Assembly: GCA_963817955.1 (NCBI GenBank)
Contig: CAWFQK010000004.1
Coordinates: 480,001 to 544,000 of the forward strand
Direction: 5' to 3'
Source of the DNA: an uncultured Gemmatimonadaceae bacterium
Lineage (GTDB): Bacteria; Gemmatimonadota; Gemmatimonadetes; Gemmatimonadales; Gemmatimonadaceae
DNA: 64,000 nt
The notes beneath the pieces are model-generated. The model was not told the origin of the DNA, ran no database searches, and saw only the letters and a list, made by a program, of their open reading frames with translations. The position numbers and the translations under genes are program-made. Within the stretch, counting starts at the first letter, position 1. Each line of letters opens with the position of its first letter. Of the stretch, positions 1-64,000 are shown piece by piece.

Positions 1-8
1 CGGACTTT

Positions 9-755
9 TTGCGTGCTGCTCTGCTGCTCGGCGTGGTCCGCGAGCCTGACGTGCGCAGCTGGGCCGACGCGCTCCTCACGACCGATGCGGGGCCGATTGC
101 TCTCCTGGCCGACGTCGCCCTTGCCCCACCGGAGTTGACGGCGCTTCGCGAAGCCCTGCGACCCCTCGCGGCTCCATCCGACCGCGAATCGCTCGGGGCC
201 GCCCTACTCGCCTTTCTGGCGACTGATCCTGGGGCGGTTGCCGCCGCCACGTCGGATCGACTTCGGGTGCTGGCGCAACTTCGGCGCGAGGATCTCCTCA
301 CGCACGATCTCGCCGAGGCGATTAAAACGTTCGAAGATCGATGGATGCTTGCCGCCGCGGGGATCGGAGTCGATCCCGCGATTGCTCCTGACCTCGACCG
401 CTGGCTCGGGGTCGCGCACGGCCCCAGATACTATCGCATCTCGCTCGCGCACGCGGACGAGCGCGCGGCCCTACTCGCCGCGCTGTCGCGCACGGTCGTG
501 CGCGATCGGCGAACGATGCCGTCCCCGCTCGGCGCCCGTCAGGCGTGGCTTGTCGAAGCAGCGGCCGGCACGAGCCCCGCGGTGGTGCTCAACGCGGCAC
601 TCTGGCAACTCGCGGTCGGTGCATTCGCGCCCCTGCCTCTGGCGAGCCGCATCCCCTACGGCGCGCGCCCGCTCAATGCGGTGCAACTCTTGGACGAAGC
701 CACAGCCGAGCCGATGGGGGCGCGCGAGGCTGGCGATCGATTGGCGGCTGTATAA
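9..755 (+). CDS. Hypothetical protein, integron cassette 1 (start may lie before the window)
   Basis: 248-aa ORF. Its TAA stop lies inside the R'' box (GTATAAC) of attC1, a typical cassette layout. Confidence 0.65.
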   Translation: MRAALLLGVVREPDVRSWADALLTTDAGPIALLADVALAPPELTALREALRPLAAPSDRESLGAALLAFLATDPGAVAAATSDRLRVLAQLRREDLLTHDLAEAIKTFEDRWMLAAAGIGVDPAIAPDLDRWLGVAHGPRYYRISLAHADERAALLAALSRTVVRDRRTMPSPLGARQAWLVEAAAGTSPAVVLNAALWQLAVGAFAPLPLASRIPYGARPLNAVQLLDEATAEPMGAREAGDRLAAV

Positions 756-872
756 CGGGCGCTCCACCTGACAGGTGCCGACGGTCGTGGATCGTGGCGC
801 CCGCCAGCGTCGCGCAGTAGTCTTTTGATATCGCGCCTAATCGGGCCCTGCAGGTGAGCTCAAGCGTTATAC
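750..872 (+). repeat. attC site 1
   Basis: R'' GTATAAC (750-756) and R' GTTATAC (866-872) are complementary. L'' CTCCACCT pairs with L' AGGTGAG leaving one extra base. Closely similar to attC2. Confidence 0.9.
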
Positions 873-924
873 GGCAACAGCATTCCGCTGCAGAGCAACC
901 AGACGACCGCCGCGTCCTTAATAC

Positions 925-1738
925 GTGCCAGCGACGATTGATCATCCCGCATTCTGTCAACCGCGCGATCCATCCGCGCGAGTCTGGCGTTACATGGATC
1001 TTGCGAAGCTGGTCGGCGTTCTGGACACGCGCTCCCTCTACTTCGCCCGCATAGATCAACTCGCCGATCCCTTCGAGGGATCTCTTTCGAGAGCGGAATT
1101 CGAACAACTGAAAGCCACCGCCGAAAAGGGAGAGAGAGAACACCGTCCCTCCCGACTGGCGCGGTCGATATCTGGAAATACTGCTCGCGAACGCTCGGCG
1201 GCAACGGAAGTCAACGTACGTCAACTGTTGGCACCTGAACGACGGTGAATCGGAAGCAATGTGGCGGCTGTACGCATCGTCGGGCTTAGGAGTCGCAATC
1301 CAGGCTACTTACGCCCGGCTGACAGCTGCGCTCCCAAGCGATATAGAACCTCCTCCGGCTACGTACCACGCGGGTGGACTGACAAGACCGCCGGTCTACC
1401 TTGGCGTCGTGCAGTACACCGACCACGAGCGCGACCCAATGCCTACCGGGAACGCGTTCTACCCAGTGCTTCACAAGCGACGCGCGTTTACACACGAAGA
1501 AGAAGTTCGAGCTGTGATCTGGCTTGGCGACCGCGGGATATTCCACGATCCGGCGAATCAGGCGGACAATCCTCTTGGCCTCACCGTCCCAATAGGACCG
1601 GAAGCTCTCATTGAATCCGTGCGGGTGTCGCCCCTGGCACCCCCCTGGTTCGCTGATGTTGTTCGCTCCGTCGTGAACAAGTTCGCTGTGGCCATACCCG
1701 TAACGCAGTCCGGACTTACGAGCCCCCCGTACTTATAG
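925..1738 (+). CDS. DUF2971-like protein, cassette 2 (one frameshift at ~1130-1210)
   Basis: ORFs 925-1248 and 1259-1738 join into one protein. Motifs: WRYMDLAK..LYFARIDQLADPFEG, VNCWHLNDGESEAMWRLY, KRRAFTHEEEVR, VRVSPLAP. Confidence 0.7.
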
Positions 1739-1780
1739 GGCTGCGCCGTCCGAGCGCACGGGGCGGCATCTCGACCTGCC

Positions 1781-1903
1781 GTATAACGTGCGCTGCACCT
1801 GTCAGGTGCCGCCGATCGCTGGTCGTGGCGCCCGTCGGCATCGCGTAGTAGTCTTTTGGTATCGCACCTAAGCTGGCCCTGCAGGTGAGCTATTGCGTTA
1901 GAC
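1781..1903 (+). repeat. attC site 2
   Basis: GTATAAC(1781)...GTTAGAC(1897). Cassette 2 ends are complementary (GTTATACGGC / GCCGTATAAC). Same family as attC1. Confidence 0.9.
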
Positions 1904-1927
1904 CGCGACCTCCAATCACGTGCAACC

Positions 1928-2863
1928 ATGAGAAACTTCTTGAGATTTGTTCGAGGTCGTCGCTGCCGGACTAGTCGCCTATTGCTGGTGCTGGCAGCGC
2001 TCGCGACGGCTGCGCGCTCGCCGCTCGCTCAATCGCGCGGCGCTATGCCAGCGCGCCGCCAAGCTTGCGTTACCGTCGGAACGATGACGCGAGCCGAAGT
2101 CGCACCTGATACTGCGGCCGTGTATTCGGCCGAGTCGGCTGACTTTCCCGCAGGATGGCTCCGCCGGGGAACGTCAGTTCGCGTCATGAGCACGACTGGA
2201 ACCTGGGCTACTGTTGCGGCGCCCGAAGGCGACTCTCATGGATATCGCATGCGAGGCTCCGATCTATGCGTGCTCCCGGGCACAAATACCGACTCCATTG
2301 CCGGGCGCTCCGCCAGCCGTCCTCTGATCCCCGACCCCGTTGTCGGCTACTTCGCTCGCGAGGGACTAGACGTAAGCGCGATCATTCAGATTGACTCAAT
2401 GGTCTCGACCCAGACAGATCGCGCCGGCGGTGCCTACGCGGTCACGGACTACGCGGTCAAGTACCTCGTCGCGAGTGGCCGTGTTTTACAAAGCCGACCA
2501 ATGCCTGGCTGGTATGATGAGATTAGCGTTAGAACACTCGTTTGGGAGCCACTGAGTGGCATCGGCGAGTCAGGAAACGGACCATCGGTTTGGGTCGATC
2601 AGCGCGCGGACTCTGCCCGGCGCAGCTTGCGCGTCATCAACATTGGAGGCGGTGGCGTGCCCGTTGTCGTGTATGCGGGCTCTTCACCCGTCGGAATTCA
2701 GATCATTGGGTTCGTTCCAAGCGCAGGATCGGAATGGATCATCGGACAGTGCTCCAATCGTACATTGCGCGTTAGTGAACGATCGTTAATGATGTTTCGT
2801 AATGCCGACATCAGCCAAGCTCTCATGAGCGAGGGTAATCGATTGTGTGCTATTGGTCAGTGA
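1928..2863 (+). CDS. Secreted hypothetical protein with possible SH3-like N-terminal domain, cassette 3
   Basis: 311-aa ORF with a signal peptide (LLLVLAALATAARSPLAQ) and an SH3-like segment (LRRGTSVRVMSTTGTWATV..GY). Confidence 0.65.
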   Translation: MRNFLRFVRGRRCRTSRLLLVLAALATAARSPLAQSRGAMPARRQACVTVGTMTRAEVAPDTAAVYSAESADFPAGWLRRGTSVRVMSTTGTWATVAAPEGDSHGYRMRGSDLCVLPGTNTDSIAGRSASRPLIPDPVVGYFAREGLDVSAIIQIDSMVSTQTDRAGGAYAVTDYAVKYLVASGRVLQSRPMPGWYDEISVRTLVWEPLSGIGESGNGPSVWVDQRADSARRSLRVINIGGGGVPVVVYAGSSPVGIQIIGFVPSAGSEWIIGQCSNRTLRVSERSLMMFRNADISQALMSEGNRLCAIGQ

Positions 2864-2899
2864 GCGACGCTCTGATAGCTATACTCATCGCGCCCGTCG

Positions 2900-4576
2900 C
2901 GGCGAGTGTCAAGATAGATGTCGCATGACGCGTCACGCGACTGCGCTGCGGCGACGGTTCCGCGGGTCGTGATCCGGATTGAGCCGAGACGGCGGCGATC
3001 GGCTCCCAGTTGCGCGTGGCCCCGCTCCAGCGCGTCGGGCGTCCGACGACGCGCGCGCGGCGTAGACGGCGTGACGCGCGGCGAGGAGCGCGACGTCGCG
3101 CCCCGCGTGCCGATCGTCGGGCGTCACGAAGCGAATCGCGCTGTGGAGATGCCTGCGTGTTGTACCAGCGGACAAAGGCAGCGCACCCAGGCGCGCGCCG
3201 CCGCGAGATCCACGAAGGGCTGCGACGGATATCGGGCCGATACTTCATCGTGCGGAAGAGCGATTCGGAAAACGCATTGTCATTGCTCACGCGGGGGCGA
3301 CTGAAGGAGGCGAGCACGCCCAGCCGCTCGAGCGTCGCGACCATCGTGGCGCCCTTCATCGGCCCGCCGTTGTCGGCGTGCAGCACGATGCCCGCGCGGA
3401 TCCACGCGCTGCGCGCGACACGTCGCGGGAAGAGCGCCGCGGCCTGGAAGCCGACACTCGTGCACCGCCGCAGCCGAAGATCTTCGCGGCTCCAGACGTC
3501 GATCATCAGATACAAGTACAGGAAGACCCCGCGCACCGGCGTCTTGAGATAGGTTATGTCCCAACTCCAGAGCTGATTCGGCCCCGTGGCGACGATGCGC
3601 GCGCAGCGGCCGGCGCACGGGCGCCTTCGCGCGCCCGCGATGCTGCGAGCAACTGCCTCCGCGCGCAGAATCCGATACATGGTCGATTCGGAGGCGAGAT
3701 AGCGCCCAGCATCCGCGAGCCGCGGCACGATCTGATGCGGCGTGAGGTCCCGATAGGCGGGCGACGTTCATCGACCGCGAGAATGCGTCCGCTGCTCCCC
3801 GGGCGTGAGTGTGTTCGGCGGCGCCGATGATGCGGGCCGTGGCGCGCGCATCGGTCGGTCGTCTCGGGCCCGGCGCGCCACCGCTCGACGCGTGCGCACG
3901 CTGAGGCCGACCATCTGACACGCCGGGCCGCGGCGCGCGCCGGCCCCGACCGCCGTCCTCGATCAGCGCCACGAATCATCGTCTCGCGTCTGCGGGTCCG
4001 TGGTAGCGTCCGCGTCCCCCCAGATCGCTTGGACTTTTTTTTTGAGCACCAGGAGCGCCGCCGTCTCGGCCAGCGCGGCATCCTTCCGCCGCAGCTCGCG
4101 TTCGAGCTCCTGAATGCGTTTCGCATCGGCCGAGCGCGGCGTGCCGAGGGCCGGCTCACTCAGCGCCGCTTCCGCCGCGCGTCGCCAGGCGGTCAGATCG
4201 CGCCTCGTGCAGCCCTTCGCGCCGGAGCAGCGCGCCCAGCTCGCTGCTCGCTCAGCCCGCGCGCTTCGCGTCACGACGCGGAGCTTCTCCGCGCCCGTCC
4301 ACTTCTTCTTCGTCGAGGAGTGTCATGCCGCTCGACGTTACGCGGTTCCGCGCAGCACCCATCGCGAGAGGCGTGGCTTGACGGCACACCGACTTCGTGC
4401 GCGAGCGCGTTGGCACTCATCGCCGACGGCCCGATCAAGCGACGTAGCATTCGCGTCCTTGAACGCCGGACTGTACTGCGGCATCAGCAACTATCCACCT
4501 TTGACCCCCGAGGATGGATCTACGTTTGACCGCTGAAGCTACTGCGGTCGTGCGACAACTATCCTGACACCGGGGG
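2900..4576 (-). mobile_element. IS3-family insertion sequence
   Basis: Inverted repeats TGTCAAGATAGATGTCGCA (2907-2925) and TGCGACAACTATCCTGACA (4551-4569) match at 17/19. Encodes orfA/orfB fragments. Exact outer ends are uncertain and no clear target duplication is visible. Confidence 0.85.
2933..4484 (-). CDS. IS3-family transposase OrfAB (many apparent indels)
   Basis: OrfA ends ELERELRRKDAALAETAALLVLKKKV with an A9 slippery run at 4035-4043. OrfB has the rve core NQLWSWDITYL..HADNGGPMKG..SRPRVSNDNAFSESLFRTMKY. Confidence 0.85.
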
Positions 4577-4581
4577 GTGCG

Positions 4582-4676
4582 GTCTAACGAACTCTGCACT
4601 TGTCAGGGGCGCTGCGGAACGCGCGCTGCGCGCGCATCTTGTTGGATGCCCCTGCAAGTGAGCTGGGGCGTTAGGC
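4582..4676 (+). repeat. attC site 3
   Basis: GTCTAAC...GTTAGGC. GCGGTCTAAC complements the cassette 3 start GTTAGACCGC. Internal stems CACTTGTCAGGGGC/GCCCCTGCAAGTG and a GCGCGC hairpin. Confidence 0.9.
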
Positions 4677-4940
4677 AACTTCCAATCCACGATGCCCTTA
4701 CAGCTTGATTTATACGAGGAAATGCTCTCGCTCATCAGCGAGCAGGCGGATGCCATCGCTGAGGATTCCTTCAGCATGTTCCCAACGCAGGTCGGCTCGT
4801 GCTGGCAGGTGCGGATTCCGACGAAGTTGACCACCGAGTCCGATCGAAGCTGACCACCGAGTCCGACGAATCTGACCAGCACGTTAGCAGTGGCGGTTGT
4901 GTCGGAGCGAAGCGACGGGCAGTGGGTCAGTGAGCCGTGG

Positions 4941-5710
4941 TTAGGAGGTCGGGGTCGGAGTGGACGGGGAGTGCTCGGCCGCAGCCAGGCGTTTGCGCAT
5001 GGAGCCGCCCTTGAGGGTGAGAGTGTGCGCGCCATGCACGAGTCGGTCGAGGATGGCGTCGGCGAGCGTGGGATTGCCAATGTATTCGTGCCAGTGTTCG
5101 ATCGGCAGCTGACTCGTGACGAGCGTCGCCCGCTTACGATACCGATCGTCCAGCACTTCGAGCAGATCGCGTCGTTCGGGATCGTTCAGCGACACAAGTC
5201 CCCAATCGTCCAAAATGACTAGATCCGTCTTGGCGAGCTTGAGGAGCAGCTTGGGGTACGAGCCGTCGCGCGCGCGAGCGCGAGTGCATGGAGGAGCCGG
5301 CCGAGGCGGAAGTAGCGCGTGGTCAGCCCGTGGCGGCAGGCGGCGTGGCCCAACGCACACGCGAGATAACTCTTGCCCACCCCGGTGGCACCGACCAGGA
5401 GCACGACCTGGTGCTGCCGCACCCACTCCGCGGAAATCAGACGCACGAGGACGCTGCGATCGAGCCCGCGCGGCGCCCGCCAGTCGATGTCCTCGGCGGC
5501 CGCCGCGGCGAGGGCGAGCCGCGCGTCTTGTAAGAGGCGCTGCAGTCGGCGGTCTTCGCGGTAGGTCACCTCCCGCTCGAGCAAGAGTGCGAGGCGTTCT
5601 TCAAAGGGGAGATCGACCGCCGCACTGGTCTGGAGTTGCTCGCCGAAGGCGGCCGCCATGCCGGGCAGCCGGAGGGCGTGAAGGCGCTCGACAGTCGTAT
5701 ACGAAGTCAT
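4941..5710 (-). CDS. istB: IS21 helper ATPase IstB (frameshift ~5275)
   Basis: Walker [40 protein letters not shown] overlap with the istA stop. Confidence 0.92.
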
Positions 5711-7314
5711 AATGAGAGTTTCTCCTGGATCGGGGGGTGTGCGAGGGACGTGAGGGATGCGGGGGACGAGGGAGGTGAGGGTGGCGTGAAGTAGTTCGCG
5801 CCACGCACGTGGGCATGGGTCGGCGGCAGCGTCAGCGTGGCGGGCTCTTCGAGCGGCACGGCATCGAGACCATGTTCGAGAATGGATTTCACCGAGCGAT
5901 AGGACACCGCGCCGCTGCGGAGGGCGCGGAAGCACGCCGCCTCGACTCGGGGGTCGGTGTACCGCTTGGCGAGGCTCATGAGGCCGAGGCAGGCGCGATA
6001 GCCCTGCTCCGGGTGGGGCTTGCTCTCGAGAATTCGCTGGACCACGGCGCCCGTGGACTGGCCGATGGCCTCCCCCCAGCGGACTAATCGATCCGGCGTC
6101 CACTCGAGATGCTTCTGGTGCGCCTTGGGCCGATGCGTGGGCTCGGTGGTGAAGCCGCCGATGTGGCGACTGCGCGGATGCAGGGCGACGCGTTGCCCGC
6201 CGTACAAGATTTCGACCGCCGTGGCGGTGAGCCGCACCTCGACGGCTTTGCGGAGCAGCCGATGCGGCACGCTGTAGTAGTGCCGCTCGACCTCGATGTG
6301 ATAGTCGATGTTCACGCGCGCTTTCTTCCACTCCGAGTATGTATAGGAGTGACTCGGGAGCGGCAGGAGCGCCGGGCGGTCGAGCGTCTCCAACAGCGTG
6401 CGGCGGGTACCCGCGAGCTTCTGAAACGGCCGGTCGTTGAGCGCGGCGAGCAGTCGTGCGATTTCGCGGTTGGCCGCCGCGAGACCGATCAGCGTGTGGT
6501 GCCGGAGGGGGGCCAGGACCCAGCGCTCACAGATTTGCACCGCTGTTTCAACTTTCGCCTTGTCCCGAGGCGACCGCACCCGGGTGGGCAGCACCGTGGT
6601 CCCGTAGTGTGCCGCGAGATCGGCGTACGTGGGGTTAACGTCGGGATCATAGAAACACGGCTGGCGGACGCCGCTGCGCAGATTATCCGGGATTGTCAGG
6701 CGTGGCACCCCGCCGAAGCCCGCGTACATCCGCACGTGTGAGCCGATCCAGTCCGGCAGCGACTGCGTCCACGTCAGCTCGGCGAACGTGTAATTGCTCG
6801 CGCCCAGCGTGCCGACGAAGAGCTGCGCCTCGCGGCACTCGCCCGTGCTCGGGTCCACGACGGGGAGCGTCTGCCCGGCATAATCGACGAACACCTTCTC
6901 CCCGGCGACGTGGGCCTGGCGCAGCACCGGATCCAGCGTGTCCGCCCACGCGCGATAGAGCGTCGTAAACTGCGAATACTGATAGCCCGTCGGCTGGGTG
7001 GCCTTGTACTCTAACCAGAGGAGCCGCAGGGTGACCCCTTTGCGGCGCAGCTCCTGGTGCAGCGTCGGCCAGTCTGGGACGAGTTTGGGGATCGTCAGCG
7101 GCTCGGGAGGAACGAGCTGGGCGCTCAACGCTGCGTCATCGAGGCGCGCGCAGTCCGGCCACTGCACGCCGGCCAGCGTCGCGCGATCCAGATAGAGCCC
7201 AACGGTATTGTGGCTGATGTTCAGGCTGCGGCCAATGGCCCGACGACTGAGGCCCGTGGCAGCGAGGCGGAGCACTTCACGAAGTTTGCGCATGGAGAGG
7301 CGGTCTGCGGCCAT
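5707..7314 (-). CDS. istA: IS21 transposase IstA
   Basis: 535 aa. Motifs FVDYAG, IPDNLRSGV, PRDKAKVETAVQ, VNIDYHIEV..YYSVP. Confidence 0.95.
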   Translation of the reverse strand: MAADRLSMRKLREVLRLAATGLSRRAIGRSLNISHNTVGLYLDRATLAGVQWPDCARLDDAALSAQLVPPEPLTIPKLVPDWPTLHQELRRKGVTLRLLWLEYKATQPTGYQYSQFTTLYRAWADTLDPVLRQAHVAGEKVFVDYAGQTLPVVDPSTGECREAQLFVGTLGASNYTFAELTWTQSLPDWIGSHVRMYAGFGGVPRLTIPDNLRSGVRQPCFYDPDVNPTYADLAAHYGTTVLPTRVRSPRDKAKVETAVQICERWVLAPLRHHTLIGLAAANREIARLLAALNDRPFQKLAGTRRTLLETLDRPALLPLPSHSYTYSEWKKARVNIDYHIEVERHYYSVPHRLLRKAVEVRLTATAVEILYGGQRVALHPRSRHIGGFTTEPTHRPKAHQKHLEWTPDRLVRWGEAIGQSTGAVVQRILESKPHPEQGYRACLGLMSLAKRYTDPRVEAACFRALRSGAVSYRSVKSILEHGLDAVPLEEPATLTLPPTHAHVRGANYFTPPSPPSSPASLTSLAHPPIQEKLSL

Positions 7315-8191
7315 GGTCTTCTCCTGGGAGGTCCAGGGGAAGCCGTCGGCGTTCGATCGTCCGTCGCCTTACTTCTCCAAAGCCGCGATGCGCAGCAGTG
7401 CTCAGCGGTGCCGTGGTGGGCGGCTTCCCCGTCACGGCTGGTCAATATCGCCGGAACGGGTGGGCAGCATCACCGGAATCGCTGGTCAGATTCGTCGGAA
7501 TCGGTGGTCAGCTTGCACCGGAATCGCTGGTCAGCTTGGCCCGGATTCGGTGGTCAGAATCGGCCGGAATACGCAGGCAGGATGAGCTGTTCGTCTGCGG
7601 GCGTGCGGTCAACGGCTATGAGCCCGTCTGGACGCGCGCCGACGTTGCAACAAGCGCCGGCAGGATCCGCATCCTTGACGCGATTCGGACTCAATACGAA
7701 GCGACCGGGTGCCAGATGCGTTGGATCACGGATTGGTGGAACGCGCGCACTGGTTACAATACCGCGCGGTCGGCGTTTTGGAGAGTCATTCGCGAGGCTA
7801 CGTACGGCCTGGGTATTGTTGCCCCGCAGAGCCTGGAATGGTCAGCCTCGCTGGCCTGGGGAAATCTCTACCGGGTCGCTCCGGGCGTGACCGGTAATCC
7901 ATCGGCACAACTGAGACAACGAATCCAACTCGATTTGTGTGGCGAGCGGTTAGCTCGGGATTTAGCGATCCTTCGACCACGGCGCATGCTCTTCCTGGCC
8001 GGAATGGAATGGGTCGAACCCTTCCTGCATCGGTATGAATCCGATCTCGTGAGGCGCAGCGGCTTGGTTCAAGGGTACGGCACGCTTCATCTGGCGGACG
8101 GATGGCGAATCGCCACTGTGATTGCCAAACACCCGCAAGGCAAACCAGAGGGTCCACTAACCGCCGAAGTTCTCGATTGCTTCAGCAAGTT

Positions 8192-8288
8192 GCCTAACGA
8201 TCGTTGAACTCGACAAGCAATCTTCGGATGGCGCTGGCTTCGCCAGCGCTTTATTGGACTCGCTTGCGAGTTAACTCGGGCGTTACGC
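8192..8288 (+). repeat. attC site 4
   Basis: GCCTAAC...GTTACGC. AGTTGCCTAAC complements the cassette 4 start GTTAGGCAACT (11 bp). Central GCGCTGGC-TTC-GCCAGCGC hairpin. Confidence 0.88.
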
Positions 8289-8782
8289 CGCAATTGTAGT
8301 TGCATGAGAGGAACCGTTCTTCTAATCGAGCTCCACACCGCGCTGGCCCCTCGCCCAGAGCCAGTCCCGGCGGACGCGCGCCTCACCAATACTCCGCTCA
8401 CCAGAACTCCGCCCACCAGTACCGTCCCGCGCCCGACGCGACTCCAGTGTCGCGTCTGTCAACACGGCCACCTCCACCTCATCGAGCGGGTCGACCGACC
8501 GCGCGCCCCGCCATGACGCGCCTGGTTCGGTCAGCACGCTCGGATCATGGATCGGCAACGGTGTCGATCGCGCCGCCGTCCAGCCGTGCTGCACCCTCCC
8601 CCGACGTACCACGTCTTACACCGGGTGCACTGGCACTGACCCGCGCTCAGCCGCCGTCACCCGGCGCCTTCGCCGAGTCGCGCGTGCATCCTAGCTCGAA
8701 AGATCCTCGCGGCCGCGTCCATCTCGCTTGAAATTCCAGAGGCCTTGATCCCTCCGCCCGTCACGCGCGGATCGAGTTCAAC
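8289..8782 (+). mobile_element. Probable internally deleted IS91-like (rolling-circle) element remnant occupying a cassette slot
   Basis: ORF 8304-8516 ends CRVCQHGHLHLIERVDRPRAPP, resembling the CxxC...RAPP tail of IS91-family transposases. Downstream GCTTGAAATTCCAGA (~8726-8740) resembles oriIS-type ends. Confidence 0.55.
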
Positions 8783-8832
8783 TGGAGATTTTGCCGCGGC
8801 TTCGCGCGGCACGAATCTCTACTGCGTTATAC
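8776..8832 (+). repeat. Short (57-bp) attC-like site 5
   Basis: GTTCAAC...GTTATAC flanking the stem GAGATT-TTGCCGCG..CGCGGCA-CG-AATCTC. The next cassette starts GTTATAC and ends GTATAAC. Confidence 0.7.
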
Positions 8833-8852
8833 CGCGACACCCTTGATTCATC

Positions 8853-9591
8853 ATGCCGGACTACGAATGCGCCTACTGCGGTCACGTCGCACCGGCGACT
8901 GACGATCACGTGCCGGCGAAGAACCTCTTCGTCGGCCCGCTCGCAGGTGATCTGCCCTCCGTGAAGTCGTGCGACTCTTGCAACGGGGGTTCGTCCAAAG
9001 ACGACGAGTATTTTCGCGACGTCATCCTCAAATACCTTCCAGTGTCGGATCGGGCCGCAGCGCGACCGCTCGTCGCGAAGATGCTGCGCGCCGCCGGGAA
9101 GCCCGAAAAGGAGGCTTACGCACGGTCGATTCTCGGTGAGTTCCGAACCGTCGATCTGAGGACGCCGTCTGGGCTGAACGTCGGTACGCAAGACGCGTTC
9201 GCGCCCGATATGCCGCGCCTTGAACGAGTCGTTTCGCGATATGTGCGCGGACTACATTGAATATCACCTCGGCGTCCGCGCCCCTACCGACGCGCCCATT
9301 CGCATCGTCTTCAATCCAGATGAGATCAACCGGCGGCACGACGAGTTCGCGGCTATGTTCGTGGGCGGGCAGGCGTGCGTCGTGCAACACGGTGTCTTTC
9401 AATATGCTTGGAAGAAGTTCGGTGATGCACCCGCGAGTACGTACTGGCTGCTCATCTTTTTCGATGTCTGTCCGATCATTGGCGCCGTTCGGCCGCACCG
9501 GCTGGTTGGCGCGCCCTGCCGTATAACGAACGCTGAAGCTGGCAAAGAGACTATTGAATTGTTGCGCGCTTCGCGCGCAACTCTTATTTGA
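8853..9591 (+). CDS. HNH-endonuclease-like protein, cassette 6 (frameshift ~9255)
   Basis: CAYCG..TDDHVPAKNLF..VKSCDSCNGGSSKDDEYF. The C-terminal part continues in ORF 9220-9591. Confidence 0.72.
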
Positions 9592-9621
9592 TCTCTTTGC
9601 AGCTTAGCTGGGGCGTCATGC
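9521..9621 (+). repeat. attC site 6 (R' GTT mutated to GTC)
   Basis: GTATAAC..CTGAAGCTGGCAAAGAGA..TTGCGCGC-TTC-GCGCGCAA..TCTCTTTGCAGCTTAG..GTCATGC. The next cassette ends TGCCGCATAAC. Confidence 0.85.
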
Positions 9622-9641
9622 GGCAGACAAACATCCCCTGA

Positions 9642-9983
9642 ATGAAGATTCCAAACGGCAACCGCGCGATCGTCGATGACGTGAAGGTGCGCGACTACCT
9701 GCTCTCGCCCGACCATCCGATCGGCCGGTTCAAAGCCCGTGTCTTCGGCTCCGTCGGCTACGGTCGCGACAACTGGCAATGCCTGAGGGACGATCTCCTC
9801 GCGCTCGCGTCGACGATCGATGCCAACCCGGTTCAGACAAACCGGTTCGGCGAGCACTGGGCCGGCACGGGGCAGCGGCGCGGACCGAGCGGTGCCCCCT
9901 TGCCAGTCATGACTGTTTGGCTCATACCTTCTGAGGGCGCGTCGCCGCGCCTGATCACTGCGTATCCTGCGAGCGCCGCATGA
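9642..9983 (+). CDS. DUF6883-like protein (putative toxin)
   Basis: MKIPNGNRAIVDDVKVRDYLLSPDHPIGRFKARVF..TVWLI..PRLITAYP. Confidence 0.75.
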   Translation: MKIPNGNRAIVDDVKVRDYLLSPDHPIGRFKARVFGSVGYGRDNWQCLRDDLLALASTIDANPVQTNRFGEHWAGTGQRRGPSGAPLPVMTVWLIPSEGASPRLITAYPASAA

Positions 9984-10222
9984 CCATTCACGAACTCGAT
10001 ACTGTTGTCCTCGAACGCGATATCCCGGAGCATGGGCTTCGGCGCGGAGACTTGGGTGCGGTGGTCCACGTGTACGGCGAACAATCCATCGACGTCGAAT
10101 TCGTTCGACTGTCCGGGGAAACGCAAGCGCTCGTACAACTGACCCCCAATGATGTCCGCGGCGTGCGCGATGCTGATCTCCCCGCTGTACGAACGGCCGA
10201 GGTTCGGCGTGGTGCCGCATAA
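9980..10222 (+). CDS. DUF4926-like protein (putative antitoxin/immunity protein)
   Basis: IHELDTVVLERDIPEHGLRRGDLGAVVHVY..DVEFV..GETQAL. ATGA overlap with the upstream gene; stop lies in the R'' box. Confidence 0.8.
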   Translation: MTIHELDTVVLERDIPEHGLRRGDLGAVVHVYGEQSIDVEFVRLSGETQALVQLTPNDVRGVRDADLPAVRTAEVRRGAA

Positions 10223-10250
10223 CAATCGCGAACGGGACAGTCTTTCCCGC
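10217..10250 (+). repeat. Truncated attC site 7 (R'' only)
   Basis: GCATAAC matches the cassette 7 start GTCATGC. No R' GTT follows. Confidence 0.6.
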
Positions 10251-10259
10251 TAGGAGCCT

Positions 10260-10628
10260 GTGATGGTTGCTCAGCACCTGTCCTCAGATCGGGGAGCGGA
10301 TGTCACGCTCGATGTGCTCTGGCGCTCGACCGCGCTTCGCCTGCCCAGCCGTGCGGTTGCCAGTTTGCTCGTGGCCGGCATGACCATTCTCGCGGGTTCC
10401 ATCTTCGCTTCAGGGCCACTGAACCTTGGAGCCCTTGGCATCTGGATGATCGCATTCGCGGTCTACGCCGCGATCATCCAATCGGCCGTGGCGCACCGCT
10501 CGCGCCGCAGGGTCACACGGTTCCTCGCGAGGCTGACGAGCGCCATCGCCGCGTTCGCGGCCCTGAGTGTCGGGCTGCTGCTCTTGGCCGCGGTCTTCGG
10601 CGGCAGCATCGAGGTCATGCGCCGCTAG
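10260..10628 (+). CDS. Small membrane protein (3 TM), probable former cassette
   Basis: 122-aa hydrophobic ORF followed by an attC-like half site. Confidence 0.6.
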   Translation: MMVAQHLSSDRGADVTLDVLWRSTALRLPSRAVASLLVAGMTILAGSIFASGPLNLGALGIWMIAFAVYAAIIQSAVAHRSRRRVTRFLARLTSAIAAFAALSVGLLLLAAVFGGSIEVMRR

Positions 10629-10667
10629 TCTTTCGGTCGCGAGCAATGACAGCTCATCGTGGCAGCG

Positions 10668-10698
10668 AGCTGACGAACGCTGAACTTGTCGAGCGACC
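10668..10698 (+). repeat. Degenerate attC left half
   Basis: AGCTGAC-GAACG-CTGAACTTGTCGAGCGAC resembles GTATAAC-GAACG-CTGAAGCTGGCAAAGAGAC of attC6. Right arm is missing. Confidence 0.5.
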
Positions 10699-10753
10699 TT
10701 GCCATCCGCTGCAACCACGGTTCCTCGCCCGACTTCCTCCGTTGCATCCATCA

Positions 10754-11032
10754 ATGCTCTTCATGATCATCGAGCACTTTCGGGGAGGCGATCCGCGGCC
10801 CGTCTACGAGCGTTTCCGTGCTCAAGGCCGGCTCGCACCCGACGGCCTGCACTATGTCAACAGCTGGGTGACAGTCGACCTCGCGCACTGCTACCAGATC
10901 ATGGAGTGTGAGGATCGCGGCCTCCTGGATCAATGGCTCGCGGCGTGGACAGATCTCGTCGACTTTGATGTCTATCCGGTTATCAGCTCGGCGGAAGCGA
11001 CTACTCATGTTATATCTGGGACGTCGAGTTAA
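10754..11032 (+). CDS. DUF3303-like protein
   Basis: MLFMIIEHFRGGDPRPVYERFRAQGRLAPDGLHYVNSWV..CYQIMEC..WTDLVDFDVYPV. Confidence 0.8.
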   Translation: MLFMIIEHFRGGDPRPVYERFRAQGRLAPDGLHYVNSWVTVDLAHCYQIMECEDRGLLDQWLAAWTDLVDFDVYPVISSAEATTHVISGTSS

Positions 11033-11048
11033 GCATCTCGACCATGCA

Positions 11049-11080
11049 AGCTGACGTGCGCTGAAGCCGACGAGCGATTT
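11049..11080 (+). repeat. Degenerate attC left half
   Basis: AGCTGAC-GTGCG-CTGAAGCCGACGAGCGAT resembles the attC2/attC6 left arms. Right arm is missing. Confidence 0.5.
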
Positions 11081-11108
11081 GTTGTCACGAATGCACGGAG
11101 GATGTCGT

Positions 11109-11813
11109 ATGACCGGTCCTATCGACAACTCACAACACAGGGCTGCACGAACGGCCGGCATAGCCTACGTGCTTTCCTTCGTACTCGTCGTCGGCGTGAA
11201 TTTCGGGATCTTCGGACGGCTGCTCGTCGGCGATCCAGGCCAGATTGCGCGGGCGGTCATCGCGAACGCAACCGTCTTTCGCATTGGTCTCGTGGGCCAG
11301 CTCCTCTACTCCGTCGGCGTTGTCGTCGTCAGTGCAGCCCTGTACATAGTGCTCGGGCCCGTTGACCGGCTGCTGGCCCTCCTGGCTGGCGTCGGCCGCC
11401 TCGTCCATGCATTCACTTGGCTCCTGGTCTCGCTGAATCTCTTGACTGCATTGCGGCTGCTGGGCCAGCCCGACTATGCGCACGCCCTCCCGCCGGATCA
11501 ATTGGCGGCGCTCGCTCGGCTCGACCTCTCCGGCTTTGATCAGTACTACGTCGGCCTTCTCTTCTGATCGTTGGCCTCGACCCTCGGCGCCTATTTGTGG
11601 CTCAAATCGCGGTACATCCCGAGGGCCATGGCCACGTTTGGCCTCGCGGCGAGCGTCTGGGGTGCGGCCTGCTGCTTCGCGCTTTTCATCTTCCCACGCT
11701 TTTCAAACGTGGTGAACCTGTGGTGGTTCGATGTCCCGATGGTGCTCTTCGAACTGAGTCTGAGCCTTTTGCTGATTGCCAAGGGCCTCCGATCGCCTCG
11801 ACTCGCGCATTAG
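11109..11813 (+). pseudogene. DUF4386-like membrane protein with one in-frame TGA (11565-11567)
   Basis: ORFs 11079-11567 and 11571-11813 are in the same frame. Motifs AARTAGIAY..FRIG..YYVGLLF*SLAS..KSRYIPR..PMVLFELSL. Confidence 0.75.
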
Positions 11814-12287
11814 GGTCGTCAATTGTGGCAATTGCCGACGGCGTTGGCAGATGCCGCCCTTCGCGCACCACACCGAGGCCCCACGACGGAGGCTGTGCGC
11901 TCGCGACAGCGCTCCGTTGGCGACCAGTCTCGGCGAAGGATGGGCCGGAATACGCACTCGCGTGCCGCCATCCAGTGTTCGGCCGCTGATGCGCGAAAAC
12001 TTGGCCGCGGCGTTCAGGCGCGGGGACGACGTCCGCCTATTTCATCGCGATCGTCGGCGGGATGCCCGCAGCTCTTCGTCCTGCTTGGGCCTCTACCTTA
12101 CAAACACCCCAGTTTCGAAAACACAACTTTTCGGTTGCTGGCAGGGACCAGTGCAACTCCAACTCTGATTCGCCGACCAGCGATCAATGAAACCGGAGCG
12201 CGAACGCTAGAAATGCCACGAAGGGGCGCAACAACCGTCCCACGCATTCGCGGCATTCGTGTTCACATCGGCAATCTCGCCCCGTCA

Positions 12288-12644
12288 GCGCTGTACGACG
12301 CGCTGGAAGCGCCGAAAATCGCGGTACAAGCGCTGAAAATCGCGATGGCAGCGCTGAAAGACGCGATACAAGCGGCGAAAAACGCGATGCAAGCACCGAA
12401 ATTCGCGATGCAAGCGCTGAAATTCGCGATGACAGCGCTGAAATTCGCGACACAAGCAGTGAAACTCGCGACACAAGCACTGAAAATCGCGACGCAAGCG
12501 CTGTTCGGCCGACCCTCAGCGTGTTTCACTGACCTGCTCGCGTGATTCACCGGCCTGCTCGCGCGTTTCACTGACCTGCTCGCGTGATTCAGCGACCTGC
12601 TCGCGCCTTTCACCGACCCGCGCGCCCTGTCAGCTCGCGTGAGC
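12288..12644. repeat. Degenerate 21-bp tandem repeat tract (~17 units, two sub-types)
   Basis: Ten units like GCGCTGAAAATCGCGATGCAA, then units like GCGTGATTCACTGACCTGCTC, all in strict 21-bp phase. Confidence 0.85.
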
Positions 12645-12709
12645 GGACATTCTGTCCGCTCATACGCGTCCTTTCGCGTCAATGCAGTGGTGTACGCGAC
12701 CACTCTCAC

Positions 12710-12748
12710 GGAAAACGGGGGCTGCCGAAGCAGCCCCCGTTTCCTTTC
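12710..12748. terminator. Hairpin terminator downstream of groEL
   Basis: AAACGGGGGCTGC-CGAA-GCAGCCCCCGTTT. Confidence 0.8.
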
Positions 12749-12776
12749 GTACAGTGTCGAGCGACGAACGCGTGGG

Positions 12777-14419
<1,643 letters not shown>

Positions 14420-14467
14420 GGTGCGAAATCCTCATTCAGAAAGTGAGAATTAGCGTTTGTGGATAGT

Positions 14468-14770
<303 letters not shown>

Positions 14771-14826
14771 ACGGTTTGCTCCTCCTTCTCTGTGGCTGCG
14801 GTAAAAAGAATGATTGGCTTGTGTTG

Positions 14827-14853
14827 TTAGCACTCAGCACACAAGAGTGCTAA
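14827..14853. promoter_or_regulatory. CIRCE element (HrcA operator)
   Basis: Perfect TTAGCACTC-N9-GAGTGCTAA upstream of groES. Confidence 0.97.
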
Positions 14854-14861
14854 CGACCCGC

Positions 14862-14890
14862 AGTCTACCCGGTTCCGACTCCCCAGTCAA
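14862..14890 (-). promoter_or_regulatory. Sigma70-type groESL promoter
   Basis: TTGACT-N17-TAGACT on the minus strand just upstream of CIRCE. Confidence 0.75.
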
Positions 14891-14937
14891 GCCGAGCGAG
14901 TGTACCGAATGAGGCTAAGTCATTCCTCCGCAAACGT

Positions 14938-15729
14938 TTAAGCAGGCCCAGGCTCTGGCCGAAGCAACGAATGCGCGATCTGCAGGCCCTGCAGCGTCAG
15001 ATGCGGCTCCACTCGGTCGAACGACCGGCACAACGTCGCCATCGTCTCGGCGAAGCCCCCCGTGGCGATCACCAATGGCACCTGCTCACGTGGCCAGCTC
15101 TCCTTGATCCGGCGCACGATGCCGTCGATCGCATCCGCGGCGCCAAACAGGACGCCTGCCCGAATGCAATCCTCCGTGCGCGTGCCAATCACCCGCGTGG
15201 GTACGGTGATCTCCGTCGCCGGCAGCTTCGAGGTGCGCCGCGTGAGCGTCTCCGCGGATGTCAGGACGCCTGGCGCGATCACGCCGCCGAGGAACACGCC
15301 GTCGGCGGTGATACAATCGAAGGTCATCGCCGTTCCCATGTCCACGACGATCGCGTCGCGGGCGAACAGGCGACTCGCGGCCAGTGTGTTGATCAGCCGG
15401 TCGGCGCCCACCGTGAGCGGCTCGTCGACCGCGAGGCGGATCGGCAACTCGGCACGGGCGTCCACCACCAGCGGCGTCCCAATGGCGAAGTACTGCTCAC
15501 ACGCGCTGCTCAACGGGCCCGTCACGCGAGGCACCACGGATCCGATCGCGACGCTCGTCACCGCGTCGGGCGTGAAGTCGCTCGCCGCCAACAGGGAGTG
15601 CAGCAGCACCCCGAATTCGTCCGGCGTGCGCGCGACGTCCGTCATGACCCGCCAGTGGCCGCGCAGCTCGGCCTCGCTGAACAGGCCAATCGTCAACTCG
15701 GTGTTTCCCACATCGAAGACGAGGATCAT
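14938..15729 (-). CDS. coaX: Type III pantothenate kinase
   Basis: MILVFDVGNT; VGADRLIN; VVDMGTAMTFD; GGVIAPG; IATGG. Confidence 0.93.
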   Translation of the reverse strand: MILVFDVGNTELTIGLFSEAELRGHWRVMTDVARTPDEFGVLLHSLLAASDFTPDAVTSVAIGSVVPRVTGPLSSACEQYFAIGTPLVVDARAELPIRLAVDEPLTVGADRLINTLAASRLFARDAIVVDMGTAMTFDCITADGVFLGGVIAPGVLTSAETLTRRTSKLPATEITVPTRVIGTRTEDCIRAGVLFGAADAIDGIVRRIKESWPREQVPLVIATGGFAETMATLCRSFDRVEPHLTLQGLQIAHSLLRPEPGPA

Positions 15730-16499
15730 GGCGCCTCCTTGTTGAGGACGAGAGAACCTGCGCGTACAACGACGTCGCCAGCAGCCGCGCGCACGCAGAG
15801 CGCGCCGCTCGCGTCGATTCCCTGCACGACGCCAACGACCGGCTCCACGCAGGCGCGCCCGCCCGCAAAATCCCGCGCGGCAAACTCGGCGAGCTCCACG
15901 TTTGACAACACCCCTGAACACAGCGCCGCTCGGCGGATCGCCGGTATGACCGCGTCGAGGAGGGCGAGACGCGCGACGCCCGAGCGTAACCCGATGGCAT
16001 TCGGCTCCCCCTCCGGCGCGCGAACATTGACGCCAACCCCAATCGCCACCCATTCCGGCAATCCATCACGCCACCGCGCCTCCACGAGCACCCCAGCGAG
16101 CTTGCGCCCGTCCGCATACACATCGTTTGGCCACTTGAGCCGCACAGCGCCATCGGCGAACGCGTCCAGCGCGGGGGCGAGCGCCAGCCCGACGCGCAGC
16201 GACAACACGTCCAGTGCAGCCAGGTCATTCGGACGCTCCACGAGCGTGAGCCAGACGCCAGCCCCCAACTCCGACCGCCACGATTTGCCCAATCGTCCAC
16301 GCCCGGCGCTCTGCCTGTCCGCCAGCACCAGCGTGCCCGCGGGAGCGCCTTCTGCAGCCAACAGGTGCGCCACGTCCAGCGTGGACCCAACAGTAGCGAA
16401 GGCGACGACCTTGGGCAGGCCGAGGCGTTGTTCGAGGTCGTCGCCGCGCAGCCCGTCGTAGCGGCCGGCGGCGCCGGCGTGATCAGCGGATGACGACAA
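15726..16499 (-). CDS. birA: Biotin--protein ligase
   Basis: GSTLD; QSAGRGRLGKSW; LKWPNDV..RKLAGVLVE..GVGVNV. Confidence 0.93.
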   Translation of the reverse strand: MSSSADHAGAAGRYDGLRGDDLEQRLGLPKVVAFATVGSTLDVAHLLAAEGAPAGTLVLADRQSAGRGRLGKSWRSELGAGVWLTLVERPNDLAALDVLSLRVGLALAPALDAFADGAVRLKWPNDVYADGRKLAGVLVEARWRDGLPEWVAIGVGVNVRAPEGEPNAIGLRSGVARLALLDAVIPAIRRAALCSGVLSNVELAEFAARDFAGGRACVEPVVGVVQGIDASGALCVRAAAGDVVVRAGSLVLNKEAP

Positions 16500-17247
16500 G
16501 ATAGAATGCGATCGCCAGCACGATGCGGTACCAGCCGAAGAGTGTGAAGTCCCGCGTCTTCAAGTACGCCAGGAACCACTTGATCGCGACGATGGCGGTG
16601 ATGAAACTGACGATGAATCCGATCGCCAGCGTACCGAAATGCCCTGACAGCCCGGAATATCCTTTGAGCAACTCGAGCGCACTCGCGGCCAGCATCGTCG
16701 GCACGGCGAGCATGAATGAGAATTCGACGATCGTGCGCTTGCTGATGCCAATGAGCGATCCGCCGACGATCGTTGCCGCGGACCGGGACACACCGGGCAC
16801 GATCGCGAGTGACTGGAACAAGCCAACGAGCAGCGCCTTCTTGTACGTGATCTCGCTGAAATCCGCTTCACGTTGCGAGTGATTCTTGAATCGCTCGAAG
16901 ATGAGCAGCGCGATCCCGCCGATGAGCAGCGTCCACAACACGACGTCGATGCTACCCAGCAAGTGCTTGATGACCTTGTAGAGCGCGAGTCCGATGATGC
17001 CGGTCGGAATGAACGCGACGACCAGCTTCTTGAGAATTTCCCAGTTCCAGAATTTGCTCCAGTACAGCACGACGACCGACAGGATGGCGCCCAGCTGAAT
17101 GATGATCTCAAAGCTCTTGACGAACTCGGACTCCGTCAGGTGCAGCGCGTCGGCCGACAGGATCAGGTGGGCGGTAGACGACACGGGCAGAAACTCCGTG
17201 ACGCCCTCGACGACACCAAGCAGGAGGGCGTGGCCGGCGTCGAGCAC
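16483..17247 (-). CDS. uppP: Undecaprenyl-diphosphate phosphatase
   Basis: GVVEGVTEFLPVSSTAHL; IQLGAILSV; PGVSRSAATI. Confidence 0.93.
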   Translation of the reverse strand: MLDAGHALLLGVVEGVTEFLPVSSTAHLILSADALHLTESEFVKSFEIIIQLGAILSVVVLYWSKFWNWEILKKLVVAFIPTGIIGLALYKVIKHLLGSIDVVLWTLLIGGIALLIFERFKNHSQREADFSEITYKKALLVGLFQSLAIVPGVSRSAATIVGGSLIGISKRTIVEFSFMLAVPTMLAASALELLKGYSGLSGHFGTLAIGFIVSFITAIVAIKWFLAYLKTRDFTLFGWYRIVLAIAFYLVVIR

Positions 17248-17294
17248 AGGTTGCGCGAGGGCGGCCGATTGCTGAAAGATCACGATGGATTGGG

Positions 17295-18465
17295 TCAGGG
17301 GTCCGGCGTGCGTTCGATCGTCGAACGCTGCGCGAGGGTGTATTCGTAGAACGCCTCGTACTGGGCAACCATGGCATCGAGGGAGAATCGCTCGCGGGCG
17401 TCTGCCGCAGCCAGCGTACTCATTGCCTGCCAGCGATCCCGATCGGACAGAATGCCGATCGCTGCGTCGGACATGCCATCGACGTCGCCGACGGGGCAGA
17501 GCGCGCCGGTCTCGCCATCGCGGACCACCTCGGGCAGGCCGCCCGCGTTTGCCCCAATGACCGGCACGCCGCAGGCAAGCGCCTCGAGCGCGCTCAGGCC
17601 GAACGACTCGCTGTTCGATCGGCAGCAGGTAACAGGTCCGCGCCGGCGAGCAGCGGCGCGACGGCGTCGATCCGCCCGAGGAAGAACACCTTCTCCTGCA
17701 ACCCAAGCGTCGCGCGCCTCTGCCTCGGCGTCCAGCGCGGTCGGGGCCGTCGCCGACCATGACGAGCACGCTCGGAATCCGCGCGGCGACGCGGCCGAAA
17801 ATGCGAACGACGTCCCGCACCCGCTTCACGGGACGGAAGTTCGAGACGTGCATCAGCACTCCGAGTCCCCGGCGGCACCTGACCGTCGAGCATCGGCGTC
17901 GTAGTGCGCGCGGTCGTAGACGGCGGGATCGACGAAGTTCGGGATGACTTCGATGCGACAGGCCGTGCACCCGAAGGTCGTGAGCGTCTCCTGCTGCAGA
18001 TACTGCGACACAGCGGTGAACCCATCGGATTTTTCGATCGAGAACTTCGTGATGGCGCGGAACGACGGGTCCTGTCCGACGATGGTGATGTCGGTGCCGT
18101 GCAGCGTCGTGACACGCGTGATGTCCGGCCGCGTCGCCGCAGCATCTCCTTGCGCGATCCACGCGCTCGTCGCGTGCGGGATGGCGTAGTGACACGTGCA
18201 GCAGGTCGAGCCCATGCGCGAGCACCACCTCGTGCATGCGCACCGCGAGCGCGAGGTCGTACGGCGGATACTCGAAGAGCGGATAGCGGCCGACGTCCAC
18301 CTCGTGGAAGTAGATGCGCGGCAGGAAACGCCGGCAGGCGGAACGGCATGCTGGTACGTGATGAAGTGAACCTCGTGTCCGCGCGTGGGCGAGCGCGATG
18401 CCCAGCTCGGTCGCCAGCGCGCCCGACCCGCCGTACGTCGGGTAACAGGTGATGCCGATCTTCAC
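17295..18465 (-). CDS. bshA: N-acetyl-alpha-D-glucosaminyl L-malate synthase (indels)
   Basis: [64 protein letters not shown]. Confidence 0.88.
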
Positions 18466-19397
18466 GCGGCGCGCTCCTCCGCGATCCACCACCGTCGACG
18501 TCCGACTCACGGGTCGTGCGGGTCGAGCCGCGTCACCCGGCTCGGCCGGGAGTTGATGCCGGAACCACGTCCGCTGCCGCTTCGCGTACTGCCGCGTGTC
18601 GATGAGAATTGCCTCACGCGCCGCGGCGCGCGACCAGCTCGCCGCGCACGAGCCGGCGCACCGTCATGTATCCCGTCGCGTTCCACGCCGGCGCGTCGAC
18701 CGGGATCGTCTGCATCGAGCCGTCGTACCTCGTCTGGCCAGCCGTTGTCCAGCATATCATCGATCCGCTGCGCAATGCGGCCCTCCAGCGCCGGACCCGG
18801 ATCCACCACAAGATAGCGCGGCCGCCAACGGGAAGCGCGAGCGTGCTCGCGATGCAGCTCGCTGACGCGCCGTCCGGCGAGCAGCGCGATCTCGACGGCG
18901 CGCAGAAGCTGGGTACGCCCCAGGTGCGCGCGCGCCGGATCGAGCGCCGCACCCAGCGGCGCAGTTCGTCCGTCTCGAGCGCAGATAGGACGCTCGCGAG
19001 TCGCGCACGCTGTCCTGCGTCGAGTGCCGGCTCGTGATACAATCGCCTCGAACACCGCGCGCAGGTAGAGGCCCGTCCCGCCAACGACGAGCGGAACGCG
19101 CCCTCCCGCCAGAGCGCCCGCAATCCATCGGTCGGCACTCTCAGCCCACGCGGCGGCAGAGTAGCGGTCCGAAGGATCGACGAGGTCGAGACCGTCATGC
19201 GGAACGCGCGCACGTTCGGCCGTGGTTGGTTTTGCTGTGCCGACGTCGAATTCGCGATAGACCTGACGGGAATCGCCGCTGATGATCGTGCCGCCGACGC
19301 GCTCGGCCAGCCACAACGCGACGGCACTCTTCCCCGCAGCCGTCGGCCCGCAGATGACGCGAACCTCAGCGCCGGCCGAATCGTCGCTCAATCTCAT
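18462..19397 (-). CDS. miaA: tRNA dimethylallyltransferase (indels)
   Basis: ICGPTAAGKS; DSRQVYREFDVGTAKP; VGGTGLY. Confidence 0.92.
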
Positions 19398-21135
19398 CCC
19401 ACGTAAGCTGTACGATTGTCGCGCGGCCATGCACGTCGTGCGCCGGCAGCGTCGTGTCGCGTAGGGCCAGATACAGCGCCCGCATCTCACTCGGCGACAG
19501 CGCGTCGCCTGCCTTGATCGCTGCTTTACACGCCACTGTTGCCGCGAGTCTTTCGTGGCGCGCGTGCGTGCCAGCCTCTCGGTCCCCGGTGAGTGCGGCG
19601 AGGGTCTCGCGCAGACACCGCTCGGCATCGAATCGTGGATGCGGCATCGGCACCCTGCTCACGAGCAGCGTATGCCCGCCGAAACCCTCGATCTCGAATC
19701 CGAGACGTTCGAAGATTACCGGTCGCGCTCGAACGCGTCGGCCTCGGCGGGCCCCAGGTGCAGCGTCATGGGAAAGAGCAGCCGCTGCGCCGGCTGCGTC
19801 CCCGCCCTCGAGCGTCCTCATGAACTGCTCGTACAGCACGCGCTCGTGTGCCGAATGCTGGTCGATCAACACGACCCCGTGCTCGTGCTCGAACATCAGA
19901 TACGTGCGCTGCAGCTGCACGAGCGGCGGCACATCCGCGGTTGCAGGTGTCACGACTGGGGGATGTGCCGTCACAGACCGCGCGTCCGCGCCCGCATCGC
20001 CGTCAGGCCTCGGCTCGAACAGTCCGTCTTCCATGGCGCGCGTATGCAGTGCGTCCACGTCCACCGACGTCGGCGGCACCAGCACCGGCGTGGGCGAGAC
20101 AGCCCATGACAAACGGCCGAACGTCGCGCCTGCCTCGAACGTGCCGAGCGCGCGCCGCACCGCGTTCTCCACAATGCGCTCCACGGGCCAACGATCGCGG
20201 AAGCGGACTTCGGCTTTGGCCGGATGCACGTTCACATCGACCATGTCGGCGGCAACGACGACATCCAGGAACATCGTCGGCCGCACACCTGCCGGAATCG
20301 TCGAGCGGTAGGCTGCTTCGGCGGCACGCACGATCCCCGTGTCGCGCACCGCCCGCCCGTTGACCGATAAGAAGACTCGCCGCGTACCGGTGCCGACGTC
20401 CGCGGGGCGTTCAACCAGTCCGACGACGTGCGTGGCGCCGCTCACGTCGTCAACGTCGAGCAGGCGCGCGGCCAACGGGCCACCGTACAATGCCGCCAGA
20501 CGATCGCGGAGCTGCGTTGCCGCCGGCAGCGAGAGCATTGGTTTGCCGTCGTGCGTTGCGCTCACGCGGACGTCCCGCCGCGTGAGCGCCATCGTACCGA
20601 TCACGTCGAGGACTGCGCGCCATTCCGCGCGCGCACCACGCAGGAACTTCAGTCGTGCGGGCGCATTATAGAACAAGTGTGACACGCGCACCGTCGTGCC
20701 GCGACGGCGACTGGCGGACGTCACGTCGAGCACAGAGCCGCCGGCGGCACGCACCAAGGTGCCCGCACCATCTTCCAGAGAGGTCTCCAACTCCAAGTGC
20801 GAGACGGAGGAGATTGCGGCGAGCGCTTCACCACGAAATCCAAAACTCCGGACGCCAACGAGGTCCTGCGCCCTGCGGATTTTTGACGTCGCATGCCGTT
20901 CGAGCGACATCACCGCGTCGTCGTGCGACATGCCACAGCCATCGTCGCTCACACGGATAGTCTGGCGGCCACCGTCCTCGATCGACAGATCGATCGACGT
21001 GGCGCCGGCGTCGAGCGCGTTCTCGATCAGCTCCTTTACCACAGATGAGGGCCGTTCGACAACCTCCCCCGCCGCGATCTGATCGGCGACGGCGCTCGGC
21101 AGGACAGCGATGCGTTGAAGCGAGGGGGAGGACAC
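19366..21135 (-). CDS. mutL: DNA mismatch repair protein MutL
   Basis: IAAGEVVERPSSVVKELIENALDAG; GFRGEAL; DVNVHPAKAEV; DQHSAHER; ACKAAIK. Probable local compensating indels near 19740-19800. Confidence 0.95.
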   Translation of the reverse strand: MSSPSLQRIAVLPSAVADQIAAGEVVERPSSVVKELIENALDAGATSIDLSIEDGGRQTIRVSDDGCGMSHDDAVMSLERHATSKIRRAQDLVGVRSFGFRGEALAAISSVSHLELETSLEDGAGTLVRAAGGSVLDVTSASRRRGTTVRVSHLFYNAPARLKFLRGARAEWRAVLDVIGTMALTRRDVRVSATHDGKPMLSLPAATQLRDRLAALYGGPLAARLLDVDDVSGATHVVGLVERPADVGTGTRRVFLSVNGRAVRDTGIVRAAEAAYRSTIPAGVRPTMFLDVVVAADMVDVNVHPAKAEVRFRDRWPVERIVENAVRRALGTFEAGATFGRLSWAVSPTPVLVPPTSVDVDALHTRAMEDGLFEPRPDGDAGADARSVTAHPPVVTPATADVPPLVQLQRTYLMFEHEHGVVLIDQHSAHERVLYEQFMRTLEGGDAAGAAAALSHDAAPGARRGRRVRARPVIFERLGFEIEGFGGHTLLVSRVPMPHPRFDAERCLRETLAALTGDREAGTHARHERLAATVACKAAIKAGDALSPSEMRALYLALRDTTLPAHDVHGRATIVQLTWDEIERRFGRR

Positions 21136-21202
21136 CGCGAAAAGCTACCGGTACGACGCGTGACGCGTCAATCGCTGGCCGCCGCCCACTGGCCGCTGTG
21201 TG

Positions 21203-23596
21203 CTATTCGCCGCTGATCTGCGACACGTCACGTGTGTCGAGCGACAACAACGCCGCGTTCTCCATCCACCCATCGCGACCGTCGTCGAGCACCACGCGGC
21301 TCCAGGCGCCCTGCCGCCCGGTCACCCGAACCACTTCGCCAACGATCGCCGTCGCGCCGCGCTCGCCGCCGAGCTCCGGATCGCTGCTCAGCGATCCCGT
21401 GTGGCGAACCACGGCGAGCTGTCGGCCGGAGAGTCGATCAGCCAACGCGAAGCCGCCGAGGCCTAGCAGCGCGGCCACGACTGCGAGGGTGGCGACGCTG
21501 CGGCCCCCCACTGTTGGCCGCCGAAGCGCGCGATACGCCGCGGTTGTCCACGTGAGGCACCACACGACTGCGGCGAGATCGAAGAGCCACGACGCTGGTA
21601 TCGGCAGCACGTACCCGGACGCCGTCCACGGCAGCGCGTGCACCAGCTCGGCGCGCTCACGGACGTCGCTCGCCAGGGGTTCAATGCGGAGGGCGCGCTG
21701 CCAGGCAGCGACGGTTCGTGCGGTGTCGGAAACGGCCCACGAGGCTGTCCCGAGGTTTGCCCAGGCATCCGGCGCGCGAGGATCGGCGGCGACGGAGGCG
21801 AGGAACTGCTCGCGCGCCGCCACGAAATCGTGGTGCTCGTACGCGCGAACGCCGTCGTCGAATTGCCGTTGAGCGGCACTGAGCTCGACAGCGTGAGCAG
21901 TCGCAACACCAATGGCAAGGAAACCGATTACCGTGAGGGCGCGAAGGCCGAGCTGCGCGCGCGCTAACGCTTCCTGGTCGGCGGCGCGATAGAGGCGCGC
22001 TGCACGGACGGAGGCATCGGATGACAATGTGCCGGTCGCCGAGAACGCCGCCTCGTCTAGCTCACGCAGGAATCGCTCCGACTCGAGCGCAACATCTGTC
22101 GAAACGCCACGCCGCCGCAGCGCTCGCATCAACGCGCCCGGTCGCGTGAAGCTCTCCGGCTCCAATCCGAGGCGTTCGGCCAGTGCACCGGTGTACGTGC
22201 GGCGCACGTCAGACGCATCATGTGGACCTGTGTCCCGTGCTAGCGCCGCGAGCCGCGACGCTTGCGATACGGGACGCGATGCGGCCACTCGCCTACGCCG
22301 CTCCCGCGACCCGAACGAAAGCGCTGGCAATGGGATGAGCGCCATCAACGCCCAAAATGTCGGGTGCTCGTGCAGTGGCACGCTTGGTACGCCGCGGTAG
22401 CGCGTGCGGAGCGACAGGAGCGCTTCTGTCCGCGCCGTGTCGGCCGTCGCGAGCGCACCAGGCTGGACATGCACGTGCGCACTGCTGGTCGACGCCGTCT
22501 CGTACCGTCGCGAGTCGGGATTGAAATACGTGTAATGAATAGGCGGTACATCGAGCTCGCCCGCGACTCGCGGCGTCAGGAGCCAGTCGAATTCCTTCAC
22601 GCCCGCGATCTTTCTCGCATTCGTGTCCACCTGGACGCGTTCCTCGCCGTTTACAAGGGCGGCCCAAGGCACTCCGAGGGTTGGACGCGGGAAGAGCTTC
22701 ACATTGCCCGTGCCCGATACGCGCACGGTAAGCACCAGCGGATCGCCGACGCGCGACGGAGTCGTGTCGAGCTTCGCCGCGACACGGAGATCGCCGACCG
22801 CTCCGCCAAAATCAGCCGGTCGACTCTGCAGTGGCGGCTCGATCGCGACGATCACCGAGCTGTCGGTCTGCAACTCATGCGTTTCCTCCCGACTGAAAAA
22901 ACTGGCCGACAGCGGCAGCGAATACACCAGCTGCGCCGGTGGAATGGCAAACCGGCCGGGCATGAGCGGAAAGAGCGCGCGCTGATAGACGAGCGCATCG
23001 AAGCAGTGCGAGGCAACCTGGCGCCTTGGCGGATCGGCGCGCGCAGGGAGATCGTAGGCCAACATCGATTGCATGTCGGGCGGAAAGAACGTCGGATTGC
23101 GTCGCAGGCGGTCGCGGACCGTTTCATTCAGGAAGACGGCCACCTCGTAGTTCGCCTGCTGACCGACGTAGACCGTCTCCGGAAGCGAGAGCGCCCGAAA
23201 GTTCACTGCGAGGCTGGTATCCACCCTGGCGCGCGCGATGACGATCGGAATGGTGGGATGTCCGGCCTGCCGGACTGAAATCATGACCGGCTTCGAACGG
23301 ACGACCGTTCCGCCGAGGCGCGCTTCGAACGAAGGAATCGCAAACGTGCCGATGCGATCCGTCGTCAACACGTATCGGTATTCGGCGAGTACGGAACTCT
23401 TATCGAACGTGACATGTGGCATCCCCGAGGAGCGCAGCACGTCGAACGGCGCCATTGAAGGGGCGATGAGCTGCGGCGCCACATTGCCTGGTGCGCTGAT
23501 AGCCACGCTGATCTCGATTGCCTCGCAGGTGGAGGCCGTATCGGGAGCATGTGCGACAATCGATAGCTGAGCAGCCAGCGCCAGAATGCCAATCAC
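21203..23596 (-). CDS. BatD/BatE-like protein (BatD + TPR + SH3)
   Basis: FGGAVG..VGDPLVLTVRVSGTGN, TPR repeat, C-terminal SH3-like GWM. Lies downstream of the VWA genes. Confidence 0.8.
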   Translation of the reverse strand: MIGILALAAQLSIVAHAPDTASTCEAIEISVAISAPGNVAPQLIAPSMAPFDVLRSSGMPHVTFDKSSVLAEYRYVLTTDRIGTFAIPSFEARLGGTVVRSKPVMISVRQAGHPTIPIVIARARVDTSLAVNFRALSLPETVYVGQQANYEVAVFLNETVRDRLRRNPTFFPPDMQSMLAYDLPARADPPRRQVASHCFDALVYQRALFPLMPGRFAIPPAQLVYSLPLSASFFSREETHELQTDSSVIVAIEPPLQSRPADFGGAVGDLRVAAKLDTTPSRVGDPLVLTVRVSGTGNVKLFPRPTLGVPWAALVNGEERVQVDTNARKIAGVKEFDWLLTPRVAGELDVPPIHYTYFNPDSRRYETASTSSAHVHVQPGALATADTARTEALLSLRTRYRGVPSVPLHEHPTFWALMALIPLPALSFGSRERRRRVAASRPVSQASRLAALARDTGPHDASDVRRTYTGALAERLGLEPESFTRPGALMRALRRRGVSTDVALESERFLRELDEAAFSATGTLSSDASVRAARLYRAADQEALARAQLGLRALTVIGFLAIGVATAHAVELSAAQRQFDDGVRAYEHHDFVAAREQFLASVAADPRAPDAWANLGTASWAVSDTARTVAAWQRALRIEPLASDVRERAELVHALPWTASGYVLPIPASWLFDLAAVVWCLTWTTAAYRALRRPTVGGRSVATLAVVAALLGLGGFALADRLSGRQLAVVRHTGSLSSDPELGGERGATAIVGEVVRVTGRQGAWSRVVLDDGRDGWMENAALLSLDTRDVSQISGE

Positions 23597-25278
23597 CAGT
23601 CCTTTCCTCCCGGCGGCGGCTCGACCTTGTTCTGCTTCTGCTTCTTTGACTGCGTGTCACGCTCTTCGCGCGCCGCGCTACCGAGGAGCTGTTCCGCCTG
23701 CTGTTGACCGAGTCCGCCTTGCGGTTGCGGAGCCTGGCCCTGCGGAGACTTGTTGCTCGCGCCGCCTCCCCCGCCCCCGCCCCCTCCACCACCACCGCCT
23801 TGTTTCTTGCGCAACGCCAATTCGTAATTCCACTTTGCGTCGACGTCATTCGGCCGCATGAGAATCGCTTTCTTGTACAGCGCGAGCGCCGAATCCAGCT
23901 CGCCACCGTCCTGTCCCGGCGCGGCGGCGAGCCCTGGCTTCAAGTGGGCGAGCCCCAGATTGAACGCTGCGCGAAAGCGGATCTCGTCGTTTTTCGCGTC
24001 GCTCAGATGGCCGAGCGCTTCAGCCGCCGTCTGCATGGAATCGGCGGCAACCAGTGACGTGCCGAAGTTGTAGATCGTTTCCGGCGTCTTGTCGCCCGCC
24101 GTGATGGCATCGCGAAAGTGTGATGCGGCCTGCACATACTGCCCACGATTGTAGTTGGCGACGCCTTGCTCGCTACGCGATAACCCGACGCATCCATTGA
24201 GGAAGAGCAAGAAGAGCACACTCGCTGCGGCGGTCTGTGCCGCCGCAGGCCGCGGCCGCCGGCGGCCGCGGCGTTCGATGAGCAACGTGTCGAGGAGCAG
24301 GAGCGCGAGCGCTGGGAAAAGGAACCACTGGTACCGCGGCGTCTTGGTCTCGCCGCCAAGGCTGGCGCGCGCTTGCGTGCGCAGCGTCGCGAGCGCCGAC
24401 TTGATGCGCGCCGCTTTGTCGGTTGCACCGGCGTCTATGAACGTGCCGCCGGCGGCGTCGGCCGCCCCCTTGAGGTACTCCGCGTGGTACTGCGTCACGA
24501 CTGTGTTTCCGTTCTCGTCCTTCTTGGTGGTGATCGTTCCGTCCGGCGCCTTGACCGGAATGGTCGCTCCGGCCGTGGTTCCAAATCCCACCGTGACGAG
24601 ACTGATGCCTTGCTGTCCAGCGCGTTTGGCTTCGGTGATGACGTCCTCCAATGGCTCGAATGCCTCACCGTCACTCATGACGACCAATGCGCGGTCGGCG
24701 CCACTGTTGGTGAGCGTGAGCAGGTCAACGCCCTGGCGGATGGTGCGCGCCAGCGACGTTCCCGCCTGTCCGACGACCGACGGATCGAGATTGTCGAGGA
24801 ACAGATCGAGGGCGCCTTCATCAATGGTGAGCGGCGAGAGGACGTAGCTCCGCCCGGCGAAGGCGAGTACCCCCATCCGATCGCCGGGCGACAGCGCGCG
24901 AAGCCGACGCACCTCCTGCTTCATTCGCTCGAGCCGGCTCGGGCGTTCGTCCTGCGCCAACATCGATAACGAGGCATCGAGCGCAAGCACCATGTCGATG
25001 CCGCGCGACCGGACCACGCTCCGCTCGTCACCCCAACGCGGACTGGCGACCGACACGCCTACCAGAGCGCTCGCCAGGCCCAGGCGAGCCATCCGCCATC
25101 CAGGCGGTATCAACGTGTTGGGCGGAATGAGCCGCGACACAACGTCCATATTTCCCAACCGCTCGAGCCGCGCCTTCCGCTGCCTGTACGCATGACGCAG
25201 CACCGCCAGCGCAAGCACCGGCAGCGCCAGCACCAGGATGAGCAGGTACGGATAATCAAATACTACGTCGCTCATCAT
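23593..25278 (-). CDS. BatB/BatC-like VWA + TPR protein
   Basis: LDASLSMLAQD..PSRLER; MSDGE; TPRs; ends KDW. Confidence 0.85.
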   Translation of the reverse strand: MMSDVVFDYPYLLILVLALPVLALAVLRHAYRQRKARLERLGNMDVVSRLIPPNTLIPPGWRMARLGLASALVGVSVASPRWGDERSVVRSRGIDMVLALDASLSMLAQDERPSRLERMKQEVRRLRALSPGDRMGVLAFAGRSYVLSPLTIDEGALDLFLDNLDPSVVGQAGTSLARTIRQGVDLLTLTNSGADRALVVMSDGEAFEPLEDVITEAKRAGQQGISLVTVGFGTTAGATIPVKAPDGTITTKKDENGNTVVTQYHAEYLKGAADAAGGTFIDAGATDKAARIKSALATLRTQARASLGGETKTPRYQWFLFPALALLLLDTLLIERRGRRRPRPAAAQTAAASVLFLLFLNGCVGLSRSEQGVANYNRGQYVQAASHFRDAITAGDKTPETIYNFGTSLVAADSMQTAAEALGHLSDAKNDEIRFRAAFNLGLAHLKPGLAAAPGQDGGELDSALALYKKAILMRPNDVDAKWNYELALRKKQGGGGGGGGGGGGGASNKSPQGQAPQPQGGLGQQQAEQLLGSAAREERDTQSKKQKQNKVEPPPGGKDW

Positions 25279-26267
25279 GGGAGCGGTCCCCGGCGCGCCG
25301 CGAACAACAATTCCGTCACGAGCGCCAGCACTGCCAGATATAATGGCCAGCGGAAGAGCTCCGTATAGCGCACGTACGAACGGGTACGCACCGGCTCGCG
25401 CTCGAGCTGGTTGATCTCGTCGTAGATGCGTTGCAGTGCCGCCGCATCGCGTGCACGGTAGTACCGGCCGCCGGTCGTTTTCGCGATGTCGATCAACAAC
25501 GGCTCGTCGATGCGTACCAGGCGGTTTTCGTACCGCAACCCAAAGAGACCTCGGCCCACCGGCACCGGCGCCAGGCCCTCCGTCCCGACTCCAATCGTGT
25601 AAATCTTGATGCCGAACACCGCGGCCGCCTTGGCGGCTGTCCGCGGATCGATGGCCCCGCGGTTGTTCTCGCCATCGGTGAGAAGAATCATCACGCGCGA
25701 GCGGCCCGGCGCGTCGCGCAACCGGTTCGCCGCCGTCGCGATCGCGGTGCCGATCGCCGTACCGTCTTCGAGTTGTCCAGCTGCCAGGTTGTCCACCGCG
25801 GCGTCGACGACGGGATAGTCGGTGGTGAGCGGCACTTGCGTGAGTGCCTCGGAAGCGAACGCGACGACGCCGATCCGATCGCTGGTACGAGCGGCGATGA
25901 ACCGTTTGACCACGTCCTTCGCAACCTCGAGGCGATTCTCCGGCAGGAAGTCCTGCGCAAGCATGGAGCTCGAAAGGTCGATCGCGAGCACGATGTTGAT
26001 GCCTTCGCTCGTGACGTCCTCCGCATGCGCGCCGGATCGCGGCCGCGCCAGTGCGACGATCATCGACGCCAACAGCAGGTTGCGAAGCCCGAACAGCAGC
26101 AGCGTCGTTGCGCGACCAGCGCGCGGACCTGCCGCCAGCACGCTGACGCGAGAGAACACAATGGCGGCCGGCCGGCGACGCCGCCGTACGATCCACCAGA
26201 TGGGCAGCAGCAGCAACAGCGCGAGCGCCCAAGCCGACGCGAATTGAATCGGACCAAGCGAGATCAT
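25275..26267 (-). CDS. BatA-like VWA-domain protein
   Basis: IDLSSSMLAQD; GTAIGTAI; LLTDGENN; IYTIGVG. Confidence 0.88.
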   Translation of the reverse strand: MISLGPIQFASAWALALLLLLPIWWIVRRRRRPAAIVFSRVSVLAAGPRAGRATTLLLFGLRNLLLASMIVALARPRSGAHAEDVTSEGINIVLAIDLSSSMLAQDFLPENRLEVAKDVVKRFIAARTSDRIGVVAFASEALTQVPLTTDYPVVDAAVDNLAAGQLEDGTAIGTAIATAANRLRDAPGRSRVMILLTDGENNRGAIDPRTAAKAAAVFGIKIYTIGVGTEGLAPVPVGRGLFGLRYENRLVRIDEPLLIDIAKTTGGRYYRARDAAALQRIYDEINQLEREPVRTRSYVRYTELFRWPLYLAVLALVTELLFAARRGPLP

Positions 26268-27187
26268 GCGGCCGCCTTCTCTTGCGGCGGTTGCGACGCC
26301 GTGTGCTCCTGAGCCACGACCGCGCGCGCTTCTCGTCCGAGTTCCCGTGCGCGTTCACTACTCACGGGACGCCGCGCGAACTTGATCAGATCGGCTTCGG
26401 TGAGCGCGCGCGCCAGACGTTCCTGTGGGACGAACGACAGATCGCGCACCGCGCGCTGCAACTCAGTGCTCGTCAGCGACAGCGATGCCTCGGCGTAGCG
26501 CGTCGCGAGATAGTCACGCAGCACCTCCACCATGAGCGTCACGTACCGCCCGCGCTCGCCGGCCTCGAGGAGCGCGAGCGCCTCGATGCGCTGAAACTCC
26601 AATTCGGCCCGAGCATACGGGTCAATCGCCAGCGAGAGGATGGGCCGGCGCCGGCGCCGGATCCACCACCAGAGCAACAGACCGAGCGCGATCAGCGCGG
26701 CAATCAGCGCGACGATCCACCAGGGGAACACGCTGAAGGTGAAGAGCGGACGCTGCGGCTTCGGGACGCGTTGCGCGCTGTCCTTCGGGAGCAGACTGCG
26801 CACGAACACCGTTGCCCCCCCGAGCGGCACGTGACGTTCCGCGCCGTTATAGCGCACGATCGCATCCGCCATCCGCACCGGTTGCGATCCAACATCCCAG
26901 GCGGCGACGCGGTAATCGGCATACTGCTCCATGGCACTCGTATCGGCGCTCGTACGAACGACGACCGGATCGAGCGATTGCACCGTGGATGTCGAGTCCG
27001 TGCCCGTCGGAAACTCGATCGTCGCACCGCGCGGCGCGCGGATGCCCACCGTTACACGAAATGGATCCCCGATTCGAACGGAATCCGGTGCGGCCGTAAT
27101 GCCCGCCTTCACTGGAATCTGCTGCGCGTTCACGACGCCGGCGTACGCCATGAACAACACGACGCTCGCAATGATCGATCGCCTCAC
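26264..27187 (-). CDS. Bat-cluster membrane protein
   Basis: Signal peptide, single TM, C-terminal ADLIKFA. Located between DUF58 and batA. Confidence 0.75.
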   Translation of the reverse strand: MRRSIIASVVLFMAYAGVVNAQQIPVKAGITAAPDSVRIGDPFRVTVGIRAPRGATIEFPTGTDSTSTVQSLDPVVVRTSADTSAMEQYADYRVAAWDVGSQPVRMADAIVRYNGAERHVPLGGATVFVRSLLPKDSAQRVPKPQRPLFTFSVFPWWIVALIAALIALGLLLWWWIRRRRRPILSLAIDPYARAELEFQRIEALALLEAGERGRYVTLMVEVLRDYLATRYAEASLSLTSTELQRAVRDLSFVPQERLARALTEADLIKFARRPVSSERARELGREARAVVAQEHTASQPPQEKAAA

Positions 27188-28161
27188 TTTCGAATCCTCC
27201 GCTCACGCATTCTGAAGAATCGGAGCAGTGGATCCATGATGCCCTGCGTGGTCGTGACCGGGATCTCGTCGATCGCCAATCGGCGCAAGAGATGACGCCG
27301 GCGTTCGACGTCTCGCGACACCTCGCGGTCGAATTGCGCGCGCACCTCGGGATCGCTCGTGTCCACATCGAGCGTCGCGCCCGTTTCCGGGTCGACCAGC
27401 CGCACCAGTCCGATATCGGGCAGCGCGCGCTCGCTGGGATCCTCCAGCGTCACGGCCACGACATCATGCCGTTGCGCGAGCAGCTTGAGCGGCCGCTCGA
27501 TGTCGCCGCCAAAGAAGTCCGACACGACGAAGATGACCGCCTTGTGCGTCAGCATCTTGTTCATGTATTCGAGTGCGCACCGACAATGTCGGTGCCACGA
27601 CTCGCCGGCTCGAAGGCGAGCAAGTCGCGAATCAGCCGCAGCGCGTGGCGGCGACCTTTTCGCGGCGGAACGACGTGCTCGATGCGATCGGTGAACATCA
27701 GCGCCCCGACGCGGTCGTTGTTCCGGATCGCCGACATCGCGAGGACCGCCGCGAGCTCGGCCGCGACTTCGCTCTTGAAGCGCCGACGCGTGCCGAACCG
27801 CTCGGACCCCGACACGTCGACCGCGAGCATCACAGTCAGCTCGCGCTCCTCGATGTAGCGCTTGACGAACGGGCGCTGCATGCGCGCCGTCACGTTCCAG
27901 TCGATCGATGCGCACTTCGTCGCCGGGCTGGTACTCGCGCACCTCGGCGAACTCCATGCCCTGCCCCTTGAACACGGAGCGGTACTCACCCGTAAACAGC
28001 GAGTTCACCAGCCCTCGCGTGCGCAGCTCGAGCAGCTTGACCTGGCGCAGGATTTCCGGTGGAACCGCCGGCGATGACTGACGATCGGGCACAGCACGAT
28101 GGACGATCGGCGATTGGCGATCGGTCACGCCCTCCTCGCGCCGGAATAGCGAAAACGCCAC
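27184..28161 (-). CDS. DUF58 protein (indels)
   Basis: YRSVFKGQGMEFAEVREYQPGD; IDWNVTAR; EERELTVMLAVDVSGS. Confidence 0.88.
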   Translation of the reverse strand: MAFSLFRREEGVTDRQSPIVHRAVPDRQSSPAVPPEILRQVKLLELRTRGLVNSLFTGEYRSVFKGQGMEFAEVREYQPGDEVRIDRLERDGAHAAPVRQALHRGARADCDARGRRVGVRAVRHASALQERSRGRARGGPRDVGDPEQRPRRGADVHRSHRARRSAAKRSPPRAAADSRLARLRAGESWHRHCRCALEYMNKMLTHKAVIFVVSDFFGGDIERPLKLLAQRHDVVAVTLEDPSERALPDIGLVRLVDPETGATLDVDTSDPEVRAQFDREVSRDVERRRHLLRRLAIDEIPVTTTQGIMDPLLRFFRMRERRIRK

Positions 28162-28172
28162 GGCTCAGTGCC

Positions 28173-29171
28173 TCACGGACTCTCGATCTTGTCCAGCACG
28201 CGCTGCACGATCTGGTCGCTGGTCACCTCTTCGGCTTCGGCCTCGTAGGTGGTGAGCACGCGATGGCGCAGCACGTCCGGCGCGATCGCCTTCACGTCGT
28301 CGGGCGTGACGAAGGCGCGGCCGCGCAGGAAGGCGTGCGCGCGCGACGCCTGCGCGAGCGCGATCGTGGCGCGCGGACTGGCGCCGAACTCGATCAGCGG
28401 CGCGAGGTCGGCGAGACCGGCCGCGGCCGGGCTCGCGCGTCGCGTGCACGATGTCGACGATGTAGTCCACGATCCGGTCGTCCATGTACAGCTCCGCGAT
28501 CCGGTGCCGCGCGTCCATGATCGCCTTCGGCGATCGCAACGGCCTGCACCTCGATCGGCTCGCCCCCCGCCATGCGGCGCATGATCTCCTTCTCCTCGTC
28601 GCGCGTCGGGTAGCCCGACGCGCAGCTTGAGCATGAAGCGGTCGACCTGCGCCTCGGGCAGCGGGTACGTGCCCTCCTGCTCGATCGGGTTCTGCGTCGC
28701 CAGCACGAGGAACGGTTCCTCGAGCTTGAACGTCGTGCCGCCGATGGTGACCTGCTTTTCCTGCATCGCTTCGAGCAGCGCCGCCTGCACCTTGGCCGGC
28801 GCGCGGTTGATCTCGTCGGCGAGCATGATGTTGGCGAAGATCGGCCCGTTCTTGACCGAGAACTGCCCCGTGGATTGATCGTAGAACTGCGTGCCGACGA
28901 CGTCCGCCGGCAGCAGGTCGGGCGTGAACTGGATGCGCTGGAAGGTCGTGTCGATCGACTCCGCGAGCGTCCGCACGGTGAGCGTCTTCGCCAGTCCCGG
29001 CACGCCCTCGAGCAGCACATGGCCGCCGGTGAGCAGGCTGATGAGCAGCCGCTCGACCATGTACTCCTGGCCGACGACGCGCCGCGCCACTTGGCGTGCG
29101 ACGTCCTGGATCAGCCGCGAATCAGCCGACGTTGCCACGTGAGACGCCGACGTTGAGACCTGAGTAGCCAC
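28173..29171 (-). CDS. moxR: MoxR-family AAA+ ATPase (indels)
   Basis: LLEGVPGLAKT; RIQFTPDLLPAD; LADEINRAPAKVQAALLEAMQE; ATQNPIEQEGTYPLPEAQ. Confidence 0.93.
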   Translation of the reverse strand: MATQVSTSASHVATSADSRLIQDVARQVARRVVGQEYMVERLLISLLTGGHVLLEGVPGLAKTLTVRTLAESIDTTFQRIQFTPDLLPADVVGTQFYDQSTGQFSVKNGPIFANIMLADEINRAPAKVQAALLEAMQEKQVTIGGTTFKLEEPFLVLATQNPIEQEGTYPLPEAQVDRFMLKLRVGLPDARRGEGDHAPHGGGRADRGAGRCDRRRRSWTRGTGSRSCTWTTGSWTTSSTSCTRRASPAAAGLADLAPLIEFGASPRATIALAQASRAHAFLRGRAFVTPDDVKAIAPDVLRHRVLTTYEAEAEEVTSDQIVQRVLDKIESP

Positions 29172-29308
29172 GGTATACCAGGGTTGACGGTTGCGAATGG
29201 ACGGTGGAGGGTGGAGGGGGAGCTCGCTCGCCGACACGACCCGCTTCCACACCCACCCTGCTGTGCTGGTTGTCCTACCCACGACCTGCCGTTCGGTGCC
29301 CTTTAGGC

Positions 29309-30029
29309 TTAGACGCCGACCGCGAGCAAGGCCGCCCGTTCACGAGGCGTCAGCTTGCGCGTCTCGCCGGTCGGAAGGTCTCCGAGCTGCACCGGACCGA
29401 ACCGCACGCGCACGAGCCGTTCCACCTCGAGGCCCAGTGCCTCGCACAGGCGGCGGACTTCGCGCTTGCGGCCCTCGGTGAGGGTGATCTCGAACTCCCA
29501 ACGGTCACGACCCAACTTGCGCGCTGCCACACGTGTCGGGCGCACCGGGCCATCGTCGAGTTCCACGCCTTCCCGTGCGAGCAACACGGCTGCGTCGCCC
29601 TTGCCGCGTCACTGTGGCGACGTACGTGCGCTCCAATTCGCTGCTCGGGTGCGATGAGCCGGTGCGCGGCGGCGCCGTCGGTCGTAAGGAGCAGCACGCC
29701 TTCGGTGAGGAAATCGAGGCGGCCAACGTAGGTCAGTCCAGGAATCTTGGGCACGAGATCGAACACCGTCGGTCGCCCGTCAGGATCGGACCTCGTGGTC
29801 ATCACGCCGGCGGGCTTGTTCAGGACGATCCACTCGGTCGCCGCGGGGCGCCACGACCCGAGCGCCGTCCACTTTGATGCGGTCGCTCGCCGGGTCCACT
29901 GTCTGACCGGTGTGCGCCACCACGCCATTCACACTGAACGCGCCCGGCGGCGATCAGTTCTTCGGCTTTCCGCCGGGACGTGACCCCCGCGCGCGCCAGT
30001 GCGCGCTGGATGCGCATCATCTCGGCCAT
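29309..30029 (-). CDS. rluB: Pseudouridine synthase, RluB/RsuA family (indels)
   Basis: S4 domain [38 protein letters not shown]. Confidence 0.85.
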
Positions 30030-30041
30030 TATTCGGTCTCC

Positions 30042-30603
30042 TCATTGCGATCGCTGCGGTTCGGCGGCACGCTCCGGCATGCGAAGCGCGATCGCCAGCT
30101 CGTCCGCGCGAGGCAGCTCCTCGAGATGCCGCAACGCGAAGTGCTCGAGGAACACCGGCGTCGTACCATAGAGCAGGGGACGCCCGATCCCTTCGCCGCG
30201 CCCGACGACGTCGATCAGGCCGCGCTCGTGCAACGACTTGAGCACGCCGCCAACCGCGACGCCGCGGATCTCCTCGATTTCCGCGCGACCGATCGGCTGG
30301 CGATAGGCGATGATCGCGAGCGTCTCGAGCGCCGCGCCAGACAGACGCGCGGGCCGCGCCGCGAGTTGGGCCCGCTCGATCGCTTCGGTGTACTCGGCGC
30401 GCGTGAGGATCTGCCAGCCGCCGCCAATCTCCACCAGCTCCACGCCATGCCCATTGACGTCGTACTGCTCGCGCAGCTCGTCGAGCGCGGCCTGAAGCTC
30501 GCCGCGCGACGCGTCGGGTTCGAGCGCCGCGAGCTCGTCGGTCGGTGATGGGGCGAGCGCTGGCGAACAGCGCTGCTTCAAGCAGCTTCGCTAGCGGCGT
30601 CAC
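30042..30603 (-). CDS. scpB: SMC-Scp subunit ScpB (one indel)
   Basis: LEAALFAS; LSGAALETLAIIAYRQPI; GRPLLYGTT..FLEHF. Confidence 0.92.
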
Positions 30604-31321
30604 GAGAGATCTCCACGTTGGCGAAAGGTTTGGGCTGCACCACGCGGAGCTCGCCGAGCTTCGCGAGTTCGAGCAAGCCGAGCAGCGTCGAAAGAATCTG
30701 CCACGGTTCGGCAGTCGTGCTCGATGATTTCCGTCCACATGATCCGCGCTTTGAGCGCCAGCACCGCGCGAATGATGCGCGATCGCACCAGGAACGTCCA
30801 ACGCGCGCGACACGACCTCGTGCATGTTCGGTTCCTTGGCCGCGCGCAGGACGCGGTCGACCGCCGCGAGCAGTTCCGACAGCGAGAGCGCGAGCGGGGC
30901 CTGGGGCGCCGCTGGCGCCTGCGGCAAATAGGCGCGCGCAAACTGGTTTCGCCGCTCTTCACCGCGTCGCTCGAGGACGTCTACGACTTCGCGCATCTGC
31001 TGGTACTCGAGCAACCGCCGCACGAGCTCGGCCCGCGGATCCTCCCACAACTCCTCGTTGCTCCGCGGCAACAGCATCTGCGCTTTGATGCGCAGCAAGC
31101 GCGCCGCCATTTCCAGGTACTCGGCTGCCTCGTTGAGCGCCAAGCGTGCGAATGCGCACGACGAACTGTTCGCAGATCCGTGCGATCGGAATATCGTAGA
31201 TGTCGACCTGCTCTTCGCGAATGAGCGACAGCAGCAGGTCGAGCGGGCCCGAGAACGCCGGCAGCTCGATGATGAAACTGGAATCCGACGCGGGGGCGTC
31301 GGGCGTGTCAGTCGCCGTCAT
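30578..31321 (-). CDS. scpA: SMC-Scp subunit ScpA (indels)
   Basis: FSGPLDLLLSLI..DIYDIPIARI; YLEMAARLLRIKAQMLLP; DPRAELVRRLLEY. Confidence 0.92.
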
Positions 31322-31334
31322 ACGGTGCGGCCTC

Positions 31335-32024
31335 TCACAGCCACTGATTGAGCGTCGGCAATGCATACGGCGTCGCCCAGTTCAGGAGCACCCCGCCGAA
31401 CGCCATCGCAGGGTGCAACCAGACGTCGAGCACCCCGCCGCCGAAGGACAACAACAGTACGAGCGCGAGAATGCCGTAGCGTCCAAACTGCTGGTACCGA
31501 AGCGCCCACGATACCGGCATGAGGTACTTCACGACGTGTGATCCGTCGAGGGGCGGTATCGGAATGAGATTGAACGCGGCGAGCAGGAGATTCAATCGCA
31601 GACCGACGAACATCATGGCCTGGAGGATGGTCAACGTCGTCTCGGCGGCTGGAGCCGTGCGACCCACGAGTCCGATGATCACGAACAGGACTATCGACAG
31701 CACCGCCAGCAGGAGATTCACGAACACGCCGGCCAGCGAGACGATGATGTCCCCGCGCTTGAACCGTCGGTAGTTTCGTGGATTCACCGGCACCGGCTTG
31801 GCGCCACCCAACACCATGGCGCCGCTCGACATGATGTACAGCATGACCGGCAGAATCACGGTCATGAACGGGTCGATGTGCTTGACCGGGTTCCACGTCA
31901 GCCGGCCAAGCGACAGAGCGGTGGTATCCCCTTGTTTTAGAGCCGCGTACCCATGCGCATATTCGTGGGCGATGACCGAAAACAGCAGGACCGGCACGAA
32001 CAGCAGGAAATCCTGTAGATGCAA
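31335..32024 (-). CDS. Site-2 protease (peptidase M50)
   Basis: HEYAH; AKPVPVNP; FNLIPIPPLDG. Confidence 0.9.
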   Translation of the reverse strand: MHLQDFLLFVPVLLFSVIAHEYAHGYAALKQGDTTALSLGRLTWNPVKHIDPFMTVILPVMLYIMSSGAMVLGGAKPVPVNPRNYRRFKRGDIIVSLAGVFVNLLLAVLSIVLFVIIGLVGRTAPAAETTLTILQAMMFVGLRLNLLLAAFNLIPIPPLDGSHVVKYLMPVSWALRYQQFGRYGILALVLLLSFGGGVLDVWLHPAMAFGGVLLNWATPYALPTLNQWL

Positions 32025-32072
32025 CGTCGGCGGGATGGGCGGGGTCGAGCGGGCCGGGAGCGATTGGCGCGA

Positions 32073-32144
32073 AAGTTAGTAACCGTGTCGAGTAGAGTCA
32101 AAGCGTTATCGCGCCTTGACTTTGACAATCCTGAATCCTAGCTT
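32073..32144. promoter_or_regulatory. Divergent sigma70-type promoters (M50 protease operon / rpsT)
   Basis: Minus strand TTGACT-N17-TAACTT (32101-32073). Plus strand TTGACT-N17-TAGCTT (32116-32144). Confidence 0.6.
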
Positions 32145-32194
32145 CCAGCCTTCGCGAACACCGCGATTTTCACTGAGATTTTGGAGATTATTTC

Positions 32195-32422
32195 GTGCCG
32201 AATATCGCATCCGCCAAGAAGAACATGCGTAAGTCGCGCGCGGCGACCGTGCGCAACCGTGCGCAACGTTCCGCCCTGCGGACTGCCCTGAAAAAGGCGC
32301 AAGCGCCTGACGCCGGTGCCGAGGCCAAGCTCGCTGCTACCAAGCTGCTTGATCGCGCCGCTCGGAAGGGGCTGATTCACAAGAACAACGCGGCCCGCAA
32401 CAAGAGCAAACTCAGCAAGTAA
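32195..32422 (+). CDS. rpsT: 30S ribosomal protein S20
   Basis: MPNIASAKK..RN...SALRTALKK..LDRAARKGLIHKNNAARNKSKL. Confidence 0.96.
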   Translation: MPNIASAKKNMRKSRAATVRNRAQRSALRTALKKAQAPDAGAEAKLAATKLLDRAARKGLIHKNNAARNKSKLSK

Positions 32423-32468
32423 CGACTAGGCAGCGACCTAGACACGAGTTGCGAGTGGATCGAATGGG

Positions 32469-32496
32469 ACCGGAGCGACGCAGTCGCTCCGGTCTT
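32469..32496. terminator. Hairpin terminator between convergent genes
   Basis: GACCGGAGCGAC-GCA-GTCGCTCCGGTC. Confidence 0.75.
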
Positions 32497-32540
32497 CCTA
32501 TTTTCCGCCATCTATCAGCCCGCCCTACAAGCAGCCCGCT

Positions 32541-33443
32541 CTACAAGGCCGCCAGTTCCGCCCCACAGCGCTCGCAGTACCACTCAGTGGGATAGTTCAT
32601 CGAGCCACACTCGTTGCACTTCAGCGTCTTGGATGGCTCGATGGGGCCAGATGTTCGAAGCATGATAGGCGTGTTCGCCGGGACATTCGCCGCCAGAGGC
32701 GGCTCCGCTCCAGGCTGCCGCGGCTGACCAAGGCCGGCGAGCAACGACTCGGCCGCGCGCTCCGTGGAACGCAGGGTCGGCTCGGACACGGCGGACGGTT
32801 GAGCGGGAAGCGCACTCTCCGATCCCACGCGCACGCCACGCGGCGTTCCGTCTTCGCCGACGACGGTATTCAGGAAGGCCAACTCATCGAACGAACCGCC
32901 TGGCGTCTGCTGCGAACGAGTGACCATCGGTTCGTCCTTTTCAGCAACGACTGGTTCAACCGCTGGCTCGCCGGAGGGTGCCGACTCCACCGCCGGGGCC
33001 GCGAGCATGTCTGGCGGCCGATTCTCCAGCAACCCGTCCAGCTCGGCCATGCGACGCTCGAGGCCCTTTCTTTCCCCGTCGAGTTTGTCGAGCGCTTCAT
33101 TGACGACGCGGAACGACTCCTCGGCATCCGTGCCCGATAACTCGCCGACATGCGAACGCAGTTCCAGCTCTGCGCGCTCGTCACGCCGCATCTGCTCCTC
33201 GGCCTGTAGCAATGACAGGCGAGACTGAACACTCGTCCGCTCCTCGTCGATCGCTTGCCGGTACGACGCGATCTGCTCGTCGACGCGCTGCAGCCGGTCA
33301 CGATAGTCCGACTGCACGCGCTCGAACACATGCGCGGGTGTCGACTCGCGACGCGCCTCCAGCGCGGCGAGCCAACCTTCGTAACGCCGCCGCTCATCGA
33401 GCAGCGCCGGGACCTCGTTCAATGAGCGGTTCGAGTCGGTCAT
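32541..33443 (-). CDS. Coiled-coil protein with C-terminal zinc ribbon
   Basis: CNECGSMNYPTEWYCERCGAEL. Confidence 0.75.
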   Translation of the reverse strand: MTDSNRSLNEVPALLDERRRYEGWLAALEARRESTPAHVFERVQSDYRDRLQRVDEQIASYRQAIDEERTSVQSRLSLLQAEEQMRRDERAELELRSHVGELSGTDAEESFRVVNEALDKLDGERKGLERRMAELDGLLENRPPDMLAAPAVESAPSGEPAVEPVVAEKDEPMVTRSQQTPGGSFDELAFLNTVVGEDGTPRGVRVGSESALPAQPSAVSEPTLRSTERAAESLLAGLGQPRQPGAEPPLAANVPANTPIMLRTSGPIEPSKTLKCNECGSMNYPTEWYCERCGAELAAL

Positions 33444-34087
33444 CGTCTGTCCCCGCGGCGACTATGCAACGCGTGCACGTCCGCCACGCTGAGTTCGTTC
33501 ACATTCCCAAGCGTCCGCGCGGCGAGCAGAATCCGCGCCGCATGCTCCAGACTCTCCATTCGCTGATGCGCCACCTCGAGTGTTGCGCCAACAGTGGTCG
33601 CGCCGTGGTTCGCCATGAGGAATGCATCGTGGTCGCCAAGGTGCGCATCGAAATTCACTGCCAGGGCGTCCGTTCCAGGTGTGGCATAGGGCACCAACGG
33701 CACTTCGCCCATCTGCAAGATAACTTCGGGCAACACCGGCGCCACGAACGACTCGCCCGCGACGGCGAACCCGGTGGCCACGGGCGGGTGCGCGTGGACG
33801 ACCGCCGCCACATCAGCACGGCGCTCGTAGATGTGAAGATGCACGCGTAGCTCGCTCGACGGGCGCCGCGTCCCGCTCACCACCAAGCCGTCCTGCCGGA
33901 CGACGACGAGATCGCCGGACGTGACGTCGACTTTCGACATCCCGCTTGGCGTCACGAGGATAGTGCCGTCGGCGAGACGCACCGAGACGTTGCCGTCGGG
34001 ACCGGCGATGAGGCCACGCTCATAGAGTCGGCGGCACACGCGCACGATGCCGTCCGCCGCATCGGCACGACCGCTCGCATCATTCAC
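33440..34087 (-). CDS. Class II aldolase/adducin family protein
   Basis: DGNVSVR..VTPSG; PSSELRVH; VVHAHPP; MANHG. Confidence 0.9.
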   Translation of the reverse strand: MNDASGRADAADGIVRVCRRLYERGLIAGPDGNVSVRLADGTILVTPSGMSKVDVTSGDLVVVRQDGLVVSGTRRPSSELRVHLHIYERRADVAAVVHAHPPVATGFAVAGESFVAPVLPEVILQMGEVPLVPYATPGTDALAVNFDAHLGDHDAFLMANHGATTVGATLEVAHQRMESLEHAARILLAARTLGNVNELSVADVHALHSRRGDRR

Positions 34088-35383
34088 CCGTCGCGGCGAT
34101 GGACGACGCGCCCTCCGACGATCGTCCAGTACGTGCGCCCACGAAGCGTCTGATTGGTGTACGGCGTATTGCGGCCTTTCGACTTGAAGCGCGACGGATC
34201 GACCACCCATTCCGCGTCGGGGTCGAACACGGTGATGTCCGCCGCAGCCCCCATGCGCAGCGTCCCGCCCGGCAACTTGAACACACGCGCCGGCGCGCAC
34301 GACATCCGTTCGATGAGCAGCGGAACGTCGATGATTCCGGGCGCCACGAGCCACGTGAGATTCACGGCGAGCGCGGTTTCCAGGCCGATGATGCCATTTG
34401 GTGCGTCGGCGAATTCACGTTCCTTCTCGTCGTAATGATGCGGCGCATGATCGGTGGCGATGAGATCGATCGTGCCGTCACGTACCGCCTCTTGCAACGC
34501 GGACACATCATCAGCGGTTCGCAACGGCGGATTCATCTTCGCGTTGGTATCGTACCCTTCGACAGCGTCTTCGGTCAGCGAGATGTGATGCGGGCAGACT
34601 TCAGCCGTCACGTTGATTCCCCGCTCCTTGCCCCAGCGAATGAGTTCCACTGATCCACGCGTGCTCATGTGGCAGAGGTGGATGTGGCCGCCGGTGCGCC
34701 GCGCCAGGAGGATGTCGCGAATGGCCATGATCTCTTCGGCCTCCGCTGGAATCCCCTTGAGCCCCAGGCGGGCGCTCACCAGGCCTTCGTTCATCGCGCC
34801 GCCTTGAGCGAGCGTCGGCTCCTCGCAGTGATCGGCAACGGGAATACCGAACGTCCGCGCATACTCGAGTGCGGTCCGCATCAGCTGCGCGCTCACGACC
34901 GGCTTGCCGTCGTCGCTCACCGCCACGGCGCCGGCGGCCACCATCTCGCCGAATTCCGCGAGCGCGTCACCGCGCTGGCCAATCGAGATCGCGCCGATGG
35001 GATACACGCGCGCCGCATTCGCGCTCTGCGATTGTCGAATAATGAAGCCCACCGCCGCCTGATTGTCCGTCACCGGGTCGGTGTTGGGCATGGCACACAC
35101 GGCGGTGAAGCCGCCAGCCGCCGCGGCGCGCGCGCCGCTCGCGATCGTCTCCACTTCCTCGCGTCCCGGTTCGCGCAGATGGCAGTGCACATCCATGAAG
35201 CCCGGGTGACACCACGAGCCCCGCGCAGTCAAGGACCTCGATGTCGTCAGAGACAGAAACGTCCGTCTCATGCCGCATGAGCGACGCAATGACGCCGTTC
35301 TCGACGAGCAGGTCGGCCACGGCGTCGTGGGACTGCGATGGATCGACGACGCGGCCGCCGCGGAGCAGGAGCGCCCGACTCAT
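34084..35383 (-). CDS. pyrC: Dihydroorotase (indel ~35210)
   Basis: [33 protein letters not shown]. Confidence 0.94.
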
Positions 35384-36347
35384 CGCTCGCCTCCCGACTT
35401 CTTGGCGGCTTCGGCCAATTCCGGCCGTCCGCCGGAGAGGAGATAGAGCACGGCCATTCGAATCGCCACGCCGTTCGTCACTTGATTCAGAATCACGCTG
35501 AAGGGTCCGTCGGCCACATCGGAGTCGATCTCGACACCGCGATTCATTGGGCCGGGGTGGAGAATGAGGATGTCGTGCGGTGCGCGGTCAAGCCGTTCGC
35601 GCGACACGCCGAACACGCGATTGTATTCGCGCAGCGAGGGGATATACCCCGCGGTCATGCGCTCGAGTTGGAGGCGCAGGATGTTCAGCGCGTCGGCCCA
35701 CTCGATCGCCTCCTCGACGCGGTCGAACACGGTCACGCCCGAGGTCGTCGATCGCGTTCGGCAGGAGCGACCGCGGTCCGCACACTCCTACCTGAGCGCC
35801 CATCTTGGTGAGCCCCCAGATGTTCGACCGCGCCACGCGTGAGTGGAGCACGTCGCCGCACGATGCAGACCTTGACACCATCGAGCCGGCCGAAATGATC
35901 GCGAAGGGTGAGCAGATCGAGCAGTCCCTGCGTGGGATGCTCGTGCGTGCCGTCGCCGGCGTTGATGACATTCGACTCGATGCGCTCGGCCAGAAACTGG
36001 GCCGCGCCGGAGGCGCCATGGCGGATGACCACCATGTCGATCCGCATCGCCTCGAGGTTCCGCGCCGTGTCGACCAGTGTCTCGCCCTTGGACACACTGG
36101 AGCCCGACGCGGCGACGTTCACCGTGTCGGCCGACAACCGCTTCTCGGCGAACTCGAACGAGACGCGGGTGCGGGTCGACGCCTCGAAGAACAGATTGAC
36201 GATCGTCGCACCGCGCAGCGTCGGCACCTTCTTGATCGCCCGCTCGCTGATTTCCTTGAATGGCTCGGCAGTGTCGAGGATCAGCTTGATCTGCTCGCCG
36301 CTCAACGGCTCGAGCCCAAGAAGGTCCTTGCCAAGCGATAACGTCAC
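35380..36347 (-). CDS. pyrB: Aspartate carbamoyltransferase catalytic subunit (indels)
   Basis: [39 protein letters not shown]. Confidence 0.95.
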
Positions 36348-36895
36348 GTCACGACCTCACGCTCGGTCATGACCGCGCCGTTCTTTCCGTCCAGTTCCTC
36401 CACGAGCACGTCAACCCGTTGCATGGCGTCGGCGACGATCGTCTTGCCGACGATATCGGGCTGGATGGGTAGTTCGCGGCCGCCGCGATCGATCAGCACG
36501 GCGAGCGCGATGCGCTTCGGTCGGCCGAAATCCGCCAGTTCGTCGAGCGCCGCGCGAATCGTGCGTCCCGTGTAGAGGACGTCGTCGACGATCACCACAC
36601 GGAGCCCGTCGATGTCGACGGGAATCTGCGTTTGGCCGACGAGCGGTCGCGGCCCGACCGTCTGAAGGTCGTCGCGATAGAGCGTAATGTCCAACGCGCC
36701 TCGCGGCACCTGAACCTTCTCTCGCTCGGCGATGGTCGATACGATGCGCGCCGCGAGCTGAACGCCGCGGCGCTGAATGCCGACGATAACGAGACCGTCC
36801 GTGCCGTTGTTTAGCTCGACGATCTCGTCGGCCATGCGCCGGAGCGTTCGGTCAAACGCGCGCGCATCGAGGATCGTGGATTGTTTCGCTGCCAT
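36344..36895 (-). CDS. pyrR: Pyrimidine regulator/UPRTase PyrR
   Basis: [37 protein letters not shown]. Confidence 0.95.
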
Positions 36896-37056
36896 AGTTG
36901 CAGCGGAATATGACGGTGTCCGGCGCGCCGGGCAACTCGCGGCGCCACGCGCCAGTTCGGCTCTACCGCAACGATAGACGGCACCGACTGCCGGACGCCT
37001 GGCGCATGGGACAGATTCAACTGGTGCCGTACCGCAGCCGCCCCCCTCAGACTCTC

Positions 37057-40000
37057 ATGATGCAGCCGCTCACGATCGACACGTATACGCGCCAGTCGCT
37101 CGTCCAGCGCCTGCTCGGCGAGCCGATGTTCGTCGAGGCCACGCACGGCGTCCTCGGGGCGTTGGCGGTCGCAATGCTCTGGAACGCTGCACCGCACACG
37201 CTCCTGCTCACCTGGGTCTTTGCGCTCGATGCCGCGACGGTCGCGCGCTATTATCTGCGCCGCTATTACGCCACGAGACAGACGTCGGTGGTCGCTGTTC
37301 CCGGTCTGCTCCGCATCGCCATCGTCGTCGTCGGCCTCTGTTGGGGTATCGGAGCCTTCACGCTGGCGCCGATCATTCCGAACGTTGACCTCGCGCTATT
37401 GATGGTGATCATGTGCGGCGTATGCGCGGCGGGAACGGCGTCGTTGCTCGCTGACCGAGCGACCTACCGCGGCTTTCTCGTCGCCATGCTGGCGCCGCTC
37501 GCCCTCGGCATGCTGCGGACGCAGCACATGCACGACGACATGCTCGCGCTGGCCATGGTGGTATTGTTTGGCGCCGGCATGCTGATGCTGCATGGGAACG
37601 TCCAAGAGATCCTCATCGACCTCATTCGCACGACGTTCACGGTCCAATCCACGGCGGCCGTCGCGGCGCGCGAGCGGGAGTTCCTGGAGAGTCTCATTCA
37701 GACCGCCCCGTCAGCCGTGGCCGTGACGGACGCGAGCGAGCGTCTCACGCGCATCAACCCAGCGTTCGAGTCCATGTTCGGCTATTCGCCCGAGGAAGCG
37801 ATTGGGCGCCGCATCGAGGAGCTCATTGTGCCCGCAGACGATCGCGAGGCGTTTCGGGTGCTTCGCGAGCACGTGGTGGCCGGCGGGACGATCGACGGAG
37901 AACGCGTACGCCACGCAAAGAGCGGCCAATTGCTCCATGTACGAGCAGCGGCCTCGCCGCTGGCTGGCGCGGGAGGAACGCTCATCCTGTACTCCGATAT
38001 CACTGAACAGAAGATCGCGGAACGCCACATCCGCGAGAGCGAAGATCGGCTCTTCCGAACGCTCGATAGTCTGCCAGCCGGCATTGTGGTCGTCGGCGTT
38101 GACGGCAGTGCTCTCCTTGCCAACGCACGCGCGCGGGACCTTCTCGGCCCAGGCATCGCATCCGGTCCATCCGGCGATGATCTCGCGTGCACGTATCAGG
38201 CGTGTGTCGCCGGCACCGACCGCGTCTACCCGTCCGAGCGAAACCCACTGCTACGCGCTCTGCACGGCGAACGTGTGGTCATCGACGACATGGAGATTCG
38301 GCGGCCCGGCGGGTCGATCATCGTAGAGGTATCGGGTTCCCCGATCACGGACTCCGAAGGCGACGTGGTGTTTGGCGTCGCCACGTTCTCCGACATCACC
38401 GAACGCCAGAGGCTCGAGCGTCGCAACGCCGCCCGCAATGCCGTGGTTGCCGTCCTCGCCGAAGCAACCGATGAATCGTCGATCATCGCAGGGATGTTGC
38501 ACGCCGTCTGCGAAGAGCTCGGGTGGGATATCGGCAGCATGTGGCATGTCGATGCGGCAACGGAACTCCTGCGCAACGCCGGCTTTTGGTGCAGACCAGG
38601 ATTCGATGCCGGCGAGTCCGAGGCCTTCATGCGCACGCAGTCATACGCGCGTGGTGTCGGCCTCGCCGGGTGCGTGTTGGCAGACCCGCGTCCGCTATGG
38701 GTTGAAGACTTGTCGGTTCACGAACCGCCATTCGTGCGTGCCGCCGCGGCAACGCATCTGCGCGCCGCGCTCGGCTTGCCGGTACGCGTTGCCGGCGCGA
38801 TCGTCGGAGTGATCGAGCTCTTTAGCGCCGAGGCGCGCCCGGAGGACGGTGCGATGATCGAAATGTTGGCCGCGATCGCTTCGCAGGTGGGAAATGCCGT
38901 CGAACGCCGTCGGGCGGAAGTGGCGTTGCGCGAAGCACGTGACGCCGCCGAGCAGGCGACCACCGCAAAAAGCGCGTTTCTCGCACACATGAGCCACGAG
39001 ATTCGCACTCCGCTGAATGGCATTCTCGGCATGGCCGAGCTGTTGCTCGATGGCTCGCTCACCGCTGATGACCGGCGCGGCGTGGAGTTGATTGCCACCT
39101 CCGGCGAGTCGCTCCTCGCCATCATCGACGCCATCCTCGATTTCTCGAAGATCGAAGCAGAGCAGCTGACGCTCGAGGTGAGCGAATTTGAGCTCCCCGT
39201 ACTGATCGAATCGAGTACCGATCTGATGGCGACTCGCGCGGCGAACACCGCGACCGAAGTATTCATCGACGTCGACCCGTCCACGCCGAGATTCGTGATC
39301 GGCGATCCGACACGCTTGCGTCAGGTGTTGAACAACCTGATCGGCAACGCGATCAAGTTCACCCCACGTGGCAACGTCGTCGTACGCGCGACCCGCGGCA
39401 GCAGCCGGGATGACGTCGCGGACATCATGTTCAGCGTGCGCGACACCGGAATCGGAATCCAGCCGGATCAACTCGCGTCGATCTTCGAGCCCTTTCGGCA
39501 GGCGGATGCGTCGACGACGCGAAAGTTCGGCGGCACAGGGCTGGGTCTTTCGATCTGTCGGCGGCTCGTGATGCTCATGGGGGGCGATCTGCAAGTGCAC
39601 AGCACGCCGGGGGCCGGGAGCAACTTCACCTTCACCCTGCCCCTGCGACTACCGCCGCGTGTGACCACACCGCGGTCGCCGAGGTCGGTCGCGCGACCCA
39701 GAATCGAACGCGCCGCCACCGCGCGCCGCGTGCTCCTCGCCGAAGACAACGCGGTGAATCAGGAAGTAGCCTCTCGTATGCTGCGGCGGCGCGGCCATGT
39801 GGTCGACATCGTGGGGAACGGGCGTGAGGCGGTCGAGGCCGTGGCCCGCGGCGTGTACGACGTCGTCCTGATGGACGTGCAGATGCCCGAGCTTGACGGG
39901 CTGCAGGCGACGCGAGCGATTCGCACAGACGCGCCCGCAGGCCGACCGCGCATCATCGCCGTCACAGCGAACGCAACCAGCGCCGAACGCGACCGATGCC

Positions 40001-40461
40001 TAGCTGCGGGGATGGACGGTTATCTGTCCAAGCCGTTCCGCCCAGCGGATCTGTTCGCAGCCGTGGAGACGGGCGACGTCGAGGCGCTGCCGACCGCGAC
40101 GCCAGAGTTGGAGATGTCTGAGGCTGCCATCGACCTCGACGCCCTGCAAGCCGACCTCGCGGCGGCACAGGTGGCGGACATTCTTCCGGAACTCTTGGAA
40201 AGCTTCGAGCGAGACGCTCCGTGCCGCTTGGAGGCGCTCGAGCGTGCGGTGGCGGCCGGAGACGCCGCGGAAATCGAGCGCACCGCCCACGCATACAAAT
40301 CGCCGAGCTCGACGATCTACGCGCGGCCCTTAGCCACGCTGCTTGGCCAGATCGAGGCAACCGCCAGCCGGCAGGACTCGACAGGATTGCCGGCGTTACT
40401 CGTGGCGGTGCAGAACGAGTCGAGGCGCGTCAGCTTGTTGCTCAGCGCCCGGAGGATCTAG
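37057..40461 (+). CDS. Membrane hybrid sensor histidine kinase (TM-PAS-PAS-GAF-HisKA-HATPase-REC-HPt)
   Basis: MSHEIRTPLNG; GDPTRLRQVL.NLIGNAIKFT; GGTGLGLSI; LLAEDN..LMDVQMP; AHAYK. Start codon uncertain. Confidence 0.92.
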   Translation: MMQPLTIDTYTRQSLVQRLLGEPMFVEATHGVLGALAVAMLWNAAPHTLLLTWVFALDAATVARYYLRRYYATRQTSVVAVPGLLRIAIVVVGLCWGIGAFTLAPIIPNVDLALLMVIMCGVCAAGTASLLADRATYRGFLVAMLAPLALGMLRTQHMHDDMLALAMVVLFGAGMLMLHGNVQEILIDLIRTTFTVQSTAAVAAREREFLESLIQTAPSAVAVTDASERLTRINPAFESMFGYSPEEAIGRRIEELIVPADDREAFRVLREHVVAGGTIDGERVRHAKSGQLLHVRAAASPLAGAGGTLILYSDITEQKIAERHIRESEDRLFRTLDSLPAGIVVVGVDGSALLANARARDLLGPGIASGPSGDDLACTYQACVAGTDRVYPSERNPLLRALHGERVVIDDMEIRRPGGSIIVEVSGSPITDSEGDVVFGVATFSDITERQRLERRNAARNAVVAVLAEATDESSIIAGMLHAVCEELGWDIGSMWHVDAATELLRNAGFWCRPGFDAGESEAFMRTQSYARGVGLAGCVLADPRPLWVEDLSVHEPPFVRAAAATHLRAALGLPVRVAGAIVGVIELFSAEARPEDGAMIEMLAAIASQVGNAVERRRAEVALREARDAAEQATTAKSAFLAHMSHEIRTPLNGILGMAELLLDGSLTADDRRGVELIATSGESLLAIIDAILDFSKIEAEQLTLEVSEFELPVLIESSTDLMATRAANTATEVFIDVDPSTPRFVIGDPTRLRQVLNNLIGNAIKFTPRGNVVVRATRGSSRDDVADIMFSVRDTGIGIQPDQLASIFEPFRQADASTTRKFGGTGLGLSICRRLVMLMGGDLQVHSTPGAGSNFTFTLPLRLPPRVTTPRSPRSVARPRIERAATARRVLLAEDNAVNQEVASRMLRRRGHVVDIVGNGREAVEAVARGVYDVVLMDVQMPELDGLQATRAIRTDAPAGRPRIIAVTANATSAERDRCLAAGMDGYLSKPFRPADLFAAVETGDVEALPTATPELEMSEAAIDLDALQADLAAAQVADILPELLESFERDAPCRLEALERAVAAGDAAEIERTAHAYKSPSSTIYARPLATLLGQIEATASRQDSTGLPALLVAVQNESRRVSLLLSARRI

Positions 40462-40562
40462 CCGCGCTAGCGCTGCTCAAGGACTGGCGCGACATTTTCG
40501 ACGCATACCCGCTGCCGGCCTCGGTGACTATCATACGTTCTGGTGCTCTCTACGGATGGCCG

Positions 40563-40802
40563 TCAGTGCCACCGCGCCATGGATGCCGCCGTGCCGCCTT
40601 GCGCGATCGCGCGGCCAGCTTCCATACGAGGCGAAGGCGAATCTGAAAAGACCGTTCCGGACACGTTCGCGAGAAGGCCGAGCATGATTTCGCCCTGGTG
40701 CGAGAGGCTCTGCGACGCCAATACGAGCGAATGGAGGATCGCGCCGACCGACACGAGTCCGAGCGTGAGCCGCCGCCGAAGCTGCCAGCCCTTCGCCTTC
40801 AT
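40563..40802 (-). CDS. Small 2-TM membrane protein (possibly frameshifted)
   Basis: LTLGLVSVGAILHSLVLA..IMLGLLANVSGTVF. Confidence 0.35.
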   Translation of the reverse strand: MKAKGWQLRRRLTLGLVSVGAILHSLVLASQSLSHQGEIMLGLLANVSGTVFSDSPSPRMEAGRAIAQGGTAASMARWH

Positions 40803-41493
40803 CCCGGCGGTGTCGCGGGCTGCATCTACGCGAACGAAGTACTCCTTGAGACAACATCGGCTTCAATGCCGGGAAGGCCGACTCCGAACTCTCCGGCATT
40901 TCTCGTGGAGCGTGACGTTCGTCTCCAGCCTGCGGCCGGAGCGCCGACACGTGACAGGGATCCGTGTGGCTGGCCATTGATGGCCGGCAGCGCGACCTTG
41001 GTCTATGGATTCGGCTCTGCGTGATACGCGGTGTCGCCTCGCCCTAGTCTCACGATAGCACCGGTTCCTTGTTGGGCTTAGGGTTGAGATCCCATCACGA
41101 CCATGGCGATGCAGCGGTAGGCAGGGTCAGCAGTGGGAACCTGGCGGATACGAGAGCGACGACGTTTCTCGTATTGAGTGTGACCGCCCATTCGGTTCTG
41201 CGCATTTCCCTCGCCGTTGTGAGGTTGCTTAGCATAATCTTCGCACAACTTGGGGTACAAGAAATGCGATAATGACGTGATAGCGTTAATGATCGGCATG
41301 GGCCGCTCGGGCCTCATAGATTCGCAGCCACCTCGATTTGACCGGGGCGGGTATCCACGAACCGAGCACGGATCTCGAACTCGCCAACCGACCCGCGTTA
41401 CTGGAACAGTAATCAATGGCTGCGTAATGGGAAGTCGATGCGCCATCGGCGCTTGCATCCAGGTCAGACCAGGAAGGGCTTGGGCTCCGTTTG

Positions 41494-42031
41494 ATGCCTA
41501 ACCGATCGTGGCTCATCGCGGCAGTCGTTCTTCTCGCCATCGGGCTCGTCCTCGGCATGCGTACCGCGCCCAAGGGCATGCGCCGGTGCGCGCCGTTGTC
41601 GGTCATGAATCAGGGGCGCTCCTGTTCGCACGAATCGCGGCGAACAATTTGTTTGCCGGAACGCTTCTGGTGCTGGGGCTCTATACGGCCGGTGTCAGCG
41701 CCGTGGCTGCCCTGATTGTCAACGGGTTCAAAATCGCGCGCCTGCTTGTCCTGCTCCAAACCAGCGGTGCCACCGCATTCGATATTGTCGCGATGCTCGG
41801 ATTGCACGGCGTGATCGAGTTCCCTGTGCTCATTATCGCAGGCGCGTTCGGCTTGCAAGGCTACCAACGCTTCGTCATAGCATTTGTCAGTCGCGATCGA
41901 GGCGCGAAGTGACGCGCGTGCTCGACTGGCGAACCGCGTGCTTCCTCGGTGCGGCATTGGTGTTGGCTGCAGCGATCGAGACGTGGATTTCACAGCCCGT
42001 AGCAGCACACATTTTGTCGGCGGGACGCTAG
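41494..42031 (+). pseudogene. SpoIIM/DUF95-family membrane protein (two frameshifts)
   Basis: Joined frames give IAANNL..LIVNGF..HGVIEFP..IAGAFG..LAAAIETWIS, a DUF95-like signature. Confidence 0.7.
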
Positions 42032-42085
42032 CAACACAGGAGCACGAGTGAAATAGAAAAGACGGACATGGCGTCCGCCCTTTCT

Positions 42086-42265
42086 TCATGCTAGTTCGCC
42101 CCTATCACGTCGTTGAAACATCATCACGCCGACGATGAGCAGTACGACTCCTGCGAGGTCTGCCATCAAATGCACCGCAGGCTGGGAGATCGGCCCGAAC
42201 GACGCTATGGCGAACTCAGCCCCCAACGCTATCGAGCCCCACGCGTTAGGGCGGAGGCGTGGCAC
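42086..42265 (-). CDS. Small 2-TM protein, immunity-like
   Basis: GTG start immediately after the upstream stop; WGSIALGAEFAIAS..LAGVVLLIVGVMMFQRR. Confidence 0.5.
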   Translation of the reverse strand: MPRLRPNAWGSIALGAEFAIASFGPISQPAVHLMADLAGVVLLIVGVMMFQRRDRGELA

Positions 42266-42266
42266 G

Positions 42267-43292
42267 TTAGTCAGCCCACGCACACGCGTCGTCCCACGAC
42301 GGGATCCCACGCATCGGGTCTTCCGCCACCAAATCGAGATAGTCATGACAGCTCTGGTCGCCTGTGGTGGACGGGTACGGAAACTGCTGAGAAATGAATA
42401 CGCCGAGGTCGAAGCCGATTCCGAATGCTCCCATCATGCCACCCAAGGCGCTGAGTGCAAAATCTTCAATCAGACCGTCAGCAGTGGCGCCGATGGCGCC
42501 AAGGCCCACCGTTGCCTTAATGATCCATCCAAAGATGGACGGACTACCATCCTTCGCTGTGTCGACGACCTGTGCCCCAAGGGATTGTGGCAGTATCATG
42601 TCTGCTGCAACGACTTGGATGCGATGCGCTAAATGCGCGGCAACTCAGGCGTGGCTTCCGCCGTTCCCCGCACCAGGCCGAGACGAGCCTGCTCGTGTTT
42701 TACATCGAATGTTGCGACAGCCCGCCGCGTGAGCACACCGTTCGAAACTCGTTCATGGTGAGCCGTGCAGCTCCCATGCGCCGTCCGTGCGCTTCCACTC
42801 GGGAACTGCGGCGTAGACGAGCGCACCATCCATTGAAATTCGAACGGCGACGCAGGACTGTCACCGGTTCCCGCGTCAACCGCAAGGTCGAAGGTATGTC
42901 CGGATGTCGGAAGCGTCCGACCGTGGATTGCATTTCTGCCGTGTGCGCGACCGAAATCCGTCTCGAACACAGGAATCGCCTGCTGCCGCCCCGAAGTCCG
43001 TCGAGTGCGCCAAGCCGAACGTAGCCCGTCCCTCGGACTACGTGACCCAAGAGATGTTGGGGCGCGACGTCGACATGCTGCCAGTGCCCGTTGGAGTCGA
43101 TACCGTCAACTGAGATCGAAACGCCCGCGGACACGTTCGTCCCCTCGATCGGGGACTTGGTCAACGTCGGTTGTAACACATCGAACGCCGAGCGTAGTGC
43201 GACAGGCTCGCCATTCCTGTCTTGGCATGCCGTTACGAGCACGACAGCGCAGCTAATACCGCGACGGACATGATCTATCGTTCTCGATTCAT
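42267..43292 (-). pseudogene. Fragmented lipoprotein-like gene with a hydrophobic Gly/Ala-rich C-terminus
   Basis: Three consecutive minus-strand ORF pieces. Lipobox-like AVVLVTAC. Tail IIKATVGLGAIGA..ALSALGGMMGAFGIGFDLG. Confidence 0.45.
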
Positions 43293-43789
43293 TGATCCCT
43301 CAAGAAGTGGTGTCTACGGTCGTAAGCGCGTATCCATCGGCTTCCGACAGTGGCATTGCTCGGAGGGAATATTTTGAGTGCTGTTCGGCATCGAACGGCG
43401 TTGGAACTCATACATTGGACCTTGCAGTTCGATGGCTACACGCCGTGCTCGCGCTTCAAAGTGCGATGGACTCCGAGGCGAGCACGTTCGACCAGCGCCG
43501 ACGCTACCTACGGAGCGTCATGCCAGCGTCATGCGGCGCGTTACCGAAGATACGCCGGCGTAAACGCACTTCCGAGAGAACCGGAGATTCGTGCGGCTAT
43601 CGGTGTGGGGATGCCACGAGTTGGCGATGTTGGGCCTATTATATTGATTATAAGAAAAAATTATAGTAAAGTGAAAGTTCTGGCTCTAGCCGCATTCCGT
43701 AAGAACGGTCCAACAGCGGTCGTCGACTGGGGCTTCATGGATTGTTTGGCTCGTGCCGAGACTCATTGAATACCCGCGGGCGAGGCCCC

Positions 43790-44146
43790 ATGTCAGTGAC
43801 TTGGCACTACAGACGACCGATCAACTTCCGCTCGACCTCGCTCGATGGCGGCGATGTCCAGTTCCCGCGTGCGGTTGCGGGTGAGGACTTCGACCGGTAT
43901 GCACGCGCGGTATGGCATCAAGGACAGCGATGGATCCGACGGCATTGGCCCCGGATCTACGGTCCAGACGTCACCATGCACGACGCGCGCGCCAGCTTGT
44001 GTGCGGTCGCGGCGATTGATGTCGTGCGGCGCTTGTATCCTCAAGAACAGCAGCTGCTGAGCGAACTGGTCTACCGTGCATGGACTGAAGCCGAGCGCGA
44101 TCTACGCGTGGAAACGATAGACGCCCATCTCGCGGCTGCGGGATGA
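43790..44146 (+). CDS. Hypothetical protein
   Basis: 118-aa ORF from ATG 43790 with a GAGG RBS, ending just before the tRNA. Confidence 0.6.
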   Translation: MSVTWHYRRPINFRSTSLDGGDVQFPRAVAGEDFDRYARAVWHQGQRWIRRHWPRIYGPDVTMHDARASLCAVAAIDVVRRLYPQEQQLLSELVYRAWTEAERDLRVETIDAHLAAAG

Positions 44147-44165
44147 GCGTCTATGGTCTGCGACA

Positions 44166-44252
44166 CGGATGAGGCGAGATTCGAACTCGCGAGCGGCTTG
44201 CGCCGCCACACGCTTTCCAGGCGTGCGCCTTAAACCACTCGGCCACCCATCC
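44166..44252 (-). tRNA. tRNA-Ser(GGA), intact copy
   Basis: GGATGGGTGGCCGAGTGGTTTAAGGCG-CACGC-CT-GGA-AA-GCGTG, long variable arm, GTTCGAATC, acceptor CTCATCC-G. Confidence 0.96.
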
Positions 44253-44266
44253 AACAGCCATCTAAC

Positions 44267-45517
44267 TTAGCCAGCCACAGCGACTTCTGACACCCTGTCG
44301 GGCGGTAATTCGGAATGCTGGTCGCGGTTCGCGGTCGCGGTTCGTGCTGCTTCCGCCTTTCGTGCCTCCCCGCGTCTAGCAAGCGCCGCCCGCAACGTGT
44401 CCTCGCGGGGTTTCTGGTACACCTCAACAATGGTCTTGTAGGAACTCCACCCACCGAGCGCCATGAGCTGCGCGGCAGGAAGGCCGTCGTTGTCGCTCGC
44501 AAACTTTCGCCGCAACGAATGCCAGCCCCTGCCCTTCACACGCGCGAGGCCGGCGCGTGTCTCCAGCTGCGTCCACCAGCGTTGGAACTGGCGCCGCGAA
44601 ATCGGTTCCTCTGGGTCGAGCGGCGACGGGAATACCCAGCCATCCCCGATTCGGGATTCTTCACGCCTCATTCGCTTGAGCGCATCAACGTGCTCCGGTA
44701 ACAGCGGCGTGCCGTGCTCTCGCTTCATCTTGTCCCACGCTCTACCCCAAACAATCCGGCCGGCGGATAGATCAACTTCGCTCCAACGCAACCGCGCGAC
44801 GGAGATTGAGCGATGGCCGGTCTCGTGTTCCAGATACAAATACAGTTCGACTTGCGGTCCCAGCGCCTTCGCCGCCACGCAGAGCGCATCATACTCGGCG
44901 TCGGTCGTCATCGGCTGACGCGGGCTCGACTCTACCGGAATCGGAAATTTCCGAAACGGATTGCGATCGAGCAGCGGCCGACCGTTGATACGGACCGTCT
45001 CCGCCCAGTTGCACACGGCCATGAGAAACTTTAGATCATAGCCGATCATGCGATCCCGCACGCCACCCTCCGTCTTTCGCCCGCTGGGCCTCAGGCGTCC
45101 GGCGCGTCGCTCGCTGATGAAACGGTCCCAATCCCGCCGGTCCAGATCAACGACGCGAGCGGATGTCCCCCAACACGACTCAAACAGGCCGCGCGCCGTG
45201 CGATCATGCCGAGCTTTCGCCGCCGTTTTTCGCGGCGTAACTTCGCGCAGGTAGTTGTCAAACAGCTCCTTCACGGTCAGCTCATCGCTGCGCGGCGCTT
45301 CCTCTTTGCGGAGTGCTGTCGCCAATTCCTCGGCGGCCAGCTTCCCGCGTTCGCGGTCGGCGTGGTGCAATGACCGACTGCGCCGCTTCCCGTCTTCGTC
45401 CTGATACTCCAACATCAACGTGCCGTCGCGCGGGTGCGGATACAGGCGTACTCGGTTGCAACCTTTCTCGCCTGTGATGAAGCTCCGTGCCCGCGTTGGC
45501 TTCCTCGAACGTGTCAC
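44267..45517 (-). CDS. Tyrosine recombinase (integrase)
   Basis: ETGHRSISVARLRWSEVD; K; WHSLRR; LGGW; EVY catalytic residues. Adjacent to the att repeat. Confidence 0.93.
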   Translation of the reverse strand: MTRSRKPTRARSFITGEKGCNRVRLYPHPRDGTLMLEYQDEDGKRRSRSLHHADRERGKLAAEELATALRKEEAPRSDELTVKELFDNYLREVTPRKTAAKARHDRTARGLFESCWGTSARVVDLDRRDWDRFISERRAGRLRPSGRKTEGGVRDRMIGYDLKFLMAVCNWAETVRINGRPLLDRNPFRKFPIPVESSPRQPMTTDAEYDALCVAAKALGPQVELYLYLEHETGHRSISVARLRWSEVDLSAGRIVWGRAWDKMKREHGTPLLPEHVDALKRMRREESRIGDGWVFPSPLDPEEPISRRQFQRWWTQLETRAGLARVKGRGWHSLRRKFASDNDGLPAAQLMALGGWSSYKTIVEVYQKPREDTLRAALARRGEARKAEAARTATANRDQHSELPPDRVSEVAVAG

Positions 45518-45927
45518 CGTGCGCCTCCTACGTGGCGGGTGATGACAGCTCGCGCGATCTCTGCGCGTTCAATGTGCAAGGCCGGCGCCGATGGAGGCAA
45601 GGCGGCGCCCGGCTTCTTCGGCAGATCGCTTCGACGCACGCGCGGCGCATTTCGACGGCCGGCGTTCGGAATCTTGCCGCGCGAAATCTCGCGTCCGAGA
45701 TGGTCAACGCTATAACCGCTCTCGGTCGCCGCCGCTGCGAGTGTCAGCAAGCCCCCTGCATTCCGGCGGAGCGCCTCGTCTAGTTCATTCGCCGCACTCT
45801 CCAGCGCAATGGCCGCGCCCTCCGCCGCCGCCCAGCGGCGGAGGGCGGCGGCTCGATTGCGCCACAAGCCGGCTAGTTCTTGTGTAGAGGGTTCAGCGTA
45901 CTGCGTCTGCTGAGGTTCGCGTTTCAC
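45514..45927 (-). CDS. Excisionase-like HTH protein
   Basis: LLTLAAAATESGYSVDHLGREISRGKIP..PRVRRSDL. Overlaps the integrase start (GTGA). Confidence 0.65.
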   Translation of the reverse strand: MKREPQQTQYAEPSTQELAGLWRNRAAALRRWAAAEGAAIALESAANELDEALRRNAGGLLTLAAAATESGYSVDHLGREISRGKIPNAGRRNAPRVRRSDLPKKPGAALPPSAPALHIERAEIARAVITRHVGGAR

Positions 45928-46033
45928 GATTCGTCATAGCTCTCCTCGTTCCGTTGAATGGTGCGCGTCGGCCACCGTGTCACCGACGCGCGTAAGAATT
46001 GACGTGCCTCGGTGGCACGGACACACTGGAAGC

Positions 46034-46282
46034 CTACAGCTCGTAGAGCCGTAGGTCATTCATGATGTCAAACAGACCATCGCGCACATCGGCTTCCGGC
46101 CCACCGGGGCTCTTCTGGATACGCTCATCGTGCCGCGTCGCACGTTCAATCACCTGTACCTCTTCCTCGGTAAGCGAGATGACCAGTTCGCCGCTGAAGA
46201 AGAGCCCCAGGGAATCGGCGTGTAGTCTGTCTAGTAACCGCATCCGACGTGTCGCCTCTGCGTACTTCCGGCGGGCGTGCAT
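46034..46282 (-). CDS. Hypothetical protein
   Basis: 82-aa ORF co-oriented between the primase and the Xis-like gene. Confidence 0.45.
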   Translation of the reverse strand: MHARRKYAEATRRMRLLDRLHADSLGLFFSGELVISLTEEEVQVIERATRHDERIQKSPGGPEADVRDGLFDIMNDLRLYEL

Positions 46283-46352
46283 CGAGGCACGGGGTTATGA
46301 TAGGACCGTGGAACCAATTGCCGGAGTGCAGGGGGCGCCGCTGCGATGACCA

Positions 46353-48779
46353 TCATACGAGATCCTCGATGCTCTCGGGGGCTTGTGCCGGTGGCACTTC
46401 CTTCCCGGCGCGATACTTGTCCCGATGCTCCACGACGTAACCGGCCCTCAGCGCAGCTTCGAGCGCGCGGGTTTGACGACTACGGTCCGTCTTCCCATCT
46501 CGGATGAACAGGCCCGGTTGCTGTGCGCGCATTTCGGTGAACAGTTCGCTCTTTGTTACGCCGTGCGTAGGGCTGGCGATTGAACGAATCGCGATACCGG
46601 CCGCGATAGCGCAGCGAGCGCCAATCGTCGCATCGTCCGCCAACACGGGGGCCACACCCTCTTTCAGCACGCCGGGCGCGACGAGATGCCACCGAAATTC
46701 CGTATCTGACTTGCCGCCTTTGTTCTTCTTCACGCGCATCGTAATGTTGTCGTCCTTCTTCAAGACGGTGGCCTCCCAGTCGAACGCTCCTTCAATGACA
46801 CTTGAGCCCCGAGCCCTGCCCGAGTCCGAGACCGCGGAGTGATGCACGACGAGCACGAAGGCGTTTGCCATTCGCGACAGCGACTGGAGCGTTGCCATTA
46901 CGACGCCCATCTCTTGCGCGTTGTTCTCCTCGCCGGTTGTCGCGCCCTTGAGCACATCCACCACCAGAGCGACCGGTTCAGGAGCACCACGCGCGCGAAG
47001 CTGTGCAAGGGTGTCGCGAAAATACGGGATCGCGCCAGCGATCGACGATAAGGCGGGGGCGCCGTCAATCACGAATACATCGGCGTCCTCGACGCCAAAT
47101 TCCTTGAGTTGGCGCGTGATGCGCTCGCGAAACCCGTCAACATCTTCCGTTGCGAAGCACACAACCGAGCCGGCTTTCATGACCGGGGAACCGGCAAAGC
47201 CGCGTGCGAGCGAGACCGCGCAGGCAAAGGCTGATACGATCCAGGACTTGCCGTTGCCCGGAGGACCAATGAGTCCCCCCACCCCGCGCCGAGGGAGCGC
47301 CCCGTCGATCAGCCATTCCCTCTGAACCGTCTTCGCATCGCCGGCCCGCCACAGCGACAGCGGCGCGGCGGTCGCTTCGCTGACAAGCATCTGAACGGGC
47401 GCCGCGAGCAACCACGCTGCTCGTCGGATGAGCCGCGCGTCGTCCTCCTTGAGCCCTTGTAGAATGCGCCCAAGCTGCGTGCTGAGCGCGACATCAAACA
47501 CCGATCGCTCTGATGCGTAGGGGGAGAGGCGAAGGATATGAAGCACCTCCGGGCGAAAGACGGGCGTGAGCGGATCGTGTTGCAGCGCCGCCTTGCTGAG
47601 AAGCTCCCATCTGTCCGCGACGCCCTGGCCGGAGAGGCGGCCAACCTCTGAAACGAACACCCGATCCGCGCTGCCGATGATTGCGGCTAGGCGCTCTCCT
47701 TCGGAGGCGCCCGCCGCCCAGCGCTCAGCTTCGGCATCGCGCGCCGTCTCGGCCGGAGGCGTGGCGCCCTCGACTACGGCGAACTCGTATTTCACGCTGT
47801 TGAAACCAAAGTCGCGAGCGAGATCTACCAGCCACGCCCAGCCGACTTGAAACGGCCCGTGAAGACTGCGCCAATCTGCCTCGACTGTGTCGGGCGGGTT
47901 CACGCCGCCCTCCCAGCGAGCGCACCACTCGTAAAACAGCTCGCGCCCCTCTTCCTCGTACTCGATCCCGGCGGCCGCCTTCACCGCATAGGCAAACGTG
48001 ATGTAGTCGGCGCGACCGGGGAACCGCGCTTCGCTATTCGGAATGCACCGGATACACTCTCTGAGGGCTTCCATGCGGGCCGCGCCTTCCCCTGGAGCGA
48101 GCAGCGCCGCTTGATCGGCGGCCGGCGCTGAGACTTGCCCGTTTCCTTCGCGATGCGTCGTGTAGCCCCGCGCCGCAAAGTCCGCCTCGGCCACATCGAG
48201 AAACTGGCTCGCCTGCTCCCGTGTTATCTCGGTGCCTGGCTGCGCAGTGGGGTCTTTGTCCCACTCATACGTTGCGCCGCTCGGATGTGTCCCGGCGATC
48301 AGGTACTGCTGCTTGTCGCCCAAGATCTCGACGAGATGCTTCTCACCCTCCCGCTCCGCGCATAGGCGCATCCGAGCGAACGGCTCTGTGGTGCGATACT
48401 GGAGCAGCCGTTTTGACGAGTTGGCGCGACCTCGCACCGGAGCGGGACCAAGTTGCGACAACGCCATCTGTTCGATGCGGTCGGCGATCACGGGGTCGTC
48501 GCTGTCGATGTCAACGCCCGGCCGGCGCGCAGCCTTGAGGCCCAGGTTAGCTCCGTCCTTTTCCCACTGCTCGACGTTCTCGCACGTGGCCTCGTGCGAC
48601 AGCCATTTATATCCGCCCCACGTACCGGAGCTGTTGCGCTGCCCCGGCGACTTGCCGCGTGCGTTCAGCGTGATTCTCGACTGCGGGGAGATCTCGCCGG
48701 TTGGCGGAATCACCGACACTAAGTCGGCGCCGTACGTGTCGAAGCTGCGCATGAAAAACGATTGCGTTTCCTCCTGCAT
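46353..48779 (-). CDS. Primase-polymerase / PriCT / RecA-type (AAA_25-like) helicase fusion
   Basis: N-terminal GKSP..NLGL..GVDIDSD..GTHPSGATYEW. Central FYEWCARW..W.SL. Walker A GPPGNGKS, ALVVD, VLVVHHS, RARGSS. Confidence 0.85.
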   Translation of the reverse strand: MQEETQSFFMRSFDTYGADLVSVIPPTGEISPQSRITLNARGKSPGQRNSSGTWGGYKWLSHEATCENVEQWEKDGANLGLKAARRPGVDIDSDDPVIADRIEQMALSQLGPAPVRGRANSSKRLLQYRTTEPFARMRLCAEREGEKHLVEILGDKQQYLIAGTHPSGATYEWDKDPTAQPGTEITREQASQFLDVAEADFAARGYTTHREGNGQVSAPAADQAALLAPGEGAARMEALRECIRCIPNSEARFPGRADYITFAYAVKAAAGIEYEEEGRELFYEWCARWEGGVNPPDTVEADWRSLHGPFQVGWAWLVDLARDFGFNSVKYEFAVVEGATPPAETARDAEAERWAAGASEGERLAAIIGSADRVFVSEVGRLSGQGVADRWELLSKAALQHDPLTPVFRPEVLHILRLSPYASERSVFDVALSTQLGRILQGLKEDDARLIRRAAWLLAAPVQMLVSEATAAPLSLWRAGDAKTVQREWLIDGALPRRGVGGLIGPPGNGKSWIVSAFACAVSLARGFAGSPVMKAGSVVCFATEDVDGFRERITRQLKEFGVEDADVFVIDGAPALSSIAGAIPYFRDTLAQLRARGAPEPVALVVDVLKGATTGEENNAQEMGVVMATLQSLSRMANAFVLVVHHSAVSDSGRARGSSVIEGAFDWEATVLKKDDNITMRVKKNKGGKSDTEFRWHLVAPGVLKEGVAPVLADDATIGARCAIAAGIAIRSIASPTHGVTKSELFTEMRAQQPGLFIRDGKTDRSRQTRALEAALRAGYVVEHRDKYRAGKEVPPAQAPESIEDLV

Positions 48780-49061
48780 TTGAGTATATTTACATCACTA
48801 TCCCGTATAGCTCCCCGGTCTCAGCTCCCGTGTTCGCGCGCGGTCGCTAGGACCGGGGAGCTTTGGTTGTGTGAGATCGACAGAGCCGAAATGATGGCCG
48901 AAGGTTCGGCCGTGGTCACTGCGTGGCGTACGCGCCGGTAAAGGCTTGCGGTCGTGGCGTTCTAACGTGTTCGCACGCGTGGCCCCTAGCTGCCCCGTAG
49001 AGCCGCGATCGGCACCGGAGTAGCAAAGGAGTGCGAGATGAGCCCCCGCGTGCGTTGTGGG

Positions 49062-49331
49062 CTACGCCTGGGGGCTCTGACTCGGACGTGCCAAGCCTGC
49101 GGCGGAGGTTCCCGCTGGCTGCTTGGCACGTTCGTTCTCCACTCGTTCGATTTCAGTGCGTTGGGCGTAGGCCCGGACATTCGCTTCGTCAAGGAGCCAG
49201 CGGTCGGTGATTTGACGCGCGGGGCCGAGGGCGCCGCGCAGAGCGAGGCGACGCACGGTGTACCAAGGCAAGCCAAGCAAGGTGGCAGCCTGTGGTAGTG
49301 TGATTTCGGTTTTCACTGCGGGGGGTCTCAA
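49062..49331 (-). CDS. Small HTH (AlpA/MerR-like) DNA-binding protein
   Basis: ITLPQAATLLGLPWYTVRRLALRGAL..RWLLDEANV. Confidence 0.65.
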   Translation of the reverse strand: MRPPAVKTEITLPQAATLLGLPWYTVRRLALRGALGPARQITDRWLLDEANVRAYAQRTEIERVENERAKQPAGTSAAGLARPSQSPQA

Positions 49332-49428
49332 GTCCTTCCCTGATGGCGCCTCGCTATTGGGCGCCGAGCTGGCGATGCGGGTCTCATGTACCGACCGTGC
49401 AGAAATCGCCGCGATTTATCGACCCCTA

Positions 49429-49457
49429 AATATACACCGTTCGGAGTAAAAGGTCAA
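49429..49457 (-). promoter_or_regulatory. Sigma70-type promoter for the HTH-primase operon
   Basis: TTGACC-N17-TATATT on the minus strand. Confidence 0.6.
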
Positions 49458-49513
49458 CAAAGAACTATCGGCGCTGCTCTCTCCTGCATCTGCATTCAGG
49501 ACGTGGCATTCGG

Positions 49514-49706
49514 GTCGCCACTGTCGCGTCGTCGCAACCCTACTACGTAAGGGTTTGCAACACGGCGACAAAGACAGTTTGTCGCAAGACTGTCGCAAGG
49601 TTCTGTCGCTTGCAACAAACCATACAGGACAACGACTTAGCCCCTCCATCGAACAGCGCTGCGACAACCTTTGCGACATGTCGCAAGCTCTGTCGCAACG
49701 TGTCGC
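49514..49706. repeat. Cluster of ~12 (T)GTCGC(AA) motifs in both orientations (putative iterons/ori)
   Basis: TGTCGCAA at 49580, 49591, 49679 and 49691. Inverted TGCGACA at 49660 and 49672. Palindrome TTGCGACATGTCGCAA at 49671-49686. Confidence 0.75.
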
Positions 49707-49812
49707 GGGCCGCGCGCGCCGAACACCCCGGAAACGACGGCGCCGCGCAGAGCGATTCCCTGAGCGCGGCGCGCTATGCGCCCGCGCGCGCGAGGCGCGC
49801 CGCCCGATCCGA

Positions 49813-50526
49813 CTACTGAACCCAGCCGCCGGCATTGAGGCGCGCCAGAAGCCGCCCAACCTGCGCGGCGCTCCACCTGCCCCCTCGCGGCGCGCCGATG
49901 CACCGATCATTCAACGCGCGAGCGATGGCACGAAACGAAGTGACCCCCGAGGCGCGTAGCTCGGCGATGGTCAGCCCGAAGGCATCCGCATGTTCAGCCG
50001 CGTTGGCCGCTCGGACCTTGGCGCTCTCCGCCGCGCCCCGTCTCGCCGCCGCTCGGCTGATTCGTTCAGGGTGCCCGCCAAGCGGCGCCTTCCCGGCTTT
50101 GCGCCGCTTCTCTCTTACGACGGCGAGAGCCGCCTTTGTGCGCTCAGCAACCAAACGCCGTTCATGCTGCGCGACAGCCGCGAAGATGTGAACGGTAAGT
50201 TCGTTGGCCTCTGGCATATCAGCCACAACGAACTTCACACCTTGCGCTTGAAGGTTGATAAGGAAGCGCAAGTCTCGCGACAACCGGTCGAGCTTTGAGA
50301 CGACGAGGCGAGCGCCGTACATCCGGCAAGCAGCCAACGCCTTCCTCAGCTCCGGCCGCGTGTTGTTGCCGCCGCTCTCCACCTCCGTATACTCCGCGCG
50401 AAGCTCCCAGCGCCCGCCGTTGAGATAGTCGAGTACCGCGTTTCGCTGCGCCTCCAGGCCGTTGCCTGACCGGCCTTGTCGAGCCGTGGAAACGCGAAAA
50501 TACGCCACAAAGGCACCGTTTGGCAT
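49813..50526 (-). CDS. Serine recombinase (resolvase/invertase family)
   Basis: VAYFRVSTARQG.SG.GLEAQ; EVESG; RPEL; VSKLDRLSRD; AQHERRLVAERTKAAL. Confidence 0.92.
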   Translation of the reverse strand: MPNGAFVAYFRVSTARQGRSGNGLEAQRNAVLDYLNGGRWELRAEYTEVESGGNNTRPELRKALAACRMYGARLVVSKLDRLSRDLRFLINLQAQGVKFVVADMPEANELTVHIFAAVAQHERRLVAERTKAALAVVREKRRKAGKAPLGGHPERISRAAARRGAAESAKVRAANAAEHADAFGLTIAELRASGVTSFRAIARALNDRCIGAPRGGRWSAAQVGRLLARLNAGGWVQ

Positions 50527-50719
50527 CGAAGGTAGCCGTCGTTGTGAGGGTGACACATAAGGCCCGTTTTTCGTCGGGCCTATTGTTACACGCGTTCGGG
50601 GATTACACAAGAGACATCTTCGGGCGCAGGTCCGCCGCAGGCGGACAACGATGCGTCGGCATTTCGATTTCTTGGATGGCGACAGGGGCAATGCCGAACG
50701 CGTCTACAGCCGGGGATGC

Positions 50720-50915
50720 TCTCGCTCACCGCGCGGGCCAACTCCGGCCGCGCATCGTTCCCGCCGCTCTCGACCTCTGTGAACGAAGCTCAGAGATCCC
50801 AGCGCCCACCATTCAGATAGTCGAGAACAGCCGCCTGCTGGGCTTCGAGGCCCAGCCCTGAGCGGCCCTGGCGCGCGGTCGATACCCGGAAGTACGCCAC
50901 AAATGCGCAAGTTGC
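50720..50915 (-). pseudogene. Truncated paralogue of the serine recombinase 5' end
   Basis: AFVAYFRVSTARQGRSGLGLEAQQAAVLDYLNGGRWDL*ASFTEVESGGNDARPEL, near-identical to the N-terminus of the adjacent gene, with an internal stop. Confidence 0.85.
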
Positions 50916-51121
50916 CAGGACAAGGCAGGATAGGAACAAGGCAAGGCTAGGCTAAGGCAGGGAGAGCCTCCCCCCCCTTTGCCCAGGAACGCCCGGCCCG
51001 CTGCCGTAGCCGGGAGGTAAGTGACCGGCCCGGGGCTCTGGCCAGAGACTCCCCTCCGGACATTGAGAAGAGCCCGTCGAAATTTTTTCGCCTATTGAAT
51101 CGAAAAAGCTTCGGTCGTCCG

Positions 51122-51349
51122 TCAGCGGCGCGCCCGGCGCCGCGCACTCGGTACGCGCTCGATTAGTTCGCCCGGCTCCACGCAGAATAGCTCGCAGAGC
51201 TTTTCCAGGGTTATGGTGTCGATGCGTTGCACCGGATCACCCTTCGCTAACCGATACGCAGCGGGAACGGTTAGCCCCGACTCGCTCGCGAGTCGATACG
51301 CTGTCCACCCGCGCTTGTGCAACAGCTCTGGAATGCGCCACCGAATCAT
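51122..51349 (-). CDS. Cro/C1-type HTH repressor
   Basis: IRWRIPELLHKRGWTAYRLASESGLTVPAAYRL..IDTITLEKLCELFCVEPGELIE. Confidence 0.88.
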   Translation of the reverse strand: MIRWRIPELLHKRGWTAYRLASESGLTVPAAYRLAKGDPVQRIDTITLEKLCELFCVEPGELIERVPSARRRARR

Positions 51350-51396
51350 TTGCGTTTCTCCCTGTGTCCGCACCCGCAACTTGACCTATTCGTCAA

Positions 51397-51450
51397 GTAA
51401 CGCTAGCGGTACTAACCGCTGTTGACAAGTCATTACGCTAGCGTTACTGT
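51397..51450. promoter_or_regulatory. Two palindromic operators and a rightward promoter
   Basis: GTAACGCTAGCGGTAC (51397-51412) and ATTACGCTAGCGTTAC (51432-51447). TTGACA(51422)-N17-TACTGT(51445). Confidence 0.7.
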
Positions 51451-51499
51451 CGGTGCAGCCCGCGTGGGCTCGGATCTACTCACAATCGGAGCGTTGACT

Positions 51500-51661
51500 A
51501 TGGTCAAGACCAAGAGCGGCACGACCCCTCGTACTATTCGTGTCCGCACCCGCACCGTCGATGTTCTGTTTGTCTATAGCAAGGCGCCTGGTGGGCTCAC
51601 ACCCGATGAGGCGACGCGCCTCGGGCTCGCACTCATCGCCATTTCCGACGAAGCCGACTGA
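51500..51661 (+). CDS. Small hypothetical protein divergent from the repressor
   Basis: MVKTKSGTTPR.. with GGAG upstream, directly after the predicted promoter. Confidence 0.45.
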   Translation: MVKTKSGTTPRTIRVRTRTVDVLFVYSKAPGGLTPDEATRLGLALIAISDEAD

Positions 51662-51915
51662 GTACGGCCCTGCCGGATGCGCCACGAATTGCCCGTTTGC
51701 TCTCCAGCAAGCGGGCAATTCTCGTTTCGTGGTTCGGCGACGACGCAAACTCTCATGGCGAAATCGCGCGCAATGTGCTATATTTAGGGACACCAAATTA
51801 GTATTTGGTTTTGCATTCCTGCTCCGGCGAAACAACCCGCCGTTGAGCCTAAGGCCCCGGCGCAGAAGGTCCACCCGCCGCCGCGCGCCCCACCGGAAGT
51901 CCTCGGAAACGCTCT

Positions 51916-52116
51916 ATGAAAACAGACCCGCTCGCCGGCTACCTCACGCTGCGCGACATCACGCCACTCGTCGGCTCGTACTTCACCGCGTACAGTCTCG
52001 CCGCCGCCGGCCAATTCGGACCGCCGGTCATAGTCGGACGAACGCAGTTCTTTTCCCAGCGCACCGCTGAACGCGCAATCGAGAAGCGGACCGCCGCGAA
52101 AGTGGCCGGCCGCTGA
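51916..52116 (+). CDS. Small putative DNA-binding protein
   Basis: YLTLRDI..GPPVIVGRTQFF..AERAIE. Overlaps the next ORF (TGATG). Confidence 0.55.
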   Translation: MKTDPLAGYLTLRDITPLVGSYFTAYSLAAAGQFGPPVIVGRTQFFSQRTAERAIEKRTAAKVAGR

Positions 52117-52328
52117 TGAGTCTCCTCATCGACAAAATCATGCTACGCGAGTACCTCCGCATCGGCACGAGACAAGCGCTCGGACCGGAGGGCACGCCGC
52201 TCCAGTACCTCGCCGTGCTCGCGCATGAATGGCAGTGCTCCATCCCCGCTGCGGTGGAACGCCTCACGGCGCAACTTCATCGTGATATGTCAACTCTCCC
52301 GGGGGAGCAATCACCGGAGGTAGAGTGA
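52116..52328 (+). CDS. Hypothetical protein
   Basis: 70-aa ORF translationally coupled on both sides. Confidence 0.5.
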   Translation: MSLLIDKIMLREYLRIGTRQALGPEGTPLQYLAVLAHEWQCSIPAAVERLTAQLHRDMSTLPGEQSPEVE

Positions 52329-52852
52329 TGGCCGGCAAACCAAAAGAAGCTCGTCTACTCGCGGCGCTTGAGAAACGCGCGGTACGGGAACTCGGCGACG
52401 GCGCGACGCCGCTCGACTTCGTTTGCGACTACATCAGCGGCGGCAAGACGTTTATTGATCTCGCCGGGGAGCTAGCAACGGAACTGGGCGAGTCGGTCTC
52501 ACGTCAGTTCATCTCTGGCACGGCGAACGCGCTCGCCCCCGATGCGAAGGCCCGCATTACCGTTGCACGACAAGAAGGTGCTATGGCGCTCGCAGAGGAT
52601 ACGCTGTCAATCGCCGACGATGCCGAGCCCACAGCGGGCGGAGCGGCAAAGGCCCGCGTACAAATCGGTTCAAGGCAATGGCTGGCCGAGCGATTCAACT
52701 CCGCGCAGTTCGGCGGAATGAAGGGACAGGTCAACGTTTCATTCGGCGCCCTGATGCTTGAGGCGCTGCGCCAGCCGCCACCGATAAGGCCAGTCGTTGA
52801 GAACGTTCCTCTTCTTTTGACGGGTACGACCGAAGATGCTGGCCCGGCATAA
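52328..52852 (+). CDS. terS: Terminase small subunit (Sf6-like)
   Basis: VCDYISGGKT..ARQEGAMALAEDTLSIADD..ARVQIGSRQWLAERFNSAQFG matches the Sf6-type TerS pattern. GGAGG RBS. Confidence 0.75.
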   Translation: MAGKPKEARLLAALEKRAVRELGDGATPLDFVCDYISGGKTFIDLAGELATELGESVSRQFISGTANALAPDAKARITVARQEGAMALAEDTLSIADDAEPTAGGAAKARVQIGSRQWLAERFNSAQFGGMKGQVNVSFGALMLEALRQPPPIRPVVENVPLLLTGTTEDAGPA

Positions 52853-53036
52853 GCCACGGCGAGGCGTAGCAGGCCCCAGCACCGCGTAGGAGCGAACGAA
52901 GGCCGCTGCTGAGGGAAAGACCCTTGGCAGCGGCCTTCGTTCGCCGCGTGCGCTACCCGGCCCACGGCTTTCACTACATCCCCGTTTCCTGACGGTCTGC
53001 GTCTGGCCGCTCCGGGAGTGACCCGGACGCGCCGCT

Positions 53037-53423
53037 CTACTGCTTGCAGCTCGGATCACGGAAGCGAACAACCGTCCCCGAGAGCACAGCGCGGTGGTCC
53101 ACGTCAACACCTCCGTTCACGCCAGGGCTCACGCCCTCAATCGTCTGCTCCGACGCAACCCGGATGACCGCATCGCCGCCGAGTTCGCGCGCGCTACTCC
53201 GCATAGCGTCTGCGAGATCATCTGGTTTCGTCCAAAACGTGCGGGGGCGAACACTCACGAGACCGACTTCATCGAACGCGCACCGGGGAAGCTGCGCATT
53301 GTAAAGCGTTACGGGAGCGTCAGCCGGCCGCGCATCTGCCGCTGTGGGTGCAAGCCGCGTCACGCGCACAGCCGGGGCGCACGCCACGGCCAACAGTAAC
53401 AATCCGAACACGCGTAGACGCAT
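53037..53423 (-). CDS. Lipoprotein cargo (YbjQ/DUF4156-like fold)
   Basis: Lipobox LLAVAC; FDEVGLV..MRSSARELGGDAVI..SGTVVRF. Confidence 0.65.
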   Translation of the reverse strand: MRLRVFGLLLLAVACAPAVRVTRLAPTAADARPADAPVTLYNAQLPRCAFDEVGLVSVRPRTFWTKPDDLADAMRSSARELGGDAVIRVASEQTIEGVSPGVNGGVDVDHRAVLSGTVVRFRDPSCKQ

Positions 53424-53683
53424 TGTCGCTCCAGTCAATGTCAGAGTTGTTGGATCACTCATCCCGAACTCAGACGAACGTACGAAGACCAACGCAACCG
53501 GCAGTGGACTGCGACACGAGAAGTTGCGGTATCTTGGCGTCTTTCCGCGACGCGGCCTTAGTGGCGCCGCGTCTTGCCACGCCAGGGGCCTTCCCGTCGC
53601 GGCCTTCACACCCCCGCGCAGGATGATTACGACGCGGCACAATGGGAAGTAGCTGGGGCTGCGCAGACCGGTCGGAACGACAA

Positions 53684-53723
53684 AGCCCGCTTGCTCAGGT
53701 GAGGTTCACCTTGGCAAGCGGGC
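53684..53723. terminator. Hairpin near the right att site
   Basis: AGCCCGCTTGC..AGGTGA-GGT-TCACCT..GCAAGCGGGCT. Confidence 0.6.
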
Positions 53724-53862
53724 TGTGTAGGTCTTGGTCGCAGTTGTGGTCGCGGTTCGTTCAGGAAAGGCCCGGCATCGAGCAACAAAGGTCCGTCAGA
53801 TCGCGCGAGCTGTCAGAGTGAAAACCGACAACTTGCCGGACTTTGCTACCCCAGTCCATTCA

Positions 53863-53902
53863 CTTTCCAGGCGTGCGCCTTAAACCACTCGGCCACCCAT
53901 CC
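53863..53902 (-). repeat. att repeat: orphan 5' half of tRNA-Ser(GGA)
   Basis: 40 bp identical to 44213-44252. Identity stops just past the anticodon loop. Confidence 0.95.
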
Positions 53903-53991
53903 TTGAAGGGTCGTTCCTACCTTCCCACAAACTGCAACCGGCGCGATCGGCTCTGACATGCCGCCGCGCCGGTTGGCCATACACATCGAGG

Positions 53992-54081
53992 CGGACAGGG
54001 AGAGATTCGAACTCTCGATACCGGGTTCACCGGTATGCCGGTTTTCGAGACCGGTGCCTTCAACCGCTCGGCCACCTGTCC
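53992..54081 (-). tRNA. tRNA-Ser(CGA)
   Basis: GGACAGGTGGCCGAGCGGTTGAAGGCA-CCGGT-CT-CGA-AA-ACCGG, long variable arm, GTTCGAATC, acceptor CCTGTCC-G. Confidence 0.96.
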
Positions 54082-54094
54082 GAGGCAGCCAACA

Positions 54095-54123
54095 AGATTA
54101 GGCCGTAGATGCTGATGTGTCAA
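54095..54123 (-). promoter_or_regulatory. Promoter of the tRNA-Ser pair
   Basis: TTGACA-N17-TAATCT, 13 bp upstream of tRNA-Ser(CGA). Confidence 0.8.
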
Positions 54124-54604
54124 CGATTTGACGTCGCGCACGAAAGAAGCGCGTCAACATCTCGGCCGATTCGTCACTGCGCACGCCGGCAAGCACCTCG
54201 GGACGATGATTGAGACGCGGGTGGCGCAACAGGTCGGTGACCGACCCCGCCATGCCCGCTTTATCGTCCCATGCGCCGAACACTACCCGTGCGACGCGTG
54301 ACAACACGATCGCCCCGGCGCACATGGCACACGGCTCGAGCGTGATATACACCGTGCAGTCGTCGAGTCGCCAGGCTCCGAGCGCGGCCGCAGCGGCGCG
54401 GATCACCAGCGCCTCGGCGTGTGCGGTTGGATCGTGATCACGGACCGTGCGATTGCCGGCGCGCGCCAACACCTCGCCGTTGCGCACCATCACGGCTCCC
54501 ACCGGCACTTCAGCCGCCGCTTCCGCCGCGCGCGCTTCTGCGAGCGCGAGACTCATCCAGCGATCATCGTCGGGGCGAGGAATCATCCCTCGAATATCAC
54601 CCAC
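54098..54604 (-). CDS. tadA: tRNA adenosine(34) deaminase
   Basis: EVPVGAV; DPTAHAE; TLEPCAMCAGA. Confidence 0.93.
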   Translation of the reverse strand: MGDIRGMIPRPDDDRWMSLALAEARAAEAAAEVPVGAVMVRNGEVLARAGNRTVRDHDPTAHAEALVIRAAAAALGAWRLDDCTVYITLEPCAMCAGAIVLSRVARVVFGAWDDKAGMAGSVTDLLRHPRLNHRPEVLAGVRSDESAEMLTRFFRARRQIVDTSASTA

Positions 54605-54618
54605 ATCAGCCGGCGCCG

Positions 54619-57228
54619 CTACGCGCCGACCGTTTCCTTCGCCGGCTCGTTTGAGAACTCTAGTTTGCCGGTCCCGTCCGGACGCACGATGATCGCGTCT
54701 CCGTCGCCAAATTTGCCCTCGAGCACTGCCATCGCCAGCGGATTCTGGATGAGCCGCTGAATGGAGCGCTTCAGTGGACGCGCGCCGAACGCGGGGTCGT
54801 AGCCGTCCTCGGCGAGCAGACGTTTCGCCTCGGGCGTGACGACGATCGTCATCTTTCGGCCCTCGAGCAATTGCTCCAACCGCTTGAGCTGGAGGTCCAC
54901 AATCTTCTCGATCTGCTCGGTAGCCAGCGGATGGAAGATGATTATGTCATCGACGCGGTTGAGGAACTCCGGCTTGAACTGCTGCCGCAGCGTCGCCATC
55001 ACCTGCGTCTCAACGAGCGCCCAATCACCGCGCGCGTGCTCGAGGATGAACATCGAGCCCAGGTTGGACGTCATGATGATCACCGTGTTGCGGAAATCGA
55101 CCGTGCGCCCCTGCGAATCGGTGAGCCGTCCGTCGTCCAGAATCTGCAGCAGGATATTGAAGACATCGGGGTGGGCCTTTTCGATCTCGTCAAAGAGGAT
55201 CACCGAGTACGGGCGGCGGCGAACCGCTTCCGTCAGTTGGCCTCCCTCTTCGTATCCGATGTAACCCGGCGGCGCGCCGATCAGTCGCGCCACGGCGTGC
55301 TTCTCCATGTACTCCGACATGTCGATGCGTACCATCGCGTGCTCGTCGTCGAAGAGGAACTCCGCGAGCGCACGCGCCGTCTCTGTCTTGCCGACACCAG
55401 TTGGCCCGAGAAAGATGAACGACCCGATCGGTCGATGGGGGTCCTGCAGTCCGGCGCGCGAGCGGCGCACCGCGTTCGCCACGGCGCGCGCGGCTTCTTC
55501 CTGCCCGATCACGCGTTTGGACAATTCCTCGTCGAGCTTCGTGAGGCGCTCGCGCTCGCTCTCGAGCATTCGTGTCACAGGAATGCCCGTCCAGCGCGCC
55601 ACCACTTCGGCAATGTCTTCGGCCGTGACTTCTTCCTTCAGGAATTGCGGGCGGCCGTCCTGGCTAGCGAGCTTCTGCTCCGTTTCATGCATGCGGCGCT
55701 CGAGCTCCGGAATGCGCCCGTACGTGATCTCGGCCGCCCGGTTCAAGTCGCCGCGACGCGTCGCCTGCTCTGCCTCAATGCGCGCCTGGTCGATCTCCTG
55801 CTTGATCTTGCCGACACCGCCCAGCATCTCCTTTTCCTGCTGCCACTGCGCCTTCATCGCCTGCGAGTGCTCGCGCGACTCCGACAGCTCACGTTCGAGT
55901 TCCTCGCGACGCTCCACGGCACCGCGGTCCTTCTCTTTCTGCAGCGCTCGGCGTTCGATCTCGAGCTGCATGATACGACGCTCGACTTCGTCGATTACCT
56001 GCGGCATGGAGTCGATCTCAATGCGAAGGCGCGACGCGGCTTCGTCCACCAGGTCGATCGCCTTGTCAGGCAGAAAACGATCGCCGATGTACCGATGTGA
56101 CAGGGTCGCCGCCGCCATGATCGCGTCGTCGGTGATGCGCACCCCATGGTGCGCTTCATAGCGTTCCTTGAGGCCGCGCAAGATGGCGATGGTGTTCTCC
56201 ACACTCGGCTCGCCGACGTACACCGGCTGGAAGCGGCGCTCGAGCGCCGCATCTTTCTCGACGTGCTGGCGATACTCGTCGAGCGTCGTCGCACCCACGA
56301 CGCGCAGCTCACCTCGCGCCAGCGTTGGCTTGAGCATGTTGCCGGCATCCATCGAGCCTTCGGCCTTCCCCGCCCCCACGATGGTGTGCATCTCGTCAAT
56401 GAAGACGATATACAGGCCCTGCGAATCGGTGATCTCCTTGAGCACTGCCTTGAGGCGTTCCTCGAACTCGCCGCGGAACTTCGCGCCGGCGATGAGCGCA
56501 CCCATGTCGAGCGACACCAGCCGCTTGTTCTTCAGACCCTCCGGCACGTCGCCGTTCACGATCCGCTGCGCGAGCCCCTCGACGATTGCCGTCTTGCCGA
56601 CGCCGGGCTCGCCAATGAGCACCGGATTGTTCTTGGTCCGGCGCGACAGGACCTGGATGACCCGACGGATCTCCTCGTCACGACCGATCACTGGGTCGAG
56701 CTTTCCCTTGCGCGCTGCGTCCGTGAGATCGCGCGTGTAGCGCTGCAGCGCCTGGTACTGGTTCTCAGGACTCTGATCAGTGACCCGGTGCGATCCGCGC
56801 ACGCTCTCGAGCGCAGACACAAGCGCCTCGTGCGACGCACCCATGCCGCTGAGGATGGCTCGCGACTCCGCGCCCTTGGTATCCGACAGCGCGAGGAGCA
56901 GGTGCTCGGTCGACACGTACTCGTCGCCGAGGCGCTTTGCTTCGTCCTCGGCCTTATCGAAGACCTGGTTCAGCTCGCGCGACATGGTCGGCTGCGCATC
57001 GGACTGCTTGGGGTAGCGGTCGATTTCGCGCCCGACTTGCTCTCGGAGCGCGGTGACGCTCGCGCCAAGCTTCTGAAGGACGGGTACTACGATGCTCTCG
57101 TCCTGGCCCAACAGCGCGGCGAGCAAGTGCAGATCGTAGGCGACGGGATTGCCGTTGCGCCGAGCGAGGTTGACGGCCTCGTTCAGTGCTTCACCCGCCT
57201 TGACGGTGAGTTTGTCGGTATTGATCAT
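54619..57228 (-). CDS. clpB: ATP-dependent chaperone ClpB
   Basis: 869 aa with two AAA modules ([16 protein letters not shown]) and a long M-domain. Confidence 0.96.
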
Positions 57229-57240
57229 GCCGATTGAGGG

Positions 57241-57256
57241 AGCAACCTCGGTGCCT
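57241..57256 (-). promoter_or_regulatory. Putative sigma54 (-24/-12) promoter of clpB
   Basis: AGGCACCGAGGTTGCT (GG-N10-GC) just upstream of the ATG. Confidence 0.5.
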
Positions 57257-57357
57257 CATGAATACGCCAAAGCGGCGGATTTCTGGGATAGGCTAATAAT
57301 AGATCTGCCGATCCGGCGGGCGTCGCCATGGCAAAATAGACGAGCGCCAATTCGAAT

Positions 57358-59193
57358 TTATGAGCGTCGCCACACACGCCCAGTCGCTTGCCGAGTTGTA
57401 TATCCCACCCGGTCGCAATACTCGAGTAATGGGATCAGATACTTACGTGACATGCCAAGGGCTTCCCTCAACTCCGATGGACCAACCTCACCCCCGCCTG
57501 CCATCGCACTCCGCAACCTTTCCACCAGCGCCTCAAGCCGATCTGCGGCATAGTACCGATTGGCTTCGACTTGTACGACTCGTCCCGTTCGCTCCAGGTA
57601 TCGAAGGCAGGCAGCGACGTCGTCGTTGCTTCCCGCCGACAACTCCTCGAGTGAAGGCGGCTCGGAATCAGCTTGTTCCAGGACTGAAAAAAGCGTTTCC
57701 AGCAAAACCGCCTGTTCCACAGTAGGGCGGGGCGACCAACCGGCCAGAAGAATGGCACCCGAACTGCTGATCAGCCCGCCGGACTCGAGTTCGGTCGTCA
57801 GGGCTGATTCCACAATCTCATCACCACCCCGAACAGAGTCTCGTAACCCTTGCGTCGGGATGCCGGTTTCGAGTGGGTGATCCACGTGGTAGCGCTCGAC
57901 CGCCGCAATGAGTTGCGCGCGCAAAGCGGCGAACGTCGACGCGGCGACCACCCAGCGGGACGCCATGACAACAAATCGCTCGGCTGTCGATTCAAGAAGC
58001 CGCCGGCATTCGGCCGCCGACGCGCCCAGCCGAATGGGCAGCGTGGTGACATCGAGCCCTTCGGCGCCCGCCTCGCTCACGAGAGCGTCGAGCCGCTGCT
58101 CGCTCGAGAGTCCCGGTCGCCATGGACGCGCACGTCGCGGCGCATACGGATCTGTGATGACGCCACCGGCTATCGTATTCAACGGTGCCGAACTGCGCAC
58201 AACGAAGCGATCCCCTGCGCGCAGGAGCACCGGTTCATCCAGTACGAGGCGCGCGGCAAACGCGCCGCTCGTGCCGGCGTCACGCGCGACGATACGCACG
58301 CCGACGTCGGACGTGCCGACGTGCAGGCGAAACCACGTCCGAGGGCGAATGGCGAGGTCGACACCCGGCACGAGCGTGACATCGGCGCGCGCGAGACTCG
58401 TCGGACGCCAGCCCTTGTCCGTCACGAGTGTCGATCCATGGGGCACATCGGCGACCTCGACACCGGAAAGCGCCACCGCGGTGCGCGCTCCAGGCTGCGC
58501 CGCATCGAGCTGCACGCCATGTCCCTGAATGGCCCGCACGCGAGCGACCCGCGTGCCTGGCAAGATGCGGACACTGTCATCACGAGTGAGACGGCCGGAC
58601 CAGACCGTGCCGGTCACGACGGTCCCGGTTCCTTTGATCGTGAACACCCGGTCGATCGGAAGCCGGAAGAGATCGCCGCCTGCGCGCGCCGGAATGGATC
58701 GCGCAACGGCACCTAGTGCGTCGCGCAGAGCCTCAATGCCGCGGCCGGTCTGGGCCGAGGTCGGCACAATCGGAGCGTTCGGCAGCGCGGCGAAGGTGGC
58801 CGCGCGGACGTCGTCCTCGACGAGTGCGAGCCAATCGTCGTCGACGAGATCAGTCTTGGTGAGCGCGATGACTCCAGCGCGCACGCCGAGAAGCTGGAGA
58901 ATGGCGAGATGTTCTCGCGTTTGCGGCATCACGCCTTCATCGGCCGCGATGACCACGAGCGCGAGATCGATTCCCGTGGCGCCGGCAACCATGGTGCGAA
59001 CGAACGCTTCATGGCCCGGCACGTCGACAACGCCGATGGTGCCGACGCCGTCGAGCACCAGAGGCGCGAAACCGAGCTCGATCGTGATCCCCCGCCGCCT
59101 CTCTTCCGGCAGACGATCGGTGTCGACACCGGTGAGGGCGCGCACGAGCGTGGTCTTGCCGTGATCAATGTGACCGGCCGTTCCGAGAATCAT
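57358..59193 (-). CDS. selB: Selenocysteine-specific elongation factor
   Basis: MILGTAGHIDHGKT; RGITIELGFA; DVPGHEAF; C-terminal winged helix SRKYLIPLLEYCD. Confidence 0.94.
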   Translation of the reverse strand: MILGTAGHIDHGKTTLVRALTGVDTDRLPEERRRGITIELGFAPLVLDGVGTIGVVDVPGHEAFVRTMVAGATGIDLALVVIAADEGVMPQTREHLAILQLLGVRAGVIALTKTDLVDDDWLALVEDDVRAATFAALPNAPIVPTSAQTGRGIEALRDALGAVARSIPARAGGDLFRLPIDRVFTIKGTGTVVTGTVWSGRLTRDDSVRILPGTRVARVRAIQGHGVQLDAAQPGARTAVALSGVEVADVPHGSTLVTDKGWRPTSLARADVTLVPGVDLAIRPRTWFRLHVGTSDVGVRIVARDAGTSGAFAARLVLDEPVLLRAGDRFVVRSSAPLNTIAGGVITDPYAPRRARPWRPGLSSEQRLDALVSEAGAEGLDVTTLPIRLGASAAECRRLLESTAERFVVMASRWVVAASTFAALRAQLIAAVERYHVDHPLETGIPTQGLRDSVRGGDEIVESALTTELESGGLISSSGAILLAGWSPRPTVEQAVLLETLFSVLEQADSEPPSLEELSAGSNDDVAACLRYLERTGRVVQVEANRYYAADRLEALVERLRSAMAGGGEVGPSELREALGMSRKYLIPLLEYCDRVGYTTRQATGRVWRRS

Positions 59194-59969
59194 GTGGCTC
59201 CTTCTCCCGCCTCTCCCGTCCAGGCATCGCGCTCCCACACATCGAACGCGATCAGCGGCCGTTCGTCGGCCAAATGCTCGCGCACGAACTCGCGAAGCAA
59301 ACGCTGATGGGCACGGACGTCGCTCGTGTCGCTGAGCGAATGTGACGTTCCACCGAGCCAGTCTCGTAACGCGGATCGCGCTGCAGGGGGCAGCGAGCGC
59401 CCGCTGCGCATGAGGTGGCTGCAGCGGTCGCAGATGACGCCGCCGGCTGGATGGCTGAACACCGCGACCGCGCTGGTGTCGATCGCTGCGTGACACTCGG
59501 CGCAATTGTCGATCGTTGGGGCGACGCCGAGCTCGGCAAGCACGCGCCAGGCTCCACCCAGCGTGACGCCCCGCACACGAGCGGAAGACGCCAGAGCAAT
59601 TTCGTCGAGCGCTCCGGCAACGGTGTCGAACAAGCCGGGGTCGGCTGCGTCACGAGCAAACCGCAGGATCAGCTCGGCGATCGCGCTTGCGCCGGTAAAG
59701 CGTGCGAGCTCCTCAGCAAGCCGCGGCCGCGCACGCGTGACGTCGAAATCGCCGAGGGTGTCGAGCTCGCGCCCTGGCTTCACGTGCAATTCGGCCTCTC
59801 CCTGGGCAAACAGATCAAGCGCTGACCCGAACCGTTTCTTCGATCGGCGGACCCCGCGCGCAAGCACGGAACGCACACCCACATCGCGGGTGACCAGCCG
59901 GAGAATCCGCGAGGACTCGAGATAAGCGAAGCTGTGCAGCACGATCGCGTCGGTGACGACAAGGGACAT
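59190..59969 (-). CDS. recO: DNA repair protein RecO
   Basis: TDAIVL..ESSRIL..ARGVRRSKKRF; zinc motif CAEC..GGVICDRC. Confidence 0.92.
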   Translation of the reverse strand: MSLVVTDAIVLHSFAYLESSRILRLVTRDVGVRSVLARGVRRSKKRFGSALDLFAQGEAELHVKPGRELDTLGDFDVTRARPRLAEELARFTGASAIAELILRFARDAADPGLFDTVAGALDEIALASSARVRGVTLGGAWRVLAELGVAPTIDNCAECHAAIDTSAVAVFSHPAGGVICDRCSHLMRSGRSLPPAARSALRDWLGGTSHSLSDTSDVRAHQRLLREFVREHLADERPLIAFDVWERDAWTGEAGEGAT

Positions 59970-60011
59970 GACAGAAAGCTATCTCTCAGTCGCCCCGCGC
60001 GAAGGTGATCA

Positions 60012-61955
60012 TCAGAACGTCACGCGCGCACCAATGAGCACCATGCGGCGTGGCGTCAGAAAGTTGAACACACTCTGGTATTTCACGTCGAACAGGTTCT
60101 CCACGCGAAGCGTGAGGTCGACGCCCGTTGCATCACGGATGAACGCGCCGAGCGCCAGCGACCCGCCGATGTCCGTACGCGTATACGCCGGGACGACCAC
60201 CGGCGTCGCCGGATATGGGCGGAAGTCACGATCGCTACGCGCGCCCACATGCATCATGCGGACGTCGAGACCGCCGGCAGCGCCATGGTACGCCACGCCG
60301 CTGTTCCAGCTCGTAGTGGGTCGGCGAATCAGGGGCTCGTTGCGACGATACAGGCCACCGCTCGTCGTGTCGAATCCCGGATCGAGCACCTTGGTCTCGA
60401 GATGCGTCAGGTTGGCGTCCACAACGAGGCGCGCCGTGGCAGCGAAGCTCGCCTCGAATTCACGTCCGTTGGCGGACGCACGCGCCACATTGCAGTAGCT
60501 GGCGCCGCAGGCCGTGGTCGAGCCCGTGTAGTCGATCATGTTGCGGAAGCGTTGTTCGAACTGTGTCACCCCGAGCGTGAGGCGATCCCCGAGTAGCGCC
60601 TGGCGAACGCCGACATCCCACACCGCCGAGCGCTCTGGGGAGAGCCCGGGGTTTCCGGTGACATAGCCCGTGGCGTAGTTCTCGAAGAATGTCGGCTCGC
60701 GGAATGCGGTGCCGACGGATCCGCGCACGTGCATGCCGCGGAATGCGGGCCAACTCCCGGCGAGGCGATAGGTGCCGAAACGGCCAAACCGCTCGTTCTC
60801 GTCGAGACGGGCGCCGGCGGTGACCACGATTGAATCGGGCAATGTCGAGAGCGTCTGCGCGTAGACGCCAGCGTTGTGGCGCGACGCATGGAAGACCGAG
60901 GTCGACTGAAAGGTGCCAAATACACTCTGGCTTTCCGTGCGCTGGTCCTCCTGCTCAGTCTGCGCGCCGACACTCAACACGGTGGCGGCGGGCAATTCCG
61001 CGTTGGCACGGACGTCCGCACCTCGCCGGCGTGTGTGATCGAGCGATTCGAATCCGCTTGCCGCCGGCGTATCGGGTTGATCGTCGGTGCCGCCGGAGGT
61101 GGCAGACGACGTCACGCTGAGGTGCGCGTCAAGGCGCGGCGTGAAGTAATGACCGAGTTCCACGGCGAGTGTCGTGCGATCGAGGGTGTTCTGGGCATTC
61201 GTGTCCACGACCTCCCCGCCGCTATTCGTGGGATAGTGATAGACGTCGTCACCATAGCGCAGTGACAGGCGAAGGTCCGTAGACGGGTCGAGCAGGAAGT
61301 GCATGGCGCCACTCGCCACGGTATTGTGATACGCGTTGTTGAATGCATAGATGCCGCGCGTATCGTGACGAGCCAGCGCGAACGAATAGTCGCCGCTCCC
61401 GATAGCGCCCAGCACAGTGGCGTCGGCGTCGCGTGAGCCATAGGTCCCGCCGCGCACGGAGAGGATGGTTTTCGGGGCGTCGCGGCCGCGCCGCGTGAAG
61501 ATCTGAATGACGCCGGTGACCGCATCCGCCCCATAGAGCACGCTCGCCGGGCCACGCACGATCTCGATACGTTCGACGTTATCCGTCGTGAGGCTGCCAA
61601 AATCCATCGCGCCGCCAGGGTCATTCGCCGGAACTCCATCGATCAGCACCTTGACGTACTTGCTCTCACCGCCCCGCAGAAAGAGTGCGGTGGTGCCGCC
61701 GAACGAGCCCGATTGGGCGAACGTCATGCCAGGGAGGCTCTGCAAGGCGTCCGCGAGTGACGTGACGCCGCGCAACCGCAGTTCCTCACCGGTCACGACG
61801 GATACCGTGGCGGGCGAGGACGTCGCGCTGACCGGGAGGCGCGTCGCGGTCACGACTGTTGGAGGCAACTTCGTCGTGTCGGCCTGTTGCGCGCCGAGTC
61901 GCGTTGCAGCGAGCGCCGCAACGAGCACGGCGCGGCTGATGGATAATGCGCTCAT
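60012..61955 (-). CDS. TonB-dependent receptor, BtuB-like
   Basis: TonB box VVTATR; FLRGGES..VLIDG; ERIEIVRGPASVLYGADAV.GVI; ends in F. Confidence 0.88.
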   Translation of the reverse strand: MSALSISRAVLVAALAATRLGAQQADTTKLPPTVVTATRLPVSATSSPATVSVVTGEELRLRGVTSLADALQSLPGMTFAQSGSFGGTTALFLRGGESKYVKVLIDGVPANDPGGAMDFGSLTTDNVERIEIVRGPASVLYGADAVTGVIQIFTRRGRDAPKTILSVRGGTYGSRDADATVLGAIGSGDYSFALARHDTRGIYAFNNAYHNTVASGAMHFLLDPSTDLRLSLRYGDDVYHYPTNSGGEVVDTNAQNTLDRTTLAVELGHYFTPRLDAHLSVTSSATSGGTDDQPDTPAASGFESLDHTRRRGADVRANAELPAATVLSVGAQTEQEDQRTESQSVFGTFQSTSVFHASRHNAGVYAQTLSTLPDSIVVTAGARLDENERFGRFGTYRLAGSWPAFRGMHVRGSVGTAFREPTFFENYATGYVTGNPGLSPERSAVWDVGVRQALLGDRLTLGVTQFEQRFRNMIDYTGSTTACGASYCNVARASANGREFEASFAATARLVVDANLTHLETKVLDPGFDTTSGGLYRRNEPLIRRPTTSWNSGVAYHGAAGGLDVRMMHVGARSDRDFRPYPATPVVVPAYTRTDIGGSLALGAFIRDATGVDLTLRVENLFDVKYQSVFNFLTPRRMVLIGARVTF

Positions 61956-61990
61956 GAAGAAATACGACCTGTGAAGAAGTGAGGGCAGGT

Positions 61991-62773
61991 TCAGGAACGG
62001 GACCGCAGGGGCACCAGCGCCGGTGCACCGACAGCGGGATCGCGGGTAACGACCAGCGGCCAGTCGTAGACGCGCTCGAGAACATCGGCGCGCATGACGG
62101 CGTCCGGCGGCCCGGCGGCAGCCACGCTGCCGCGATGAAACAGCACCATCTGATCGGCGAAACGCGCGACAAGATTCAGTTGGTGGCTGACGAGTAGCAC
62201 GGCTTGTCCCGCGCGGGACAGCCGATGCAGGAGTTCGAAGAGTGCCATCTCATGCCCGACGTCGAGGAACGCGGTTGGTTCATCGAGGACGAGGGCTTCT
62301 CCGCCCTGCGCCAGGGCGCGCGCAAGTCTCACACGCTGCCACTCGCCGCCCGACAACGCGTCCACGCGCCTGTGTTGCAGCGCCTCAACTCCCGCCGCGC
62401 GCATGGCATCGGCAATGGCGCGCCGGTCGAGGTCACCCGCTGCATGCCAGACGCCGAGATGTGGAAATCGGCCGAGCGCTACGTACTCCGCCACGGCCAG
62501 CGGAAACGCCATGTCCTCGCGCTGCATCACCACGGCAACATGGCGCGCCAGTTCGGCGCGATCGAAACTGCCAGCATCGCGGCCATCGACGTCAATGCGT
62601 CCCCGTGCGATTGCCGCGCGTCCGATCAGCGCGCGCACGAGCGTGCTCTTGCCGCTGCCGTTCGGCCCAACGATCGCCGTGAACGCACCGCGGCGGGCCT
62701 CGAGCGAGACCCCGGTCAAGGCGTCGGATGCCGCGCGCGGATACCGAACGACGACGTCGTGAAAGCGAATCAC
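61991..62773 (-). CDS. ABC transporter ATP-binding subunit (cobalamin/Fe-siderophore)
   Basis: GPNGSGKS; LSGGEWQRV; LDEPT. Confidence 0.9.
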   Translation of the reverse strand: MIRFHDVVVRYPRAASDALTGVSLEARRGAFTAIVGPNGSGKSTLVRALIGRAAIARGRIDVDGRDAGSFDRAELARHVAVVMQREDMAFPLAVAEYVALGRFPHLGVWHAAGDLDRRAIADAMRAAGVEALQHRRVDALSGGEWQRVRLARALAQGGEALVLDEPTAFLDVGHEMALFELLHRLSRAGQAVLLVSHQLNLVARFADQMVLFHRGSVAAAGPPDAVMRADVLERVYDWPLVVTRDPAVGAPALVPLRSRS

Positions 62774-63741
62774 GCGAGCCGCCGCAGTTTGGTGAGAAAG
62801 AACGGGACACCGATGAGCGCGGTCACGGCGCCGAGCGGTAACTCGGCTGGTGGGCGGATCACGCGGCCGAGCAGATCGGCGAGCACGACGAGCGTAGCGC
62901 CAACGAGCGCGCTCCCGACGAGCAGCGCACGGTGACGCCGCACGCCGGCCGAGCGGACCAGGTGCGGCACGACGAGTCCCACGAACCCAACGAGCCCCGC
63001 GGCAGCAACGGTGGCGGCAGCAACGAGCGATGCGACGATGAATACCAGCCGGACCGCGCGGTCCACCTCGAGTCCCAACCCCGCTGCGGCGTCCTCGCCG
63101 AGCGACAGCACATCGATGCGTGGCCCCAGGAGCACGAGCACGCCCCCGCCGGCGACGATATAGCAGAAGAGCACCGCAACCTGCGGCCAACTCGCGTCGG
63201 CCACGGAACCCATCATCCACCAGAGCGCGTTCCGCACCGTGTTCGCTTCGACGTTCGCAAGGATGACCATGATCGCCGCGTTGGCGAACGCACCAACGAC
63301 GACACCGGCCATGAGCAGAACACGCGGGTCGCCGCGCGCGCCGGCGGCATGCGCCACGGAGAATGCGGCGAGCACCGCGAGCAGCGCCCCGGCGAACGCA
63401 GCGAACGGTAGAATACCCGCCCCAAGACCCAGCGTCGTCGCGACGACTGCGCCAACCGCCGCCCCGCCCGAAACGCCAAGCAGATACGGCTCGGCGAGTG
63501 GATTGCGCATCGTGCCCTGTAGCGCCGCTCCCGACATCCCGAGTCCGGCGCCAACCAGCGCGGCGAGGACGACGCGCGGCAGGCGCAACGTGCGGACGAC
63601 CATCGTGTGCATGGGATCGCCCGATCCGCGAATGGCATCCCACAACTCAGCGAGTGGAATGCGGATGGTGCCAAACGCGATTGCGGCAACGGACGCCGCC
63701 ACGAGGATGACCATGAGGGCCAGCCAGCGCCACCTGGACAT
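62770..63741 (-). CDS. ABC transporter permease (FecCD/BtuC family)
   Basis: LRLPRV; RNPLAEPYLLGVSGGA; GFVGLVVPHL; ELPLGAVTALIGVPFF. Confidence 0.92.
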   Translation of the reverse strand: MSRWRWLALMVILVAASVAAIAFGTIRIPLAELWDAIRGSGDPMHTMVVRTLRLPRVVLAALVGAGLGMSGAALQGTMRNPLAEPYLLGVSGGAAVGAVVATTLGLGAGILPFAAFAGALLAVLAAFSVAHAAGARGDPRVLLMAGVVVGAFANAAIMVILANVEANTVRNALWWMMGSVADASWPQVAVLFCYIVAGGGVLVLLGPRIDVLSLGEDAAAGLGLEVDRAVRLVFIVASLVAAATVAAAGLVGFVGLVVPHLVRSAGVRRHRALLVGSALVGATLVVLADLLGRVIRPPAELPLGAVTALIGVPFFLTKLRRLA

Positions 63742-63743
63742 GA

Positions 63744-64000
63744 TCAGCGAACCGCGCCCGGATGGAACAGGCGCGCAAGGGCGACCGCCGACGCGCCAAG
63801 CTGTACCGACGGCCGCGTCACCTGGTCCTGATCGTACACGAGGACATGCCCCGCGCGCACTGCCGGAATGGTTTGCCAACTCGCGGTTGTACGCATTTTC
63901 AGCGGGCCGTCGCCCGCCGAGAGCACGACGTCGGGATTGCGGCGCACCACATCCTCGAGCGCGACGACGACAGAGGGTGTCTTCACCGCCGCGTAGATAT
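63744..64000 (-). CDS. Periplasmic substrate-binding protein (BtuF-like), 3' part only
   Basis: VALEDVVRRNPDVV..W.TIPAVRAGHV..RPS..LARLFHP. Runs off the window end. Confidence 0.8.
   Translation of the reverse strand, partial: IYAAVKTPSVVVALEDVVRRNPDVVLSAGDGPLKMRTTASWQTIPAVRAGHVLVYDQDQVTRPSVQLGASAVALARLFHPGAVR

Follow-up and report, generated by a model that had tools for sequence, protein, structure and literature searches.

The carriage of the 3' part of the gene by elements that target tRNA genes is usually explained by the host promoter being kept in this way. Islands bearing a 5' fragment form a small class in the Islander collection, with 159 of 3919 islands versus 3760 bearing a 3' fragment (PMC4383910). 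The same arrangement is found in temperate pelagiphages. For HTVC028P, integration at tRNA-Asn with an attP core of 40 bp was verified by PCR (PMC8477408), and HTVC021P, HTVC109P and HTVC120P are further temperate pelagiphages of this kind (bioRxiv 10.1101/410191). In the available text of these two sources, attP is placed just past int, its core is identical to the host tRNA gene's 5' end, and the 5' part brought by the phage completes the split gene. Integrases specific for dusA, as far as the available text of PMC4482086 describes them, likewise insert within a host gene's 5' end but differ in having a protein-coding target and in belonging to another integrase family. The mirror-image layout is rare, yet it is already catalogued as a minority class (PMC4383910, PMC8477408; available text). 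For this minority, which brings the 5' part, the promoter problem has to be solved by the elements themselves; how this is done is not addressed in the available text of PMC4383910, PMC8477408 or bioRxiv 10.1101/410191; in the text of the last of these, the pelagiphage preprint, the word "promoter" occurs 0 times. A limited literature search returned no study testing the transcription of the regenerated tRNA in the 5'-fragment class.

The locus described here lies in a window of 64 kb (the whole stretch of DNA that was analysed) and consists of a 9.65-kb mobile element situated inside the front half of tRNA-Ser(GGA) rather than the usual rear half (Table 1). A repeat search found the element bracketed by a 47-nt direct repeat (44206-44252 and 53856-53902, 94% identity, spacing 9650 nt), the exact portion of which is 40 nt and corresponds to tRNA positions 1 to 40, starting at the 5' end and finishing one base past the anticodon loop CTGGAAA. 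The sequence-only reading, which had described the att repeat as a 40-bp tRNA 5' half extending up to the anticodon loop, was therefore correct on this point. When all 9 contigs were searched with tRNA-Ser(GGA) (blastn-short), only two matching places were obtained, the intact gene and the 5' fragment. The fragment lies 87 nt past tRNA-Ser(CGA) and 9.65 kb upstream of the intact gene on the same strand. It occupies the native place after tRNA-Ser(CGA), behind a hairpin that relatives also have there; the corresponding hairpin was found after tRNA-Ser(CGA) in eight related loci. The order that had been proposed for this end, in which TTGACA-N17-TAATCT leads through tRNA-Ser(CGA) into a dead 5' fragment at 53902-53863, was reproduced by reading the sequence, and the strong hairpin proposed beyond it at 53684-53723 proved to be real on folding. 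At the other end, the int stop codon TAA (44269-44267) is 13 nt before the tRNA start called by ARAGORN and 14 nt before G1, so that the complete gene does lie 9.6 kb away and 14 bp past the integrase stop, as had been claimed, and all coordinates hold.

Table 1. Features of the tRNA-Ser(GGA) element and its flanks (window coordinates)
Feature	Position	Strand	Evidence
Native terminator-like hairpin after tRNA-Ser(GGA)	44110-44155	-	-35.3 kcal/mol, z -6.47
Intact tRNA-Ser(GGA); attR identity block, positions 1-40 (44213-44252)	44165-44253	-	ARAGORN and repeat search
Element-borne promoter candidate, GTGTCA (44293-44288)-N18-TAAGTT (44269-44264)	44264-44293	-	Sequence reading, cross-locus alignment, within-genome comparison
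Tyrosine integrase of 416 aa, in the same orientation as the tRNA; last ~30 codons span P' arm and promoter-like block	44267-45517	-	PF00589, E 2.1e-15
Tandem pair of GAACCGCGACC at a 13-nt interval in the int tail; arm-type site candidates of the P' arm	44320-44343	-	Exact copies
HTH_17-like small protein, candidate excisionase; 4-nt overlap with int start	45514-45927	-	Below-cut-off Pfam match, E 0.0037
Primase-helicase (PriCT_2 and AAA_25)	46353-48779	-	Pfam and PHROG matches
Resolvase/DNA-invertase-type serine recombinase	49813-50691	-	PF00239, E 2e-26; phrog_125
Repressor-like small ORF, weak match	51122-51379	-	phrog_3, E 5.7e-5
Small-terminase-like gene	52325-52852	+	PF20901, E 5.8e-9; phrog_1482, E 5.2e-10; homologue in related element L053
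Strong hairpin followed by TTTGTCGTT; terminator-like	53684-53723	-	-35.1 kcal/mol, z -6.55, 0/200 shuffles as good
Candidate arm-type site for the integrase in the P arm, GAACCGCGACC; core about 105 nt away	53748-53758	-	Exact copy
Terminator-like hairpin and T run, just within the element	53825-53839	-	Terminator scan
attL identity block, displaced dead tRNA-Ser(GGA) 5' fragment, positions 1-40	53863-53902	-	40/40 identical to intact gene
GC-rich native hairpin in the spacer of the two tRNA genes, with TTGCAGTTTGT after it; terminator or processing structure	53936-53974	-	Fold z -1.97
tRNA-Ser(CGA), leading gene of ancestral CGA->GGA tandem	53990-54081	-	ARAGORN; tandem present in relatives
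Native promoter-like TTGACA (54123-54118)-N17-TAATCT (54100-54095), 13 nt before tRNA-Ser(CGA)	54095-54123	-	Sequence reading

This geometry is that of the Islander 5'-fragment class: an intact tDNA and a cognate 5' end fragment, upstream and in the same orientation, bracket an island of 9650 nt (the Islander limits being 2-200 kb) that contains a tyrosine integrase, and the anticodon is at the centre of the att site (PMC4383910). The crossover site thus appears anticodon-centred, with the points of strand exchange themselves predicted. In the available text of PMC4383910 the class is counted only and "promoter" is found nowhere, whereas here the integrase clade, its classical sisters and a candidate promoter at the int end are described. 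Unlike the pelagiphages, which are full SAR11 podoviruses, the present element has 9.65 kb, no structural genes and a Gemmatimonadota-type genome as its host, and its likeness to them is one of layout. Base composition was not distinctive, with a GC content of 0.60-0.65 for the element versus 0.63-0.65 for the genome.

The gene content was examined by scanning 20 ORFs against Pfam and PHROG. Six gave either a PHROG match (int, primase-helicase, resolvase, repressor-like and TerS-like genes) or a below-cut-off Pfam match (HTH_17), and 14 of the 20 were without any match; no capsid, portal, large-terminase or tail family was matched. The TerS-like matches extend over about 60 residues only. The element is therefore a small island with an integrase and its own primase/replication gene, lacking structural and large-terminase genes, and because of this gene content alone it resembles a phage satellite of the PICI or P4-like kind. 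It may accordingly have the biology of a satellite; a search of viral contigs for a helper phage yielded one marginal match of 24 residues only.

The host gene interrupted by the element appears to be the sole one of its kind. The 9 contigs (genome 94% complete) gave 51 tRNA calls, only one of which was Ser(GGA), which agrees with the dependence on this copy that the sequence-only reading had assumed. The codons concerned, UCC (15.9%) and UCU (3.3%), together make up 19% of serine codons in 617 long ORFs. A second "tRNA-Ser(cga)", called by ARAGORN on contig 2, was rejected as it looks spurious, its sequence having no visible likeness to the real gene. The CGA->GGA tandem was present in 6 of 11 related loci and in 3 further loci, often with a spacing of 59-117 nt. 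The empty tandem that the sequence-only reading had proposed to look for in relatives was found, and the 3' flank of the empty-site relative (G006) matches that of the intact tRNA-Ser(GGA). As judged from these loci, the tandem was shown to be the ancestral layout. In tandem relatives with a short spacer, the native sequence upstream of the tRNA is not the one found here at 44254-44300, in keeping with the earlier claim.

The integrase alone, used as a query, found no relative among the genome contigs, and an alignment-based search was required. The catalytic residues R236, H333, R336 and Y367 (Arg, His-x-x-Arg, Tyr) were invariant in an alignment of 24 homologues, and the protein is predicted to be active at the att sites. 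Of 9 related loci tested for the HTH_17-like gene, 8 had a homologue directly upstream of int. Of the 29 homologue loci in the order, 21 had a tRNA next to the 3' end of int, convergent in every case; in 159 further loci, a co-oriented Ser(GGA) gene was found only in the two whose integrases are the closest with DNA context (64-65% identity). In a tree of 80 rows, the three co-oriented rows formed a single clade (SH-aLRT 97) nested in a clade of nine rows (SH-aLRT 100), the remaining six of which were classical. The classical anticodon-loop integrases (L220 and L221 at tRNA-Ser(GGA), L153 at tRNA-Ile(GAT)) share 39-46% identity with the present one and also have an HTH_17-like gene directly upstream. 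These classical elements use the same tRNA (L220 and L221) and the same anticodon-loop crossover segment, but their int genes are convergent with the target tRNA, the part that they carry begins at position ~31 and reaches the 3' end, and the host promoter stays put. The identity blocks of L220 and L221 begin at position 31 and continue to the 3' end, and their overlap with positions 1-40 is confined to GCCTGGAAAG; by this comparison, the crossover sublocation in the anticodon loop was shown to be common to the co-oriented clade and its classical 3'-part relatives. Inversion of a classical element between two anticodon loops was considered as a source of the layout and rejected, as it would put the reverse complement of a 3' part beside int and not a true 5' part.

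In the survey of integrase homologues suggested by the sequence-only reading, the layout recurs in the two closest loci, and the 5' fragment itself was seen in this genome only. Locus L053 is interrupted by a contig end 6 kb upstream of int, and L133 is merely 2.5 kb long. The assembled contigs of the L053 genome held no 5' fragment, the four matches being two full genes, the CGA gene and one 3' fragment. The long CGA-GGA spacers of five other loci, L213 and L215 included, likewise contained none, giving only chance-level matches of 7-9 nt. Contigs of several relatives do break at tRNA-Ser(GGA), as would be expected if a mis-join at the repeated tRNA part had made the int->tRNA junction. Such an assembly artefact is nevertheless extremely improbable, as both junctions lie inside one contig of 1.71 Mb and the int->tRNA junction together with the conserved block recurs in two independent assemblies.

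We propose, with a probability of roughly 0.7, that this is a tRNA-Ser(GGA) element with a mirror-image attP, in which its own promoter and 5' part become joined to the host 3' part. Crossover would occur in the anticodon loop, as in the classical relatives, but with an attP in mirror image, which would comprise tRNA positions 1-40 beside the int 3' end, in the same orientation and with a tRNA-type promoter in front. Because of this, the host 5' part and the upstream tRNA-Ser(CGA) promoter would be left stranded at the far end (attL), and at attR the promoter and 5' part of the element would be fused to the host 3' part. Since the element sits in the front half of the tRNA, it apparently must supply the promoter of the gene itself. 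The only Ser(GGA) tRNA of the cell would now most likely be transcribed from the TAAGTT box that overlaps the int stop codon.

The assignment of this box as a -10 element is supported by the following data. Its first three bases are the TAA of the int stop, and it ends 11 nt before G1. A TAnnTT motif ending 7-14 nt upstream was found for 14 of the 51 tRNA genes of the genome, tRNA-Ser(GGA) among them, versus 0.003 expected per gene; the promoter-like site of tRNA-Ser(CGA) has the TTGACn / TAnn(T/C)T form also seen upstream of other tRNA genes of the genome. The T, A, T and T of the box were invariant in 11 aligned upstream regions of related loci. In two of these, int survives only as its final 23-48 codons. 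This conservation is at the DNA level, because in L053 the block lies past the int stop. The GTGTCA-N18-TAAGTT candidate of the sequence-only reading (44293-44264) thus stands as given and gains in likelihood from the form, place and invariance of its -10 box. The candidate -35 is poor, being either GTGTCA with an 18-nt spacer or TGTCAG with one of 17 nt, and varying among the 11 loci, whereas 10 of the 13 other TAnnTT-bearing tRNA genes carry TTG at 16-18 nt. A consensus promoter scan gave 0 sites in 44000-46400 and around both tRNAs; this was not counted against the candidate because the scan also misses the native tRNA-Ser(CGA) site.

The best-conserved stretch was not a hexamer but AAGTCGCTG, within the spacer between them, and its conservation is as compatible with a protein-binding site in attP as with a promoter. 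Along with the weak and variable -35, this is what might be seen if the geometry were as proposed but the tRNA were made solely as the 3' tail of an int or xis-int transcript and released by RNase P and 3' processing, the conserved block being a site in the P' arm of attP for Int, Xis or a host factor. No terminator-like site was found in the 14 nt between the int stop and the tRNA, so any read-through from int would add tRNA transcript, and candidate arm-type repeats lie 67-90 nt upstream. Three exact copies of the repeat GAACCGCGACC occur in the 64 kb, all of them at one or other end of the element; if up to 1 mismatch is allowed there are 6 copies, a number reached by 29 of 100 shuffles and so not above chance. 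The 13-nt tandem repeat has a match in L133 and a more degenerate version in L213 and L215. Exclusive read-through is unlikely, however, since TAnnTT at such a distance marks 13 other tRNA genes of the genome, and since the tRNA and the block persist in L213 and L215 although the int gene is gone. There, int is reduced to its last 48 and 23 codons before the tRNA (E 4.85e-17 and 6.5e-7, respectively). Read-through cannot serve in L213 (genome G017), because int is lost and there is one Ser(GGA) match only. The two loci are 89-92% identical across part of the spacer and may therefore reflect one decay event, not two.

The element-borne promoter was also weighed against a native origin of the block. 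Ser(GGA) genes that stand alone beside a PadR-like gene (L218, L137 and L007) have positions -45 to -1 in common with the element, and their upstream regions contain neither an int tail nor arm repeats. The block could on this account be the native Ser(GGA) promoter of the lineage, with L213, L215, L218 and L137 representing native layouts instead of remnants, the element having copied promoter and 5' part, and no selection having acted because of the element. Against this, L213 encodes, right before the tRNA, a stretch of 48 residues with 77% identity to the C terminus of integrase P0009, accompanied by the degenerate 13-nt tandem repeat; this is DNA of the element and not of the host. A native origin is accordingly regarded as improbable, and would concern where the block came from, leaving unaltered what the tRNA of this genome now depends on. 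With the element-borne promoter as the preferred reading, the earlier suggestion that coupling to the tRNA selects against decay of the int end fits the terminal 70-150 bp or so, as L213 and L215 keep 23-48 codons, but not int as a whole.

These results add detail to a known class and open no new one. The locus is a clean test case for the promoter problem, with an intact integrase, exact att blocks and a tRNA gene in single copy whose product reads 19% of serine codons, together with a promoter candidate over the int stop. The same tRNA also has classical sister elements for comparison, and in decayed relatives just the int end is retained. We suggest, tentatively and at slightly less than even odds, that the cell's sole tRNA for UCC and UCU has come under a promoter in the last codons of int, and that the int end may be kept as a permanent tRNA promoter after the element has decayed. 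Mirror-image islands would then be a route for the durable replacement of host tRNA promoters, and one integrase lineage could switch from a classical to a mirrored attP at the same tRNA and crossover site.

The sequence-only reading held that the insertion between the two serine tRNA genes duplicates the 5' half of tRNA-Ser(GGA) and that the intact gene is now transcribed from the element. Every coordinate behind this claim proved correct on reading and folding the sequence, the promoter-like motifs and the hairpin included, and the features are collected in the table.

Features of the element, of the two flanking tRNA genes (the only ones in the window) and of their surroundings (window positions)
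Feature	Position	Strand	Remark
tRNA-Ser(GGA), intact	44165-44253	-	ARAGORN
tRNA-Ser(CGA)	53990-54081	-	ARAGORN
int ORF	44267-45517	-	tyrosine integrase, PF00589 E 2.1e-15; same direction as tRNA
int TAA stop	44269-44267	-	14 nt upstream of tRNA G1
GTGTCA-N18-TAAGTT	44293-44264		candidate promoter in int 3' end
TTGACA-N17-TAATCT			promoter-like, 13 nt upstream of tRNA-Ser(CGA)
Direct repeat	44206-44252 / 53856-53902		47 nt, 94% identity, 9650 nt apart (repeat search)
Displaced 5' fragment	53863-53902		
Hairpin	53684-53723		z -6.55
GC-rich hairpin	53936-53974		directly 3' of tRNA-Ser(CGA)
Repeat at resolvase gene	50347-50525 / 50739-50917		direct, 179 nt, 73% identity; inside and just upstream of the gene
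tRNA-adenosine-deaminase-type gene	54098-54604	-	MafB19-deam / dCMP_cyt_deam_1 domains; directly upstream of tRNA-Ser(CGA) promoter
Lower-GC segment	41000-44000		GC 0.58-0.60 vs 0.63-0.65 around; 3' side of tRNA-Ser(GGA)

The exact portion of the direct repeat, read in both copies, is 40 nt and corresponds to tRNA-Ser(GGA) positions 1-40; it begins at the 5' end and stops one base after the anticodon loop CTGGAAA, as had been described. Beyond this block the intact gene continues with CGTGTGG and the upstream copy with TGAATGG. When all 9 contigs of the source genome were searched with tRNA-Ser(GGA) by blastn-short, just these two places matched, and no tRNA 3' fragment was found. The short distance claimed between the integrase stop and the intact gene was likewise borne out.

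The order CGA to GGA was found as a tandem in relatives of the same genus and order, at 6 of 11 scanned loci and at 3 more in a further scan; at the remaining loci Ser(GGA) stood by itself or was partial, often at a contig end. The gaps were 59, 73, 77, 84 and 117 nt in the short-spacer genomes and 165, 189, 545 and 650 nt elsewhere. The GC-rich hairpin recurs directly 3' of tRNA-Ser(CGA) in most tandem loci, and one relative (G006) also matches the window downstream of tRNA-Ser(GGA) (74% over 204 nt) and thus represents an empty site. From the ancestral tandem, the recurring hairpin and the G006 flank it was deduced that the 5' fragment occupies the native place, that the complete gene beside int is a composite, and that the 9.65 kb between them is an insertion. 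As to other copies, a single Ser(GGA) gene was called by ARAGORN among 51 tRNA calls over the 9 contigs of this 94% complete genome; UCC and UCU account for 15.9% and 3.3% of serine codon use in 617 long ORFs. A second tRNA-Ser(CGA) call on contig 2 (237169-237258) does not visibly resemble the real gene, lacks a promoter-like upstream region and is probably false.

Among the 20 ORFs of the element that were scanned, 14 had no match. The ORFs with matches were the integrase, a primase-helicase (PriCT_2 + AAA_25), a resolvase/invertase, a small-terminase-like ORF, a repressor-like ORF (weak) and, below cut-off, an HTH_17-like ORF that overlaps the start of int; capsid, portal, large-terminase and tail families gave no match in these 20 ORFs. 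With a primase-helicase and a TerS-like gene and without structural families, the element resembles a phage satellite in gene content. Of 9 related loci tested, 8 carry the int-HTH module and two the TerS-like gene. The base composition of the element was not distinct from the rest of the genome. The 179-nt repeat may be a partial duplication of the resolvase gene 5' region. GAACCGCGACC occurs in three exact copies in the 64 kb, two in tandem within the int tail, 67-90 nt upstream of the tRNA, and the third about 105 nt inside the opposite element end. This placement suggests candidate arm-type (integrase-binding) sites; with one mismatch allowed the count was not above chance, being equalled in 29 of 100 shuffles.

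Homologues of the integrase (39-50% identity) are common in the order, occurring in 96 of 401 genomes at E <= 1e-20. A tRNA adjoined the int 3' end in 21 of 29 fetched loci (Ile(GAT) 15, Ser(GGA) 5, Lys(CTT) 1), and in all 21 it was convergent with int, the classical layout in which the element carries the tRNA 3' part. A second survey, of genome and metagenome contigs, added 159 loci: 34 had convergent Ile(GAT), 3 convergent Ser(GGA), and 114 no tRNA within 600 nt (7 of these with less than 150 nt of room). Co-oriented Ser(GGA) was found in two, the closest relatives L053 (65%) and L133 (64%), and the other six held one each of convergent Arg(CCT), Ala(TGC) and Arg(CCG) and co-oriented Ile(GAT), Leu(CAA) and Arg(CCT). 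An 80-row tree was built from all 55 distinct near-full-length tRNA-labelled integrases and 25 drawn at random from 100 unlabelled ones; the other 75 were omitted. A single clade (SH-aLRT 97) holds the three co-oriented Ser(GGA) rows and is nested in a 9-row clade (SH-aLRT 100) whose other six members are classical (four Ile(GAT), two Ser(GGA)), so a single switch of layout would suffice. The proposed survey of homologues for the 5'-half duplication recovered the co-oriented layout in L053 and L133, but the displaced 5' fragment is visible only in the window genome; the L053 assembly shows none, the L053 contig reaches just 6 kb upstream of int, and the L133 locus is only 2.5 kb long.

Other arrangements were seen at related loci. 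The MAG holding L053 (G426) has two tRNA-Ser(GGA) genes differing by paired, compensatory variable-arm changes; one adjoins the co-oriented integrase, and the other (L219) is separated from the preceding tRNA-Ser(CGA) by 790 nt and followed, at 3.6 kb, by a 3' fragment. In G004, an integrase 50% identical to that of the window (L048, contig 426) lies beside a bare tRNA-Ser(GGA) 3' fragment rather than the full gene, and another contig (L009) starts inside int-tail-like sequence just before the full tRNA, which points to several elements at the same tRNA, separated by breaks in the assembly. In L223 (G391, 12864-17100), 4.06 kb separates tRNA-Ser(CGA) from tRNA-Ser(GGA), with a classical integrase on the 3' side. 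Of two closely related Longimicrobiales-clade integrases (L068, L078), both about 100 nt away from a tRNA-Arg(CCT), one is co-oriented with it and the other convergent; most of that clade has no tRNA nearby.

In the classical Ser(GGA) relatives the duplicate, 58-59 nt long and 100% identical, begins at position 31 and reaches the 3' end; it lies 6.0 kb away in L221 and 8.3 kb away in L220. A classical element at Ile(GAT) has a duplicate of positions 30-74. The only sequence common to the classical blocks and the mirrored block (1-40) is GCCTGGAAAG, made up of the anticodon loop with two flanking bases on one side and a single base on the other. Judged from this overlap, strand exchange must fall within GCCTGGAAAG in both kinds, and the element is deduced to be the mirror image of the classical anticodon-loop type. 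In a Longimicrobiales MAG (L110:11171-20339), tRNA-Ala(TGC) positions 1-40 occur in two further copies upstream of the gene, at 4.8 and 9.1 kb (100% and 97.5% identity). The cassettes that these copies flank carry acyltransferase and AMP-binding enzyme genes and ZnuA / ABC-3 transporter genes, gave no integrase Pfam match, and look like stacked integrase-less islands of the mirrored class.

The native promoter now leads into the dead 5' fragment, followed by two terminator-like hairpins, and plus-strand genes lie in between; for these reasons, transcription of tRNA-Ser(GGA) from it across 9.6 kb appears unlikely. Two sources within the element would remain, as had been proposed. The first would be read-through from int, a candidate because the terminator scan found no terminator-like site between int and the tRNA. 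The second would be a putative promoter within the int 3' end, which gained support from the tRNA promoters of the genome, from conservation and from decayed relatives. A TAnnTT ending 7-14 nt upstream was found for 14 of 51 tRNA genes in the genome vs 0.003 expected per gene; Ser(GGA) is among the 14 by virtue of the TAAGTT in the element, and 10 of the other 13 have TTG at 16-18 nt upstream. Eleven upstream regions were aligned: three with intact int, two int-tail remnants (L213, L215), L009 (contig start inside the int-tail/arm-repeat region), two with long CGA-GGA spacers and three beside a PadR-like gene. Throughout the alignment the box keeps its T, A, T and T and stands at a constant distance from the tRNA. 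In L053 the conserved block sits past the int stop codon, so conservation is at the DNA level and not that of the protein. As to whether relatives would show it as native upstream sequence, the short-spacer tandem loci were without the block.

In L213 and L215 the integrase is lost except for its last 48 and 23 codons, respectively, directly before the tRNA (tblastn vs integrase P0009: 77% identity, E 4.85e-17, and 83%, E 6.5e-7), and a degenerate tandem 13-nt repeat remains visible. On this evidence int read-through cannot supply the tRNA in these two loci. Three points speak against the promoter: the decay of these two loci may have been one event, parts of the spacer being 89-92% identical; the candidate -35 is poor and variable; and the best-conserved bases are located between the hexamers, where a site for a recombination protein would fit as well. 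The origin of the block can be read in two ways. At stand-alone Ser(GGA) genes beside a PadR-like gene (L218, L137, L007), about 45 nt upstream of the tRNA are common with the element and there is no int tail; either the element once copied a native promoter along with the 5' part, or these loci are older remnants.

The observation is therefore confirmed, and supply of tRNA-Ser(GGA) from the element, by int read-through or an int 3'-end promoter, is supported as far as sequence can test. The mirrored 5'-fragment layout is of a kind already catalogued and is not new: in the Islander paper (PMC4383910, Table 1), 3760 islands have a 3' tDNA fragment and 159 a 5' fragment (total 3919). Among pelagiphages, HTVC028P has a 40-bp core downstream of int, identical to the tRNA-Asn 5' end, and its integration was verified by PCR (PMC8477408); it thus shares with the element a 40-nt tRNA 5'-end core just past int. 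In several further pelagiphages, described in a preprint (bioRxiv 10.1101/410191), the phage brings the 5' part that restores the split gene. The word 'promoter' is absent from both the Islander paper and this preprint, and our literature search found no paper testing how a regenerated tRNA is transcribed. What is noteworthy here is the change from classical to mirrored layout, phylogenetically clean and with tRNA and crossover site unchanged, a candidate -10 box whose first three bases are the int stop codon, and the retention of the int end alone by decayed relatives.
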